NCBI GenBank assembly: GCA_000708835.1
Contig: DF237106.1
Span: 84,370-148,369 of the forward strand
Length of the DNA stretch: 64,000 bases
Direction: 5' to 3'
Source of the DNA: Klebsormidium nitens
Taxonomy: Eukaryota; Plantae; Klebsormidiophyceae
Below the pieces are notes generated by a model. The model was not told the DNA's origin. It searched no databases and worked only from the letters and a program-made list of their open reading frames with translations. Position 1 is the first letter of the stretch. Every line of letters starts with the position of its first letter. Positions 1 through 64,000 of the stretch are shown piece by piece. The position numbers and the translations under genes were made by a program.

Positions 1-342
1 AGCTACGCGCCCGACTTAGGAGTCACCGCTCGTGTAGGCGTAATGGGCATTATAGCAAATAGTCGGCAGTATGGTCACTTTGTATCGATAGTTGTACTGT
101 ACACTGCCCAAAATCTTCCGTTGAACATTGTCAAGTTCCATCAAAGTCGAAGTAGTCGCAAACATTGCTGGAATGTGTGCCAGCACACCAACATTGGCAC
201 TCAGTATGATGTTGCACTTAACCAACATGCGGTATCCAAGGCGCACGGTTCGCTTCGACAAAGATTTGCTTCGCAATAACAGAAATAGAATATGCACTCG
301 AGCTTTCACTTAAGGACTTGCATATAACAACGCATGTCCGCC

Positions 343-3300
343 TCATTCATGCCGGCGCTTCTTCCCACCGTGGCTCCTCCTCTCGTGCTTCTTTCTCTCA
401 TGCTCGCCATCATCGTAATCACGACTCCGGCCTCGTTTCTCCTCGTGCCTCTCGTGCTTATGGTGCTTTTCCGTTCTCGAGGGCCTGCTTGGCCCCTCAA
501 CAATGTCCTCGTTCAATTCCATGGCCGCAACGGACATGACCGCATGTGGCTCGCCCGACTTTCCCTTCTTCCGGGAAGGCTCGAACGCCGGTGGTGGTCC
601 AGTCGACTTTGCGCCAGACCTCTCCATCTGAAAACAAGCACTCTTTATTTAGAATGTTGTCATCAGGTCAAAATGGAGCAAAAAACCATTTCGAAGCAGG
701 AGTTCCTCCTAGGTGCCCTTCCAAAGAGGGAGGTTAAAGCATCGACCTGCACAAACTTGACTGGGTGACACGACAAGAGCTTTCTCTTCGAAGTCATTAG
801 AGAATCCGAGTTACCGAACAAATCTGCTTTTGCCTTCGTCGCTAACAAGAATCTCAGATTTTCTGCAGCCCGTTCGCTCCCGGCTCGCAACAGTTCAACT
901 TGTTTGGCAAGGCGCAGTCCCACCCAAACCAAGCAACCAAAAGGCTCTTGCACACCTCTTATCTTCAAAACACTTGAGAAGAAACAAAGGAATCTCGATT
1001 CACAGAGCATACCCACCTGCTTCTTCAGCAACTGTTCCCGCAGCCTGGTCGCCTCCTCGTCCTTTTCCACCCTCTCCAACCGCCCGGTGATCCCCCCCCG
1101 TTCCGGCACCGGGCTGAAACTCCGCCCCATCCGCTCGCCGTCCGGCCCCCGTCTCCTCAGTTCTGCCGGCGGCTCCTTCCGCCGATGCCGCTCCTCCACC
1201 TCCTCTGACGCCCGGAAATCCCTATACGGCCCGCGCGCGCTTTCCACGACTTCTCTCACGCCCCCCCCCGCCCGTCGTCGTCCGGGAGAAACCGGCCGCG
1301 GTCCTCGTACACCCCCCTGCGGGGCTCATCAACCGAGCCCCTGACCCGGTCGTCGAACCCCCCCCGGCGCGGGAGCTCCTCGGGAAACGCTCTCCGGGGG
1401 TGGTCGTCATCTAGAACCACTCGCCGGGGCGGATCGACCGTCGCTAAGCTTCGGACGACCTGCCGCTGGTCCGACGGATGGGCGTCCAAATCGTGCTTGT
1501 GCCGCTTTCGCTCGCGTTCCGGCTCCTCCCGGTCCTCTTTCGGGGGGCGCTTGCCCCGGTCCTTTCTGCCCCCCTCCTCCGAAGCCCGCCGGTCCGCGGG
1601 CGATGCCGAGAGGCGCTTACGGACGTCCGGCCGCTCCGCAATCTCGCCTTCCTCCCGTGACGCTTTCGACCGCCCGCTTAGACTAATAATCTTGGAACCC
1701 CTCCGCTCTTCCGCCCCGCCGGAGAGTTTCCGTTCGTCCGCACCCAATAACCGCTCCTCCAAACCGGCCTTCCGGTCTACAGACGGCAGTTTCGTCCGTG
1801 CGTCAATCACATCCCGACCGTTGTTGCTCCTCTCAGACACCCGGGTCTCGCCTTTAACCCTCTTTCCCTCTGGTTCATCAACCCTAACCCGCCCCTCCGC
1901 CACCTTGGGCCCCATTTCCGCGGTGGGCGCATCCCGCAGCAGAGCCTTCCTGCTTTCCCGACCTTCAACCTCGTCTCTCACAGGGCCTCTCCGAGGCTCC
2001 GCTTCTTTGGCACGCTTTTCTACATCTCGCGACGTCGCCTTCCCCTCCTTCAGGCTTCCCAACCGCTCCGACACTCCGCTTGTCAGCTTCTCCCCGTGCT
2101 TCCCCTCCGCAGTACCACTGTTCGGTCTTGAACGCGGGGGAAACCCTGGGGGTGTACCAGTGGCCGGCTCCCGCGGTTTTAGCCCGTCCCTTTCACTAAC
2201 CACGTCCCTTAACCCGTCCTTCGAATCGTTCCTGGGGATCCCCCTCGACTCGCCGCTTTCCCTCCCCGATTTCAGTCCTTCTCTCGCCGCGTCTGACCCC
2301 CTGCCAACGTCACCATCCCGACCCCTGCCAACGTCGCTCTCTTTCCCTCGCTCCCGGGTCGCGCTGACGTCACGGCCCCCGTCCTTGTCCTTCTTCACCG
2401 GCGGCAGGGGGGCCGGTCCCCTGGGAATTGTCCGTTCCGGCGCCCCCCTGTCCGGAACGCTCTCCCTCCGGTTGACCGTTGCCAGTAGCTTCCCGAGCGG
2501 AACCTTCTCGCCAGCCGAGGGAGCGCTCTCCCGGTCTTTCCGGGCGGGGCTCTCTCTACGGACGGGGCTCTCTTTTCGGACGTCCGAAACTCGCGGCCGG
2601 TGCTCGTCCTCAAAGTCCGGCTCGTGCTTCCGGTCCGGCGTCGCGCTAATCTCCCCCTCTTCTTGCTCTGTATCGTCCGGCTTCGGCTCGACTTTCGGCT
2701 CCGCTTTCGCCTCTTTGGGCCTCCATTCCTGCCGCTTAGACCGCTTGTCCTCCACCTTCTCCTCCGCTTTCGTTTTCGGCTCGTCCTTCGGCGCAAACGG
2801 CTTGGCGTTCGGGTTGAGCCTCGATCCCGGGGTGCTCGTCTCCTCCCTACCCGGCACAACTCTCGCCGGGCTCCCTTCTCCCCTTTCTAGTTTCTGCTCC
2901 CTTCCCTCAACCGCTTTCGCCTCCTTCGCGACTCCATTCACCGCGGGTTTCGCTTTGACCGCTTGGTCGACAGCTGTCAGATCGCTCGCGCTTTCCCGTT
3001 TGCTCACACCCGATGCCGCAACACCTGCCGTTGCCGCCGGTTTGCCGCTTGGCGGTCTGCTCGGTCCGAGGGGGCTCGCCTTCGGAGGAAGGGAGGCTTG
3101 CTGAGAGCGCCCGGATGCCGGCGTGGATTCGCGTGCGGGCGGCGGGTCCAGTCTCGGGTTGAAGACGTGAGGGGCCACCATTGTATTCTGAAGCAGGCAC
3201 AGGCAGTGTTCAACGCAGCGACAAAAATAGAGAATTCCAGTGAGCAAGGAAAGGCAACAAAGCTGGTCTTCAACGAGAGGGCACACCGTCACTGTCTGGT

Positions 3301-6300
3301 TTTGAAGCAGACGCAGCAAAGGGAGTTTCATGTGGCAGCGACAGACCAGAAACTTCCGGAGAGCAAGCGAAAAATGAGGCTGACCTTTGCATCAACTGAT
3401 GAGCGCAAAAATGCTTCGATATTGATTCCTTCACTGTCCACTTCGGTGCCAAAAGGAATGAAATTTTCTGCCTCGGGGGCTTGATGATAGACCCACAGGA
3501 TTGATTGCATGGCAGAGAACCTGCAGGAACCGTCGTCTGAAAGTGGCCTGGAGGAACGAGGCTGCTCACATGCGCACTTTGCTTAGAGAGACGCCTAAGC
3601 AGCATGCATACTTGGTTATTTGAGAGCCATGCCAAATTGAGTCCAAGCTCACCTGTTTTTGAATCAATATGCCCTTGTAGCTGCGGGCAATAATCAGGAT
3701 GTCTTCCGTCGTTTCCTTTCCATTGATCAATTTCTCCAGCTGGATTCGGAGAAAGCAGAAGATTAGTAAGCATATGAAACATAAGATGACCGGTGTGATC
3801 AGGAAGCATCGAGGAAGCACAGACCGATCAGGGCGATTAAGGAAAGGGACCAGCGCTTGCTTCCATTCACTACTTTGACCCACCCTGATTGAGGGAGAAG
3901 TAGCGAGAACGAATCAATCCAAAGTATCTCTGAGACGCATACCAGGAAAAAGGAGTGGACAGCTGAAATGACAGGCGCGGTAAGCAGGAGACACTACGTC
4001 GAGCACAGTCCAGCAATATCTGACTACGGCTATCGACATGGCCCTCCAGACAATCTCCGGACCCCTTTTGCTGTCTCTTTTCCGGTTAATCCGGAAGACT
4101 CCCGTCCTTGCGAGCTTCCAACCTGGACCCCGGCGGTGTGATTATCATAAGACTCAGTGAGGGCTGAAATAGCATGACTCGACGTCTCGTCGTTGGCCAG
4201 CTGCGAACTGGCAGTAGATGCTTACTTTGAGCTCGAAGATCCTCGCGTGCTTCTTGACGGCCGGGAAGATGTCTTTCAACTGCAGGAGAGATGACATCAG
4301 CCGGCATCAGTGCCCTGTCAGACGTCTTGCCAAACCTCTAGAATCTAGCGGAAAGGGTCTGGTGAGCATTAATAGTCGCTTGCAAAGCTGCCACATCTCG
4401 CTGACGTCCACTGACACCCTAGGCCGAAACATATCCTCGACGGTGGACGGAGATTGCTAGCAAGATGGCTATCAATCAGACCTGGCACGATTGCACCCTA
4501 TTGGATTGGTGCAGCCGCAACGATAACAAGGATGGGGAAAGAAAGAAGCAGCATAATGACGTCACAAGAGGATCTACTAGGTCTTCTGCTGCTGATGTGG
4601 ATTTGTATTGTTGAAGGACCGTCCTTCTTCTTTCAGGGACGATACGACTGTGCATCACGAAACCGGACGGCGTGCTAGCAGAGCTGCTGGGCAGTCACAA
4701 GATGGCTTTCTTGATCTTGATTTTGTGGATGGAAGTGGGGCACCAGAAGAGGCGCCTTACCTTACCAAGATGTCCAAATGAATCAACTCGGAAAGGTAAC
4801 AGTCCCAATATTGTGATGGTGAAAATATCAGCTCACCTCCTTAAGCACAACCAAACTGTTCCTGATGCGCATTGGGTCCTTCGAGTCCAGGTGCCTTCCA
4901 ATGATCCGTGTGATCCACTGGTGCCATCTCCACGTTTGCTGTACGGAGAGGAAGACGATGAATACGTCAGCAGTTGCTTCCAGTGATTACTTTTGGTGCC
5001 AATAAATTCCTAATGATTGTGACCTTCTACTTTAGCGGTCAAAAGTCCGCAACCAGATTTGACGCCGGTTCTCGAGCGAATGGATCTTGGCTCGCTTTGC
5101 ATTCCATTACGACGTTAGGGACGAACTATCAACGCCGTAACATAAGGCCACCGTGCATGACTCGCAAAGGACTGCTTTCGCAGACTTCACAAACGACGGC
5201 CCGACTAGACTTTTCAATCAGCGCAGCGTCGACTTAGTATTGCACTGCACTTGAGAGATTGACATAGACCAGATCAAATGTAAGACCATCTGAAAGCCCC
5301 GATTGCTCAAGATGAGTATGCATGTCCAGTGCCCACTCCAAAACCCCATGCCAAGTGAGAGCATGAGCTTTCACTGAGAAAAATGAAAGGCATACTTCTT
5401 GGTAGTCGAGGAACTTTGACGCCTTCTCCTTTCCCGTCAAGCGCGAGTGCGGCTCCCGGGCGCACTCCCGCTGGAAGGTCTCCTCATCAGCCTACAGAAC
5501 GCCATCGCAAATGTGTGAAACGAGGCCACATTGAAACCTTTTTTTGTGTGAAAAGTATCCAAGACGTACTTACATCCTCCAGATTTGCAAACGTACAAGT
5601 TTGAGGTTCTCAGCGCTGTCCAAAACCAGGTGGCAACGAAAGGAGCGCATCGAACGACAGACGCTCGTGAGACGCTTTCCTTGCCTTTTCGTGCGCACGC
5701 AAATCAGAACACCAGTAGCGTACGAGTCAAGCAAGTTATAGCGGCTCGTCCTACGATACAAGTACACAAGGTGCAGAGAAGCCCTTTCTACTCAGTAGTA
5801 TCGATTTTATATTGAATTACGGCTACGTTGACTTACATCATGCCCGGGTTTGACTTAGATTATGCCCGGGTGACGGGTCGGGTTGGTTTGGGGGTTTAAG
5901 GTGGGTACGGGTGCGGAGCATGTGAACTTTGAGTTCAGGTTTTAGTTTGTTTGTGCCCCGGGAACTGGTCTAACTCAACATAGACCTATACCTAAGTCAA
6001 TTTAACCTCAAGACTTATCTTCTACTCCTCACCTTCCAGTGCTGCAGCAACTTGAGCAACTTGCCCAAGAACTTGCCGTACCGCAGGGCCTCGTACTCCG
6101 AGGAGAGGGCGACCAATGGTTCCAGCGTTTTCACGAGCACAAATGTGATGACCTGCAAACTTGGAACCAAATCAGACCTGCTAACCCAACAACTTTGAAA
6201 CGTTCAAGGGAACAAGTCGGGGTCTTCAAGGATCGAGCCGAGACTATCAGAGGTATACCAGACATGATGTAGAACAATCTTCAAGAGCTGATTCCAAGAT

Positions 6301-9300
6301 AGGCTACTCAAGAGCGTGGATCCAAACATTTTAGCGATCAGAGACTGAATCGGAGAGTAAAGAACGCATTCGCAGCAGCTCTTTTATCTTGTTTGCAATA
6401 ACCCAGAAGATTCGAGGGGGTTGTGGCAATTCCGGTCTTACTTGCATAGTGGGAAGGCCAGGGGCGTTGATCTCGTGTAGGAGGTTCAGGAACTGCAAAA
6501 AAAAATAACATTCGTCAGGGAGCAGCGGTTGGATCCTTGTTCCAACTTGTCGGCATTACACGGAGGGCGGGAAACAGCCGCAGTTATTGCACGACTCCGC
6601 TCGCAGCATTTGAACTTTCAGTGTTTCGCAGCCTCTTGCGTATGAAAGCTTTCCTTGTGACGCGGCATTGACAAAACAGTTCCAAAAACGAAAAATCTCG
6701 TATGATTAGTTTTAAGCGATTCTTTTAAGCGATCAAGAGGTGGGTCCGGTGCTCACATGGAAGCAGAAGAGCGCGTCTGGCAGGGAGAGCGTCACGCGTG
6801 GAAAGATGCACGTCTGCACAAGAGCACCTGGTTAATTTACGGAGGACGGACTGTGCTTAAAAGGGTTTCATTATTGAATAATCACCTCGTTGGGTCTGCA
6901 GTATAGTGTTTTGAGAGACTTCACGGTTGAGCTTATTTCATTTGAAACAAAAGGCTGTTCTTTTGGGTGATCCCAGATCCGTGACAAGAGCGCTGATTAT
7001 GCCACTGATTTTACATAACGTACGAGTTCACGATGAGTTCTGATACAACATGTAACCCAGTCAGAATGCCTACAACGTGTGGGTCAGCTTAGAATTGAAC
7101 CAAGTACGAACGAGCTGACATTGCAGACAGGTGCTCTACTTTGCAACAGCAGCCATCACGCAACTGGTTATAGAGGAAACATCGCGCAGCCGCTTCAAAA
7201 CAAAGTAAAACTACCAAATATCCGACACTGATTGCCGACAAAAGCAATCAGGAGCCTGTTTTGAATACAACCTCAACGAACGAAACCCGCAGCAATACAC
7301 TTTCACGCCAAGGGGGTCTGCCGTACCTGGAAAAAATCAGAGATTGCGGTGCGCTTCTCTGGAGGGTCGTCGGTTGGCCGCCCGTCAGCGGCGCGATCGC
7401 CACAGGCCTGATCGCTGAGTACGCGCTCGGTTGACGCACGGTCCCCAGCCTTCTTGTGGCGAATCTGCCACTGGTCCTTCTCCCGGATCTGCAGGTTGCA
7501 AAAGCTAGGCTTTGTACAAGAAAAGCCGACTTTGTGAATCTTAGAAGCAGAAGCGACTGGTGACACGAATGCACCGAAGAAGGGCTTTGGACGTCTGTTT
7601 GCAGCAGAAGCGAACAACGAGGAGAGATAGGTAGCAGCTGAAGCCTTCGTTGAGGAGACCGAGCATCCCATTGCTTGGGAGGATAAGTTTCTTCGGTAGT
7701 TCCTTGTCCGACCGAAGAAAGCCATCATGGCTTGCAATAAATTGCGTAGGATCCTTTCGAGGGATGTCTTAGTCGTGAGCACGTGAATCTTACCAGAATC
7801 TGCTTGACAGCCTCGACAGTCTTCTCCTGCGCTGCTAGCTCGTTCTCCAAGTTTGTGACCGTATCCTGGACAGAGCAATCGCAGGCAGCGTTAGCAGGAG
7901 AAAGCAGCCTGCGAGTGCTCCAGCAGAGAGATGCACGGGAACTTCAAATTCCAAGTTCACTAGGAAGATCTTACGACAATTGCCTTCAACAGAACACTAA
8001 GCGCCCAGAAAAACACAAAATGTGGAGAAGCAATCACCAAATACTTCACTGAGCAAACGTGAAAATGGAAGGCAAAGTTCGCCCACCCTTTACACAAAAC
8101 ATAGACTGACGAAGCGTCCGACATTCCACAAATCGAAGGAAGAAACGCCACTACAACGTTGAAAACACGTGGAGTAACAACGGCAAATGTATCGCACAGT
8201 TGAGAACTCGGCCTCACAAAGCGCCCGCAGAGCTAGAGTTAGCGAACCAGACGCGAGTGATCTGAAGAGGGCTGATGGGGCCCGGAAACGAAGCGGTATC
8301 GACAACGGCAACGGACACGGAAACGGAAACGGAACGAAGCCAAAGCTAGCCCACCCTCAGAAACTTGGCCTCGCGGTCCCGCTTCTTCTGGTCCGACCCC
8401 GTCAGCGACTCCGCCTCCTTGGCCGCGTCTTTGGCCGCCTTCTGAACCTTTTCGATCTCGGACAGGTAGCGCGCTTTCGGGACGTAGATGTCGGAGAGGG
8501 ACAGGCTCCAGAAGCGCAGGTACAGGAGGGGGCTCATGATGTGCCACGTGGCAGGGGCGTGGAACGACTGGACCGTCCCCAGCAAGCTCTTCCACCTGAG
8601 AAGGTTCTAGAACGAATTAACAAAAGAGTTACCTTTTTGATTTTGAAATCGAAAATGACTGCTTTTGTGGGCAAAATTTTCAGTTAGACCTCGGCCATTT
8701 GTAAAACCGCAGATTCAAGAAAGCAAGGGTGCTGTTGCGTTGCAGAAGGGGAGCGGTTTTTACTCGAATCTACTCGAATCTACTATGCTTTAAGCAAATT
8801 GTTGGCAGTGAAATGAAAGAAAGTAAGCGCAGCCTGGCGAGGGGAATGTCGTGCTCTAGTGCTGACTGCCGCGAACGAGATTATATCAGATAAAGCGGTG
8901 ACTTTGGTCAGAAGGCGTCTCGTACAACTTCCTGGTTCTGCAAATTGATCAAGGCAATAAGACCTGAAAATAACTGTAGGATGAAAGCAAGCTTCTGAAA
9001 CTCACGTTTCTTGTCGTCTGTCAAGAGGATAGATCCAAGGAGCCTTCCAGAATTTGAATTGACTTTGGGGAGCTCAAATTTGGTGGTCGGCAGCACGAGA
9101 ACGAGCCAGAGACGAGGCAACTTGACGACACGGAGTCATTATCCGGAGGCTCTGCGGGGGAGAACACACTCACGAACAAGAGAATTCAACATTCGTGAGA
9201 AGCGAGGAGGAGCAGGCTCTACGTACGTGAGCGTGACGTCGCCCAGCTTTACTGCTAGCTGGTTGTCGTCAGCGGGTTCGGTCGTCCAGTCAGTGACTGC

Positions 9301-12300
9301 CTCTTCCAACGCATCGCCGTTGGCCTCCGAAGGGCGCGCCAACTTCGGGGCCGGCTTGAGCTTCAGGTCTTGGAGCACCGGGCGATAGATAAGCATCGCC
9401 AGCTGAAGATCGAACCGGATATACGGTCAGTTATACACAACTTGCTTCTTAAGTGAGAAGTTGAAGCGTCCTGGCGTAAGAAGCAGGGCATGGATAGCAA
9501 ACCGTCACTCCGTTGGCGAACAGATTGTCTCAAAAGAAGCGGATCAATTATCAGAGTGGAGGACGGCCCAGACGAGCTTCGAGAATTGCAGTCGAGCGAT
9601 CCAATCCAACGTGCGTGCTTCCAGCAGCCTTTAAACAGTCCGGGAACAACGCGTGTGACTCCGAGTTCAGAAGCGCCCAACTTCTCACGAATATTTCAAA
9701 TCTTAAAGGAAAGAAAAAGGTTATCATGTACCTCTGGTTCGAGATGGTACGAGTGCACGAGCTCGTTCAGGGGAGGTACCAGCGACGCGAATTCGGCCTC
9801 GGGGACCGCTTTCACTAGGTACTCGTACAGCTGGATGAAGATCTTGTGCAGCATATCGTATTGGCCCCCCGTGACCTTGACATTCGGCGTGGGCATGGAG
9901 AAGGGGTCGGCCTCGTACAGGATTCTGCAGATAGGATTTGCGCTTGAGTGAATCTTTGATTTGAGTTGCTGCAGAAGCTGACATATAGATACAAACAAGT
10001 ATGTGAGCAGAAGTGCTGCGCCCTCCAGGTCTGCCGAGATGCTCGCGTGTCGCCCGAGAAGATGGACACTCAAAGGCAATTCAGCGGCATACAAGCTCGA
10101 GTACGAATCTGCGGACGGTTGGCCACGCTGCTGCCATGCTGGCCGCCGAGGGCAGAAAATGAGAGAGGCTAGACCACAGTTGTAGCACCCAAGTATGTGA
10201 AAGGGTACAAAGCTGTTGGGCTTTGTATGCCGAGTTTGGCCGAAGAGATTGAAAGGCGCTTCTCCAGAGGAAGACCTGAGGCTGGGACATAGCTTTTGAC
10301 GGTAAACAGAAGCTTTTCGTGACGGCAGAGCGGGTGCCTTGCTCACCTGTTCCGTAGTTGGGCGATGCCAATGAGGAGCGGCATCGCGAGGCGGGGTGCA
10401 TCCTCGGGGCTGGGATACAGCGTCTCCTTGAGTTTTACTAGCGCCTTATTTACAGTCTGCAAGAGCAAAGGATCCGTAATTTCGCTATTGTTCAGCAAGA
10501 GCGGCACTTTAGCCATAAAATACAATCGAGTGGCAGTTAACCAGCCGAGTCCCTGTCAGTTGACCCTGGCAAACAGCGGTTTAAAGACTTTGAGGAAACA
10601 GGAAACACATGCCGTTCATCTTCGAAAAGTGAAAGACTTCTGCCACGGGATTGACAGCCTGTCCGAGCTAAAGTTCAATGCGAAATTGCCCTTCTTGTAC
10701 TTGGAGGAGAAAATCGTTCCATGCAAGGGCTTGAAAACATTGAAGCTTAACTGCATAAAGCTTGAGAATGACACAAGATTCATGGGCAGCTCTTTGGCGA
10801 GGGCAGTCAGGCTCACCTTGGTCTCTTGCTTTGTTAGCTTCATGCTTCCGATGTTGAACGCCTCGAAGTAGAGCTTTTCCCCTCCGGCCATGGCTTCTTG
10901 CAGGTCCTCCTGAGTGTCTTCGACCACTCGGACGTTGGCCATCTGGCCGAGCATCTCCTGTTCGATAGACAAATAACCCGGTTAAGAACATCTATTGATT
11001 GATGAGTAAAACGTCTGATCAATCCGTGAAAAGCGTGATCGAACGTCCCTGATACCGCGTAGAAACCACTGTCAAAATAAAGGGCAGTGACTAGTAGTCC
11101 AGAAAGAAGAGAGTCCTGATCACAAGCAGTCGGATCGACTTACTTCGAGAGGATATCCGGTCGGAACGCAGCATAGGCTAGTACTCCAATGATAATTTGG
11201 AGAAGGAAAGTTCTGATTACAATCAGTTGGATCGACTGTACTCGCCTTGACAAAAGACTTATGATTAAAAGTCCGAGAGCAGCTACAAGCGAGTAGTCCA
11301 ACAGGGAAGAAACTCTAATTACAACCAGGCAAATCGATTCGCCTCAAGAGAAGCATTCAGGGCCATAAGAACAACGGACCAGTTCAGGCCCAAGGGACCC
11401 GTTCAGGACCAACGAAAGCGTTCAACCACCTTCTGAGGCGCAAGGGAACTATCAATAAACCCCAAAGGGAGGACCCCAACTTGCGGGTGTGCATTTCGCA
11501 ATATCGATATCTGACCATCATCAAACAGCCAGGTGAAAGTAGACTGTGCACTTGCGGTAAGTCCATTAAGCATATAATCATGATGTCTGCTGGGGTCGTC
11601 AAAAGCCCAGCCGTTTTCTACCTGCAGAATGACCAGGTCCCAGGGCTGCCCGTTGATGGCCTGCTTGACCATCATCTGGAGGATGCCGTGGAGGTTGATG
11701 ACGCTGTGGTGCTTCTTGCCCCTGCAAAAGTTTCAAATACGTAAAGGTTTGAGGGCAATCCTGCTTATTGCCCCAACAAAAAGTTACAAAGGAGGCTGAG
11801 GCATAAAGGGCCCCTCGGATCTGAAAGGGCAGTTTGTCCTGACACCAGCTTGTAAGTCGCTAATCCCGTCATTCCGTCATGATTCCTGCCCGATGACAAG
11901 TTCACGAAATCTGACGCTTAACGAAAGGACGCTGCTGAAAAGCACAGACTCCGCGCTGCGATCCAGATCGGCTATTCCACAACGCCTCGAGGAGTATTAC
12001 TCTGCACAGACAGGCAGCACGGATCGGCCCAATTGGTCGATTAATAAATGCGAAATGTGGTGGAAACCAGGGGGAAAAGCTCATGGGATAAGGAAAAGGT
12101 GTTGTGTACAAAAGCGGAGTTCTCCCAAGAAGCTCCGATTACAGTAAGAAGCTTGAAGTGACGCGTCTTTCTCACCATGAACCCACAAACTCCGCGAGGT
12201 GCTGCAGCCAGTCCGCGGTGTCGAGGCCCGAGTCTTTCAACCGGTCTCGTTTCTGGGCGAGGGCCTGAAGAATCAGGTACTCGACAATCTCATGCTCCAG

Positions 12301-15300
12301 CTGCGAAAGTAAGAGGAGAGACGCTGTCAAAACCGGAGGGAGGGCCAATCTACTTCGGACCAGCAAAAAGTGAGCTAAGAGCAAGTAGCCGCACAACGGT
12401 GTGAAGAATTCCGTATGTCTAGCTAGTCCTCGGACTGGGTGTTTGATTGCAGAGATACTTGGCAGCTTGGCAAGCTCGCTAAGTGCCTATGAAAGGGGCT
12501 CCAATCTCGTTCTTGCAAAGATACCGACGGTGGCCTTTTGGTTAGGGCCCTCCGCCAAGCACCAAAAAGAGTTGTGGCTCACATAGTTGAGTCCCTTGAA
12601 AGCAGCAATTGCGGCTGGAATCATGGCCGTGTAGTTTTCCATCTGCGAGATGCATAACAGGAGAGATGAGGAGACCAGTAGCAGTCGAGTTTCGCTTACA
12701 CGCCGCGAGATGGAAGCAACTTTAGCAAAGAGATGACACGAGAAGGCGGCAGACGGAACTTTAGAAAGCACAAGAATAGATGCAAGCTGCAGAAAACACT
12801 ATGCAACCCAAGCCTCGCATTTTTATCCAGAAGAGAGACATCAGCACTGTTCGGAGCGACTTTTTCAAGAAACCTGGCACAGCAGTGAGTTGACTGCTCT
12901 TACCTGCTTTACAATGGATGACAGAGTGACCATAGGGTTCGCATGGGTCAGCTTATTGAGGAGCAGCTCATGCTGCTGGAAAGCCTTGTCCTTGATGTCA
13001 GCGACTCGGCGAAGAATCTTCCGTGCCTCGACCTGAAGAGAGATGGGGGTCGTTCTGAGTCCTCCAATTAGGAGAACATCGTCTCTTGAGAGCATAAGTT
13101 GCTATGAATGGATTAAGCTGAATTCGAGGAGGTCAAACAAGCACAGACGAAATACTAAGATCGCTCTACATGACATCTAAAGGCGAATACGAAGCACAGG
13201 GTATGATTAGTTCTTACAGGGAATCCTTCGATTGGTCTGTGAAGGACTGCAACCTTGCTTCGGAGCTTTTCTGAAGAGGCTTACAACCAGAGAGACTTAC
13301 ATTTGCAAACTTCCGCGCGAAAATCAGCATGGGAAGCCACTTTTCGAGTTCCTCCTGGTTGTTGCCGGCCCCAACACTGTCCCAAGTGCCGTAGAGTTCG
13401 TAACGCAGCTGCATCAAGCAGAAAAAGGTATTATGGGATCGCTCCGTTGGCAAAAGAGGTAACGACTTGGAGCGAAAGAGTAGGCATGTAATAGCCAGTG
13501 AGCACCAGATAGCGAAAGCTCACTCAGTGTCAGCGCATAGTACTGAGACCTGGCAGACGTTCGTAATTAGTGTAGATGCACAATCTGGCTGATCGACGAG
13601 AGAATCTGTTCCAGCAGAGCATCGGAAAGAGGAACTCAGCGAAACAGCGTTCGCAGAAGCACTATTAGAAACCTAACCTAGCGGATCAAGGACAGCTCTT
13701 CGAGAAGCATCTCAGCAGAAATCGAAGTGACACCTCAAGCAGAATGCCGACTCGAGCTGCGAAAGCCTCCCTTTTCGCTTCATTCTCCAATGCCACCAGG
13801 CTTCCCTATAAGCCTGTCGCACATACGAATGCTTCGACCGCCCATTAAAGCCACCATTGCAATGATTCGGGACCGCAGTTTAGACCCTTCAGCCGATGGA
13901 ACCCCGAATTATTTGTCGGTCCCTACAATTGCCCATTCCAATCGGACTACCAGGCTCCGCCTTCTGTAGCGCCCCACCCTTGCAGCAATGGAAATCGAAA
14001 CGTACACAATATGGGTCTGCTGTTGTACGTTTGCTGCTGCCGCCCCCTTGAGGAGTATCACACCAGGAGGTCGAACGACATTCCAGAAGACCAACGAACC
14101 GCTCTGTTCCTCAAACACAGACGCCTCTTACTCTTCACCCACAAACAGCTCCCGCTACTCCGTGCACAGTGTTGCTGTTGCCACCCAGCGGCTTTCCGCA
14201 CTCAGCTGAAGAGGGCACGTGTCTCCTCAAAGGTCTCCACCGACTTGTTAAACCATCGAGATCCCCCACCCCTCGTTTTTCTTCCGTAAGCAGAAGAAAC
14301 GGACTTCGAGAGATCAACGGGTATCAGCCCCAGGCGACGCACCTCGTACGGCAGCAGCTTCAGGACCTCCCAGACCTCAAACGACATCGCCGGGTTCGCT
14401 GGCGTGACCATAAGGGCCGGCAAAAGAACCTTCTCGAGGACTGTCGCAGCATTTCTGATTGCGCTCTGGAGCCCGGGAGTGCAGGCGTCGATGACGCCGT
14501 CTTGGACCACTCCAAAGACTGCGCTGACGTGGAAGTTGGGCAGCGGGAATCCGTAGGCCGCCGTCAGGATGTGAGCCCGGAGAGATCGGCAAACCTGGCA
14601 GGAGACAGTTATGCTTAAAAGTCGCCAAATCCAGATAGGGAGCGAGAAGAGAGCGAAGAAGGAAAGAGGGATCGTTCCAATTCGTCTTTTCGTCGCCCGT
14701 AGAAAGCGGTTTTCAGAAAGCTTGGGCTTAGAGCCTTAGATGAAGCAACCCAGCAGAACAGCACCACAATGATGCAGCACAGAACGAGTACCAATGGTGG
14801 GAAGGATGCAGCGCAAGCAGATTGCTTCTCCTCCAGTTTCAACTGAGTCTTCATTCACAACCTGCCCGCCACACAAATCAGGGCAAAAAGATGGGCAACT
14901 TTGCTCGTGCCCTGATCCTCAATCATGGTCGACAAGAAATAGAGCTTTCAATTTCGAAGGCCCCCGCTCGTCCCTCACCTTCGTGAAAAGCGCACCGTCT
15001 CTGTACAGGTAGGGTCCCAACGTCAACAGCATGTTGACGACTCTGGCTGGGATGACAACGGCCTCGGAAAGATGGAAACTGGAGGGCGTTTCGTCGTTCG
15101 GCGCCACTGCGGCAGAGCTGCTCTTCTTGCCGGAGAGGTAAGGGAGCTGGGTGGCGGAGTAAAAGGGGGCGACATTGAGAGTAACAGCCCTGAGAAAGCA
15201 AACGGAGACACAGTCAGAACAAGATGAGGCATAAAAGAGAAGGGCGTGTCAAAGGGCTCGTAAGCAGCGGTGGCTGCCTCCCGCCTACTAGCTTGTAAAA

Positions 15301-18300
15301 GATTCTGCGATGAGCGGTACCGAAAACTCATTTGACTTTGCACAGGCATGACCGTTTGTGCCTGCCTCACCAAGAATCGACAAACAAGACCGACAATCCT
15401 CCCTTACACGTCAAACTCAAAGGCAAACATCCGAGGGGTGCAACCAATGAATCAATCAGACAGGGACGAAGAGCGAATCAAGGTCTTGTCCACGACAAAA
15501 TCCGTCATGGTAGAGCAACACACTTCGTGTTTCCGGGATGCAAGACTTGCCTGCAGAGGGCCTTGGCAACAGGAGGCCAAGACAGGGGTGCAAGTCCGCC
15601 GAGCCGTTCTAATACCATCTGGGCACGCGTCCTGCAGTAAAGGCGTGAGCCATAGTCACTCAATTCGTCGAAGAATAGATATAGCAATACGCCTCTGACG
15701 ACCAGATTGCCAAGCTGCTTGACGCAGAGACGTACAAAGCGGACATGCGAAACGGAAGCCCAAAGATGTGTGCTCGGAACCGAAATTTGGTTTTCCCGAA
15801 GCAAGAAAGGGTGGATTTTTGGGAATAAACTCGAATCCTGAGATGTAAACTTTTTGGGCCCTGAAAGAGAAAACTTTGGGGACCCGACTCAGAGTCAGTC
15901 AGCCACTTGATTAGTCCATATCACAACGTACGGATGGCCCTTTTCCTCACTAAGACGTGAAGAGAAAGCCCTTCGACGGGTACAGCACAGAAACTTGCCC
16001 TTACAAGAGACGCTTTGAAAGGAAACCCTCACCAGTCATCAGCATGCAGGAGACCTTCCAGCAGTCCGAGCTTCTGATGTCTGCCCAGCTTCTCTTGCTG
16101 CTGCTTCACGCCCTCCTCTTCGAACGCAGCCGGCCGCGAGACGTCCACGTTCTGATTGGCCGGCGTGACCTGCTCAGACTCGGCTCCCGTAGCCTCGGTC
16201 GACGCGAGGTTGACGACGCCGTAACGGTTTGCCTGCAGGAGTCAGAGACGTTACGGCATTCAAACACTGAATCGCGATGGAGTCTGGCAGAAGTCAAATA
16301 CATGATGGCAGCAACTCGGGCTTTCGGCGAAGTGACAATCAAGGTGCCATCAACGTAATGGGGTGGCCGCAAACTCTACTGACAGCATGAAACCGCAGAA
16401 AGTTTGACGGTGCTTCTTTCCTGCGGGTAAACGCTTTCAGCAGCTCTGACGCTTTGACTTGATCGATGGTATGTTCGAACTCGAGACCACGGTCAATCAA
16501 ACTCACCTCGGCCACCCTCTCTTTGAGCCAGGTCTGGTATTCCTCCACGCCCTCCTCGTCTGAAGGAGTCAAATGAGGCCACCTGAGGAGAAGTAGAATA
16601 GCGAACAGTTCGGACGGTGAACCAGCGGAACAACCTGCCAATAGTTTTCAAATCCAAATGCATGCAGGTTAAGCGTAACAGTTCGAACTCCAAAGAACGT
16701 GGGAGACGAGTAACAACCAGATGCCAGGTGGAGGCTAATCATGGCACCGAACGGCACAGCACCGGAAGCAAGTCGGGAAGGCCAGAACTGGCACAGCGTT
16801 TTTGCATTGCATCTAGACGTTCTTATGTAGTATCCAGCTCTTGAAAGTCTGTTCGCTTCAGCAGTTCGGATGACTCACAAGGCATCGATGTCGATCAGGT
16901 CCTCTTTGATGAGTCGGCCCGCCAGTCGGTATAGGCTTTGTGGGGTCGCTTGGGAGACTTGCTCCCGTTGGTAGTACTGGAACTTGAAGCCGAGTACTTG
17001 AGCACGACCGGACTGTGCGATGATGACGACAAGGGGTGAGAATGACCATATATGGAAAAGCGGAAGTAGGCCTAAAACGTTAACTGCTCAATCAGGACCG
17101 ACACGGCCATGTAATTGAGCATAACAAAGGGGACAGAAAGACGCCAATGCGACAACTGTTGAAAAGCCCCAGGGAATCAAGAGAAAACACTGCTTGGAAC
17201 CGACCCTTTCAGCGAACGCAAAGGTCGAATTCTGATTAGATCGTGACTTCGTCACGATTGTCAGATCGGGCAGCTCTCCTGACTTCAGATGCATCGTACT
17301 GGGCATCAGATCCAGATAAGATTCGTAACAACTCACCCGCTTGAACATCGAGATGATGTTCAGCAGAATCGAGTACCCGGGGTTCATCTCGAACGAGTCC
17401 ATCGTGATGTCCAGGACACGGTTCGGATCCAGGTCAAAGAAACCAATCAGCGACTGGATGGTCCGCTTGGCACTCTCGAGAGAACCTTCGGTGATGGTGC
17501 CTTCCTGGCCGAGAAGCGTCGCCTGATCGGAAGACAAGAATGCTTCTTCAAAAAACCAAAGCCGGTGAGGAAATTAGAACCGGCGTTTTGCAAACGAAGT
17601 TGCTGTAGGCGTGACAAAAGAAGGAGCAGCTGATGTAGAGCTCCTTACTATAATGAACATGGTAAAAGCATAGGCAGGGACTGTGTTCGATCAAGAAAGT
17701 GAAGCATCCTCATATCCAAGCAAGCCTCAAACCAAATGGTTAGTCACATCTACTTCGATGTTGCTAGCCCCAACAGAAAGCACAAAGGAGAGGAAAGGGT
17801 TGCTCACCACTTTTGCATAACCCTCTGACTCCTCAGCGAGCAGATTGAACTTGGTCTGTGTGTACATCAGCTTTGTGTTTACACGAATCTGCAGGCCAAG
17901 GACTCGTCAGTCGTCGCTACCAGAACAGACTGAACGAGGATATAGAAATGACGCTTTCAGCAAACTCACTAGATGTCGTGAATAGCCTAGGAGCGACGGC
18001 AAGATTTACACAGGAAGAAGGAGGGGCGCACAACGTTTCTCATCGTCGGTGGCAGCGCATCCAAACGACGCCTCACCACTTTGCCCTTGAACTGTGGCTG
18101 CTTTGTGAAGGTGTAGCCTCCTTCCAGTAAGAACTCGGTCTGCAAACAGAAACTTGGATTTCAAACCAAAGAGCAACACGAAGCATCACATCCGTGCTTG
18201 GAGCTCGTTCCTTGTTCAAGATAAGTGGTACCGCCCACATGATACTTGAAATCTCAAAACAATTGGGTCCAACAAGACTGCTTTAGCCAACATCGTTTGG

Positions 18301-19911
18301 GAGAGGTTGCTGGTCTAACAAAGACAGATGCATCATCAGTGTCGTGTTACTCGAAGCTGGCGGGAACATCAAACTGGACTCGAACAAGTAGAAGAACGCG
18401 CTCACCTCTGCCACTTCAGCCAACTGCTGCACTGACATCAACCCTGCTAAGATGAGCTCGTTGGCCTGCATCAAGAATATCAATGACGCAGTCACTAAGC
18501 TCTTCTGGCCACAAGAATCAACAGGCGGAGCAACAAGCGGTATTTGCTTGCATTGAGAAAAGTAGGATCACTAATGCACCCAACGACTATGATGCGCTCC
18601 ATTGTCTGACAGAAGATCTGCTGCTTCCCAGATCACTTCGTCGAAGTGACCCCTGATCGCCATCATAGAACCAGCATGATAAGGCGTAGTTGTTCAAGTC
18701 AATATGCATTCAAGATCTCCGTCCAATCTTTGAAGGTATGCAACACTAATGAAGCACCCGAAGTCCCAGAACTTCATAACAACCTGACAAAGGAAGTTAT
18801 GGAAGCACGTACCATCTCTTTTAGCTTCTGCTTCCCAGCTTGCGCCATGGCAGTGGCTGCAGCCCCTTCATCATGAGAAGGACCACTGCCCCCACTCTTG
18901 GCCGCAAGCTGATCGATCTTCAGAGGCAGAAAAATTGCAGCAGTCAGTTGGTATGCACATAATTAAGCAGCCCAACCTTCTCAGTGGTCAATGTTGGCAT
19001 CTCAGTCTACATACTTGTGCCGTTGTATGATACTATGTGTCGTATGGGAACACTTCTGACTTTCCCATCACCTTTTGCGCCCACATGACGTTCAGATAAG
19101 ACTAACATGGAGACAGCGGCCATCCTTTTGAAGTGCAGGATCTTAGCTGCTTGGAATGCTGAATGCAGCAACTGGCGAGCGCAAGGCAGCAGCAAACATG
19201 GTGCTTACATAAAAAACGACTCAAATCACTTTCGGCACGCCTACCTCAGCATCTACCACCACTATGCTGTCCCCCAATACGTAACCCGTGTCCTTGTGTG
19301 AATCATCTGTGGTTACACCAGCCGCTTGCAGGACAGCAGGCGCGCGCTTTGCTGGGAGGTCTCCAAGGACCTGCAAGCAGGGGAAACACAGACTGTGCTC
19401 TGCATGCCCTTTTGTAAGAAGGTGGATACTGCCACCTGATTCGTAGTGTACATTGAGGAGAATATTCAGGGTGTGTGCGAGCGATGCTAGAGCTTCGCCT
19501 GAGAAATCTGATCAGTATCAGCAGGATTCTCGGCCTTTCTTCATGAAGTTTCTACAAAAGTATTTGGCGGTACTAAAGAAAAATCTTTAAGCTGTAAGGA
19601 AGCAATGCAGAACGATGATATTCACAGCAACACCTTCCAGATGCTAAGGGCATGCTTGTGATCAATGCCTGTTCCATGATAGTTGAGTGGTAGACTTCAA
19701 AGGCGTCGAGAAAGCGCTGATGCAGGAGAAGGAGACTGGACCTTACCACTCGCCAAGCGACCTCATAAGCGAACCTGCCTGTTGGCAATGCCTCTGGCAC
19801 AACCCACTTGGAAAGACCCCCCTCCTGAAACCACTGTTTGACAGCATCATCGGTGGCAAACTTAAAGTCGACAGCACAGAACGATATACGTCCTGCATTC
19901 TCGACCGCCAT
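343..19911 (-). CDS. THO2: THO complex subunit 2 (THO2/THOC2), multi-exon, with long charged low-complexity C-terminal tail
   Basis: Exon translations follow plant and human THO2 in order: 19747-19911 MAVEN...RFAYEVAWRV; 17808-17888 IRVNTKLMYTQTKFNLLAEESEGYAKV (hallmark); about 17340-17520 IQSLIGFFDLDPNRVLDI; VLGFKFQYYQ; LGPYLYRD; LLPALMVTPANPAMSFEVWEVLKLLPYE; KLTHANPM; LYLRFWSLSLSDIYVP; TCIFPRVTLS; 6033-6152 EYEALRYGKFL..HWK; 5396-5491; 4837-4938 WRWHQW..MRIRNSLVVL; 4226-4279; 3653-3739; 1017-3187 (needs +1 nt at 1261-1269); terminal exon 343-627. Not every internal exon boundary was fixed. Confidence 0.97.
11091..11343. repeat. Degenerate tandem repeat with about 100-bp period (3 copies) in a THO2 intron
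   Basis: Cores cctgatcacaagcagtcggatcgact (about 11115), tctgattacaatcagttggatcgact (about 11212) and tctaattacaaccaggcaaatcgatt (about 11314), each preceded by agta[g/c]tcca. Confidence 0.55.
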
Positions 19912-21935
19912 GTCTTTGTATGTATTGTCAGGGCTCATCTCCGGAGCTTGGCCGCTAGGTAAAGGTAACTCAAAACCTACAGCCGCTCTATTTCTGACTT
20001 GCCAAAAACAACATCAGAGATCGCCAGCGAAAACCGCCAAAGCTTCATTTAGATTCTGTTTGCAGCAAACAAACTTGATTTTACGCCACTAAAACAAGCC
20101 CAATTTTATTTTCATTCCCCCACAGCAATCCATCTGTGATCCTGTTGTATAGCACCTAATCCCTGCTAAACAGCCGGCTGCTTCACTTTCTAAGCTTCTA
20201 ATGAAGCGCTTGGAAATGATTTCCTCCTTCGAATGAATCTGAAGACTGAAGACAAGGAAGCCTGCATGGCACGAGTGTCGGAGGCGCGGCTGGCCGCGCG
20301 GGCGCCAGAGGACCGCGGGCGGCCCGCCGCGCCGCGCCGCCCCGCGAGAGCGCTCAGCGAATACATGAACGAACGGTTCTTGGAAGGTCAATCGAGTTGT
20401 TGACAATCAAAGTTCAAGCCACTTCTGAACCTGATTGACGTTTCGTACTTGCAGCGCATCCGACGTCACCTTCAAACGATGCAACATCGTGACGACGATG
20501 CCAGCTAAGCCAGGCTAAGCAGCGGCTTTCAATCTCCTCGATGAGAGCCAATGAGAGCTGATGAGAGCTGATGAGAGCTGATGAGAGCTGATGAGGTCCA
20601 ATTCGTCGCAGACTCCTTCGCTACTTTGCTTTCTCGACATCTCAAGAGCAAGACGAAGGCGGAAGGAAGGCTGAGTGTTCGATGTCTCTGGATGTCTGGA
20701 CGTCATGAGCATTCCGCAGCATTGAGACGGTGCATGAAAGCGAAACAGCTACTTAGCAAGCGGCTCTCTCGGACATTCGAAGAGCGCGCAATTCGCGCGA
20801 AGCGGCGGACAACACCTTGACAGTGTTCGGGTCGGCGCACCTGCTTTGTACAGATATCAGGAGGTGGAAGGCTTTGTCAAAAGTCTCAGAGGAGCAGTAA
20901 GTTCTGAACTTTCGCCAATCAAAAGGGTGCATGCGGCCACGAGAGAGCACTTCTGCAAGTGGGTAAGCAAGCCTTCGAACTCTGCGTTGCTTCTATGAGC
21001 AACGCGTGGCCTTGTCGTCCGTTGTTGTTGCCTCGGAAGATGACAAATTGTCAAAGGGTAGAAAGGCAGAGGACTTCGCAGAAGGGACAGAAACGATTGA
21101 TAGTACCTCAAGGGCGGATGAAGGCTAGGGTTCTCTGCGCTCAGCAACGCACCTGTTTGCACTATGCCACATCAGCGGTAGACACGTGGTTCACATGAAC
21201 GGCATGGATGAACTGGTCGTTTTCTCTTTCCTCAAGCATACAAATTTTGAGCGGAGTCTTTAATGGAATTTGTGCTGTGCGCATAAGAGAAAGATTGACT
21301 TGCTCAGGCAGCTGTGCTAAGTTCCAAAAGTTTCATTGTTCTGCTTGTCTCAGCGATGCTTCAGATGTTCTTTTCTTCTTCGAAACCACCAAACCGTGGC
21401 TTTTAGGATGCAGATGAAGAATGTAGTTTCTAAGACCTTCACGAGTCCCCCACCTGAACCTGGCAACATAGCTAGCTTCTCAGATTCTGCTCGAGAGGGA
21501 ACTCTGCTATTGCCCGCTATATATCAATGCCTTCTGTGCACTCACAGGAAATCCTTTTACCTGCAGATGGTGATGGATCTTGCACGCTGCAAGAAGATGA
21601 CTTGAAACGAGATAAGAGATTGGAAGCACATCTCGTGCTGACAGGGAGGTGGCAATCTGCTTAACATAGACACAGTTCACATGGAAAGCTGAAGCTTCTG
21701 AAAAGGTCGTGATCGTCCTCCGCGCAATCTGCTCCATCGCTCCTTCAGCACAACTCCTCCTGATCCAGTTTGTCACGCCTTTTCAAGGAGAAATGCTGTG
21801 ACCGCACCAGGCAAGATCTAGCAAAGGCTGCTTCGCTTGTACCATCCTGCAAGCGGAAGGAGAGACACAAGCCTGGCCAGAAAATTGAAAAGACCTGGCT
21901 TTAACTTGATCCATTTGCTCCCTTTCTGATTCTAG
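19912..21935. promoter_or_regulatory. Divergent intergenic region between THO2 (-) and the TALE gene (+)
   Basis: Lies between the two inferred start codons. Contains a very GC-rich stretch (about 20278-20350) and a 10-mer tandem repeat. UTR exons are not resolved. Confidence 0.5.
20541..20595. repeat. Tandem 10-mer (ATGAGAGCTG), 4 perfect copies plus 1 variant and a partial copy
   Basis: atgagagcca atgagagctg atgagagctg atgagagctg atgagagctg atgag read directly. Confidence 0.95.
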
Positions 21936-24900
21936 ATGGCCCATAACTCTGATTTAGGGTTGACTGAGGGTTTTCCTGGGTCTCAAGATGGCACTGAAGT
22001 CTCTCTTCAGCAACAGGACTGGTATGAGGCTTGGAATGCAGAGCCAGGCTTTGAGAGCAGAAAAGCTGCACCCGAGATCACACCAGAGCAGGCAAATGGG
22101 AATGCGAGGACCTTCTTAGTGACTGAGGAGGGCCAAGTAGAGGGTGCTGATAGACATGTCCGTTTGAAAGAGGCAGGACCCGACTTACATCCGCCAGAGG
22201 AAGGACTTCGCGCTGACGAGGAAGAAGTGGACGAAAGCGTGCAAGAGGAAGTGATCAAGGACAAGTACTGGATGCAGGCTCCTCAGGACGAGGTGAGAAG
22301 CTGTCTCAACCTCCAAATTGTCTATTGTTATTTATGGCCAGCAGAATAGATAAGATTGTCAACAGGCTGCTCGAGAGTTATGAAATAAGGAATCGGGTAG
22401 TACATGTTCAACGGAGCTCATTGAGAACATGAGTTGCACAAAGGGGCTCGCGACTTCTTTCACGCCAAGTTAGCACACATGTGTTCCTCACCTCTCCCAG
22501 TGCTAGAAAAGAAGGAATGTTGACTATCCATGGTGACCATTCAATCAACGGAGTTGCACGCAGTAGACAAAAAACCATAGGTCTTTCTGAGGATAATGCA
22601 AATCCTTCAAACGTGCGAGGACAAGAAGTGAGAAAGCGAGTGCATGTTTGTTGTGTTCAAAATGAGATTGGCCTTTGAACCGGGCTCCACAGGATGATGA
22701 GAGCTCTGCTTATCCCTCAAGGCGTGCTTTCTGGACTGGATCAGCGTACTTTTTCAGCGAGACTGTCCTTCGAACATTCACCAGGTCTTTTCAGGGGGTA
22801 TAACCATTCGGCTTTTCGTCTCGCTCAGGATTTTGCTTCCTTTCGTATTGCAGGATGAGAGCGCGCGCGCGCCCACGCCCGTCGACCTCGGCTTCCCGTT
22901 CCCTCCGTCCCTTAAGCTCGACCTTGTGCGTATCCTCACCCGCGCCAAAGCCGCGACCGACCACGCCATGCTCATCAAAACAGGGAGCTTCAGTCACGAA
23001 GGCCTTGCTTCTCAGACCGCACCTCTAGAACCTGCTTTGCGGGGCAGTGCCCCGACCACTGCAGGGCCTCCAGCGCAGAGAAACGGGAGGAAGAAAAGGA
23101 ACACCAAGAAGGAAAGGGGTCAGAAAATACCAGTTAACGAAACCAAACGGAAACGGGCAGGGGAAGGAGTCGAGAAGAACGGCCGGAGAGGTCGTCGGTT
23201 CCCTGTAGTAACTTGTAAGCCTGGAGTAAAACCCAAAACAATGGTGCTGCCACCTGAGATGCCATCAGACCGGGCTTTCCAGAACGGATCGGGTCACTTT
23301 GCCACCGTCGATCCGTCCTGGGAGCTCTACAGACGCCAACCAGTTCGCGCCGAGTTTCCCCGCAGCACACCGGACCTTCCGGTGCTGTCCTTGGGCGGAA
23401 TGTTGGAAGACGCAGCGGGAGCGGAACGGGCCTACACCGCCTTAGACGACATCTTCAAGGAAGCAGAGCTGCGAGAGCTTGTCGAGCAGGTGACCGGAGG
23501 AGGGAACCGGGGACAAGGGAGACCGAGGGGTTTGTCTGAGGGGTTTGGAGTCTCGCGCGAGGGGTTTGGTGTCTCGCGTGGGTCCTTTTCGGCGGAGATA
23601 CGGGCCGCGCAAGCAGGCGAAGGATTCACGGAGGAGTTTCCTTCAAGCGAGACGCCGGGTTCGGGAGAAGACACTGTGGAAAACGTTGCCGCGGGCGCGC
23701 TAGAAATGGCACCGCGCGCGGTTCGCGACTTCGTTACTCAGGTAACAATCGACTCCGGGCAACAGATTGTGAGGCCAACCCTTCAGGATGTACTTTCTTC
23801 GTGTCCTTTCTCCTCTGCTATTAAGGAGGTGCTTTACAGCTTCGGATACGTATTGACGGGACTGAATCTATCTTCACCTGAGTGCGATTGCTTTATCTTC
23901 GTGCGCAATAGACAGTTATGGAGTCGTCGACCGCACTTCTTGCAAGCATTCCCCGATTATATGCATCTGTACGGGTTTCTGAAACCTCTGGAGGATGAAG
24001 CCATCGAACACTTAGAAGGGCTCGAAGCGGCCAGATGGAGACTGAACATGTCTACCTTCACAAACAGCCGCCATAAAACGGCCCCTGTTTTTTATGTTCG
24101 CATCGTTGAACTTCTGAGTGTGCTGTGGCCGCCTGAGAGCAAGCGTCTTGATGTTTCTTACTTGCAGGCCCTGTATGGACAGCACAGTCAGCCCGAGGAA
24201 GAAGACCTTGATGCCACACCTTCTACGGTAAGTCAACCAGTTGCCACGAGACGTTTTGGTAAGCTTTTGTTCCCAATATTCTTCTGGTACATTCCTCTTG
24301 TGCATATGCATCGTCTTCAATGCTTCTCTGAAGCTTCTCTGCCGTTTGAGTGCCGCTTCTCTGCGCTCCGCCGACGATTCAAGAAGCTAAAAGTCATTCC
24401 ACTGGCAGTATATTACGCTTATCTGAACGCTGACCTGAAAAGTAGGAGAGTGCAAGTGAAGCCGCTCGAATTTATTCTTCTGTTTCGTGTCTCATCAGCG
24501 GCCGGTACTCGAAGGAGCACCGTCGGCAGCCGAAGCTCCCCAAGGAGCCCCAGTACACTTTCCCCCGAAGAGCTCTCCTCGGCAACCAATAGCCACATCC
24601 GAAGCTGCTGATGCGTCGCCCAGAACCGCAGTCGCACCTCAGAGGCCCACCTCTGAGCGCGCGCATCGGGGCGCGGGGATAGATGGCGGCGCAGAGTCAA
24701 TGGATCCGGTTCAGGAGATGCACCTACGTATGCCACGTGACTTCTTGTCACTGGCTAACGATGTCTACGCGATGGAGAGGAGGGGCTCATCCACCTTCCC
24801 TAGCACGCGCCTCGCGCGCGCGCCACAACACGCCCTCATAACCCCACAGCCCGTCCACTTCTCAGAGTGGTTCCCAGAAAACCCGCAGCCATTTCGCCCC

Positions 24901-27900
24901 GAGCACTACCAAAACCTTCAAACCCCACGGGCGGCCTTCCAGCCGCCGCGGCAGAAGCTTCAGCCGCGTCGGGCGGCGAATCGCCAAGCCCCAAACCTTT
25001 ACGAAGAAGCGCCCAACTTCATCCGCAGACAGGCGAGAGCGGGCCCAGATGCGGACGACGGCTTTGAGAACCAGTTCGGCGCGTCCGTTGCGTACGCGCA
25101 AGAAGAAGACCGGTTCTACGGTCAAGAAGCAATCGTCGCAGCGGCGCGCGCGCGCGCCCTCGAACGGCACGCTCGCAATTGGGCCCTGTGGTACGATCCC
25201 GAAACAGACCGTCCAACGGGCCGCCAGAACGGATCTCGAACGAGCCCGGCAGGGAGGACCGCGGCGACGGAATGGGACGCGCGCGGGGGCGGACAGTCGC
25301 CGGGAGTGAGGGGGCCGCGCGCCTCTAGACCTGGCAGTCGCGGTATTTTTGCAGAGGACGATGTGCACATGAACGACAGGCTGCAGGAGGAGCAGTTTCG
25401 GGCAGCCGAGACAAATCAAAGTAAGTTTACTGCAAATTTAACCAAAGCACATTTCAGAAAGCGGGCAGAAGTAGTGGAGGGCGTAAATTGTTTTCCTTTG
25501 ACTTCCATAGAGCAAGAAATGGAGAGCTATACATCTGACTGATTGTGGGCGTTCGAAGGAGCTAGCTAGCTCGCTTGGTTCTTTTAGAGATATGCAGATT
25601 TCACGTGCCCTTTTGTGCACATTCCTCCGCATTAGTTCCCTTTTCCCTGCACCTGATTTATGTTATGGTCGAGTGGTGTGGCGGTTCTTTAATGTTTACT
25701 AAGAGCCTTCCGGCGCAAGGTAAAGGGCGATCTTTGCTATCGAACCGACAAGTTTCCATAGTTCCAACCTTATTACCTCAACGTCTCACGAGCGGCCAGA
25801 ACTAGACTTCTCTTTATTCTCAGTGTTTTATCGATTCGAGAGAATGATACTCGACTTCAACACGCTCTCGGCGAGTTGTTTACCTACCAGCAATTCTGTT
25901 AGGAGTCCCTCATCCTGTGCAGGGTGTCCCGTCGAGCGTTTTTCCGACCCTGCCTACGTCAGCAGAACAGCGACCACCGCGGAAGCGCTCCTCGGGCTCA
26001 GCCTCGACCTCCTCACGGAAGAAGGGCGGCCGCACGCGGCCGCGGCCGCGCTTAGCTTCGACCCCTACCAAACCCCGGGAAGTTACCCAAACTCAGGCGG
26101 CGCGGGAGGGGCGCAGGGGTTTGGAGGAGAGAGTCGGGGTTTGGAGGTTTGGCAAACGCGGCATGGGCTCGCGCCCGCATTCCAGTCCTTAGGCGGCGCG
26201 GCCGCGGACCGCGGCCTAGGGCGGCTTGAGATCGCGTTTTCGGAAGAGGCAAACGAGCGCGCGCGCGCTGTGCCGTGGTACCCGGGCGCCGCCGGCGAAG
26301 CGCTCGGCGGTCGGCCACGCGAGGAAGGCATGGTCCGCAGGGTGCAGAGAGTGGTCACACCGGTCCCAAACCCATTCCCACCACGGCAGGGGCCAATCAG
26401 GCCCACACCGAGCGTATTCACACCCGGTCGAGGCAACCAAACCCGCCCCCTTTCTCCGGAGTCCGAGTGGAGCCGAGGCGCCTTTCCATTGGATCTTCAG
26501 GGCGCATTAGCGGCCGCGGCCAGGTGGCTGCCCGAGGGCGCATTCCCACCGGAGCGCTTGGGAGGGACCTGGACTTCCACGCCGACGGTGTTAACACCCG
26601 CGGAAAGCTGGGCCGGGGGTTGGCTTAATCAGGAGGAGAGCGCATTCTCACCGGTCGTGAGCCAAGAGGGCAGCCACGAGTACGTGGGCTGGGGCCCTGG
26701 CCAACCGTGGGATGCCACGTGGCAAGCGCAGGTTAACGAGGGCCCCGTTTCGGAGGAAGACGAGCCGTTGATTTTGCGGTGCCGCTCGACTGATACTGGA
26801 TCGAAGCGGAAGCGGGACGCGCCTGCACATGAGAGGAGGACACGTGGCCGGCAGGGGAGCACGGGGGCATCCAAGCGGCGCGAAAGTAAAGAGAGAGATA
26901 AGCAGCAGGTTGAATGCGGGCACAATCAGCAAGAAGCAAGCAAGGGGGCGAAGAAAAAGCGGGAAAGAAAGGGGGGGGGCAGACAAGCAGTATCGTCGAA
27001 GAGGGGACGAACGGGCGCAGAATTTGGAAGCGCCGACGAGCCGCCGCTCGCGGACGGCGGCGCGCGCGACACAGAGAGCGCGCAGGGTTTGGAGGCTTTG
27101 CTCCAGTCAGAGGGGCCGTCCTTTCTTCCGCCGGACTTTCTGACAGACTTGGACGGCCTGGATGCAAATCTGGAGGTGAGACTGGGGCGAGTGATAATGG
27201 CGACTCCGGAAGTCGGATTGAATCTGCCCGTTGAAGAGGGGCGGCCGGAGAATGCGAGAGCGGCGGGGGGTGTGAAAAGGCGCAAGGCACCGAGGGGAGA
27301 ACATTCGGCGCAGGATACAAGGGGGTCCAGTCGGCAGAGAGAAACTAGGGGCGGGGATGGGAGGGCATTGGCGCCGGTAAGCTGTTTGCTTTGAAATCTT
27401 TGCTCTGCTCGTACTTCCACAACGATGAAAACAAATGATGCGCTTTGCTCATAGTTCCCGATTGTAGCAACTTTGTACGTCGGCATAGCATTGGGTTGAA
27501 ACTCTTCAATGCAAATGCTCTCGCACATCGGTGAAAGCCCGACCGCGCATACATGGCGCCCATTCCTTCTTCTCAAACCCGGAAACTTGAGTACCGCTTG
27601 ATTAAGATTGGCTCACGATGGCACTTTTGCGGCTTTGAATCATTCCCAAGTGTCTGAATTCCGGTGCTGCATTTCAAAGAGGACCGACTGGCCCTCCGTC
27701 GGTTTCTTGTTGTGGTGCTACGAGAGGAATTTTGCGGGCATAGCTTTAATTGCTATCTCATGGCAACATACCACATAGGCACTACACACCCAGACGTGCG
27801 GATCGTCTCTCTGGTTGTCAGTTCGACACCGGGACCCACGGAGCAATGAGCCATGCTTCAGATCTTATTGTAATAGATGATAAAGCGGTGAATAGCCTTG

Positions 27901-29910
27901 TCGCTACTTGTTTTAGAAGGATACATTCTTTCAGATCCTCTACCGCTTCGGCCAATGGTCGAAAAGGTCAACGGCCCAAATATCGCCACGTGTCCTTGTT
28001 GCAGGGGGTCTTAGCCGTACTGAACGCTTGGTTCCACGATCACTTCAAGAACCCGTACCCCACCGACGAGGAGAAAGCAGAGCTGGCCGCGCAATGCAAC
28101 CTCCAGGTCAAACAGGTGAGCACTGGTTGCTGACGGAAGCAGCTGACATAAGGAAGCGCCAACCAATCTCTATTCTTGAGAAGTTTGGCTGCCGCGCAAG
28201 TTCGAGGACCGCACCTTCTGAACCGAAGAAGAGCAGCTACAGCAAACCGCCTGCGCATGTTCAGGCAGTTGCGCGTTCGCAAAATGTCTCGCAACAAAGC
28301 GTCACCATCTCCGCTGTCTCTGCTTCCGGAGGGGTAGGGGAGTTGTTATGCGGACCTGTAAGGAAGAGTCTACCCTTGTTGCAGATCAACAACTGGTTCG
28401 GCAACAAGCGGATGCGCCTCAAGCGCACCATCATGCAGACGCTCGAGACGCGAGTCCCCCCCGGCGCTTCCGTTTCCGCGGCGGAACACCGTTCCGGCGC
28501 GCCCCCAACCCTGCCCCGTCCGACCCCACTGCCGACCCCGACCCCGGAACGCGGTGCGCAAAGTCCGCCGGCGGAAGCGCTAGAGCTTTCTCGCGTCAGA
28601 AGGGGAAGCGGGTCGCGGTCTTCTGGGAAGCGGACGAGGTGGGACGGCGACCGAAGTCCCATTAGACATGCGCTTCGGTCGCCGGAAAGCGGAGGTGATC
28701 CCGCGGCGTACAGCATGTTTGAGGCGCTGCTCGAGTCGGTACGGCTAGGGGATCTCGCGCAGGGGCGCCCGCAGGAGGCGCCGGAGGCGGTAGAGGGGCT
28801 GCACGACCCAACTGAGGCGCGGACCCCGACCGGTGACGAAGAACACTGGGCAGCAGCGGAGCGTTCTGGTCATGTTTCGGGTGTTTTCCGGCGGAATCTG
28901 ACAGCGGAAGCAGTGGCCATGAGAGACGCCGAGACGGAAACGGCGTGGGGTGGCTTCTCAGAAGCGGTTCCGGCGCTAGAGGAAGAAATGGAGACGGAAG
29001 CGGAACGGCGGGCTGAGGCGGACGGTGCGGTCGAGGTTCCGCCGCTGGACTGTCAGGACGGAGTTCCGTCTCAGGAGCGGAACGAAACGCTGCAGCGGAT
29101 GCAGTCTCAGAAGGAGGCGATGGAGCGAGCATACGAAAGCTGCTTTGGGGCCGCATCTGGCGGCTTGGAAGTTTCTGTGGTTGACGCTCCAACGTCCGAA
29201 GGTAAGGCGGAGAGACTGTAAGATGAGCGAGGCAACTTTGATCCAATGGCAATGCAGTTGCAATGAGCGTATGTTGTCATTATTGTGGCACAAGAGTTCA
29301 CGACAGCCAGTAATAACGTTGTAAGAGACAATCTCTGCTACTGAAGAGCAGCACATCTATTTGGACGAGAAGGTTTTCAAAGCATCTTTTGTGACCAAGT
29401 CAGCGGACGTTTGCTAAACACGACGGCCGCGACGCAATGCGAGCGAATCCGTGTTCGAGGAAACTCACACACGTCGGGTCGGAGGATTTTCCAGAAGCAA
29501 CCCGGGAGCTAACCCAAGAAATACGTCGAAACTCTGCAGCACCTGGGGCTTCCGCCGCTCCGCCTCCGCAATGTGATCCTCCGCTCGCCGCGGAAACGGA
29601 CACGCAAGAAGACCGTAACGAAGAGGCGGGCCCACAACATTCCACGAGCCCGGAACCTGGTGACACGTGGCACGAGGCCCCGCCAGGCGACGCCAGAGTT
29701 GCTGAGCCGGAAAGCGGCGCTGAGCCGAGGACACCAGAAGGCAGCGCGGGCTGTCCGCCAGAGGCGGAAGGAGCTATGGTGTCAAGAGAATCCCCGCAGA
29801 CAACGAGAAGTGCTCAAACCCCAGAAGAGCAGGGCATTACTGAAGCGAACGTGGCAACGCCTGCAGCGGAGAGAACGGTTTTCGAGTCCCTAGAGTCCTT
29901 CTTCCAGTAG
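21936..29910 (+). CDS. Large TALE-class homeobox transcription factor, non-KNOX, PBX-like (about 1760-1816 aa)
   Basis: Phase-consistent exons 21936-22292, 22854-24227, 24499-25420, 25923-27376, 28005-28115, 28385-29201, 29495-29910. Spliced homeodomain: GRALAP|GVLAVLNAWFHDHFKNPYPTDEEKAELAAQCNLQVKQ|INNWFGNKRMRLKR, with the TALE PYP loop. The homeodomain is certain; joining all upstream exons into one gene is inferred from the splice phases. Confidence 0.88.
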
Positions 29911-31436
29911 AAGGGCGGTGTCTTAGAGTTTTGCTTGGCATTCAGACAGACGTAGAGAAGGTGATTCCTGTAGGAGAAGGATGTTCTGTGTAACGCTAGT
30001 GTGATTCTGGAGCAAAGATTGGACTGATCTTAGAGCACTACCAGCAGGCTCAATTTCAAGTTGCGGTCTTAGGCTGACCGGAGGACAATCAGAAATTAGT
30101 CACGTGCACCAGGCAGCGCGAGCGGCGCAGACACGGCAGCACACGCCAGTGATTGAATGTAGGGCTCGTAGGTCAGCGTGCTAGGGCTTTCGGGCTTTGG
30201 GGCTTTCGGGTATGCAAACCACTGACAGTAAATCAGTCTGGTGGAACTACTGTACGTACTTGTATGCTTGCGTTGCCAGCGCGCAGCAGCGGCGGATGCG
30301 TCCATGTGCCCAGCGTAAAGTAAAACATGCGCCGACTCTTTTGATAGCGCAGGGGGCGCTAACGTGCATTAAATGACTCAAGATGCTCAATCTGCATCAA
30401 TCATGTATTAGTATCTGTATCATAAAGTTGCACCGGGCATATATTTCTGTATCGTGCAGGCTTGTCGTCGCTGCCTCCGGCCGCGCGGCTGCTGACTCCG
30501 GATGTACGTGAGCATTTGGTGAATTTTGAATGCAGACGCGCTCAGCTTCGATCGTTGATCGTATTCTTGAATACGGCAGCGGAACTTAATGCGAACCGTC
30601 TTAAGCACGTGGCATAAATGTGCATGTGTGGGATATCAGCATATATGCCATAATGCGCAGGACTCTGATCGATGACTCGGCTGGCCGCAAATCTACGGCC
30701 GGTCTGCAATGTAGTCAATGGGTTCGGCTGTAAGGTACGACGTACACATGCTGCTCAAGATTTACACCATATAGGCGCGCCTGGCCCGTCCTTTGGCGAA
30801 TTCGTGCAAAGTCATTTGATTTGTGAGTACGTTCCTTGCGTCCGACATTAAACGTCGTGGTATGTTGCTAACTCCTCCGCACAGCCGGCGCATGGGGCCA
30901 TACGGCTGCGACAGTGCCACATGATTATGAATGGCTCTTTTCAATACAAGCGCCGATCAATCGGACTCTACATGCTATCCATTCGAAAAGCAGCCTCAGT
31001 TCGTATCCAGCCAGAGCCTCTCGAGGATCGGAGGCTGGTCGGTCAATCGCGCTGGCCGCGGGCGACCTGGCCCAGCCGCCGCCAAGGTTTCAAGTCTACA
31101 TTCAATAAATTACGAACTTCCATGATAGTGTGATCTCCTCGTAAGCTAGTGGCCACCGGCTTGCAACATTCGTACATATGCAAACAAGCCACAATCAGCA
31201 ATCTGAGACACGGCAATGTTGACCCATCCAATTGACCCTGTGCTTCGACTCAGTGAATCTGCAGTAGCTAGCGGTGAACCTTGAGCGGTAGACCTTCAAA
31301 TTTAGCCATGCGCAGAAAGCTCGGATGAGCACAGCGCCCTTTCCAAAATGACGCTACCTACCTTGGACAAATAGGTTCAACATTGCCCGATCGCTACAGA
31401 GGCTGCTGCAGACAGTCTCCCCTTGGAACAAAAAGT

Positions 31437-34400
31437 TCACTTTTGAGCGACCAGAACGCCCATGAGCCCATTTGCAATCTCATAGTGGGTAGCCTTCTTG
31501 AAGCCCGCCACCTTCGCCATGCGAATCTGCTCCCGACCTGCACAGATCCAGCCGAAATGAACGCTATTAGCATTCTTGAAGAGGGCCCCAAGATCTTGCA
31601 ACTGTATTTCGTTCAGTATGCCGTTGTCGATGCGCCTCCGTTCAGTGGCGGCCGACCATTTTCGGTCTTTCAAAACGAGTGGATTCCTAACGGAGAAGCC
31701 AGACTGAGGATAAGGGGAGCAGATCTTAGAGAGCCGGTGACCTTATAACAATCTCGCTACACCACTGCCGTATTGGGAGTGCCACTTTGAGGTGTCAATA
31801 TCCTGCCAGCAAACACTCGGTTTGGAATGTAGTCTTACATTCAAGTGGAAAATGCTGCGTTCGAACACGGATACACAGACACACGCATGTTTCACCCTTA
31901 TGCGCAAACATTCAGACTGGAACGCGTACTGAAACCCAGACTGACTTTGCGGCATTCGAACACGGAAAACTTCAAACACAAACGTTTCATCTTAATGCGC
32001 AACGTTCGGACTGGAACGCGCCACTACTCAGATCGATATTGCTGCAATCACACACGAAACATTACAAACACAGATTTTTTACCCTATTGCACAGTCGTAC
32101 CTCTTGGGAAGCGCTCAATGCTAGGTCGGAGGTACTCGTACTGCTCCTCCACCTGGAACTGGCGGGCGACCGGGACCACCACGTTATCCAATAACCAGCC
32201 CTGGTTGAGGAGGGTAAAAGAGGGGGGTTAAGGAGGTGGTTGAGATAAGCACGGGCTGGCGGCGCAAATGGACGTGTCGAAAGGTGAGGCTCCCAATGGG
32301 CGAGTGCCCCCGAGCAATCTACTCTAAGTGACTGACACTTCTGCTCTAAGTGAAAACCGATTGGACACTGAACTCCAACGCGAAGCCCCACCTCGACTAC
32401 AGATAAGCGTAGCATGGTCACATCTGCGCCCCGGGAAAAACTCAGTAGTTGCCCTCTTCGATTCCACGGTACCGGGAATGCCTTCCCGGTCACATCTGCC
32501 ATGTCTCGGAAGTTCGGTACCGAGGACAGGAACACTTTTCGTTTCCGTGACATCCGAGTGATGAGTTGCCAGCCTGCTTCAAGAGGTCAGCTTCGTACGG
32601 CTTCGTTGGCAATGCTTCACAAACATTCAAGCAAACGCAAGCTTCAGGTATCGGTGGTGGTAACATGAAGCTTTCCGCTAAAACGGAATCCTTGAGCAGA
32701 TTTGGAATTTCGAGCTTGCTTTTCGTTAAAAAGGTTGATTTATGCTAGGCCAGTCCCAGAACAATCCACTCGAACTGGGCTGATAAGCAAGGCGTGAACT
32801 TAGGTTGAGCTGATACAATCGGCTAAAAGTGATTCTTTGAGATCTGAGAAAAGGTAACTGATTTTAGAACAAGAAGCGGCCAGAGACAGACTTTAAGTTT
32901 TGCAAAAACGCGAGGCCTGAAAGAGCTGCAGAAAGGTGTAAGAGAAGAATCTCAAAGCGAAGTCGTTGGAAAAAGGAGCGTCAGGATCGCTCACCTGAAG
33001 CTCACCAATTACTGTACCACTAGCGTTGTTGAAGTCTAGAATGGCGACACTTGCGCCTGCACAGAGGAACATAAACGAGTACGTCCGTCAGTGCTTTCTT
33101 GCTTTGCTTAAACGAGGGGGGCGCATCAGCCACAAAACATCGATCTACCTATTGCATACGCTCCAGCCAACTTGCCAAGCAAAAGAGGTCTATCTCTCGC
33201 TTCAAACTTGCTTGGATAATTTCTGTCTTTTAATTTTCAGGAGCAACAGGAGATGCCTTTTAAGGCCAAGACAAGCCTTTGAGGTTGTTCGATATTCAGC
33301 GACTGGTTTAGGTTGTTGGCAAAGAGTTGAGCAGGAAAAACGCCGAAGTCCGTCAAGGAGACCTTCGAAGGACGAAGCCACCTCCGTCAGAGTCTAGTAA
33401 GTAATAATCTGGGAGACTAAGCCTTTTTCTAGGGCAGGGATCAAGTTCGCCATGAGAGAGGGCGATTGCTGCACGAAGCGCTGCATTGACGCGGCCTCTA
33501 CCATTAAAAATCCCAACTTACATTCCTTTCTGCGAGAAACTTTTCGAAGATCACGGCGACGGCTTCAGGAAAAGGTGACAGCTTCTTATGAGGTTCATCT
33601 GAAGGGGAAGTCAAACCTCTTACCTGGTTTTAAGACACGGTGGATCTCCCGCAGGCTGCGGGGGATGTCAGTAACGTTCCGGAGGCCGTACCCCATCGTA
33701 GCTGCGTCGAAGGCATTCGAATCGAACGGCAGTGAGAGGGCGTCGCCTTCAATCCACCTGGACAGGGGGCCGCTTATTTAGTCAAGACTTTGGTCTTATT
33801 CGGATCCAAGCCGTCCTTGGTTATCTTGTCAAAGACTAAGAGGGCGTCACCTTCATCCACCTGGACAGGGGAGCGCTTATCAAGTCACGGCCACCGCTTC
33901 TTGTTGGAAATTCGTCGTCCTCATTTGGCTTCTCTGGTCTGACATTTGGGCGCTCGAAAGGTTTGGCTTGTTGAGCCAACTTCGGCGGTCGCAGAGTGAA
34001 AAGTTGGACAGCGTCTTAAATGCCTCAATGTTCCGCGAGCTCCTAACCCGAAGCGTCATACTGTATATATACGATTACAATCATGCATGAAAAAGGCGAC
34101 GTCCTCGAAGAGAGAAAACTGTGCGAAAATGAGCCCCATAAGTTCGAATTCTGAGTATCGATCGGGTAGTCTGGAATCCAGCGTGGCAATACGAGCCAAG
34201 TCAACCGCTCGAGCAAGGGATGCTGGCGGATGCAAGCTGGCGGATGAGAAGCCAGAACGCTTCAGCGCAAAGGAGCTCACTTCATTCTGAGTTTCGACGC
34301 GGTATACGAAGCATCTTGCCTCGCTGCCGCCACCCCCAACTGCTCCGACGAGAAGTCGAGGCCAGTGACCTGTGGATAGAGGTTTTTTTGGTGTTCGGCT

Positions 34401-37192
34401 TCTGAAGTCAGGGCGCTGATGACAATACGTGAAGGCTTTCGAAACACGTCAAGAAGTGTGCAAAAGCAACAGCGTACTGCTGATAATCGGCGATGGCGGC
34501 GGCGCTCTTCAAATTTTCTAGGGCGGGGTAACTGACCGACTTCGAGATGGTTAATCTTTACAAAGCATTTGACATTTAGACGGAGGGAGATCCCAGCTTC
34601 GCAAAACTCGTTGTCAAGAACTTTCACATCGAGGTCCAGAGAGCGGGTTGGAAAGTTGCGAGTCCCCAGCTGAGGCCTGCTGTGTCGAGGCATCCCTTTG
34701 TGGTCAGCGGTCAAGAACTGAGAGCCTTGAAAATACGCAGTTTGCATAGGCCGTCATAACGATGTGTAGGTGGTTGGCTACAGGAACAACTTCCCCGCAA
34801 ATCCTCGACGTGCTCTTTGCAGTATTAAAACTGAAAGATAAGCGGCCGCGTACATCGGAAATTCTTTCACCTTTCGATTTTTCATCTGTCATAACTAGAT
34901 GGAGAAGACACGCTACGAGTCCTGCCAGTGTGCCTTCTGATCTCAATACCCCATTAGAAAAGCCCGAGATTCTGAGACCGACAAACCAGATATTTAGAGG
35001 ATTAGAAGCACTAAAGTAAGAACCTTGAAAAGTTGGACACTCACCTGGCCCTCAGGTCCTACAGTCTCTGCTAACAGGAAGGCGACATCCCCACTGCCGC
35101 AACAAATGTCTAGAACGTTGTCGCCCTTGGCTGCTCTGCTCATGCACAAAGACAGGTACTTTTCTCGTTGATTGGCGAACAGCGAAGGGAGCGGCAAAAC
35201 CCGATCCGGCAGGTCGGGTGTTCCTAAGGAGGCCGCTCATCGGACATTTCTTCGGACGTGGCCCTAAAACCTTTGGACGCGGCCTAAGACTCTTGGATGC
35301 GATCCGAAAATATTGTTTTGACATCCGGACTGTGGCCCGACGGCTGTCTCTGAATCAAAAGGCCGTTCATCTTTCTTATGCCTGCCCTAGTCTTTGCTTC
35401 AAGCTCCTTGCAACCCAAAGCTCTACTTCGGTCTGACGACAATCATACCCAAGAGCACAGCTTTGCCGAATCCAGAAGGAGAAACCTCCCGATTTTCGGT
35501 TCCCTTCCGCCTCCCTGCCCCGCATTTGCGGAAAAGGATGCGCGATAACACTAGTGGCTACGAGAAGCCCGCTCCAGGAGAACGTGTAACTCTTGACTGC
35601 GCATTCCAGAAGCCCAGAAAGTGCAGACTTTTATGAATCCACGTTGACCAGATTGTTCTGTCCAGAAGAGCCAAGTATCAAAAAAAGGGTTACCTGCTCC
35701 ACTTGACTGCCATGCGCTTCCATATCCGGTGTTGCCCCAGGGAGAGCCAGTCGTTCAACTGCAGCTAACACAGCGACGCGCTTTGAGCGAGCATGAGAGA
35801 TATGAAAGTCTGGTGGTCAATTCAGGCAAACCTTCGTCACATTGACGACTGCCATGCGAAGGGCCTCAATGGCGACTGCAGCGATGGGAAATTAGAAAAA
35901 ATCATCTGACTTCTTATGTGAACTGGGTGTTCATCTCTGCACGAACAGATCTCTCCGATTTCGATCAAAGCGTACAGAGCCCTGCAAGGTGTATATACCC
36001 ACCTATGATACAAGATCAAATACTTGCCGTCAAAGGGATACCCTGTCCTGCTTTTAAAGCCTTTCTCCAGGGGGAACTTCTGGAGCCCGGAACAATGCAT
36101 TCTGACATTTCTCAAAGCAGCCACATAGATTCAAGAACTTTGCTGGAAAGCTGTGATGAAGGCCAGAGCCATTCCAAAGGTACACAATAAATCGTACATC
36201 TTACCATGCAAACGTCCGCAACAGGGCAGAAACCTTCCTAGCATAAAATACTCCTGTCCATAACACACACCTGATCATACATGGGGGCAATTTGATTGAA
36301 CAGCTTTTGCCGCTTCTGAGACTCTGCCTCCTCTGATGACTCAACAGAGACACCACTATAGGCTGCTCTCCCGTTACTTCCTCTGCGCTCCTCCTCATCC
36401 ACAGCAGTCAGCGGGGCAGCGCTGCTGGCATCGCCGCTGACATCATCTCTGTATGATGCACTGACAGGTGGCAGCAGGTGGCGCCGAGTGGTTTTCCTGG
36501 TTTCACTAAGTGGACCTGCCATCAGAATTGACAAGCATGAGTATGCGGAACACTTACAATCAACCGTGGAGGCTCTGTTTGATGCAATTGTCGGAGCTTC
36601 TTAGCCAGGCTTGCTGCCCTTGGGATTTGAAGCTGAGCGCAAGCCATGCGGTTGTTGAGGACGATTTGAGAGATTAAGAGCAGATTTATCTCATGACGGG
36701 GCGATGCTTTGCAAGTGGTTGAATGTTTAGGTGGTGTGCAATGTAAGAACACAATGTCAAAATTGACTAAGGAGGAATGTGGATGGGATTTTTGAGTGGA
36801 CTTTGAGCACCACCACCTTTCTAGCCTTTTCAAATTCCCAAAGAAGCACCGAACATCATTCTGACCAAAACCAATTGCTTTCGATCATTCCCAAGCCCCC
36901 AATCTTGTTCGATTGCTGGCATTTCATGCAATGTGGCAAGCAGTCGCACGCAGTGCCATTTGCTGGCCAATACATGTAAAGTCCCCCCCTGCAGTTTGGG
37001 AACAGCATTCCACTCACGGTGTCTTTGCTCCATCTCAAGGGCTCCGATACGCAAGACCCGCCTCCTCCTTCCAACATTCACAACCCTTGTCGGCAATTCC
37101 TTCCCTACCACTTCATTGTACCCTGCCCTCTGACAAGAAGCATGAAGCTGCGCCGAGGAAGTCAAGCGGAAGCAAACAGAGGTACCCGCCAT
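31437..37192 (-). CDS. MENG: 2-phytyl-1,4-naphthoquinone (demethylphylloquinone) methyltransferase, UbiE/MenG family, with probable plastid transit peptide; 353 aa
   Basis: Exons 37018-37192, 36271-36515, 35694-35758, 35045-35135, 34281-34369, 33624-33757, 32995-33056, 32101-32200, 31437-31537, all phase-consistent. Motifs LFNQIAPMYDQLNDWLSLGQHRIWKRM, VLDICCGSGD, VTGLDFSSEQL, WIEGDALSLPF..FDAATMGYGLRNV, VLKPG, HYEIANGLMGVLVA match plant MENG. Confidence 0.95.
31856..32025. repeat. Degenerate two-copy tandem duplication, 95-bp period, in the last MENG intron
   Basis: tcgaacacgg...tttca.c.ttatgcgcaa..ttc.gactggaacgcg starts at 31861 and again at 31956. Confidence 0.8.
33735..33887 (-). repeat. 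Duplicated 3' splice site plus exon start of MENG exon 6 (103-nt offset)
   Basis: Functional copy (minus strand): TGACTAAATAAGCGGCCCCCTGTCCAG|GTGGATTGAAGGCGACGCCCTCT, exon start 33757. Upstream copy: TGACTTGATAAGCGCTCCCCTGTCCAG|GTGGAT-GAAGGTGACGCCCTCT, start 33860. Confidence 0.9.
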
Positions 37193-37744
37193 CTGGAACG
37201 TCTTCTGACAACGCAATCAAAGCGGTGCTGAAGCGCCCTAACAGTAGTAACTGGCTCACAATTGATAATATTGACAATTGTCAATTGGGACTTTCGATCA
37301 TGAGTTCAATATGTGATTCTCTTTTCCCCACCAGAATTCGGGTAGGTAATACAGAACAAAGTTGAGCTCATCTGGGCTTGGTTAGATTAGTATTAAACCT
37401 ACCGAGTCTCGTGCCATTTGGCAATCAGGGCAGCAACCTTGACCGGTCCTCAAACCCGGACAGAAACCGACGCTAACCTGGCCTCTTGACCTGCTTCCAT
37501 GGAAATTAGGGTTCCGAGTCCCCTCTTCACTGAAGTCATTCCTCCTTGAACTTGAAGATCAATGCTTGTTCTTCCAATCACAGCAGGTAAATCTTTCCCA
37601 TTCCTCAACACATCAGGTTGTGTTGAGGTGCCTGTTTGGAAAACTCGAAGCATCGCCATCCAGTGAGAAGTCACTTCCTTCCCTCTTAAATCAGCTTGAA
37701 AGTTTGCAAAGTCGCTGCGTGCGGCTCCCTGATCGGATGCAAGC
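37193..37744. promoter_or_regulatory. Compact head-to-head region (552 bp) between the MENG and STK16-like start codons
   Basis: Start codons at 37192 (-) and 37745 (+). A shared promoter is inferred from geometry only. Confidence 0.6.
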
Positions 37745-40700
37745 ATGGGGTGCACCCTCTCGGTATGGAGTACCCTCTATGACTCGGTGGTTCCAAACGG
37801 CAGCGATGTGTGGATTGGCGACAGGAGGTTCAGGGTGGTTAAGGAGCTGGGAGAAGGCGGGTTTGCCTTTGTGTACCTGGTGAAAGAGATGCCCACTGAG
37901 AGGCCGCAGGAGCGCCCGACCTCTTATGTAGCCGGTGAGAGGAGGATTGCGTCGCAGCTTATATGCTTGATCTTTCGTGGCGGGCAGTGAATATCTTTAA
38001 CAGGTGACTGAGGGCGACATTGAGATGATACTGGTTCATCAGGGAAAGAAGTACCGTATATAGAATCAACGGGCATCATAAATGTCAGATCTCAGTAGGC
38101 GATTGAGCTTCTGGGACACCTCCTGCAGTGACCAGCGACACCACATAATCAATCTAACTGCAACGTTTGCCTGTTAAGATGGTCGGAACAGCGTCTCACT
38201 AATCAGTTGGACGCATGTTTTGACCTCCTCACTTGATCGCAAGTTTTTGAATAAAAGAGTGGCGGGGGGATCTTGTGCGAAGAAGGTCATGATGCTTTGA
38301 CACTCCCACTGGAGACCCATCACACCACAAGAATGAGGGAGGCTGCGCAACACCACTTTCAATGATCCCTGTCGCCAATTCAGAGGGCTTCAGGACATAG
38401 ACATAGTAAAAACGACTGTCCTTCTGCAGTCACTGGTCGATGGCGGTGGCCCACAGAGTTTGTTTTCACACCCCTTTCTGGAAGTCTGGCTGTTTGCACC
38501 ATACCGGTATCATCTCTACTCAATTTCGACTTTCCCTGATGAAGATTTTCAGTTGGTTACATGAATCCAACCCTCCCAGGTTCCTAGATCAGCGACTGAA
38601 GCTCCTTGGAAGGGAGGATTGCTCCCAATAATTGGTTGTAGAAAAGTGCGGGTCTCGGTCTTGATGTGCAGATGACGGCCAGTACGCAATGAAGAAGTTT
38701 CTGATCCAGACAGAGGAGCAACTACAACTAGTGAAGCAGGAGGTGGTTTCGTCGACGCGCTTTCAGCACCCCAACCTGCTCCCCCTCCTCGAACACTCCA
38801 TCATCACAGTCAAGGTAGACTCCGGCCCTATATGTGGCACTTGACAAAAGAACCGAGGCTGTGTGCAGATGTTTCAAGGTGTGGTTTGAACCTATCTTTG
38901 CTTTTCAACTGGCTGCGGCATGTAGGGGGTTAAACTATTATTGGCACCCGCAGATGGGAATAGTTTTCGTCTCAGGAGTCTGAAAGGGTGGCTTACTTTA
39001 TTGGTTAGGGCGCTTATTGGTTAAAAGAGCAAGGCAGTTGACGTGAACCTGGAGTATCCGCACCTGACCCTCTTCACTTTAACAAATTAAACCGGGCTTC
39101 AGAGTTCATGGGAGTAGGAAAAAGACCAGTGATCGATCATCTTTATGCGACGCACTGAAGAGACACATTTCTCGCAATCATAACGGATATTACAGTTGTT
39201 AGTGTCAAAATTGCCATTCCATTTTCCTTGTGTCGAGATTATATCTGCACCCATCAATCCATCGGCTGAGAGTCCATTTTCAGTGGTATGGTCCAAGATA
39301 AAAAGTCATGCTGTGAGCATTTGTAACCCCGGTGGCAACTTTGACGCAAACAAGCTATGTCGTTTTGCAGGATAAGCACGTTTCCCCGCAAGGCGCCCTG
39401 GACGGGAACTGGACCCGGGAGGCGTACTTTTTGTTTCCCGTCTACCGAGAGGGGACGTTACAGGATGCAATCTCACAGATGCAGGAGACAAAGGATTGCT
39501 TCTCAGCGCCAGAGGTCCTACAGATTCTGAAGCAAGTGAGTCTTTGTTGTCAAGTGCGACAATCACGCATCATGACACTGCTGATTTTGTTCGATACGAA
39601 TCATGGTCGGAAGAAGGCACGTGGATGGTGTGCTTGTATCTGATTGGGGTTCCATTCCTGGACTGTCTCGGGCTTCCAGCTTGTTGGGGCGTGCTTTTAC
39701 AGCAGGGTGTTCTAAGATCGTCTTGAAGTCCGAATTTTCCCTTTATTTGACGTCACCGAGTGAAACATGGCTCAGTGAAAAGACTCCTTGCCATCGCCCT
39801 GATTTACCGTCCTGGAAGAATCGAAGCGAGGATGCAAGCTTGGTTGTGAACCGGAACAGGGGGCCACATACTCCTGTATTACCGCTTCTGATCTGCAGAT
39901 GCATATCTTTTAAGGCCGTTCAATTCGTCGTGAGGGACCAATCTTTTGACAGATAGCAGTGTGCGTGGAGTCTTGCCACCCCTATCACAAGAGCTTGCGA
40001 CTGCCCTTTTCTTCCGAATGCTTCCGATCCGGCCAAGCTCGGGCCAGACCCTCTTCGAACGAAGTTCGTCCTCACCTGGACATCGATGATCCTACACTTT
40101 GAACCCACCAACCATGAACATCTTGTATTCGAGGGCTGAAAATTCCTCTACCCGCACCAACACGCCGGTTGGGCAGAATTTTGCTTAATAATCACTTACG
40201 TACCTTCCGGAAATTGGGCAAGTCATTCTGAAACATTGAGCATTTGAAATTCGTGATGGAACTTGGAATATCTGCACAAAAACCCTTTTTCACCAGCCAG
40301 AATAGTCCAAAGATAAAATATCAAAATGTCATTCATTCGAAAGTTTGGGCAGAATGAATAAAACGAATTCATAGCAATGAAAAGTTTGTGCAAAATCAAA
40401 AATACTTAATTGATGCCCAACCAGCGTGTTAGTACGGGTATCTGTTTTCGCTTCCGCTCTGTCCGCACGCCTTGCTAAGCGTCTCCCTCCGTGCACAGAT
40501 CTGCGGCGGCCTACTCGTGATGCACTCGAGCGACCCCCCCTTTGCGCACAACGACATCAAGCCGGGGAACGTGCTGCTAGAGCGGCGGAGCGGAAACATA
40601 AAAGCGGTGATCATGGACTATGGCAGCGTGTCCCCTGCACGACGAAAGGTGTCTACCAGGAAAGAGGCGCTCGTCCTGCAGGTAGGGCCCGAAAAGGATC

Positions 40701-41968
40701 TATTCTGAAGAAGCGACGTGCTCGACCTTTCATAAACTGTAACGGAGTTCGTCAGAGGTCGACTCCGTTGCCTTGGTGTCAAGATGTCCTTCAGCGTTTC
40801 GTCAACTTGAACTCAGTTGACGACAGGATGTGAGCCAGGGCTTTTTTTGGCTCGATCTAAAATTGGGATGGCTGCAGACTTAACCGTAGAAAAGGAAGAG
40901 TGTTGGGTTGTGATCTCCAAGGACGTACGGATCTTGAAAGTTTGAAGGATTAGAAGGAATAAGAAGCATATTCTGTTGGTGAGATTCAAAACAGGTAGAA
41001 GAAGCATGGACTTGTGCGACTTCGATGTCCTTAAGTTACCATGTACTGCACGCGCAGGAGGCCTTGGGTTTTCCGCCACAGTATCATACTTACATGATCA
41101 AAGGCTAAAATTCCTGCACTTTATCGCTTGGCAGGAGTGGGCTGCCGAGCACTGCACTGCCCCCTACCGCGCCCCCGAGCTCTTCGACACCCCCAGCTCG
41201 TGCGAGATCGACGAGCGGACGGACGTTTGGTCGCTCGGGTGCACGCTCTATGCTATCATGTGAGCTTTATCGATCTTCGAATCCTTCCTTCTCCCTGAAA
41301 CACTACCGCTGAGAGCGTGATTTGTTTCGATTCCATCGAAAGGGGCTCTTGTGGACCTAGTGTGTATGGACTGGCTCTATATGAGCGGTAGAAGGGTCTA
41401 TGTGAACAGGCTCAATTTTACAAATGTCGAAAGACCGAGTGCGGAGAAGAAGCGGTAATATTGTTGTCTGGGCTGGGCCGGTGTGGAAGGAGTCGGTAAA
41501 ACTGCTGACACTTGATGTGAAATGGAAGGGCTCTGTGCGAGTCTGTAAGGACACGGGCTCTTCATTGTCTCTCTGGTTACCCACGTTGGCTGTTAAACAC
41601 AGCTTTCCGTGCTGCATATCTGCAGTGTGTCCGAGCGCTCTGTCATGTGTGTCCGAGCGCTCTGTCATGTCTTAACCAAAAAAAGTATGATAGGTTGAAA
41701 CTTGATACAAAAGCTTCGACGTCTTCGCAGGTACCACGTCAACCCCTTCGAGTTTGCCGTTAACGACAAGGGAGGCGGTGGCAGTCTAGCACTCGCGGCA
41801 ATAAGCGGCCGTGTACAATGGCCCACAAGTCCAGTAAAAAGCTATCCCCCTAGTTTTCACGACCTAGTATTGTCGATGCTCAACACGGATTGGACGAGAC
41901 GGCCTCACATACGGGACCTTTGCAGAACTGTTGAAAATATGATAAGCACGCTGCCGCCTGAGATGTGA
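37745..41968 (+). CDS. STK16: NAK-family Ser/Thr kinase, STK16/MPSK1-like; 347 aa
   Basis: Exons 37745-37934, 38672-38814, 39371-39535, 40499-40681, 41135-41259, 41731-41968, phase-consistent. Motifs MGC N-terminus, LGEGGFAFVYLV, YAMKK, HPNLLPLL, HNDIKPGN, MDYGS, QEWAAEHCTAPYRAPELFD, DERTDVWSLGCTLYAIM, NPFE; plant STK16-type. Confidence 0.93.
40149..40440. mobile_element. MITE-like non-autonomous DNA transposon (about 288 bp, 25-bp TIRs, TA target duplication) in kinase intron 3
   Basis: Left end TA-cccgcaccaacacgccggttgggca (40149-40175) and right end tgcccaaccagcgtgttagtacggg-TA (40414-40440) are inverted, 24/27 identical with transition-only mismatches. The interior is AT-rich and non-coding. 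Confidence 0.8.
41625..41670. repeat. Perfect 22-bp tandem duplication in kinase intron 5
   Basis: gtgtgtccgagcgctctgtcat twice, plus gt. Confidence 0.95.
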
Positions 41969-42183
41969 TTGCCCTTCGTTTTGACCTCTAACTAACTGAG
42001 ATAGATAGGACAGACACTAACGTCTTCATACGTTCACTGACTCGATCTGAATTAATGTAACTTGATACTGCTCAAACCGAACTCGCAAATTCGAGCTGGA
42101 AGGAGATGTACGTTGTGCATGCCCAAATTGTAGATGCATTGCGTACTATATAGCACGCAATATTACACGTACATGCGTGCATA

Positions 42184-42572
42184 TAAGTACGTGACTGCGT
42201 CCTAGCTGCGCACTGCATCAGATAACAAGTCGAATCCACTCATGCATGAGTNNNNNNNNNNNNNNNNNNNNNNNNNNNNNNNNNNNNNNNNNNNNNNNNN
42301 NNNNNNNNNNNNNNNNNNNNNNNNNNNNNNNNNNNNNNNNNNNNNNNNNNNNNNNNNNNNNNNNNNNNNNNNNNNNNNNNNNNNNNNNNNNNNNNNNNNN
42401 NNNNNNNNNNNNNNNNNNNNNNNNNNNNNNNNNNNNNNNNNNNNNNNNNNNNNNNNNNNNNNNNNNNNNNNNNNNNNNNNNNNNNNNNNNNNNNNNNNNN
42501 NNNNNNNNNNNNNNNNNNNNNTGACTTCGTTAGTCTGATGCAGTGCGCAGCTAGGACGCAGTCACGTACTTA
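42184..42572. repeat. Perfect 39-bp inverted repeat bracketing a 270-N assembly gap; possible foldback or TIR element
   Basis: taagtacgtgactgcgtcctagctgcgcactgcatcaga (42184-42222) has its exact reverse complement at 42534-42572. Imperfect symmetry continues toward the gap. Confidence 0.9.
42252..42521. other. Assembly gap (270 N)
   Basis: Run of n. Confidence 1.
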
Positions 42573-43585
42573 CATCACATGTGACCGGAGCGTCATGCAT
42601 GATCCTGCATGGATGCTGGCGGCCCGGGCCATGCATGTGGTCGCATACGTGCCATCCGGCTAGGCGGCATCATTTGAGAACACATTATCATTGGAGACAG
42701 TACGTGCATGTAGGTAGTCTTAAACTTGGACTGAAGTTGGACTGAAAAGACTTTGTGCAGAATGATGACTTATGAATCTGGCCAACCATGCAATAAACAA
42801 GCTCGCCGGCAGTTGAATGCAATATCAGGTTGTATGCACAGGCGGCAAAGCGGTTGAAAGCGGACACATGGTACGTCGAAACAGGCTGCCTATTGACCAA
42901 ACGCTCCAGTTTGCCGGGACTTGCAAGTCGGATGCTTGTTGCATTCTGAGTCCATCCTGTAGATCGTGCTGGCTGGCAAAACTCGACATGTGAAGTGGGT
43001 GCAAATAGTTGCAAGGCCTGTGTCGCCGAGAGCGCCAGGCAGACACTGACAGAGCTAGTAAAAGCAAAGCGTCGATCAGGAAATGATCAATACGGGCATG
43101 TACGCGCAACGCTCTTTTCCATCATACGGTGCGGCACGGCCTAAGACCGTGGCTTGCGGCCATGGCGGCAGCAATTATAAGTATGTATCGTACATGGCCC
43201 GTTGTCTGAATGAAAGTCAAATTCAGAAGACGATAATAGGCTACCGTCAATGCGTCCGATCAAACTGATCAGAAGTAGCTAGCTTACGAGCATAAGAGTG
43301 CGTCGGGCCGCGGTCGGGCCCCAACTTTCGGCCCCCACAGTCGAGCCACTTGAGAAACGCAGTCTCGAAGGTCAGAGTACATATTCAGGGAGCCATGCGG
43401 TGCAACTGCAGACTAGCTAGAGACGGGTAGGCAACTCTGACTCTATTTACAACGCTCGAGCCACATGCTTACAGTCCTGTAGTCTTCTGTACAAAGCCTA
43501 TAGAAGCGGAGGATGCACCCAGGTGCAGATATGCATGGTATTCCTTCGCCTCATGTACCATCAAACAGCCCTCCTGATTCTGACG

Positions 43586-46490
43586 TCACAAGTGCGGGGA
43601 CACGAAACCCCAAAGCTGACGTAAGCCGTTATCCACATCGGGGGCGAGCTGAAAACCCGTGACGCTGAGGACGCCCAGTAATTGAGCAAAGGCGATCGCG
43701 GAAAGGACCTTGAACATGCGCTTGAAGAACTTCTCGAACGAGATGCCGATCGCAACGTTTTCCTGCTCCAACACCCGCCTGGAAAACACGAAGAATACGG
43801 GTTCGAAGCTCTGCTGGTCTTAAGAAGTGAAAGAAAGCCTTCGTATCGATCTTCCAGAGATTCAGTCTCAATGCAACGATGGAAGGCGTACTCTTGTCAC
43901 TTTCGAGAGCCGTACGGAAAAGCAAGCATTGCCTGCCCGGTCGATGGTGATGCTCGATCGATTCGAGAGCTTCCTTTGCAGCGGAACTCAGCAAAAGAGT
44001 CTTTCATGAAGGATGACATCATTCGAGAACCCCATTTTCTTGTCGCTTCCTTCGACGATGTTACGATTGTCTCCACAGCAAGTTGCGGTGAACCAATCTG
44101 GTAACTGAGTCAACCTGATAACCAACTAACAAACGGAAACCAACAGTCCCTGGTTTTGGGTGTTGGAAGATGGAAAACGGGTAACAGCCTTACACTGTCG
44201 GGTCCCCTTCCACGTCATTCTTCTCAATCTCCATGATGGTGTTCCGGATGTCAAAGACCAGGAACGCGAGGGCCCAGTAGTCCAGGGAACTGAGCACTCC
44301 GACCAGCTTGAAATAGTCGACCGGGGTCACTAACAAGGCCTCCCGGAGCGAGTTGAGGATCTTGATCACGGCCAGAACTGTAGGGAAAGAGGAGTAGGAT
44401 TAGGGGGGAATAGAAGGGTGCAGGTTGAACGGCCAAAACTGCAGGAGAGAGGAGTAGGATCAGGGAATAGAAAATGGCCAGATTGAACGGTTAGAACTGC
44501 AGGAAAGAGAAGTAGGATGAGGGGAGAACAGAAAAACTGCAAACCAAACGGCCAAAACTGCAGAAAAGAGGAGTAGGATAAGGGGAGAATTTGAGAACTG
44601 TACTCTGATACGCCAGATCTGCAGGGAACGAGGAGTAGGATCAGGAGCCAATAGAACACTGCAAATTGCTTGGCCAGAACTGCAGGCAAGAGGAGTGGGA
44701 CTACTGGGGAGATGAAAGAGCTGCAACTTGTACGGCCAGAACTCCAGGGCCCAAGGAGTAAAATCAGGGGGGAACAAAAGCATTGCCGAACTGAAGAGTT
44801 GAAGTGAACGAGAAGGCCAAGGAAAGATTCAGAACGTGTGTGAGTCGATGCAGCCAGATGAGGTGCCTAGAGACCAAATGCTAATGGACAGTGGACAGAG
44901 GACTGCGGCGCTCGGTTGGAGAACAAGGCAAGGGCCGTTCGGCAGCAACGGCCAGAATCGCCTTCAAACCAGAAGGAAACAGTCACAAAAGAATGTCAAA
45001 GCGCCAGGAAGATTGCGCCACACAAGGAATGACAAGACAGACTGATTTCCGTGATGGGCCATCGAAGCTTTGCCTCCTTAGGTGCTGTTTGTCGCAAGCA
45101 TCGGAACTGGTTTTAGAGCCCCAACAGGTCTGACGGTATAATGGGGGCCCCAATCAGAAGAACGTGTCGTCTGTCGACTCCATAAAGAAGAAAAACTTCG
45201 GGAAGGCCTTGTACAGAGATCTTGATGATTTCGTTCAGGCGCTATTTACAGCTAATGTGCATCTGAGAAGACCTTTGTGATCCGACGTGCTTCAAACAAA
45301 AAGTTCAAAAAAACTGTAAGCGTGCAACTTATGACTTACTGTTTTGAAAACGTGCACAATGCTCAAGTTATAAAGGACAACAGAGCCCTCAACGATGCTC
45401 TCTAATAAGACTTTCTAACCAAAGCTCAGCAAAGATGCTGTGCCTGTTGCCAACAGCCTTTTGGACTGAGAGCAATCTTCCTGGCGACAGAAGAAAGTTC
45501 ACACAAAGGACGTATGTCCTCCTTATGTGCTTGTAAATGGACACGCAAAGTTTACCCATGCTCGCACACGGTAGAAGGGCCACCTAACGGACATCTAACC
45601 AGCTTTGATTACCGGATGCTTCCCCATCCCAGCCAGCAAGAACCTGTGGCTATGTTACCAGCCAAACAAAACAATCAAGCATCACAGACTGGGTCTGAAT
45701 CGACCCAGAATTGGTCATAGCTGTACCCGCAGATTGATCTTTCTAAACAACAAACACAGGTCATAACGCAGGAGGAACTGTCTTTCCCAGCAATGCAGAA
45801 CCCACTGAACTTTACCACGATCTTTCACATAGGAGTGATCTGGGGCAATCTTCACTCACCCACAAAGCAGACCCCTATCCGTAGCAGCGTCCTCTTGAGC
45901 CCCGACGCCAGCTTGTACCGCTGCTCAGTCAGCGCCGCGAGCTCCTCCTCCTCATTGGCATACTCCACTTTCATCTTCTCCTCTTTTCTGAATGTGTGCA
46001 GAATGTTGGCCGCCCTCTTGTTTACATGCCTGCGTAACCGGGTTCCGAAACCACGGTGGTGGTGGTGCTCTTGGCTGGTAGCTGTTGACCCAAGGTTAAC
46101 ATCTGCGGTAACCCGGGTGGAAAGCCCCATCGGCGCAGAATGATCTGGGTCATCCTTCCTGGTAATTTCATTCTGCGGGGCGTGAATTGAATCATCCTGA
46201 CTGGCCTTGATTGGCTGACATCTGCGAAAGCAAAGCTGTCTTTGCTTGGATCCTCGCACCCGGTTCACAAGCTGTCCGCTTGGGCAATCCTGCTTTATTT
46301 GATTTGCCCACAAGCTGTATTGCAGGCGTTGCGGTGGAGGCGGTACTGTAACTGCATACGTTATCTGCAAACTAGGTCCTCTAGGGACTAGAGCGGGCCA
46401 GTGCCGCTTTGATCCTTCTCCCCAGCTACATCTTCCAGCCGGCAAGTGCAGCGTGCCCTTTGTCCATACCGCTTCACCAATCAAAGACAT
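43586..46490 (-). CDS. Hypothetical 335-aa membrane protein with about 3 TM helices, possibly plastid-targeted
   Basis: Exons 45860-46490, 44194-44377, 43586-43778 splice in phase (1, then 2) to give ...LKRTLLRIGVCFVVLAVIKILNSLREALLVTPVDYFKLVGVLSSLDYWALAFLVFDIRNT...FKRMFKVLSAIAFAQLLGVLSVTGFQLAP...FVSPHL*. The N-terminus is Arg/Ser-rich. No family recognised. Confidence 0.8.
44369..44786 (-). repeat. Seven-copy tandem array (58-62-bp unit) of the branch point, pyrimidine tract, CAG and exon start of the membrane-protein gene
   Basis: Minus-strand consensus CCTRATCCTACTCCTCTTTCCTGCAG|TTCTGGCCGT. CAG starts (plus coordinates) at 44378 (functional), 44439, 44497, 44558, 44619, 44680; the 7th at 44742 is mutated to GAG. 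Confidence 0.92.
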
Positions 46491-48384
46491 CTTGGGATTT
46501 CGTTTTCTTCACCCAACATACATTATTTCTGATTGTTAGCGTCTGCTAGGTTTTACCCGCTTCATAGCCGCTCCTGTATCGCATGTTTGCCAGCTTTGAA
46601 TGACTTCTGATCAGCGGCTTGTCGGCCCAATTGCAAGAAGATTTTCAAAAGTTTGTGAACGCTGGCCTTGCGCTTCTCTCGGAGAGCGACTCCCCTTCAC
46701 AGCGGTCGCCGCGATAACTGGACGACAGAGCGCGCCGTCTTGACGCTCCTACATCTCATGTCACATAATGTGATTGCTAGCGAGCGATTCAGCGCGTCTA
46801 CAGAGGGAACGGCACTTTGGCCGGCGGTACTTTCAGTCCCTTCAATTGGCGGGATCCCTGAGCAGTGAGCCTTTCAACAAGCTCGTCGCGAGATCACATC
46901 GTGCACTGGGGCCATTCTTCGAGAGCAGCTCGTGACAGCCTTGCTTCTGAGCCTCTTCTGAGCCTATTAGGCGAAGGGACTGTGGCAGTGTGGGGGGGAA
47001 TGCCCCATATTCTATCGGCCATTGGCCATCGAAAGGTCTGAAGGCGAAGGGCGGGATCTCTGCCGGCGCTTCTTGGGCCGCCGCAGGAGTCAAGATATGG
47101 GTGAGAGGCTCGCTTTGCATTGTATTAACGACGCTTCAAGTCTTCTCCACTGTTGCAGCATTTGGAACCTCCTTCACCCAAAGGTAGTCACGCTAGTTTG
47201 AACGACACTGCAGTTTCTGCATGGAGCACTCCGAGGCGGCCCCATCTTGCCATTCCGAGGCCATCCCATCCTTTCACCTTTGGGGTAATAAGCCCTTTTC
47301 AGTGCAGCATTTTGAGCCAGCCAGTCATACAGTCAGACACTTGGTGTGGAGAGGAGAAAGTTGGTCATTTCCTGGACTATGAGCACCTGTCAGAAGCGGT
47401 TTCGACGGCATTGTAGGAAATAGTTTTCAGGACTGCGCAATCTCTGGCGCATCAGGCGTAGTACGCCTGGCTGGGACCTTTTGCTTCAATGTGGAGGACC
47501 TTGTATGGTTCGTGTAGATCTGGAGTGTAGCAGCTCTGTCCTCTTTGTCCTGTTTGTCCTTGTTCCCCTACGTGTCAGATTGTCTCGCTGCTCTATTTGT
47601 GGTGCTGTCAACCTAACTCAGCATATGAACCCTGACCATCGCTGGGTTGGACAAAGGGTCAGGTATTGGCGACCACTGGCCATGCCCTCCACATTTTGTC
47701 CGCATCTTTTTGCGGATTCGTTGAGCTATTGTTAGGGCCATCTTGACGCCTTATACTGAGGATTCTTAATGCTGAATCCGATCCCATCAACAAGGCTGTA
47801 CCTGCATGTGCATTTATGCAATCGCTTGTCAAGCTGCTATAGTTACTCTCAGTGTGGTGACAGCAGCCACTGCCCATCTTCGTCATCATCGGACCTTTGA
47901 CCAAGATGAGGTTGCTATCTAGGCTGTCCGAGGAAGCAGATTCGGATACTGAGAAGTTGCTGGCATCAAACCCATCTGGTGATGTGGCATATCGTTTCCT
48001 TTACCTGCCTGACTTGTTGGAATACCTAATCTTCTGCAACTCAGCCAGCAATAGTCCACCTTAAAGAGCTCTGTTTCAACCCTCGTGTATCTAGAATTCC
48101 CACCACTGGTGAGAGTGGTCTGCAATTGCCAATTGCAGACCAATTGCAAGACTTTCATTTAGGCCTGCGGGGTCCCTTATTTAGTGAGTTCAATAAAAGG
48201 GCACATAATTTAAAGCTAATCAAGAGCAAGTCAGACTTGGTCATTGATAGTGAGTCCTTGTCACATAGAAGCTATGGTTTGGTGACAGGTGCAACAGAGC
48301 ATATGCGCGACCATGAAGATTCAAGACTCGGAGGAAATTATGCATACTTTGACCAACTAAAGGAGTGATAGTGTTTTTTCTCAG

Positions 48385-48737
48385 GTATTGATGGCGTGAA
48401 GGACGCAGCCGTCGGGACTGCCAAGAGGGTTGGTGGCATTTTGGGAGCATCCATGGTAGTCAAAGCGGCAGCCAATGTTGGAGCCGGTTTGGCCTTGAAG
48501 GCGGCCGGCTTCTCGGCAGCCGGCCCAGTTGCCGGCTCTTACGCGGCATCTTGGATGTCCGCTATTGCGACCGCCAATGGTGGCGGAGTTGTGGCAGGGT
48601 CCACATATGCCGTGTGTCAAAGCGTATCCATGGGCACGGGGGCGGTCGTTGGGGCACCTCTTGCAATAGGTGTTGCTGCGGTAGGTGCTGGAGGTTATGG
48701 CGTATACAAGTGGGTCAAGGGAGGGAAACGTAGATAA
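48385..48737 (+). CDS. ISG12/IFI6/IFI27 (Ifi-6-16)-family small hydrophobic protein; last or main exon, 5' exon uncertain
   Basis: AAGFSAAGPVAGSYAASWMSAIATANGGGVVAGSTYAVCQSVSMG matches the ISG12 motif (GFT..GIAAGS.AA.MMS..A.ANGGGV.AGS..A.LQS). Gly/Ala-rich hydrophobic body and basic tail KWVKGGKRR*. Phase-1 acceptor tgttttttctcag|48385. A speculative first exon is 47221-47284. Confidence 0.85.
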
Positions 48738-48770
48738 GTGGCATCGAAGTTTTGTTAAATAGTGTGGAAA

Positions 48771-48832
48771 AGCTTCTGACCAGAGTAGGACCTTCTCAAA
48801 GGCTTGAAAAGGTTCTATTCTGGTCAGAAGCT
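48771..48832 (+). other. 29-bp stem-loop (4-nt loop) just 3' of the ISG12-like stop codon
   Basis: agcttctgaccagagtaggaccttctcaa-aggc-ttgaaaaggttctattctggtcagaagct: 26 Watson-Crick pairs, 2 G-U pairs and 1 mismatch on the + strand. Confidence 0.9.
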
Positions 48833-50432
48833 CGATCATTGGAAGCTTTCCATAGCAAAGTCAACTCTATTTTGAGAGCCGGTGGATGTTCGCAGCACCT
48901 GAAAGAAAGTATATGGTGTGGTTCTTTCAATCGCCTTTGAAGTTTCCAAGTGGCCACCTAACCTATCAGTCGGAAGCCCGTTGGAAGCCCCTTATGAACT
49001 AAAAAGGATGGCAATGGTGACTCATATGCTTAATTCACGAGAAGTTGATGTTCTTACAAAGTGATGTTGGAAGTCGGTCATGGTATATGTGATTCTTATT
49101 TGTGAATAAAGCACGCCTTTGCAAAGGGAAGATGCTGCATGCATGTGGTATGCGCACAATCGAGTTGTTCTTGCATTTTGAATGCCAACAGTTCATTGAA
49201 GCATGCGTGAAGCATGCACGCCTGGCATGCATGATGTGAGTTCAATGAGGCGGACACGACTACACCCTTTCCTTCAATTTATCAATTTCTCGTGCATGCT
49301 AGCTTCGCCGTGCTTCGACATGCTTTTCCGCTTAGACACCGTTTGAGTATCATAGATCTTACTAATCATGGCATGATACTTGCAGAGTGACCTCCTCACG
49401 ATTTCAGGACATGGGATGATCCATTTCGTATTTTCAGATTTTTGACTTGTCCAAAGTTGGCCTAAAGTTGGCATCCGGGCGGGGTTCAAGCACGTTTGAA
49501 CGTTTTCGAAATTTCAGCGCATATTCACTGTATCCATGTAAATCTCTTTTCCATACAGGCATTCACTGCGCGCGCATATCTGCAGCCGCCGATCTAGGCC
49601 GTCCGTTGGGGCAGGGCACGAGCATCGACGACAAGGGAGTCAATCACCACACTCGGAACACGGAATATTTATAACGCAGGTTGGAGCCTTCCAAGTTCAA
49701 ATCCGAGTCGAAGGGGTGAAGGGGTTCAGCTACCTACATAGCTACACACCTACCTAGCCTGGCAGGATACGGTACAGCCAGGTCTGTATTTACAGACTTG
49801 AACTTGTAGCTTTTATAGCTTCTGCATGGTGACCAACTTCCTAGCTCCTGGGCGCTCCTGAGTCCTGGCAGGCCGCAGAATGATGCCAGCTCAGCTCCAG
49901 GCCATCTGTCCAGGCTAGCTTGCTGAAATGCCGGGCTTGCCCACTTTCTTCACATGGTACAGCAAGTAGCATGGCCCAGAAAGCGAGCCACTTACAGTAA
50001 GACTGTGAAAAGGAGGCACCAAGTTGTAGTATCTAGGTCAGAAACTATGAGCGCCTGAGCGGCTGAGCCCAGGTCTGACTTACTACCAATGTGAATTAGG
50101 AGGAGCAAAACAAGCCAAATTGCCCTCCACTGGATGCTTGCAAATAAGCATACGAGGCGACGATGGGCCCCTAAGGGGCCTTGCTGGTTTGCAGCCGGGA
50201 TTGTAGCTGAGGCTCTCATTCTAGCAGCAATAACGAGTATATTATGACCAGTCGAGTTGTGCAAGCTGCTGCGGCTCAGCTCATTCGAAAAACGCTCGTT
50301 TGAGTACTATCCTGATCTACACAGGCTGCAATGTAGAAGCAGCACCATCAAAAAAGGCATTACAAAGTGCTGATCATTCAACATAGGCCATGTTTCAAGG
50401 TTGCCAATGGTGCTTGATGGTCTTCACCAGAG

Positions 50433-53400
50433 ATGGCAGACTCACGAAAGTATCCTCATCTGCTATTTCTACTCTGTTTCAGCTTATTTGCTCAGGCTGT
50501 GGTTTTGGAAGCTGATGAAATTGCACATCTGGTAAGAAGGCAGAGCCTTTACCAAGAAGGAGCTCAAGCAAGGAGAAAATTACAGTCAGGTATGCCACCA
50601 ACTCTGTGTCTGATCCCACAAAGCATCTTTCAGGCACTTCATTTCAGTACATGTAATTCTTGCACTTCACAAATTTCTGACAGTATTTTGCAACATGGTT
50701 AAGTTGTCATCAAGTGTGTCTAGCTACTATCATGGAAGCATTGATTTCTGTACGCACACAACAAGATCAGTTTATGTTTAGGTTACCATATCTGGTAAAC
50801 ACTGTCAGCTCTCATGATCCGGGCGCAACCACCAGGCAAATTCAGGGCAATGCAATTCAATGTTGCTGTCATGAGCTTGAGCAACTCTAGCGGAGTGCTG
50901 ATGGCAGCCGGATAGTGGTGCCCGAAGTGATCAACAAACTTATGCTCTTTCCTCCTCTGCTGTTTTCTCCAGCCACAGCCTATGTTTACAATGAGCTGCA
51001 GCTGTACAGTGCCGTGAACGACGTGACCATCACAACGATCAGTGTCGAGAGCGACATTGTCCGAACGTCAGCCTATGCAAGCCTTGCAATCACTGCCCCT
51101 TCAGCCTCTCCTAGTAGGAGTTTGCTCATCATTGGGGGCGCAGCTCCAAGCGCCAGTTGTGTACAAAGCAAGTGCACAATCAATGGCAACGGAAATCAGT
51201 GCTTCTTCTCCTATGGCTACACAGACGTAACATTGCAGAACTTAAGGATACAGAACTGCAACGGGACAACAGTAAGTGCATCGTCATTATCAGATTTCTG
51301 AAAAGACCGCTATGGTTCCGTCTCAGACCGGGCCCAGATCTGGCCGTATACGCAAACTGATAGATAGGTTGCTTCGCAGAATCGGATAAAGTGGGCAAAG
51401 GGTGCAACAATTTTGACCTCCTCTCAACATATCTTCATCAATTAGCAGATGGAAGAATTGGCTTCCCTTGTCGCATGTTCGCAATTTGAAGCCTTGCAAT
51501 GGTAAAGTTGGTATCTGCTGAGATCCTCAACTGGATCTTGAGAATCTTAACCCAAGGGCTTACACTGTTGATACTTGCGTGCAGTTGAGCGGTGGGGCAC
51601 TCAGAAGCGCCCCCCCAAATGCTGCATCTTTCAGCTATATTGCAGTTCAAAGCGTTGACTTTATTGGCAACGTCGCAAAGGTAAGCAGTTTCCTGGCTTG
51701 GAGTGTCGGCTTAGCCCTTTTTAACTGTGCGCCAGTGATCTGACGAAGAGCTTAGAGTCCACGGTGGGTGACCCTTGGCTCGCAATAAATCTGGACATGT
51801 TTTTACAAAACGAGCGAGTAAGTGTAAAGGCACAACGGCCAGGAGGCCTTCCTTGCCATAACTGGGGGTCCTTATCCGTCACGTGGCTAAAGCGGCTCTC
51901 TTGGATTCCAGTCGAGTGAGCCATAGACAAAACAAAGAGGCTGCCTCCTGAGTTTAGACTCTGTTGGCTTCAGCTGTCATCCGTCGGAGTCCCATCCGAT
52001 TGAGATGATAAGGACTCTTGGAGAAAATTTCTATCCTCCTTGCAGCAAAACGGCGGTGCTCTTGCCCTCTTTTCTGTCTATGCACAATTAGCAGTTGCCG
52101 ACTCCACCTTCACGAGCAACATTGCCACTCTCCATGGCGGGGCGATTTACATCAGTGGGGGACCTTCTTTCACCGTCTCGAACTCTACTTTCACTACAAA
52201 CACGGCGTCAGGAAGCAATGTAAGTTCGTACGTTGACCTGAGCTCAAAGCTTCTGCCTTGTCCTCCTGTTCTGCCCTCATCTTTCGTCAGACATCTTTTC
52301 CGAAGCCTGCTTCTTCGTTCCCGGTACCTCCTCTGCTAGGTGATCGGAAGCTGGAGATGGATTGTCCAGATTCTGGAAGCCAGTCTCTACCTGGGAATGG
52401 ACTATTTGAGTCACCAAATCAATCTACGCGTTTCATTTCTGCAGACAAAGCTTGAACTCTGATGACAAGCTTACTTGAATTGTTTTCCGTTAGCAAGTGG
52501 AAGATGTAAAGTGTGAGACTCTTTCGCTGGTCGAAGTCTGAGCGGACCCGCTAGATCATCGTACCCTGCTCCGCATGTGCAGCGTGGAGGTGCGATCTTC
52601 CTTCAAAACTCGGCCTGGTTCTCAATCAGCACTTGCACGTTCGCGGGAAACATTGCTCGCGCTGGAGGCGGCGCGGCCCTGGAGGGTTCCGCGCCTGGCA
52701 CTCTTTACAACAACTATTTTGCCAACAACTCGGTCACGGGAGTAAGTAGATCATACTTTCTGCTTTCTGCTGATGAGTTGGTTGCGGCGGCATCCGGCCA
52801 GTCTAGTAGCAGATTGGAAGCTTGTTCCTTTAATAGGTCCCCTGCTTCTTGCAACAAGCTGCGTATATTGGTCGAGGTAGAAGCAGCCCCACGTCTAGAA
52901 TCATTCACGATTTATGAAAGTCACTCTACTGTTCTTGAAATTGGCCGATTGCGGAGTTTGTGGCTTGAACAATCTGATCAGGAAGATGGTGCTTCAGGAG
53001 CTCCAAACTTTGATATATTCTGCAATTTGCGTGCAGAACAACAATGGTGGAGCTATCCGCTATTCATCCTCGGGAACGATTACCAATACGTATACCACTT
53101 TCTATAACAACAAGGTGAGCATAGCTTGCGGTAGTCGGGCGTTTGCCTTCCTGTGTGAGAATCTCCGAAGGAATGACAAGGTATGCAAATGAACGCCGCT
53201 TGACAAAACGTCCAGGCACACGTTGGCGTCCCAGGCCAGGTTCTCTTAGCGTCTCTGCTATACGAGCTGAATTTCAAACAACAAACGCGCTTCGGACGGT
53301 CGAAGCCGCATGCTTTTCACCGATCGGTCAATGCTCTGACCAATCTATAAGCATCGCCATCCCAAGATCTAAGCTCACCTTCCGGTCGCTTCACTTTCAG

Positions 53401-56400
53401 CAACAAAACGGGGCCCTGAACGACGTTCGTTGCGAGCTTCAGAATATCACCTTCTGTCCACCGGAAGATCTACCGCTGGTAAGTTCCTGCTTTGATGCAC
53501 AAGTTCCTTTGATAATCAAGCACTCTGAATCGAAGCCAAGCCTTCGATATTGCACGCCATGACCAGTTCTATGCATGGCATTTCTCTTTGCACAATGGCA
53601 CAACGTATCTCCTCGATCACTCAACTAGTCTGCCTGCTGACCATCATTCTTGCTGGCGAACTGCAGTACACCACGCAGATCAACTCGGGCACCTGCATCG
53701 CGGACTGTGAGTGCAGAAGGCTCTCTTACCTGAATTGCTCCATCATTGATGGCGGGAAGACGATTGTGTTGGACGGAGGCGGTAGAAGGGACAATCCCAT
53801 TTCGAAGCGGATGCAAGATTCTTCATCTTCTTCATCTCGAGGCCAGGGGCCGCTGTTCGGCCAAGCCTGACGAAGACGCGATGGCAATCTCTTTGCATTT
53901 GGCCTTGTTGGTTGCGTTTCAGATTTCACCACGAGCTCCTGAATTCTGGCCCGTAACGGTCTTGCATATCTGCTCTACAGCTGCGTGCGTGCCCCCGCCC
54001 CCGCCTCCAAACCCGCCCCCACCAAACCCTCCCCCCCCAAGTCCACCGCCTCCAAAACCTCCGCCCCCAAACCCGCCACCACCAAACCCTCCACCTCCGA
54101 ATCCCCCTCCCCCAAAACCTCCTCCACCAAACCCGCCGCCCCCAAACCCGCCTCCTCCAAACCCGCCTCCACCAAACCCTCCGCCCCCNNNNNNNNNNNN
54201 NNNNNNNNCCCCTCCCTCCCACCGCCTCCCCCCCTCCCCGAACTCGTCCACGCCGCCCACCACCCCTCGAACGTTCCCCGCCACCTCCGGACCTTCGCCT
54301 CCGCCGCCACCCCCTCGACTTCTCCCCCTCCTCCCACGCTCCCCCCCTCCCGAAATGCAGCCGCCACCACCCCCTGACTTATTCTCCGCCACCCCCGGAC
54401 GCGGCCCCACCCCCAAGCCTGCCCCCTCCCGATTCGCCTCCGCCATCGAATGCTCCACCTCCGGAAAGTCCCCCACCTCCACGTCTTCCCCCTCCGACCT
54501 CTTTTCCACCACCAATGTCCCCTCCTCCTGACCCCTTCCCGCCACCAATGTTGCCACCTCCGGTTGCCCCCCCGCCTCCAAATCCGCCTCCACCAACCCT
54601 TCCGCCTCCAGCTTCTTCTCCCCCACCTCCTAACTCACCACGGCCAAGCGCTTTCCCTCCTCCTCTTCCCCCTCCTCCCCAGCTTTGGCCGCCCCCCAAC
54701 CCGCCACCACAGGTGCCCCCTCCTCCACCTCCCTCTCTGTCTCCCCCTAGCTTCCCCCCCCAACTCAAGTGCCGCCCCTATCGCCACCCCCAGAGCCACC
54801 CCCCCCTGCGGGTCCGCCAGACGCCGCGCTCGTCAGCTTTACCGCCATGGGAGGGGTGACTTTTCCGGTCTTCAAGTCAACAGGTATGTACCTAGAGCGT
54901 TGCGAAGACTACAAGTTTCGCACCCATCCTGACTTTGAGTCGGTAGGACTGGTTTTCAGCATGACATGTGATGCGAAGGCCCCATCGTAAGGCCGGTACT
55001 CGGTCAACTCTCATTCCCTAGGCAACAACTCAAAACAGCTTTACAGCTCGTAGGTTAGGTGATCTCTTAAGTCTCTTGTTCTCTAAACCTTGAGCAGGTG
55101 AATCAAGGCAAATTAAATCCAATCTGGTGAATTGAACGAGAGTCCTTTCTTGCAGGCACACTCTACACGATCTTTGTGGTAAAAACCGTTTCGACAATGT
55201 CAGTCCTCGCCACTGCCGCTGACCCGGGGTCGTCGATCACGGCGTTCCTGCCCTCCGGTGAGACCATGCCGATCACGAGCGGGGTGCTATCGGGCGAAAT
55301 GGCCGTCGTGAGATCTGGGGTGTTGACTTTGTCTGTTACGGTGAGTTTACGTGGACACCAGCTCAAGTGATAGCTCTTGCTCTCACTCATTCAGTAGATG
55401 AAAATTGTGCGTATGCAAGACTCATGTCTAGGAACCGACCGGAGAGAGTCGAATAGACCGACAGAGTTCGAGCACCGAATAGGACCATGAAAGAAATGTG
55501 GGGTCATGGCTCTCAAGCGGTCCCTTGTATAAGTATTTATTCTGACGAATACTTGCAATTGGAAGAAGAGTCAGTTGGCCCAATGTTGTCTTTCGCATCT
55601 TCCGTGAACATGACGTCCCTCTCAAACCTTCTTGACTGATCCAATATTCTAGGCGCTCATCCAGTTGCTGTGCACAATGTCTTAGCGAGACTGTTTTTCT
55701 TATTGCAGGCGTCAGACAACGTGACGAATCAAGTCTACTACTTCCGCTTGGAGCTTCTGCAAGGCCTAGACGCCTCACTCCAGCTCCTCTATCTGAGCGC
55801 CGGACCCCTGTCCCCACCATTCTCCCCGGCCATCCTCAACTACACAGTCACCGTCACATCCGTTGTCGGGATCGGAACGCTGCTGGCGGTCAGCACTGAC
55901 TCCGGAGCATCCATATCGGCCAACTCAGGCACGGCGAAAAAGAGCCAGATCAGCCAGTCCGTTCCGATCCCTCGCGGTGCCTCTCTCCTCAAGGTTATGG
56001 TTACGTCAGAGAGCCTGACCAACGTCACACTGTACACCATCACAATCCAGGCGCCTCTGAGCCCCCCTCCTTCCAGCTCCGTTACTCCTGCCCCCATCCC
56101 GCTAGGACCTAAGCCACCGCCTCCCACCTTTTCCGCCCCGCCCCCGCCCCTGGAAGTTGACTCACCGGTGGTCCACTTTCTGTTGGGGCCCTTATCGCCG
56201 ACCAGCAGCCAATCTGCGCAGCTCTCTTTCTACGCGACGGAGGGCCCCCAGAAAGCATGCCCCAACTGCATCTTCTACTGCGCTCTCGACTCAGCCCCGC
56301 TCCAACCGTGCACCTTCACCGGGCCCCCCACTCTAGATCCCGCTCTCCAGCAGCTAGTTTACACGGTCTCGGTATCCGCTCTGATTGAGGGAGCGCACAG

Positions 56401-59400
56401 CTTTCAAGTCAGGGCGTCCGGTACGGTAGGGAAACTTAGCGCCTTCAACAGTTACGATTGGGTTATCGACTGGACGCCCCCGGTTACTTACATAACCGCC
56501 AACGTTCCCAGCAACCGGCCGACCAGCATTCAGAACGTAGCCTTCAGTCTGAACGTGGTAGACACGGCATCCGACGGGACTTCAGCGGTTCTTTGCCCGG
56601 CTTGCCAGTCCCAGTGCGCCATAGACCAAGGACCTCTCTTCCTGTGTCCGCAATCCAAGCCGATCGCTTTCTTCCTGGGAGCTGGTCAGCATACCTTTGC
56701 TGTGACGAGCATCGACGTGGCTGGAAACGAGGAGTCGCCGCCAGTTCGGTTGAACTTCGTGGTAAGCCAAGGCTAAACCGAAATGTTCTGGTTCTCGAAA
56801 ACTGTTAGTACACGTTTGCGACGCGTTCGCTCCATACACAGGACTCCAGAAACTTCAGGAATGATCAAGATAGTGGTTGACGACCACCGCTTCCCCGCCC
56901 TTGAAGAGGGTGCTTCAGCTATACTGCGCGTGACCGGTCGAAATGCACCACTGACGTGTCTTTGCTTTGTTTCCGAGGTAGCCGTTTCATCCGTGCAGTC
57001 TGCGCAACAGACTCACAAGAACAGGCCATCTTTAATCCTCTCGTCCGATACCACAACATGCCTTAAACTGCTTATGAACCCCTTGTTCTTTAACGCTGAG
57101 GCAAACGACGATCAAAACCGTTTCCCTTGTCTCCTGCAAACGCACAGCGCGTCCAACACTGTACGCCCCTGCCCCTTTTGCAGATTGAATTGACCCCCCC
57201 GGAAGGCCGTCTGACCGGACAGCCCCCGGTCCTGACTCCGTCGAACTCGGCGAGCTTCTTCTTCGTGGGCAGCATCGCCGGGGCCCAAGCCCGGTGCGCC
57301 GGGTGCACGTTCCGGTGCCAGCTCGACCAGCAATCAGCCCGGTCGTGTCTCCCGGGCAGCGGAAACACAGCTGGAGCTACGTACAGGTACTAGTGCAAGT
57401 TCTTCTGCTTGACGGAGGTCTTGCAAGCCTGTAGATGCCGAGTGCCGACCTTCTGACGGCTCACTTTGTTCAAATGCGAACGAGATGGCAGTAACTGCTG
57501 TCGAAGAAAGCTTCAGGCGGATCAGGTTCTCGAATGGATTTCATCGAGTGGATCTGTTGATTTGCAGAAGTCGCTCCGCGTCTTGCCCTGATCAGCTGTG
57601 TTGTTTCGCAGGCTAACCGACAATTTTGCCGTGCGCTGAAACACAGTGATTTGCTAACATGCGACACCGTTCCACTTGTCTCTGCGAAAAAAGGCTACTA
57701 ATTTCTGAAGCCCGGTTCATTCTTGCTTCCAGAAACCTCACGAACGGCGCGCACTCCTTTCGCCTGACCACCACCGACCCCGACGGCGTCCTCAGCTCGA
57801 CCCTGATCTACAACTGGACCGCCGTTCTAGTTGGCCCCGACGTGGGCATCTTCTACAAGCCGCCCCCTGATACCGCACTCTCAAACGCCACCTTCAAGTT
57901 CTCGGCGCTTGCCTTCGGTGCAAACGCCTCGTCTCCGTTTCTCACTTCCAACCAGTCGGTTCCCTGCCCCGGGTGCCTCTTCTACTGCTCCATCGATACC
58001 GGCGCCGCCGTGGTATGCGACCCGGGTGCCGGTTTCACGTCTACCGGCCTCTCAGAAGGCGCTCACACATTCTCGGTGCGCGCGGAAGACGTCTTTGGCA
58101 ACGTGGGGGCGCCGACGGCCTACACGTGGCGGGTCAACTTCAGCCTGCCGCTCGGGAGCGTCATATCCGGGCCGCCGCTCTTTGGGGTGACGAACAGCAC
58201 GTCAGCGGTAGTGACGTTCTTGGGCACTCTGCGGAACTTGCCTTGTGCCGGCTGCACGTACAGTTGCCAGGTTAACGGTAACCCTTTTGTGGATTGCGAC
58301 GCGGCCACGCCTCTCAAGCTCCTCAACCTGCAACAAGGGCAGCAGAGTCTCGTCGTCCAAGTGAATGACGTCAGCGGCGCCTCAAGCCTCTCATGGCCGT
58401 ACCAGTAAGCGCTACATTCCCCAATTTAAACTTTTTGGAGTCTTGCTTCTTGTCAAAGTCTTCTCTAGTATACTAAGAGATTAGAGGCTGGCGGAACCTG
58501 CACTTCTGTGGAGCAGGCTCTTGACTGTTTTGCTTCTCGAATTGAAAGACAGGGATTTAAGGTTGAAGCTGCATTATCAAGTGCGAATGCCGTTCATCCC
58601 CGACAACGGTTACGTCAGCAGAGAATGACTTCGGGCGCACAACAGCTGAAGAGAAAGGCAAGGTGCAAACCTGCGGCTGGCTTTCTGTTGCGCCCAGAAG
58701 ATGGTATTACTCTCTGCTTTTTGGCATCATTCTTTCCCGCCTCGACCCGTGAAACCTACTGCGCTTGTGAAAAGATTTGAACAGTGGACCTGTCTCAAGC
58801 ACAACCGGATTGTTGCAATGCACTCAGACCTTCGAATGCTTTCTTCTGCAGGTGGTTCGTCGACACAGTACCTCCAACGGTCGCAATTCTCTCCGGCCCT
58901 GCTCCGTTGACGGGCCATCCGTCCGCCCAGTTCGCTCTTTCCGCCACGGACACGCTGCCCAACGGAACGCCCACGGCCTGCGCCGAATGCAGCTACCGGT
59001 GCTCTCTGGATGGGGCCCCTTTCCAGCCCTGTCAAAACCCGGTCGTTCTGTCCAACCTGGGGTCCGATGACTTCATCACAGCCCACGTGTTCCGTGCGGT
59101 TGCTGCTGACGTGGCAGGCAACGTAGCGCTTATTCCGGCCGTGTACGGTTGGGTTGTCGACCGCCGCAAGCCGGTCATTCAGCTCGTGAGCGGCCCCTCC
59201 AACCCGAGCAACGCGCGGAACGGAACCGTTCACTTTGACGCGCGCAGCACCGCCGATTCTGCCGGGTGCCAAAACTGCACGGCCTACTGCGTCATCGACG
59301 GCGGGGAGCCCTTTCTATGCAGCGATGATGACGTCAGCTTTGCAAGCCTTTCCTTCACCGATCTGCCCGCCGGCCTGCATACCGCCACGGTCTCTTTCAG

Positions 59401-62400
59401 CAACGCGCTCGCCGTCTCGGCAAGCTACACCCATTCCTGGGTCGCTGACTTCACACCCCCCGTGCCTGACGTCACCCTCCCGGCGTCGCCCGTCCGTGAG
59501 AACCCGGTTCCCGTCCTCGTAACCTTCAGCGAGGCTTGCCTCGAGTTCACGTGCGACAGTGTGACGTCATGCGAAGTCGCCGTGGTCGGGACGGCGCTTC
59601 CAGCACCAAATACGTGGCGCTCTCTGGGGGAGCGGCAGTACACGGTTCTCATTGATGTAATAAGAGATGGACCATTAACCATAAGCATTCCGACCGGGGT
59701 GTGCCAAGATGCTGCGTGGAACCCCAACGCACCAGCAACTTTCTCCGTGAACTTCCAAGCGAATCCGCCTCAACCGGTCCTCTCGACCACGATTGTCCCA
59801 GTAAGAGTTAGTGTCAACGGAGTTAGTACGCCTCTGTGGGCTACGAACTTGGCACCGATCCCGTTCTCCGTGGAGTTCACTGAAGCGGTCAGTGGTTTTG
59901 ATGTGAATGGGATATCGGCAAACGGCGGCCAGATAAGGAGGCTGAAAAGCTCCTCAACCGGGCACTCAGCGGTTAGCCCGGGCTCTTCGTCAAACGTGGT
60001 AGGCCAGGAGAGTTTAGTCAGTATAGGCGCAAACGCGACGGTGGCGCGAAGTTTCAGCAGAGCGTACACGTTCGAAGTCTGGCCGCTCGCCAACGAGCGG
60101 GTCACCGTCCAGATTCTAGCGGACAGCTGTACGGACGCAATTGGCAGTCCGAACGAGGCCTCGGACGCGGTGTCCGTGCTCTTCGACACCTCAGAACCGA
60201 CGGTCGCGCTCAGCGTCAGCAGCTCCTCGGCCACCTCCATCAAAATACGTGTACAGTTTAGCGAGCGGGTCTTAGTTCCATTGAACGGCTCAAACGCCGC
60301 AGAACTAGAGCGCGCAGACTTCGGAGCATCGCAGCTAAGCACCAGCAGTTGCAGCGTGAGTGATCTCGTAGCGCTGAGTGATGGGCGCAGCTACCTAGCA
60401 ACGGTAGCGCAAGAGGGGAGTGTCCGGCAGGGAATGGTCTGGATCTCCGGCGGTGCGGTAGTGGACCTGGCAGGTAACCCAAACGTGGATTCGAAGGTTC
60501 TGCCGGTCGACTTTGGTGAGCGTTTCACGAACTTTTCTGCGAACTGACAGCCCGGTCCGTTCCTTTTACTTTGTCGTCATGAACCCAGATTTGAGAAAAG
60601 AAAGATTCGCATTCTGAAATTTTCAGCAGAGGATATTAGTTCCCAATCTTTTCAGGCGCCATCTCGACATTCCCGTCGTTGCGCGTGACTCCAGGATTAT
60701 CAATGTGTCCGATTTGTCGAATTGAGTCACGTGACAACGTGAAGGCCTATCCTGCCGATGAAGGGCTCTTCCATGCCGCGCAGTGCCCTTGACTTCATGT
60801 GGAAGTCATTGAGAAGTCAGGCTCTCCCGTCTTTTGTTCGCTGTTGTGTTCAATTGTCCTTTGCCTCTCCAAGACGCACAAGCGCGGCTGAATTCTACCC
60901 TCAATTCTTTCTGCGCGCCTGTTGCGTTTTCTAGAAACTTCGTCAAACTTTCACTTTACAAAGCAGCCGTCGGTCTCATTATACCTCTTCCTGACTTCCC
61001 TTTCGACTCGAACGCATCTCCCGATCAAGAGCCTCAATCGTGCCTTCCTCTCGCTACTTCTCCAGGTGGCGTGCTGGGGAGTCTCATCGCGACCGACAGC
61101 CTCGCGACCACCGTCGGGATCTCCCTCGGGGCAGCCGCTCCAGCCTTGCTCCTAGGCATTTTCGCTAGCGTTTCGGGAGTCGGTGCTGCTGGTTTACCCG
61201 CCTGGGCACCCCTGGCCACACCATACGTGGTTCAAGGAAACCTGCTGGGCGCGATTGGGACCGTCCAAACGTTCGCCCTGCTTCGAAAGCTGGGCGTCCG
61301 GCAGTCGGAGGCTTTCTCGAACATGGCGTCACGCCTGGCCTGGGTGGTGAGTGGAAGTGGCTCCCTTCCCTTTGAGAATGTTTTGAGTCCCCTTCTTGGG
61401 TTTTGGGTTTTCTGGCTGTTCCAAAGTTTGATGCTCTTCAGGGCCGAGCCTTCATGTGCGCACGATCATTCAGAGGCGCCGGTCGCGGACGAGCCGACGT
61501 TTCAGCGTCTGGCGGAAAGTTTCTTTACTTAGAATCACCAATACGATGAGAGCTCTGCCTGGTCGCGCGAGACTAGCTGGGTTGCATCTTTTCGTGGACC
61601 TCCACGGCAAAAATCTAAGTCGATTGAAAGTAATTGGTTGCAACAAATGCAAACGACTTTTTTAGAGCGCATATGCTCTGCAGCGGCTTGTACACAGGCA
61701 AGAATATCATTCTATGTTCTGTAATCCCTACGCCTAGATGGCGCGCTGCAGAGTATTCTGAGGAATGTAAAGCACGCACCTCCATGAAGCCTACGCTGCC
61801 AATACGTTGGATCCACGCTCCTTTGAGGCGATCCTTACTAAATCCATGACATCCCATCACGCTCCCCGCAGAATTTTGAAAGCACTTCCGCGGCGATTGC
61901 TGCTAGCGCCCCGTCAGTGAAGCAAAGCGTTCCGGGCCAGAGGAGGCGTCTCTTGCAACTTGACGAAAGCGGAACAAGGGCGGCGTCGCCAAGCGGGCTG
62001 GAACCTGGAGGGTAAGAAGCCCAGCGTTCTTTCGTTTCAATTATCGTCCACAATCTGTCAGCTGTGGCGTTCCTAAGTCACAATGTTGCAATTTGTAAGA
62101 GCACACGAGAAACGGTAACAGTGACCTATGTCTATGATACAAGCTTTGTACGAGTAATTTCAGTTACCGTTTAGCTCCTCCAAATCTTGAGTACTACTTG
62201 AGTTTAAATTCTTAAGTTCAATCCGCCTGATCAATCATTCCCTTGAAAGCTTTGGAATCCGAACGACCGTGACGTTCACGCCACTCAAAAGTCGGGCAGC
62301 GGACACCTTTGTAGCCGATGTGCAAGCCAGCCTATTGCGTCTCTCAAACTCTCATAACTTCCGAGTTCCTACCCTTTGACGCCGGGATTTGTGCACATTG

Positions 62401-64000
62401 CTACACCTGGAGGCCATCCAACCTTCTCTTTGCCCCATCGCCGTCTCTGTGTTTTGGGTGCACTCCCTTTAGCTAGCTGGCGACAAATTGGCACATGTCC
62501 GACCATGCAGGTCGCCCAAAACACCCATTGACTTTAGCTCAATCCCATCGTTCTCCTGCAGCTGGGGGCCTTCCGGGCTCATCTTAATGCTTGTCGCCGT
62601 CACTCTATCGGTGGCCTCCATTCTGCGACTGGTACTAGACTTCGCGTTCACGCGCCTCCTAAAACGGCGTCTCCTCCCGAACCTTCTGTTTCCAAGGCTG
62701 GAGCTCTTCGCCGGCCTGGTCTGCTTCTACGGTTTGACGCAGGCTTGCGCAGCGCTAGTTAGAGGTGGGTTTTCCGGCATTGACCAACTTGGAACCTCTT
62801 CTTCTCCTTGAAGCCCCTTTAAGCTCGGAACACGGACAAGTACGGTGTCCGCATTTCAGTTGAATCCCGGTTGTGCTAGATATCGCAAAAGGTTCTAACT
62901 GCTTTTGGGGCATTCAAGCAGGCGGGTCGAAGATGAAAACTTTCACAGTCGTTCGGACGACGCCTGAAAGTGACAGTCTTGGCTCGTTATGCTTTTTAGT
63001 ATGCTTTTCAAGGAAAGCTCAAAAGTCCCTGCTGGACGCGACCCCTACATCTAGCTGGATCCGCCAATAGCCAGAAAGAGTTCCACTGAGGTCAAATGAC
63101 ATGGAGAACCTCGAGCCGTACGTCAGTCCAGCCGCTCCCAAAGCATTAACGTGACTTTTCCCGTTGCTCGTTGACTTCGCAGACGCAACCTTCCAGCACA
63201 ATCTTCAATGCACTGCGGACGCAAAGTTTGTCTTTAGCACTCAAACTCCAACTTTACCTTTGCTTTTCAGGAGGATCTCCGGGCCAGGTCTTCGCCGGCG
63301 CGCTTCTGCTCGTCCTCCTCCCCTTTTCGCTAATTCTGGCTCTGCTAGCGTTTCTCACCTCCTCCCTTATCCTGGTAAGCGAATCATGGTTCCCTTATCG
63401 TTTGCGAACTCTCTTCCCTAAACTGCAGCGTCTCTGTCGTTGTGATGGATCTGCGCTCATGGGCAAATGCCCCATTTTTTCCTTGAGCTTCTGATACATT
63501 CGCTCGATCGGATCTTCTAAAGTAGCGTCACCGCTTCATATCTAAGTTTGGTTCTCGTCAACGTCTATTATTTGCTGCTCAAACTGGCTTCCGTGTCTGC
63601 AAAATCGCAGCCGTAGAAAGAGCTCACCACACATAGCAAGGTTGCTTGTTGCTGTGGGCGATTATTGCACCTTTTCCGTGCTGTTTTGGATTCACTTGGG
63701 CAATCATGTCACCCTGCCCGTGCTGTTCTGATCGAAGTCTGTGCGCCTGAAACTTCGTGGATGCGAAATGTCGTGATGCAGTTCATTAATCTATTCTTTG
63801 TGTTCTTCGCACCTTGGAAAGTTGATTCTATATGCGGATTGCGTTTCTTTTTTTTTACAACGAAGATACAGGGAAATGCTTGTTCAATGGGAAACGATTT
63901 TTTCCTATCACAGGATTCCGAATCCCGGTTCGAAGAGGAATGGAAGCCGCCTGCGAAGCGCACCTGGAAAGCGCGCGCGGCCGCGGTGCTCGTCGGCCGT
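50433..64000 (+). CDS. Giant secreted-ectodomain multi-pass membrane protein (beta-helix, Pro-rich stalk, cadherin-like, Ig-like, TM domain); runs off the window end
   Basis: Exons 50433-50589, 50973 or 50979-51271, 51585-51680, 52046-52219, 52583-52741, 53037-53114, 53401-53478, 53667-53706, 53981-54883 (gap and apparent indels), 55156-55340, 55709-56761, 57184-57386, 57733-58404, 58852-60515, 61066-61346, 61872-62011, 62562-62764, 63271-63374, 63914 to beyond 64000. All junctions are phase-consistent. Signal peptide MADSRKYPHLLFLLCFSLFAQA. Confidence 0.9.
53990..54815 (+). repeat. Extensin-like (N/K/S)PPPP coding repeat with a 20-N gap at 54189-54208
   Basis: 15-nt unit such as cca aac ccg ccc cca translating PPPNP/PPPKP/PPPSP, then degenerate XPPP repeats. 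Confidence 0.95.

Follow-up and report, generated by a model that had tools for sequence, protein, structure and literature searches.

A TALE homeodomain gene with a PBX-like recognition helix in Klebsormidium nitens, kfl00157_0150, and its assignment to KNOX-Red2

Introduction

The PBX-like TALE gene of the streptophyte alga Klebsormidium nitens (formerly K. flaccidum) analysed here is already known, as the sequence-only reading of this DNA had suspected of its class: it is kfl00157_0150, published as Klefl00157_0150_KNOX-Red2 and thus assigned to the dyad's KNOX side (Joo et al., 2018; BMC Biol 16:136, PMC6219170). It is a functional gene, transcribed and spliced with the helix-3 junction included, and its homeodomain and four other blocks are under purifying selection (dN/dS 0.06–0.16). 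On balance, the protein is probably a TALE transcription factor with a PBX-like helix that, by the homeodomain tree, has its closest described relatives among the red-algal KNOX-Red2 proteins and forms one half of a TALE-TALE heterodimer. Because a PBX-like helix in Klebsormidium has already been published, that finding in itself adds little. What we add is a critical look at the KNOX-Red2 label, two further homologues (L001 and L004) that keep glycine at homeodomain position 50 (G50) and both homeodomain introns, and blocks beyond the homeodomain that are constrained across the family and match no known domain family.

In very distantly related eukaryotes, heterodimers of TALE proteins (KNOX/BELL, MEIS/PBX) start the diploid programme once gametes have fused, and Klebsormidium, with six TALE genes, stands near the base of the lineage leading to land plants.

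Gene structure and transcription

All coordinates are positions within the window, the whole 64,000-nt stretch of DNA that was analysed, on the + strand. The gene is identified as kfl00157_0150 because seven peptides match exactly and the model has the same length of 1659 aa (Table S2, PMC6219170). Its parts are as follows.

21936..29910, +, whole gene kfl00157_0150, 8 exons, 1659 codons plus stop
21936–22292, 22854–23741, 24168–24227 and 24499–25420, +, exons 1–4
25923–27376, 28005–28115, 28385–29201 and 29540–29910, +, exons 5–8
29202..29539, +, last intron, enclosing an in-frame stop at 29221; RNA contig of run X2

The eight-exon chain gives 1659 aa with no internal stop, equal to the annotated length. 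An earlier open reading frame end at 29221 is corrected here: that stop is intronic, with an RNA contig of run X2 aligning up to 29201 and then, by its 97 loose letters, from 29540, and coding continues to 29910. GC content is 63% in the exons and 48% in the introns. AF2 predicts a largely disordered protein, and its single TALE homeodomain lies near residue 1250.

The RNA evidence consists of contigs only, from four runs of one study, and their depth at the gene is low; five of the seven introns are confirmed by spliced contigs with GT..AG joints. The 28115|28385 joint (Q|I, homeodomain 44/45) is present in a 330-nt spliced contig of run X4, which carries the same NNWFGNKR as the genomic reading of helix 3. 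No RNA contig spans the 10/11 junction (27376|28005); this intron is backed by a stop in the unspliced frame at 27394 and by the same intron in the two homologues, L001 and L004. Within exon 6, positions 28021–28112 are covered by an RNA contig.

The homeodomain and its recognition helix

The sequence-only reading had recognised a green-lineage TALE homeodomain with G50 and a PBX-type helix 3. The strings are found as it described them, and the domain has matches well beyond chance to Pfam Homeobox_KN (E 4.3e-21, full 40-position model) and Pfam Homeodomain (E 1.9e-13).

27347..28432, +, TALE homeodomain, aa 1218–1280, split by two introns; Pfam Homeobox_KN
27377..28004, +, intron at homeodomain 10/11, phase 0, GT..AG, 628 nt; sequence reading
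28005..28115, +, exon 6, GVLAVLNAWFHDHFKNPYPTDEEKAELAAQCNLQVKQ, end of helix 1, three-residue TALE loop (F-K-N before PYP) and helix 2
28116..28384, +, intron at homeodomain 44/45, phase 0, GT..AG, 269 nt; contig of run X4
28385..28435, +, recognition helix INNWFGNKRMRLKRTIM, with N47, G50, N51, K52, R53, M54 and R55

The spliced homeodomain reads ...GRALAP|GVLAVLNAWFHDHFKNPYPTDEEKAELAAQCNLQVKQ|INNWFGNKRMRLKR (bars mark the two GT..AG introns), exon 5 ending in ...GRALAP at 27376 before GTAAGC and exon 7 beginning at 28385 with INNWFGNKRMRLKR. Both introns, 10/11 and 44/45, are listed for this gene in Table S2 (PMC6219170); the second, which the earlier reading had placed at Q|I before helix 3, falls at the same position in HsPBX1. 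HDHFKNPYP pairs residue for residue with PBX YSHLSNPYP, giving the three-residue TALE insertion between positions 23 and 24 with PYP after it, and the core residues W48, F49, N51 and R53 are all present (NNWFGNKR). Basic residues are unusually scarce in the N-terminal arm (G5, R6), whose proposed likeness to BELL turns out to be generic to TALE proteins.

The base-contacting residues N47, G50, N51, M54 and R55 match those of PBX/Exd (N47, G50, N51, I54, R55), whereas KNOX, BELL and MEIS carry I50. Against solved structures, the homeodomain scores best with Exd/PBX1 (62–63 bits), followed by PKNOX1 (51), MEIS (45–46) and TGIF (38–40). The closest single homeodomains, from a search of 1.84 billion representatives, include P0142 and P0153, both of which carry a PBC domain at significant Pfam scores (3.4e-25 and 3.6e-22, respectively) and have a homeodomain identity of 58–61% to kfl00157_0150. 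Helix 3 is identical in L001 and reads WFGNRR in L004. The idea that the gene retains an ancestral PBX-like state runs against the published view, in which the WFGN motif common to this gene and animal PBC is ascribed to convergence (Joo et al., 2018, PMC6219170). The protein would be a sequence-specific transcription factor preferring a TGAT-type, PBX-like core over the TGAC of I50 TALEs; both its DNA specificity and its dimerisation are inferred.

Homologues and conserved blocks outside the homeodomain

Outside the homeodomain, family members are only 34–41% identical. Relative to the L001 orthologue, the gene as a whole has a dN/dS of 0.36 and the homeodomain one of 0.15, and the following segments stand out.

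26396..26815, +, Trp-rich conserved block, aa 901–1040, dN/dS 0.16; kept in the distant homologue L004
26867..26968, +, basic stretch aa 1058–1091, the "KN-A" of Joo et al.; the Data S2 extraction string matches here
27026..27220, +, constrained block aa 1111–1175, upstream of the homeodomain, dN/dS 0.12
28598..28762, +, constrained block aa 1336–1390, dN/dS 0.09; family motif [MV]FExLLExxRL
29063..29200, +, constrained block aa 1491–1536 with QSQKEAMERAYESCFG, dN/dS 0.06

The Trp-rich block has no Pfam match, no atlas match and no AF2-predicted fold. The block enclosing the "KN-A" stretch (aa 1041–1110) has a dN/dS of 0.42, and some 20 residues of the stretch are missing in L004; it is more likely a linker or a segment of nuclear-localisation type. 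The block at aa 1111–1175 is partly kept in L004 and is predicted to form short helices. In the block at aa 1336–1390, [MV]FExLLExxRL is kept in L004 and P0174 and the KRTRW string is not, and the QSQKEAMERAYESCFG block is near-identical in L004, P0172 and P0174.

Class features and homeodomain trees

In Pfam searches at E up to 10, there is no match to KNOX1, KNOX2, ELK, Meis_PKNOX_N or POX (PF07526), nor to PBC (PF03792) on any exon. An hhalign comparison of exon 5 with a PBC alignment, which used a two-row profile and has low power, gives a probability of 0.1%; exons 1–4 were searched by Pfam only. The PBL domain gave no match via Pfam PBC and one PBC alignment, and Joo et al. do not report it for this gene (PMC6219170).

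The features on the KNOX-Red2 side fare little better. The KN-A/KN-B region of the KNOX-Red2-like proteins P0125/P0170 aligns to kfl00157_0150 with an hhalign probability of 0.1%, and the published KN-A match in this gene has an E of 0.00047 in a small database (PMC6219170). For the KN-C2 core VLAPxxKWRAxV, which takes the form VL[AS]PxxKWxAxV in Chondrus, P0125, P0144 and P0009, MAFFT finds no counterpart in kfl00157_0150, and hhalign, at E 0.39, pairs APRTKWR with GKRTRWD, the one look-alike, which neither L004 nor P0174 retains. The features that define KNOX-Red2 outside the homeodomain all fail or stay without a clear result here, and the published KNOX-side evidence for this gene is weak.

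Against BELL membership stand the missing POX domain in the Pfam search, a helix 3 that reads WFGNKRMR and not WFINARVR, and a published tree that puts the gene outside BELL (PMC6219170). Against a canonical plant KNOX stand G50 in place of I50, the missing KNOX1, KNOX2 and ELK matches, and an approximately unbiased (AU) test that rejects sisterhood with the Klebsormidium KNOX2 (Klefl00118_0070; p 0.004).

In our homeodomain trees, which hold no BELL sequence, the Klebsormidium pair is sister to the KN-C2-bearing proteins P0125/P0144/P0154 at 97/87. With Chondrus and Cyanidioschyzon KNOX-Red2 as anchors, the KNOX-Red2 grouping has 85/86; it holds at 76/67 when position 50 and the C-terminal extension are removed, and adding the distant homologue L004 lowers the sister support to 60/84. 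Joo et al. report 89/89/0.97 for the placement (PMC6219170). The homeodomain appears, with moderate support, to be sister to and not nested in the sampled KNOX-Red2. A grouping with PBC-domain and heterolobosean G50 proteins, although absent from the best trees, is not rejected by the AU test (p 0.335), its constrained tree being only 1.5 log-likelihood units worse, and the G50 homeodomains of Metazoa, Heterolobosea, red algae and Klebsormidium cluster weakly even without column 50.

Partner, origin and alternative explanations

As part of the reading that we favour, the kfl00157_0150 protein would act as half of a TALE-TALE heterodimer, like other TALEs. Since Picocystis KNOX-Red2 binds PBL-bearing TALEs in yeast two-hybrid (Note S2, PMC6219170), the likeliest partner would be one PBL-bearing Klebsormidium TALE among kfl00021_0250, kfl00010_0090 and kfl00159_0100. 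No MEINOX or PBC domain was detected, and the Trp-rich block that the family conserves may serve as the contact surface. If true, this partner choice and the TGAT core would bear on the question of a third, old functional type of TALE in the green lineage, made up of G50 proteins, and equally on the rewiring of dyad specificity.

The sequence-only reading suggested that the protein may be a non-KNOX heterodimer partner retaining an ancestral PBX-like state; spelled out, it would be the PBX-side partner of the Klebsormidium KNOX proteins, its G50 helix a PBC-type state inherited vertically. The protein's top pairwise homeodomain identities are indeed with the true Pfam PBC proteins P0142 and P0153, Exd/PBX1 is best among solved structures, and the 44/45 intron is common to HsPBX1 and the Klebsormidium GLX genes, the Klebsormidium KNOX1/2 having 27/28. 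That intron is, however, not diagnostic of PBC, because it is ancestral to homeoboxes generally. No PBC or PBL domain was found (all exons by Pfam, E up to 10; exon 5 by hhalign, 0.1%), the best trees group the gene with KNOX-Red2, as which it was published, and three PBL-bearing non-KNOX TALEs already exist in Klebsormidium, the PBX-Red/GLX role having been given to three other genes (PMC6219170). The PBX-side role is unlikely in our estimate, and less likely than the published KNOX-Red2 placement. It keeps some weight because the published KN-A match is weak and falls on an unconserved stretch, neither KN-A nor KN-B is detectable by Pfam and hhalign, there is no conserved KN-C2 core, the AU test does not reject a clade of the gene with PBC-domain and heterolobosean G50 proteins, and the weak G50 cluster persists when column 50 is removed. 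The KNOX-side assignment, for its part, depends solely on a 60-residue tree.

Horizontal transfer from a red alga into the Klebsormidium lineage, together with a PBX-Red partner, has been proposed (Note S2, PMC6219170). The patchy occurrence in Viridiplantae, where the 2018 survey had the class only from Picocystis and Klebsormidium (PMC6219170), would fit such an event, as would a homeodomain nearest to red-algal KNOX-Red2, with no closer green-lineage homeodomain among the representatives searched except Klebsormidium-type contigs. The Klebsormidium-type clade is nevertheless sister to the sampled KNOX-Red2 and not nested in it. Its two phase-0 introns lie at old homeobox positions and are kept in three diverged genomes, whereas KNOX-Red2 genes are listed as intronless (PMC6219170) and the homeodomain of L003, a KNOX-Red2-like locus in genomic sequence, is uninterrupted. 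The 34–41% identity outside the homeodomain implies long residence in the lineage, the 1659-aa architecture with its 63% GC exons and 48% GC introns looks native, and no KNOX-Red2 flanking domain accompanies the homeodomain. We consider transfer doubtful, as it fits poorly with two ancestral introns that have been conserved and with so deep a family history; an ancient transfer may be compatible with these points.

It is rather improbable, in our view, that the homeodomain is neither KNOX nor a red-algal import but descends vertically, as a streptophyte-algal branch, from an ancient PBC-type lineage found across eukaryotes. Such a lineage, with its G50 and 44/45 intron, would be represented in Metazoa, Heterolobosea, red algae and protists, the MEINOX/PBC dimerisation domain would have been replaced by the Klebsormidium branch's own Trp-rich module, and G50 would be ancestral and not convergent, in a third TALE type lost by land plants.

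Finally, a locus that is mis-annotated or in decay and yields no homeodomain, as a very long, low-complexity, predicted-disordered protein (mean pLDDT 37) and low RNA contig depth might suggest, is hardly credible against an intact 1659-codon frame, spliced transcripts that carry the helix-3 junction, a dN/dS of 0.15 in the homeodomain and 0.06–0.16 in four other blocks, and conservation in L001 and L004.

Comparison with known TALE systems

KNOX-Red2 proteins, such as those of Chondrus (Chocr_c1794), Cyanidioschyzon (CMH049C) and Picocystis (Picsa_0325), share with kfl00157_0150 a G50-type helix 3, NNWFGN.RMR.KR, and, like it, are without an ELK domain. In contrast, kfl00157_0150 lacks a detectable KN-A/KN-B and a conserved KN-C2 core, has two homeodomain introns where the red-algal genes have none, is 1659 aa long compared with roughly 300–700 aa, and has conserved blocks of its own (Trp-rich, QSQKEAMERAYESCFG).

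With animal PBC (PBX1-4, Extradenticle, CEH-20) and the protist PBC TALEs P0142 and P0153, it shares WFGNKR with G50, the NPYP loop, a hydrophobic residue 54, the basic helix-3 extension R-x-KR and the 44/45 intron, at 50–61% homeodomain identity, but it has neither the PBC-A/PBC-B domain nor the RRKRR cluster in the N-terminal arm. The heterolobosean WFGNKRMRYKRKM TALEs (Pharyngomonas P0123, Willaertia P0162) have nearly the same helix 3 and extension, INNWFGNKRMR.KR, and the loop region PYPTDEEK; they differ in their length of 230–490 aa, their basic N-terminal arm and their separate clade (93/91 with PBC-domain proteins). For another heterolobosean protein, Naegleria Naegr_78561, Joo et al. 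(2018, PMC6219170) report a PBL domain. Plant KNOX1/KNOX2 and BELL differ by I50 (WFINQRKR, WFINARVR) and by their KNOX1/KNOX2/ELK or POX domains; together with Chlamydomonas GSM1/GSP1, they belong to the same TALE superclass as kfl00157_0150 and share with it the presumed role of a heterodimer half that switches on the diploid programme.

Gene model and transcript evidence

The gene kfl00157_0150 (Klefl00157_0150) gives rise to spliced transcripts and is under selective constraint; its product contains a TALE homeodomain whose contact residues are of the PBX type. The eight-exon model yields 1659 residues with a single terminal stop, identical to the annotated length, and seven peptides of the entry Klefl00157_0150 match the window exactly, from the start codon at 21936 on. 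Splicing produces a 63-residue TALE homeodomain (Pfam Homeobox_KN, 4.3e-21; Homeodomain, 1.9e-13) with introns at 10/11 and 44/45, each in phase 0 (W48 is residue 1268).

Features of kfl00157_0150 in the window
21936-22292, 22854-23741, 24168-24227, 24499-25420, 25923-27376, 28005-28115, 28385-29201, 29540-29910, + strand: the eight exons
27377, + strand: donor GTAAGC after the first part of the homeodomain (...GGDGRALAP), by sequence reading
Ending at 28004, + strand: acceptor of the first homeodomain intron, TTGTTGCAG, by sequence reading
28005-28115, + strand: 111-nt exon GVLAVLNAWFHDHFKNPYPTDEEKAELAAQCNLQVKQ, donor GTGAGC directly after
Ending at 28384, + strand: acceptor of the second homeodomain intron, INNWFGNKRMRLKRTIMQ... 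next

The locus is partly present as contigs in four sequencing runs, all from one study, and because several of these contigs are joined at GT..AG sites, they represent RNA. A 330-nt contig of run X4 joins 28021-28112 to 28382-28619, and the alternative cut 28115|28385, three positions further right, fits just as well. The contig carries the exact Q|I junction, and the mRNA therefore encodes helix 3 as first read from the genome, with no different helix in its place. The sequence-only reading of the locus, whose strings and coordinates proved correct when the window was re-read and whose TALE homeodomain is confirmed by Pfam, was thus also right about a Q|I intron before helix 3. Further junctions are borne by RNA contigs at 23741|24168, 24227|24499 and 25420|25923; another contig, ending at 29201, runs on with letters located at 29540, so the stop at 29221 is intronic and the eighth exon is present. 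The 10/11 junction is covered by no contig among those of the four runs.

Two small discrepancies were seen in the RNA contigs. In one from X4 (depth 2.7), the C of the window at 25315 is a T and one nucleotide is missing at 25346, probably through an assembly error or a strain difference; the deletion, if real, would frameshift exon 4. One from run X2 has 17 loose letters ahead of 28971 that are identical to 29006-29022 (exon 7; window 28971-29022), possibly owing to a small local repeat or to faulty assembly. Elsewhere in the window, long + strand ORFs at 55670-60544 contain Cadherin-like (1.2e-08) and bacterial Ig-like Big_12 (2e-08) domains.

Published classification

For the sequenced strain, under its older name K. 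flaccidum, six TALE genes have been listed (Joo et al., 2018; PMC6219170); the five besides kfl00157_0150 are kfl00113_0180 (KNOX1), kfl00118_0070 (KNOX2), kfl00010_0090, kfl00159_0100 and kfl00021_0250. Table S2 of that study places kfl00157_0150 in the class KNOX-Red2, lists its introns as 10/11 and 44/45, and gives it the domain "KN-A (1058-1091)", which was an HMM match with an E-value of 0.00047 in a small database; the legend of Figure 2 states that KNOX-Red2 and Amorphea PBC associate by a shared WFGN motif, which it ascribes to convergent evolution (PMC6219170). Two later papers restate how the class is defined and add no data for this gene, and a literature search by gene identifier found it in no paper besides PMC6219170. 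The feature, its oddity and its class name have therefore been published, and the PBX-like TALE homeodomain is already known. New here are a gene model supported by RNA, two homologues in which G50 and the introns are conserved, and family-specific conserved blocks, together with evidence against the published KN-A and KN-C2 assignments of this gene and reasons to doubt a recent origin from red algae.

Homologues and constraint along the protein

The first homologue, L001 (SRR23617307), is a contig of 10.3 kb with an orthologue at L001:2-4908 (about 78% DNA identity, 89% in the homeodomain). Because it is collinear with the window also downstream of the gene (window 31262-32685 corresponds to L001 6279-7327), it probably derives from another Klebsormidium-like species. 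The second, L004, is an 89-kb JGI metagenome contig (3300060284, Ga0590114_0001467) with a deeply diverged whole-gene homologue at L004:1358-9005, whose long flanks are 34-41% identical and whose homeodomain is about 70% identical (42/60, counted manually); tblastx found no flank synteny between it and the window. WFGN and both homeodomain introns are kept in both homologues, L004 reading WFGNRR. At the codon level, dN/dS against L001 is 0.36 overall, with five constrained blocks, and the segment that directly follows the homeodomain evolves almost neutrally (0.90).

Blocks of kfl00157_0150 constrained relative to L001
Residues 901-1040, window 26396-26815: dN/dS 0.16
Residues 1111-1175: dN/dS 0.12
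Homeodomain: dN/dS 0.15
Residues 1336-1390: dN/dS 0.09
Residues 1491-1536, window 29063-29200: dN/dS 0.06

The conserved family motifs comprise AEALLGLS..LL, [MV]FExLLExxRL, QSQKEAMERAYESCFG and a Trp-rich block with the family pattern GGTWxSTPTVLxPAESWxGxWL ... PGQPxDATW ... EDEPL. In the window (26396-26815) this block reads GGTWTSTPTVLTPAESWAGGWLNQEE...PGQPWDATWQ...EDEPLILR and has been retained in the distant homologue L004. Outside the homeodomain it is the best-conserved part of the protein, and a candidate interaction module. Towards the C-terminus, QSQKEAMERAYESCFGxxSGG (window 29063-29200) hardly varies among four members of the family. The family motifs have no Pfam match, an atlas search with the Trp-rich block returned none that was usable, and no fold was predicted for this block.

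The KN-A and KN-C2 calls

Searching all exons against Pfam, even at an E-value of 10, recovered the homeodomain only, and no KNOX1, KNOX2, ELK, PBC, POX or Meis_PKNOX_N. The published KN-A stretch sits in a block with dN/dS of 0.42, and about 20 of its residues are absent from L004. The sole string resembling KN-C2, KRTRW, aligns with APRTKWR at an hhalign E-value of 0.39, and neither L004 nor the family member P0174 retains it. Exon 5 gave nothing in hhalign against KN-A and KN-B of KNOX-Red2-like proteins or against a PBC alignment, with profiles so shallow (Neff 1.2-1.5) that power is low and absence is not provable; AF2 on a two-row alignment of this exon, likewise a low-power test, predicted disorder (pLDDT 37).

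The KNOX-Red2-like proteins P0125, P0170, P0144 and P0009 carry VLAPxxKWRAxV C-terminal to the homeodomain, which we equate with KN-C2 because Chondrus KNOX-Red2 bears the same motif, VLSPKAKWNAVVV (PMC6219170). This motif, and clustering with Chondrus and Cyanidioschyzon anchors, suggest that P0125, P0144 and P0009 are red-algal. A KNOX-Red2-like genomic locus, L003:1-1062 (GCA_016292395.1), comprises, in one frame, segments resembling KN-A and KN-B, a homeodomain without an intron, and KN-C2; its single in-frame stop, between KN-A and KN-B, might mark a short intron or be erroneous.

Phylogenetic placement and origin

Trees were inferred from 59-62 homeodomains over 71 columns (IQ-TREE, LG+C20), with four short anchors typed from Table S2 of PMC6219170 and with BELL, GSP1 and MEIS reference homeodomains left out. 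The Klebsormidium pair is sister to P0125/P0144/P0154 (support 97/87). Adding the Chondrus and Cyanidioschyzon KNOX-Red2 anchors gives a seven-member clade (85/86) in which the red-algal-type sequences fall together and Klebsormidium outside them, and which persists at 76/67 after removal of column 50 and of residues beyond position 60. With L004 added, the three Klebsormidium-type genes are supported at 97/96 and their KNOX-Red2 link falls to 60/84. All G50 groups form one weakly supported assemblage (62/79), apart from the I50/V50 half of the tree. AU tests reject grouping the gene with Klebsormidium KNOX2 (cost 21 log-likelihood units, p 0.004) and do not reject grouping it with PBC-domain and heterolobosean proteins (1.5 units, p 0.335). 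The placement in print is therefore recovered from an independent set of sequences, but 60 residues are insufficient to decide between "KNOX-Red2" and "PBC".

Both kfl00157_0150 and kfl00021_0250 (PBX-Red) have been proposed as red-algal horizontal transfers (Note S2, PMC6219170), which fits the patchy distribution. Against a recent transfer, however, the Klebsormidium-type clade is sister to the sampled KNOX-Red2 sequences rather than nested among them; two phase-0 introns at old homeobox positions are conserved in three diverged genomes, whereas the KNOX-Red2 genes of Table S2 are intronless and the L003 homeodomain is uninterrupted; and the exons (63% GC), introns (48% GC) and long disordered architecture look native. 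Both an ancient transfer and vertical descent accompanied by many losses are possible.

Comparison with PBX and other TALE proteins

The nearest homeodomains were sought by phmmer with the spliced domain against 1.84 billion representatives, among whose matches the K. nitens protein itself was absent, and were re-ranked by single-domain BLAST. Closest by identity are P0142 (61%) and P0130/P0153 (58%), then P0144, P0009 and P0125 (51-55%) and the PBX-like P0023 (50%); a heterolobosean group around Pharyngomonas P0123 and Willaertia P0162 is also near. P0142 and P0153, unnamed metagenome proteins, combine a significant Pfam PBC domain (3.4e-25 and 3.6e-22) with the homeodomains most like that of Klebsormidium, and P0123 and P0159-P0168 (Heterolobosea Pharyngomonas, Willaertia and unnamed relatives) form a tight TALE group with helix 3 NNWFGNKRMRYKRKM; G50 TALEs are thus spread more widely than Metazoa and red algae. 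From the P0123 homeodomain region, homology search returned 12 heterolobosean-type matches only and no labelled PBX/KNOX/BELL set; from P0125, it returned one new protein, with low-complexity words dominating the matches.

By analogy with its family and with a Picocystis two-hybrid result (PMC6219170), kfl00157_0150 would have a second TALE protein as its partner, most probably one that bears PBL. The sequence-only reading had suggested that it may be the non-KNOX heterodimer partner with a PBX-like helix; the helix and the intron stand, and the partner side conflicts with the published KNOX-Red2 class, yet is unrefuted. Among all solved structures, Exd and PBX1 rank top (62-63 bits, E about 1e-16), with PKNOX1 (51 bits), MEIS (45-46 bits) and TGIF (38-40 bits) scoring lower. 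PBX proteins have G50 and bind a TGAT half-site, whereas MEIS, KNOX and BELL have I50 and bind TGAC; on this pattern, the kfl00157_0150 homeodomain would prefer a TGAT-like core. Its base-contacting residues, N47, G50, N51, M54 and R55, match those of PBX (N47, G50, N51, I54 and R55) except for M54 in place of I54.

Follow-up and report, generated by a model that had tools for sequence, protein, structure and literature searches.

The window, a stretch of 64,000 nucleotides from the Klebsormidium nitens scaffold DF237106.1, carries what we take to be one very large gene on the plus strand. In window coordinates the gene spans 50433 to ~65737 and has 19 exons, with its 3' end outside the window (Table 1). 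It comprises ~2,800 codons, and the encoded product has at least ~2,760 residues. In the public annotation, the body of the gene, which extends from the cadherin-like domains through the membrane region, corresponds to the hypothetical protein KFL_001570220 (P0021; 2095 aa), which UniRef labels as 'Cadherin-like beta-sandwich-like domain-containing protein'. By spliced alignment this protein maps to ten exons (55197–65734) at 98–100% identity, and the ectodomain and the membrane region are thereby joined. The public model starts at 55197, in the middle of a domain inside exon 10, and ends 1.7 kb past the window; signal peptide, head, stalk and the first half of cadherin-like domain 1 are missing from it. 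A separate model of 493 aa, which ends at 53870, contains the head. Two minus-strand public models that abut the assembly gap were rejected as real genes. In our literature search the KFL gene identifiers gave no match and no paper was found that names these models; the protein, split among 'hypothetical protein' entries, is undescribed, as had been suggested by an earlier note made on this DNA.

Searches were carried out with single exons and with the public proteins P0021, P0015 and P0022, the last two being paralogues from K. nitens. The exon boundaries of the head were set at conserved blocks with splice sites, and the chain was checked for reading frame. Eight conserved head blocks are found in two related contigs from public runs, L007 (~86% identity) and L008 (~65–70%), while the exon order is the same in the related contigs L001–L003 and in both paralogues. 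Across the head, ectodomain and membrane exons, dN/dS against a relative is 0.10–0.39, with similar dS values. That is, these three parts of the gene have been kept under purifying selection.

Table 1 Exons and other features of the gene, in window coordinates
Feature	Coordinates	Strand	Basis
Exon 1, start codon and signal peptide	50433–50589	+	First ATG of ORF, then hydrophobic stretch; in frame in chain
Exon 2, start of beta-helix head (Pectate_lyase_5-type adhesive domain)	50973–51271	+	Pfam PF20585
Exon 3, beta-helix coil with GGAL motif	51585–51680	+	Conserved in L007, L008
Exon 4, two Pmp-type coils (GGAL, GGAI)	52046–52219	+	Chlam_PMP E 6e-4; TIGR01376
Exon 5, beta-helix coils	52583–52741	+	Weak Beta_helix and NosD matches; conserved in L007, L008
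Exon 6, beta-helix coil	53037–53114	+	L007 identity 88%; also conserved in L008; donor score 10.6
Exon 7, last coil and first half of Cys hinge	53401–53478	+	Identity L007 86%, L008 64%; donor 10.0
Exon 8, 40-nt mini-exon, second half of Cys hinge	53667–53706	+	Conserved in L007, L008
Intron 8	53707–53980	+	Unconserved; stops in all frames in L007 and L008
Exon 9, proline-rich stalk into first strands of cadherin-like domain 1	53981–54883	+	Acceptor conserved; donor at 54883
15-bp (five-codon, PPPPN-type) tandem array adjoining gap	54001–54188	+	TRF periods 15, 30, 45, 60
Assembly gap, represented by 20 N	54189–54208	.	Sequence
Eight-C run, open frame must shift 0 to 2	54754–54761	+	TAG 54748–54750 in frame 2; frame 0 stop 54857
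Exon 10, middle of cadherin-like domain 1	55156–55340	+	Acceptor score 9.6; annotated exon
Exon 11, end of cadherin-like 1, cadherin-like 2, Pro linker, Cys-Ig repeats 1–2	55709–56761	+	PF12733; spliced alignment
Exon 12, first part of Cys-Ig repeat 3	57184–57386	+	Related contigs, annotated exon
Exon 13, Cys-Ig repeats 3–5	57733–58404	+	Big_13 E 7e-5; L001 identity 88%
Exon 14, Cys-Ig repeats 6–7 and three Big-like domains	58852–60515	+	Big_12 41 bits; dN/dS 0.33
Exon 15, membrane helices 1–2	61066–61346	+	Identity L001 89%, L002 72%; hydropathy
Exon 16, hydrophilic loop	61872–62011	+	Related contigs, annotated exon
Exon 17, helices 3–4	62562–62764	+	Hydropathy, annotated exon
Exon 18, helix 5	63271–63374	+	Hydropathy, annotated exon
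Exon 19, start in window, runs to ~65734	63914–64000	+	P0021 spliced alignment; equivalent last exons in L001, L002

The head, of a putative sugar-binding type, is one beta-helix of ~300 aa with six or seven GGA-type coils, preceded by the signal peptide exon, which is kept together with its Met in L007. The Pectate_lyase_5 match on exon 2 reaches 30.6 bits against a gathering score of 24.3, and the same family is assigned to the L007 and L008 ORFs in precomputed annotation. This exon shows 86% and 70% amino acid identity to L007 and L008, respectively, a dN/dS of 0.18 and an acceptor score of 14.9; the corresponding identities of exon 4 are 86% and 64%. For the Pmp-type character of the helix, which the earlier note had recognised together with the signal peptide, TIGR01376 scores above its cut-off (17 vs 15 bits) and Chlam_PMP lies just under (20.2 vs 20.6). 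A metagenome scan with the head gave no match. The Cys-rich hinge described previously does exist, in a short form encoded by exons 7 and 8, but the frame-1 ORF 53707–53867, which made up most of the hinge as first described, is unconserved intron.

The ectodomain following the stalk is made of beta-sandwiches, and here, as almost throughout the protein, the modules named in the earlier note were recovered, including the second Pro linker. Cadherin-like domain 2 scores 35–36 bits with PF12733 (Cadherin-like beta sandwich; gathering score 24.2). Domain 1, measured in the paralogue P0015, stays below the threshold with 19 bits over nearly the whole profile; the junction of exons 9 and 10 yields the same residues in this domain as in the paralogues. 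There are exactly seven Cys repeats of ~95–110 aa, each with CxxCxxxCx9C. Of the three Big-like domains, the third matches Big_12 (PF19078) with 33 bits and the second with 22 bits, while the first has no match; over the whole region the Big_12 score is above the gathering score. The best score of Big_13 (PF19077) is 23.6 bits against a cut-off of 27. Exon 11 is 81% identical in L001 (dN/dS 0.23). In a Pfam scan of P0021 (in parts) and P0015, only Cadherin-like, Big_12 and Big_13 were found before the helices.

These modules are of bacterial type. The seven Ig repeats align with an Archangium sp. protein (P0026), which carries Big_13, at a BLASTP E of 5e-38 and 28–30% identity, and both share the pattern F-x-C-x-L-D...C and H-x-F-x-V-R-A-x-D-x-A-G-N. 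Beta_helix domains are also present in some of the bacterial matches. The algal protein differs from the bacterial 'large repetitive' Ig-like proteins by an extra CxxC pair in each repeat, as well as by its introns, the proline rod and a eukaryotic membrane domain.

The earlier note was right about a multi-pass membrane region, for which hydropathy and the DSSP of a low-confidence model indicate approximately nine helices. The gene, however, runs past position 64000. Exon 19, mostly outside the window, encodes a loop of ~150 aa, four further helices (6–9) and a charged tail of ~330 aa. The tail is mostly disordered and Arg/Glu/Gly-rich, with two conserved short motifs. Exon 15 has a dN/dS of 0.10. 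Among 1.84 billion proteins, relatives of the membrane domain come from Klebsormidium-type organisms only; a metagenome scan with its profile found nothing, a protein atlas search with the first membrane exon gave no usable match, and a profile search of PDB sequences gave no match. The structural route that had been recommended, AlphaFold followed by Foldseek, was not productive: the AlphaFold2 model of the region is poor (pLDDT 51), with no PDB match at E 0.001 or better, TM-scores of ~0.2 in the atlas fold search, and a maximal VIA-align Z of 11.6 to generic helical bundles, which is below the noise level of the tool for helical models.

There are, on the other hand, faint hints of a channel. 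PF06011 is the only Pfam family matched by the membrane region, and three members of the algal protein family (3 of 13 rows) match it at a co-linear place, with a best E of 0.017. Language-model neighbours of the domain include PF06011 clusters and DGF-1_C, although such neighbours are leads only, and DGF-1_C (PF11040) itself gave no match. In fission yeast, Pkd2 responds to membrane stretch and combines a signal peptide and an Ig-fold ectodomain with nine helices and a cytosolic tail that is disordered (PMC9727806; bioRxiv 10.1101/2022.08.11.503631). This Pkd2/Flc layout agrees with the algal protein by hydropathy and by the DSSP of the low-confidence model, though the ectodomain has ~1,900 aa in the alga vs ~150 aa in Pkd2/Flc (PF06011). 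On these grounds the nine-helix domain could be read as a distant 'TRP-like' member of PF06011, and the whole protein as a rod-tethered, force-gated cation channel. However, the match of the region is ~12 bits (12.2 bits, E 0.077), far under the gathering score of 28.5; the PDB profile search was empty, the fold model is unreliable and matched generic helical bundles only, and the atlas scores serve as leads only. We regard the channel reading as unlikely, if slightly less so than the other alternatives.

The likeness to polycystin-1 and adhesion GPCRs proposed earlier does hold at the level of design, since these proteins, too, combine a multi-pass membrane domain with an adhesive ectodomain that is modular and very large. 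As homology it is not supported. No GAIN/GPS, REJ, PLAT, PKD_channel or class-B 7TM (7tm_2) signature was found by Pfam in any part of the protein, and for PLAT and PKD_channel this holds in P0021:1236–1790 at E up to 1. As none of their signatures is found, the likeness is one of design only; also, the alga has approximately nine helices instead of 11 (polycystin-1) or 7 (adhesion GPCR). In addition, the C-terminal beta-barrel typical of autotransporters such as the chlamydial Pmp proteins was not matched; the C-terminal part consists of helical membrane segments.

Intron 8 contains the frame-1 'hinge' ORF, the stop codon 53868–53870 at which the public upstream model ends, and an ATG at 53881. 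If there were two genes, the first would encode a beta-helix protein that is secreted and may or may not end in a proline-rich tail, and the second a membrane protein beginning in or after the stalk. Head and body are indeed separate in the public annotation, the ATG at 53881 opens a weakly hydrophobic ORF into the proline frame, and the assembly gap conceals sequence. However, only 10 nt separate the stop from the ATG, and the surrounding stretch is not conserved and is rich in stops in L007 and L008; the ATG was rejected as a start codon since its position is unconserved intron. The mini-exon is spliced into the proline frame by the same donor and acceptor in all three taxa: its CAG acceptor and GTGAG donor are identical in L007 and L008, and the acceptor CAG 53978–53980 is conserved and phase-compatible with the PPPP frame. 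In the public annotation an ISG12 gene is fused into the upstream model, which is thus chimeric; ISG12 lies upstream in L007 too, i.e., in synteny.

The body itself also points to an upstream start. As the public model starts mid-domain and has no signal peptide, the body needs a signal peptide from further upstream. In KFL_001570220, ~1,250 residues of Cys-rich domains with 15 NxS/T sites precede helix 1, and 50433 is the only conserved signal peptide upstream on the plus strand; a separate body gene would be left without one. The paralogue P0022 has a like order, with signal peptide and head exon, Pro-rich exon and then body. No related contig covers head through body, all of them breaking in the proline array (that of L007 ends within the same 15-bp array). 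Overall, two genes are improbable, slightly more so than the channel reading, and a single gene is well supported by the comparative evidence.

The claim of one gene rests on the exon chain, the conserved head-to-stalk splice and the KFL_001570220 body. Because of the gap and a frame change within the stalk exon, a single unbroken protein cannot be read from the present reference sequence. Frame 2 is in use before the gap and only frame 0 is open after it, where the first ~55 codons read oddly; the gap sits at the end of the 15-bp tandem array, and continuity across it is presumed. Further downstream, the eight-C run demands a second change of frame. The related contig L002 reads straight through residues homologous to both sides of this run, with the Pro-rich part and the domain in one frame, and the run is therefore probably a one-base assembly error. 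A short intron at this place was rejected, as the only candidate has 38 nt, the acceptors of the family are all CAG and L002 reads through. A decaying pseudogene, with a genuine frame change at the C run and possibly further ones close to the gap, would suit the frame change that the reference requires, the odd codons after the gap and the fact that no transcript-derived K. nitens protein appeared in the searches, but it is very unlikely given that the remaining eighteen exons are undamaged and have canonical splice sites, that dN/dS against a relative is 0.10–0.39, that the break falls in a homopolymer ~550 nt from the gap within low-complexity sequence, and that L002 reads through the same spot.

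The stalk, previously estimated at about 280 aa and called extensin-like, is a proline-rich stretch of at least 294 codons. It consists mostly of PPPP-N/K/S units with a handful of SPPP(P), and there is no YxY in the readable part. Extensins are defined by repeated Ser-Pro(3–5), Tyr cross-link motifs, Hyp and arabinosylation. A globular head on a glycosylated rod reaching into the wall is familiar from LRX, PERK, the volvocine pherophorins and Wsc1/Mid2, the last being membrane-anchored wall sensors of yeast. The algal rod differs from the extensin chimeras in having few Ser-Pro4 units and no Tyr cross-link motifs, and its anchor is a nine-helix domain instead of the single helix or kinase of extensin chimeras and Wsc1/Mid2.

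Based on the above analyses, the locus is best explained, with a probability of about 0.7, by one 19-exon gene for a putative wall-spanning plasma-membrane glycoprotein that combines head, rod, twelve sandwiches and nine-helix domain; the combination of bacterial-type modules, proline rod and multi-pass membrane domain is as the earlier note had described it. From the membrane outward, the nine helices, with a presumed cytosolic tail, would be followed by three Big, seven disulfide-stapled Ig and two cadherin-like domains, then by a polyproline rod, presumably glycosylated and at least 294 residues long, and a small right-handed beta-helix head of pectate-lyase/Pmp type. Rod and twelve sandwiches together may reach ~100–150 nm, which would keep the head within the cell wall or outside it, and there it could bind polysaccharide or a surface. 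A protein held and bound in this way would tether the wall or substrate to the membrane. The load on such a tether might pass to the nine-helix domain and the tail, which is the least supported step, and a role as a wall or substrate mechanosensor is speculation at present.

A similar design is seen in DGF-1 of Trypanosoma cruzi, which has a signal peptide, right-handed beta-helix modules, a membrane-proximal Ig-like domain and 7–9 helices (bioRxiv 10.64898/2026.07.27.741050). DGF-1 has seven beta-helix 'ribs' of 390 aa and neither proline rod nor Ig array, and the likeness is supported as one of design. It is improbable, and slightly more so than two genes, that the nine-helix domain descends from very remote relatives of the Pkd2/Flc channels and that the family represents a new class of force sensor, a cation channel pulled by a ~100-nm glycoprotein rod with its beta-helix head anchored in the wall or on the substrate. 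If true, bacterial adhesin modules would have been put together into such a sensor in an early land alga.

Klebsormidium is a model for the algal move to land, where attachment, drying and wall stress matter, and the family is a candidate for adhesion or wall sensing without receptor kinases in this lineage. It also provides an example of a spliced eukaryotic gene that has acquired adhesin modules of bacterial type. The membrane domain belongs to no assigned family, which makes it attractive for structural and electrophysiological studies.

The family appears to be small and has so far been seen only in Klebsormidium-type algae. The search for paralogues that had been recommended found at least three in K. 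nitens, i.e., KFL_008550020, KFL_004470040 and KFL_010690010, with 42–66% identity. Their bodies are alike, with Pro-rich region, two cadherin-like domains, seven Cys-Ig repeats, Big domains, nine helices and the tail motifs. Current gene models overlook such proteins, since assemblies and gene predictions alike are interrupted at proline-rich arrays. The models of KFL_008550020 and KFL_010690010 are cut at scaffold ends, and that of KFL_004470040 is fused to a COBRA gene; the latter protein has a PAN-like Cys head (PAN_4 only at E 0.8) in place of the beta-helix.

The gene body was placed by spliced alignment of its public model, KFL_001570220 (P0021, 2095 aa), which shows 98–100% identity to the window, a stretch of scaffold DF237106.1 of Klebsormidium nitens NIES-2285. 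The DNA is eukaryotic with spliced genes, and the alignment gives ten body exons. Since the last of them reaches position 65734, the window end truncates it after 87 nt. Of the gene extent 50433–64000 claimed in the earlier note, the start at the ATG 50433 on the plus strand is retained, while the end is not. In 20 introns of the gene family, donors are GTRAG-like, the acceptor is always CAG, and the length is 256–668 nt in all except one. Queries for the searches were individual exons and the public proteins.

Exons of the giant gene in window coordinates (subtracting 45,196 gives coordinates on L004, the K. nitens contig of the window)
Feature	Position	Strand	Basis
Head exon 1	50433-50589	+	conserved block, ATG 50433
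Head exon 2	50973-51271	+	conserved block
Head exon 3	51585-51680	+	conserved block
Head exon 4	52046-52219	+	conserved block
Head exon 5	52583-52741	+	conserved block
Head exon 6	53037-53114	+	conserved block
Head exon 7	53401-53478	+	conserved block
Head exon 8	53667-53706	+	conserved block, 40 nt
Body exon	55197-55340	+	P0021 spliced alignment
Body exon	55709-56761	+	P0021 spliced alignment
Body exon	57184-57386	+	P0021 spliced alignment
Body exon	57733-58404	+	P0021 spliced alignment
Body exon	58852-60515	+	P0021 spliced alignment
Body exon	61066-61346	+	P0021 spliced alignment
Body exon	61872-62011	+	P0021 spliced alignment
Body exon	62562-62764	+	P0021 spliced alignment
Body exon	63271-63374	+	P0021 spliced alignment
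Last body exon	63914-65734	+	P0021 spliced alignment

Three related contigs were retrieved via the large exon of the gene body: L001, from run SRR23617307 (~80% identical to the window gene), and L002 and L003, from JGI metagenome 3300060284 (~55% and ~45% identical, respectively). In all three, the conserved blocks coincide exactly with the P0021 exons and none falls within an intron. All three contigs keep the join from the last Big domain to the first membrane exon, and so do the K. nitens paralogues P0015 (KFL_008550020) and P0022 (KFL_004470040), which argues that the ectodomain is indeed linked to the membrane region.

For the head, the public annotation offers a 493-aa model at 47097–53870 with a stop at 53868. 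This model (L004 1901–8674) merges an ISG12/Ifi-6-16 gene (~48385–48737) with some beta-helix exons of the giant gene, and is probably a chimeric prediction. We have compared the window with two related contigs, L007 (same run as L001; exon 2 86% identical) and L008 (from SRR14092358; ~65–70% identical to the window head). In L007 the ISG12 gene lies upstream of the head in the same order as in the window (exon identity 85%), with its exon and the signal-peptide exon of the giant gene both conserved and ~2.2 kb apart. The comparison yields eight conserved head blocks, which form a single open chain from the ATG when they are joined at the best bordering splice sites.

The 40-nt exon 8 ends at a GTGAG donor that is identical in the window, L007 and L008, and the next conserved element on its 3' side is a CAG acceptor (53978–53980 in the window). 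Cys-Val/Leu-Pro comes directly after it, with the proline run next in both the window and L007. In each of the three taxa, the splice phase from exon 8 to the stalk agrees with the proline frame. The 274 nt between are unconserved and contain stops in L007 and L008; most of the Cys-rich hinge proposed in the earlier note falls inside this intron. The stop of the public model is located there too, as is the ATG at 53881, which we rejected as a second start because it lies inside the unconserved intron. Downstream, the proline frame of the stalk continues unbroken into cadherin-like domain 1 and encodes its first strands; donor 54883 and acceptor 55156 complete the domain, and the same continuity is seen in L002 and L003. 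The public body model begins mid-domain and has no signal peptide, and P0022 shows the order of signal peptide with a different Cys-rich head (PAN_4 at E 0.8 only), then Pro-rich exon, then body. In addition, dN/dS is 0.18–0.25 in head exons and 0.10–0.39 in the body, with similar dS. None of the related contigs (L001–L003, L007, L008) covers head through body. Taken together, the conserved junction, the unconserved intron, the continuity into the body, the body model lacking a signal peptide, the order in P0022 and the dN/dS values support, at the level of sequence comparison, that head, stalk and body are one gene.

An assembly gap (54189–54208) interrupts the stalk just where a tandem array of 15-bp units (at least 11.5 copies, encoding PPPPN-type units) ends. 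As the L007 contig terminates within the same array, DF237804.1 (the P0015 contig) starts inside its Pro-rich region and the P0022 locus has a 1,155-N gap in its own, the proline-array sequence defeats short-read assembly. Up to the gap, frame 2 is in use. Beyond it, frame 1 meets a stop at 54375 and frame 2 at 54529 and 54748, and frame 0 alone remains open, to 54856. The cadherin-like domain uses frame 2, which requires a switch out of frame 0 between 54751 and 54856, and the run of eight C at 54754–54761 is the obvious place. One added C extends the frame-0 reading into residues that match L002 on either side, so we take the switch to be a homopolymer error rather than a real frameshift. 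The ~55 codons directly behind the gap look odd in frame 0, and more errors may lie there. On the minus strand, two public models (89 and 152 aa; 53919–54188 and 54209–54962) abut the gap edges exactly; both are proline-rich DNA read backwards as Gly-rich protein, and are probably annotation artefacts. The public model of KFL_008550020 has an 89-nt intron (593–681 of L005, DF237804.1) inside its Pro-rich region at a change of open frame, far below the other 19 family introns in length; here too there may be a homopolymer error, which the gene predictor bridged with an intron.

Most of the ectodomain modules proposed from the sequence have been recovered. Of the two cadherin-like sandwiches, one is firm (Pfam 35–36 bits, above threshold), while the first, more diverged one reaches 19 bits only, across almost the entire profile and measured in a paralogue. 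The second proline linker is present (~35 residues) after them. The Cys-Ig repeats number seven as claimed, with 93–112 residues and CxxCxxxCx9C in each, and the count is also seven in all three paralogues. They match Big_13 below threshold but align with an Ig-like protein of Archangium (E 5e-38), and the core pattern common to both takes in two of the four cysteines. All non-Klebsormidium matches of the body search are apparently bacterial, by names or metagenome records; those named are Archangium, Solirubrobacteraceae and Riflebacteria, and several bacterial-type matches also carry beta-helix domains. Three Big-like domains follow (Big_12: 33 bits, 22 bits and no match), with the expected motifs VTFSEAC, VEFTEAV and VQFSERV all found. 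Altogether ~1,250 residues of Cys-rich, sequon-bearing domains precede the first helix.

The predicted multi-pass membrane region is borne out by hydropathy and by an AlphaFold2 model, whose secondary structure likewise indicates about nine helices (two in exon 15, two in 17, one in 18 and four in 19). Nine helices would put the N-terminus outside and the C-terminus inside, in keeping with the positive-inside rule, and would make the ~150-residue loop between helices 5 and 6 cytosolic. Several motifs of this region are invariant across ten family sequences. A HMMER search of 1.84 billion representatives, with 275 conserved residues from the last exon as query, returned ten proteins, of which eight have E below 1e-10. 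K. nitens proteins or contigs of the same type make up all ten of these strong or moderate matches, and one Aristolochia match has a noise-level score. In Pfam, PF06011 (the "TRP" family, fungal Pkd2/Flc) is the sole family on the region, at 12 bits, and is matched by three family members (best E 0.017). Neighbours in a language-model atlas are streptophyte and euglenozoan clusters, a DGF-1_C cluster and PF06011 clusters. The fold model of the domain is of poor quality. We regard the PF06011 and language-model matches as leads, not assignments.

Arg, Glu, Gly and Ser are abundant in the tail (~330 residues), and two short motifs in it are kept in orthologues and paralogues. They lie in otherwise disordered sequence outside the window (P0021 residues ~2040–2095, L004 ~20370–20538). 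In one, a basic stretch of Leu-Lys-Ser-Arg precedes Phe-Val-Val-Ser-Glu and an acidic Ser run; the other is a Phe-x-Phe at or near the C-terminal end. These may be sorting or partner-binding signals.

If the stalk, at least 294 residues long, forms a polyproline-II rod, it would reach ~90 nm, and the twelve sandwich domains would add ~45–50 nm, so that the pectate-lyase-type head could lie deep in or beyond the wall with the nine-helix domain remaining in the plasma membrane. The simplest role would be a tether or adhesin from wall or substrate to membrane, and the conservation of the tail motifs points to a partner in the cytosol. From the faint similarity described here, the protein might also sense force or act as a channel. 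The likeness to polycystin-1 and adhesion GPCRs drawn in the earlier note is one of design only, as no hallmark of either is present in the protein. The design is also shared with Trypanosoma cruzi DGF-1, which has beta-helix ribs, an Ig-like domain and 7–9 helices (bioRxiv 10.64898/2026.07.27.741050), and with the stretch-activated fission-yeast Pkd2, which combines an Ig-fold ectodomain with nine helices and a disordered tail (PMC9727806; bioRxiv 10.1101/2022.08.11.503631).

In both species the giant gene is followed downstream by a large ORF or gene in the same orientation (L001 11249–12847; L004 21785–26181), with 942 aa in K. nitens and no Pfam match on record. Paralogues, which the earlier note suggested looking for, do exist in K. 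nitens, P0015 and P0022 among them. The 2995-aa public model of KFL_004470040 (L006 10001–39810, DF237396.1) joins the paralogue to a downstream COBRA-family gene, which has its own signal-peptide-like stretch near residue 2260, and omits the Pro-rich exon, broken by the gap at L006 14032–15186. A further K. nitens fragment of the family is KFL_012310010 (P0019, 661 aa, on a 9.9-kb scaffold), with 34% identity to window 59006–59674 in the Big region and a match to the membrane domain that is weak (E 3e-5). There may be more members of the family than the four models named.
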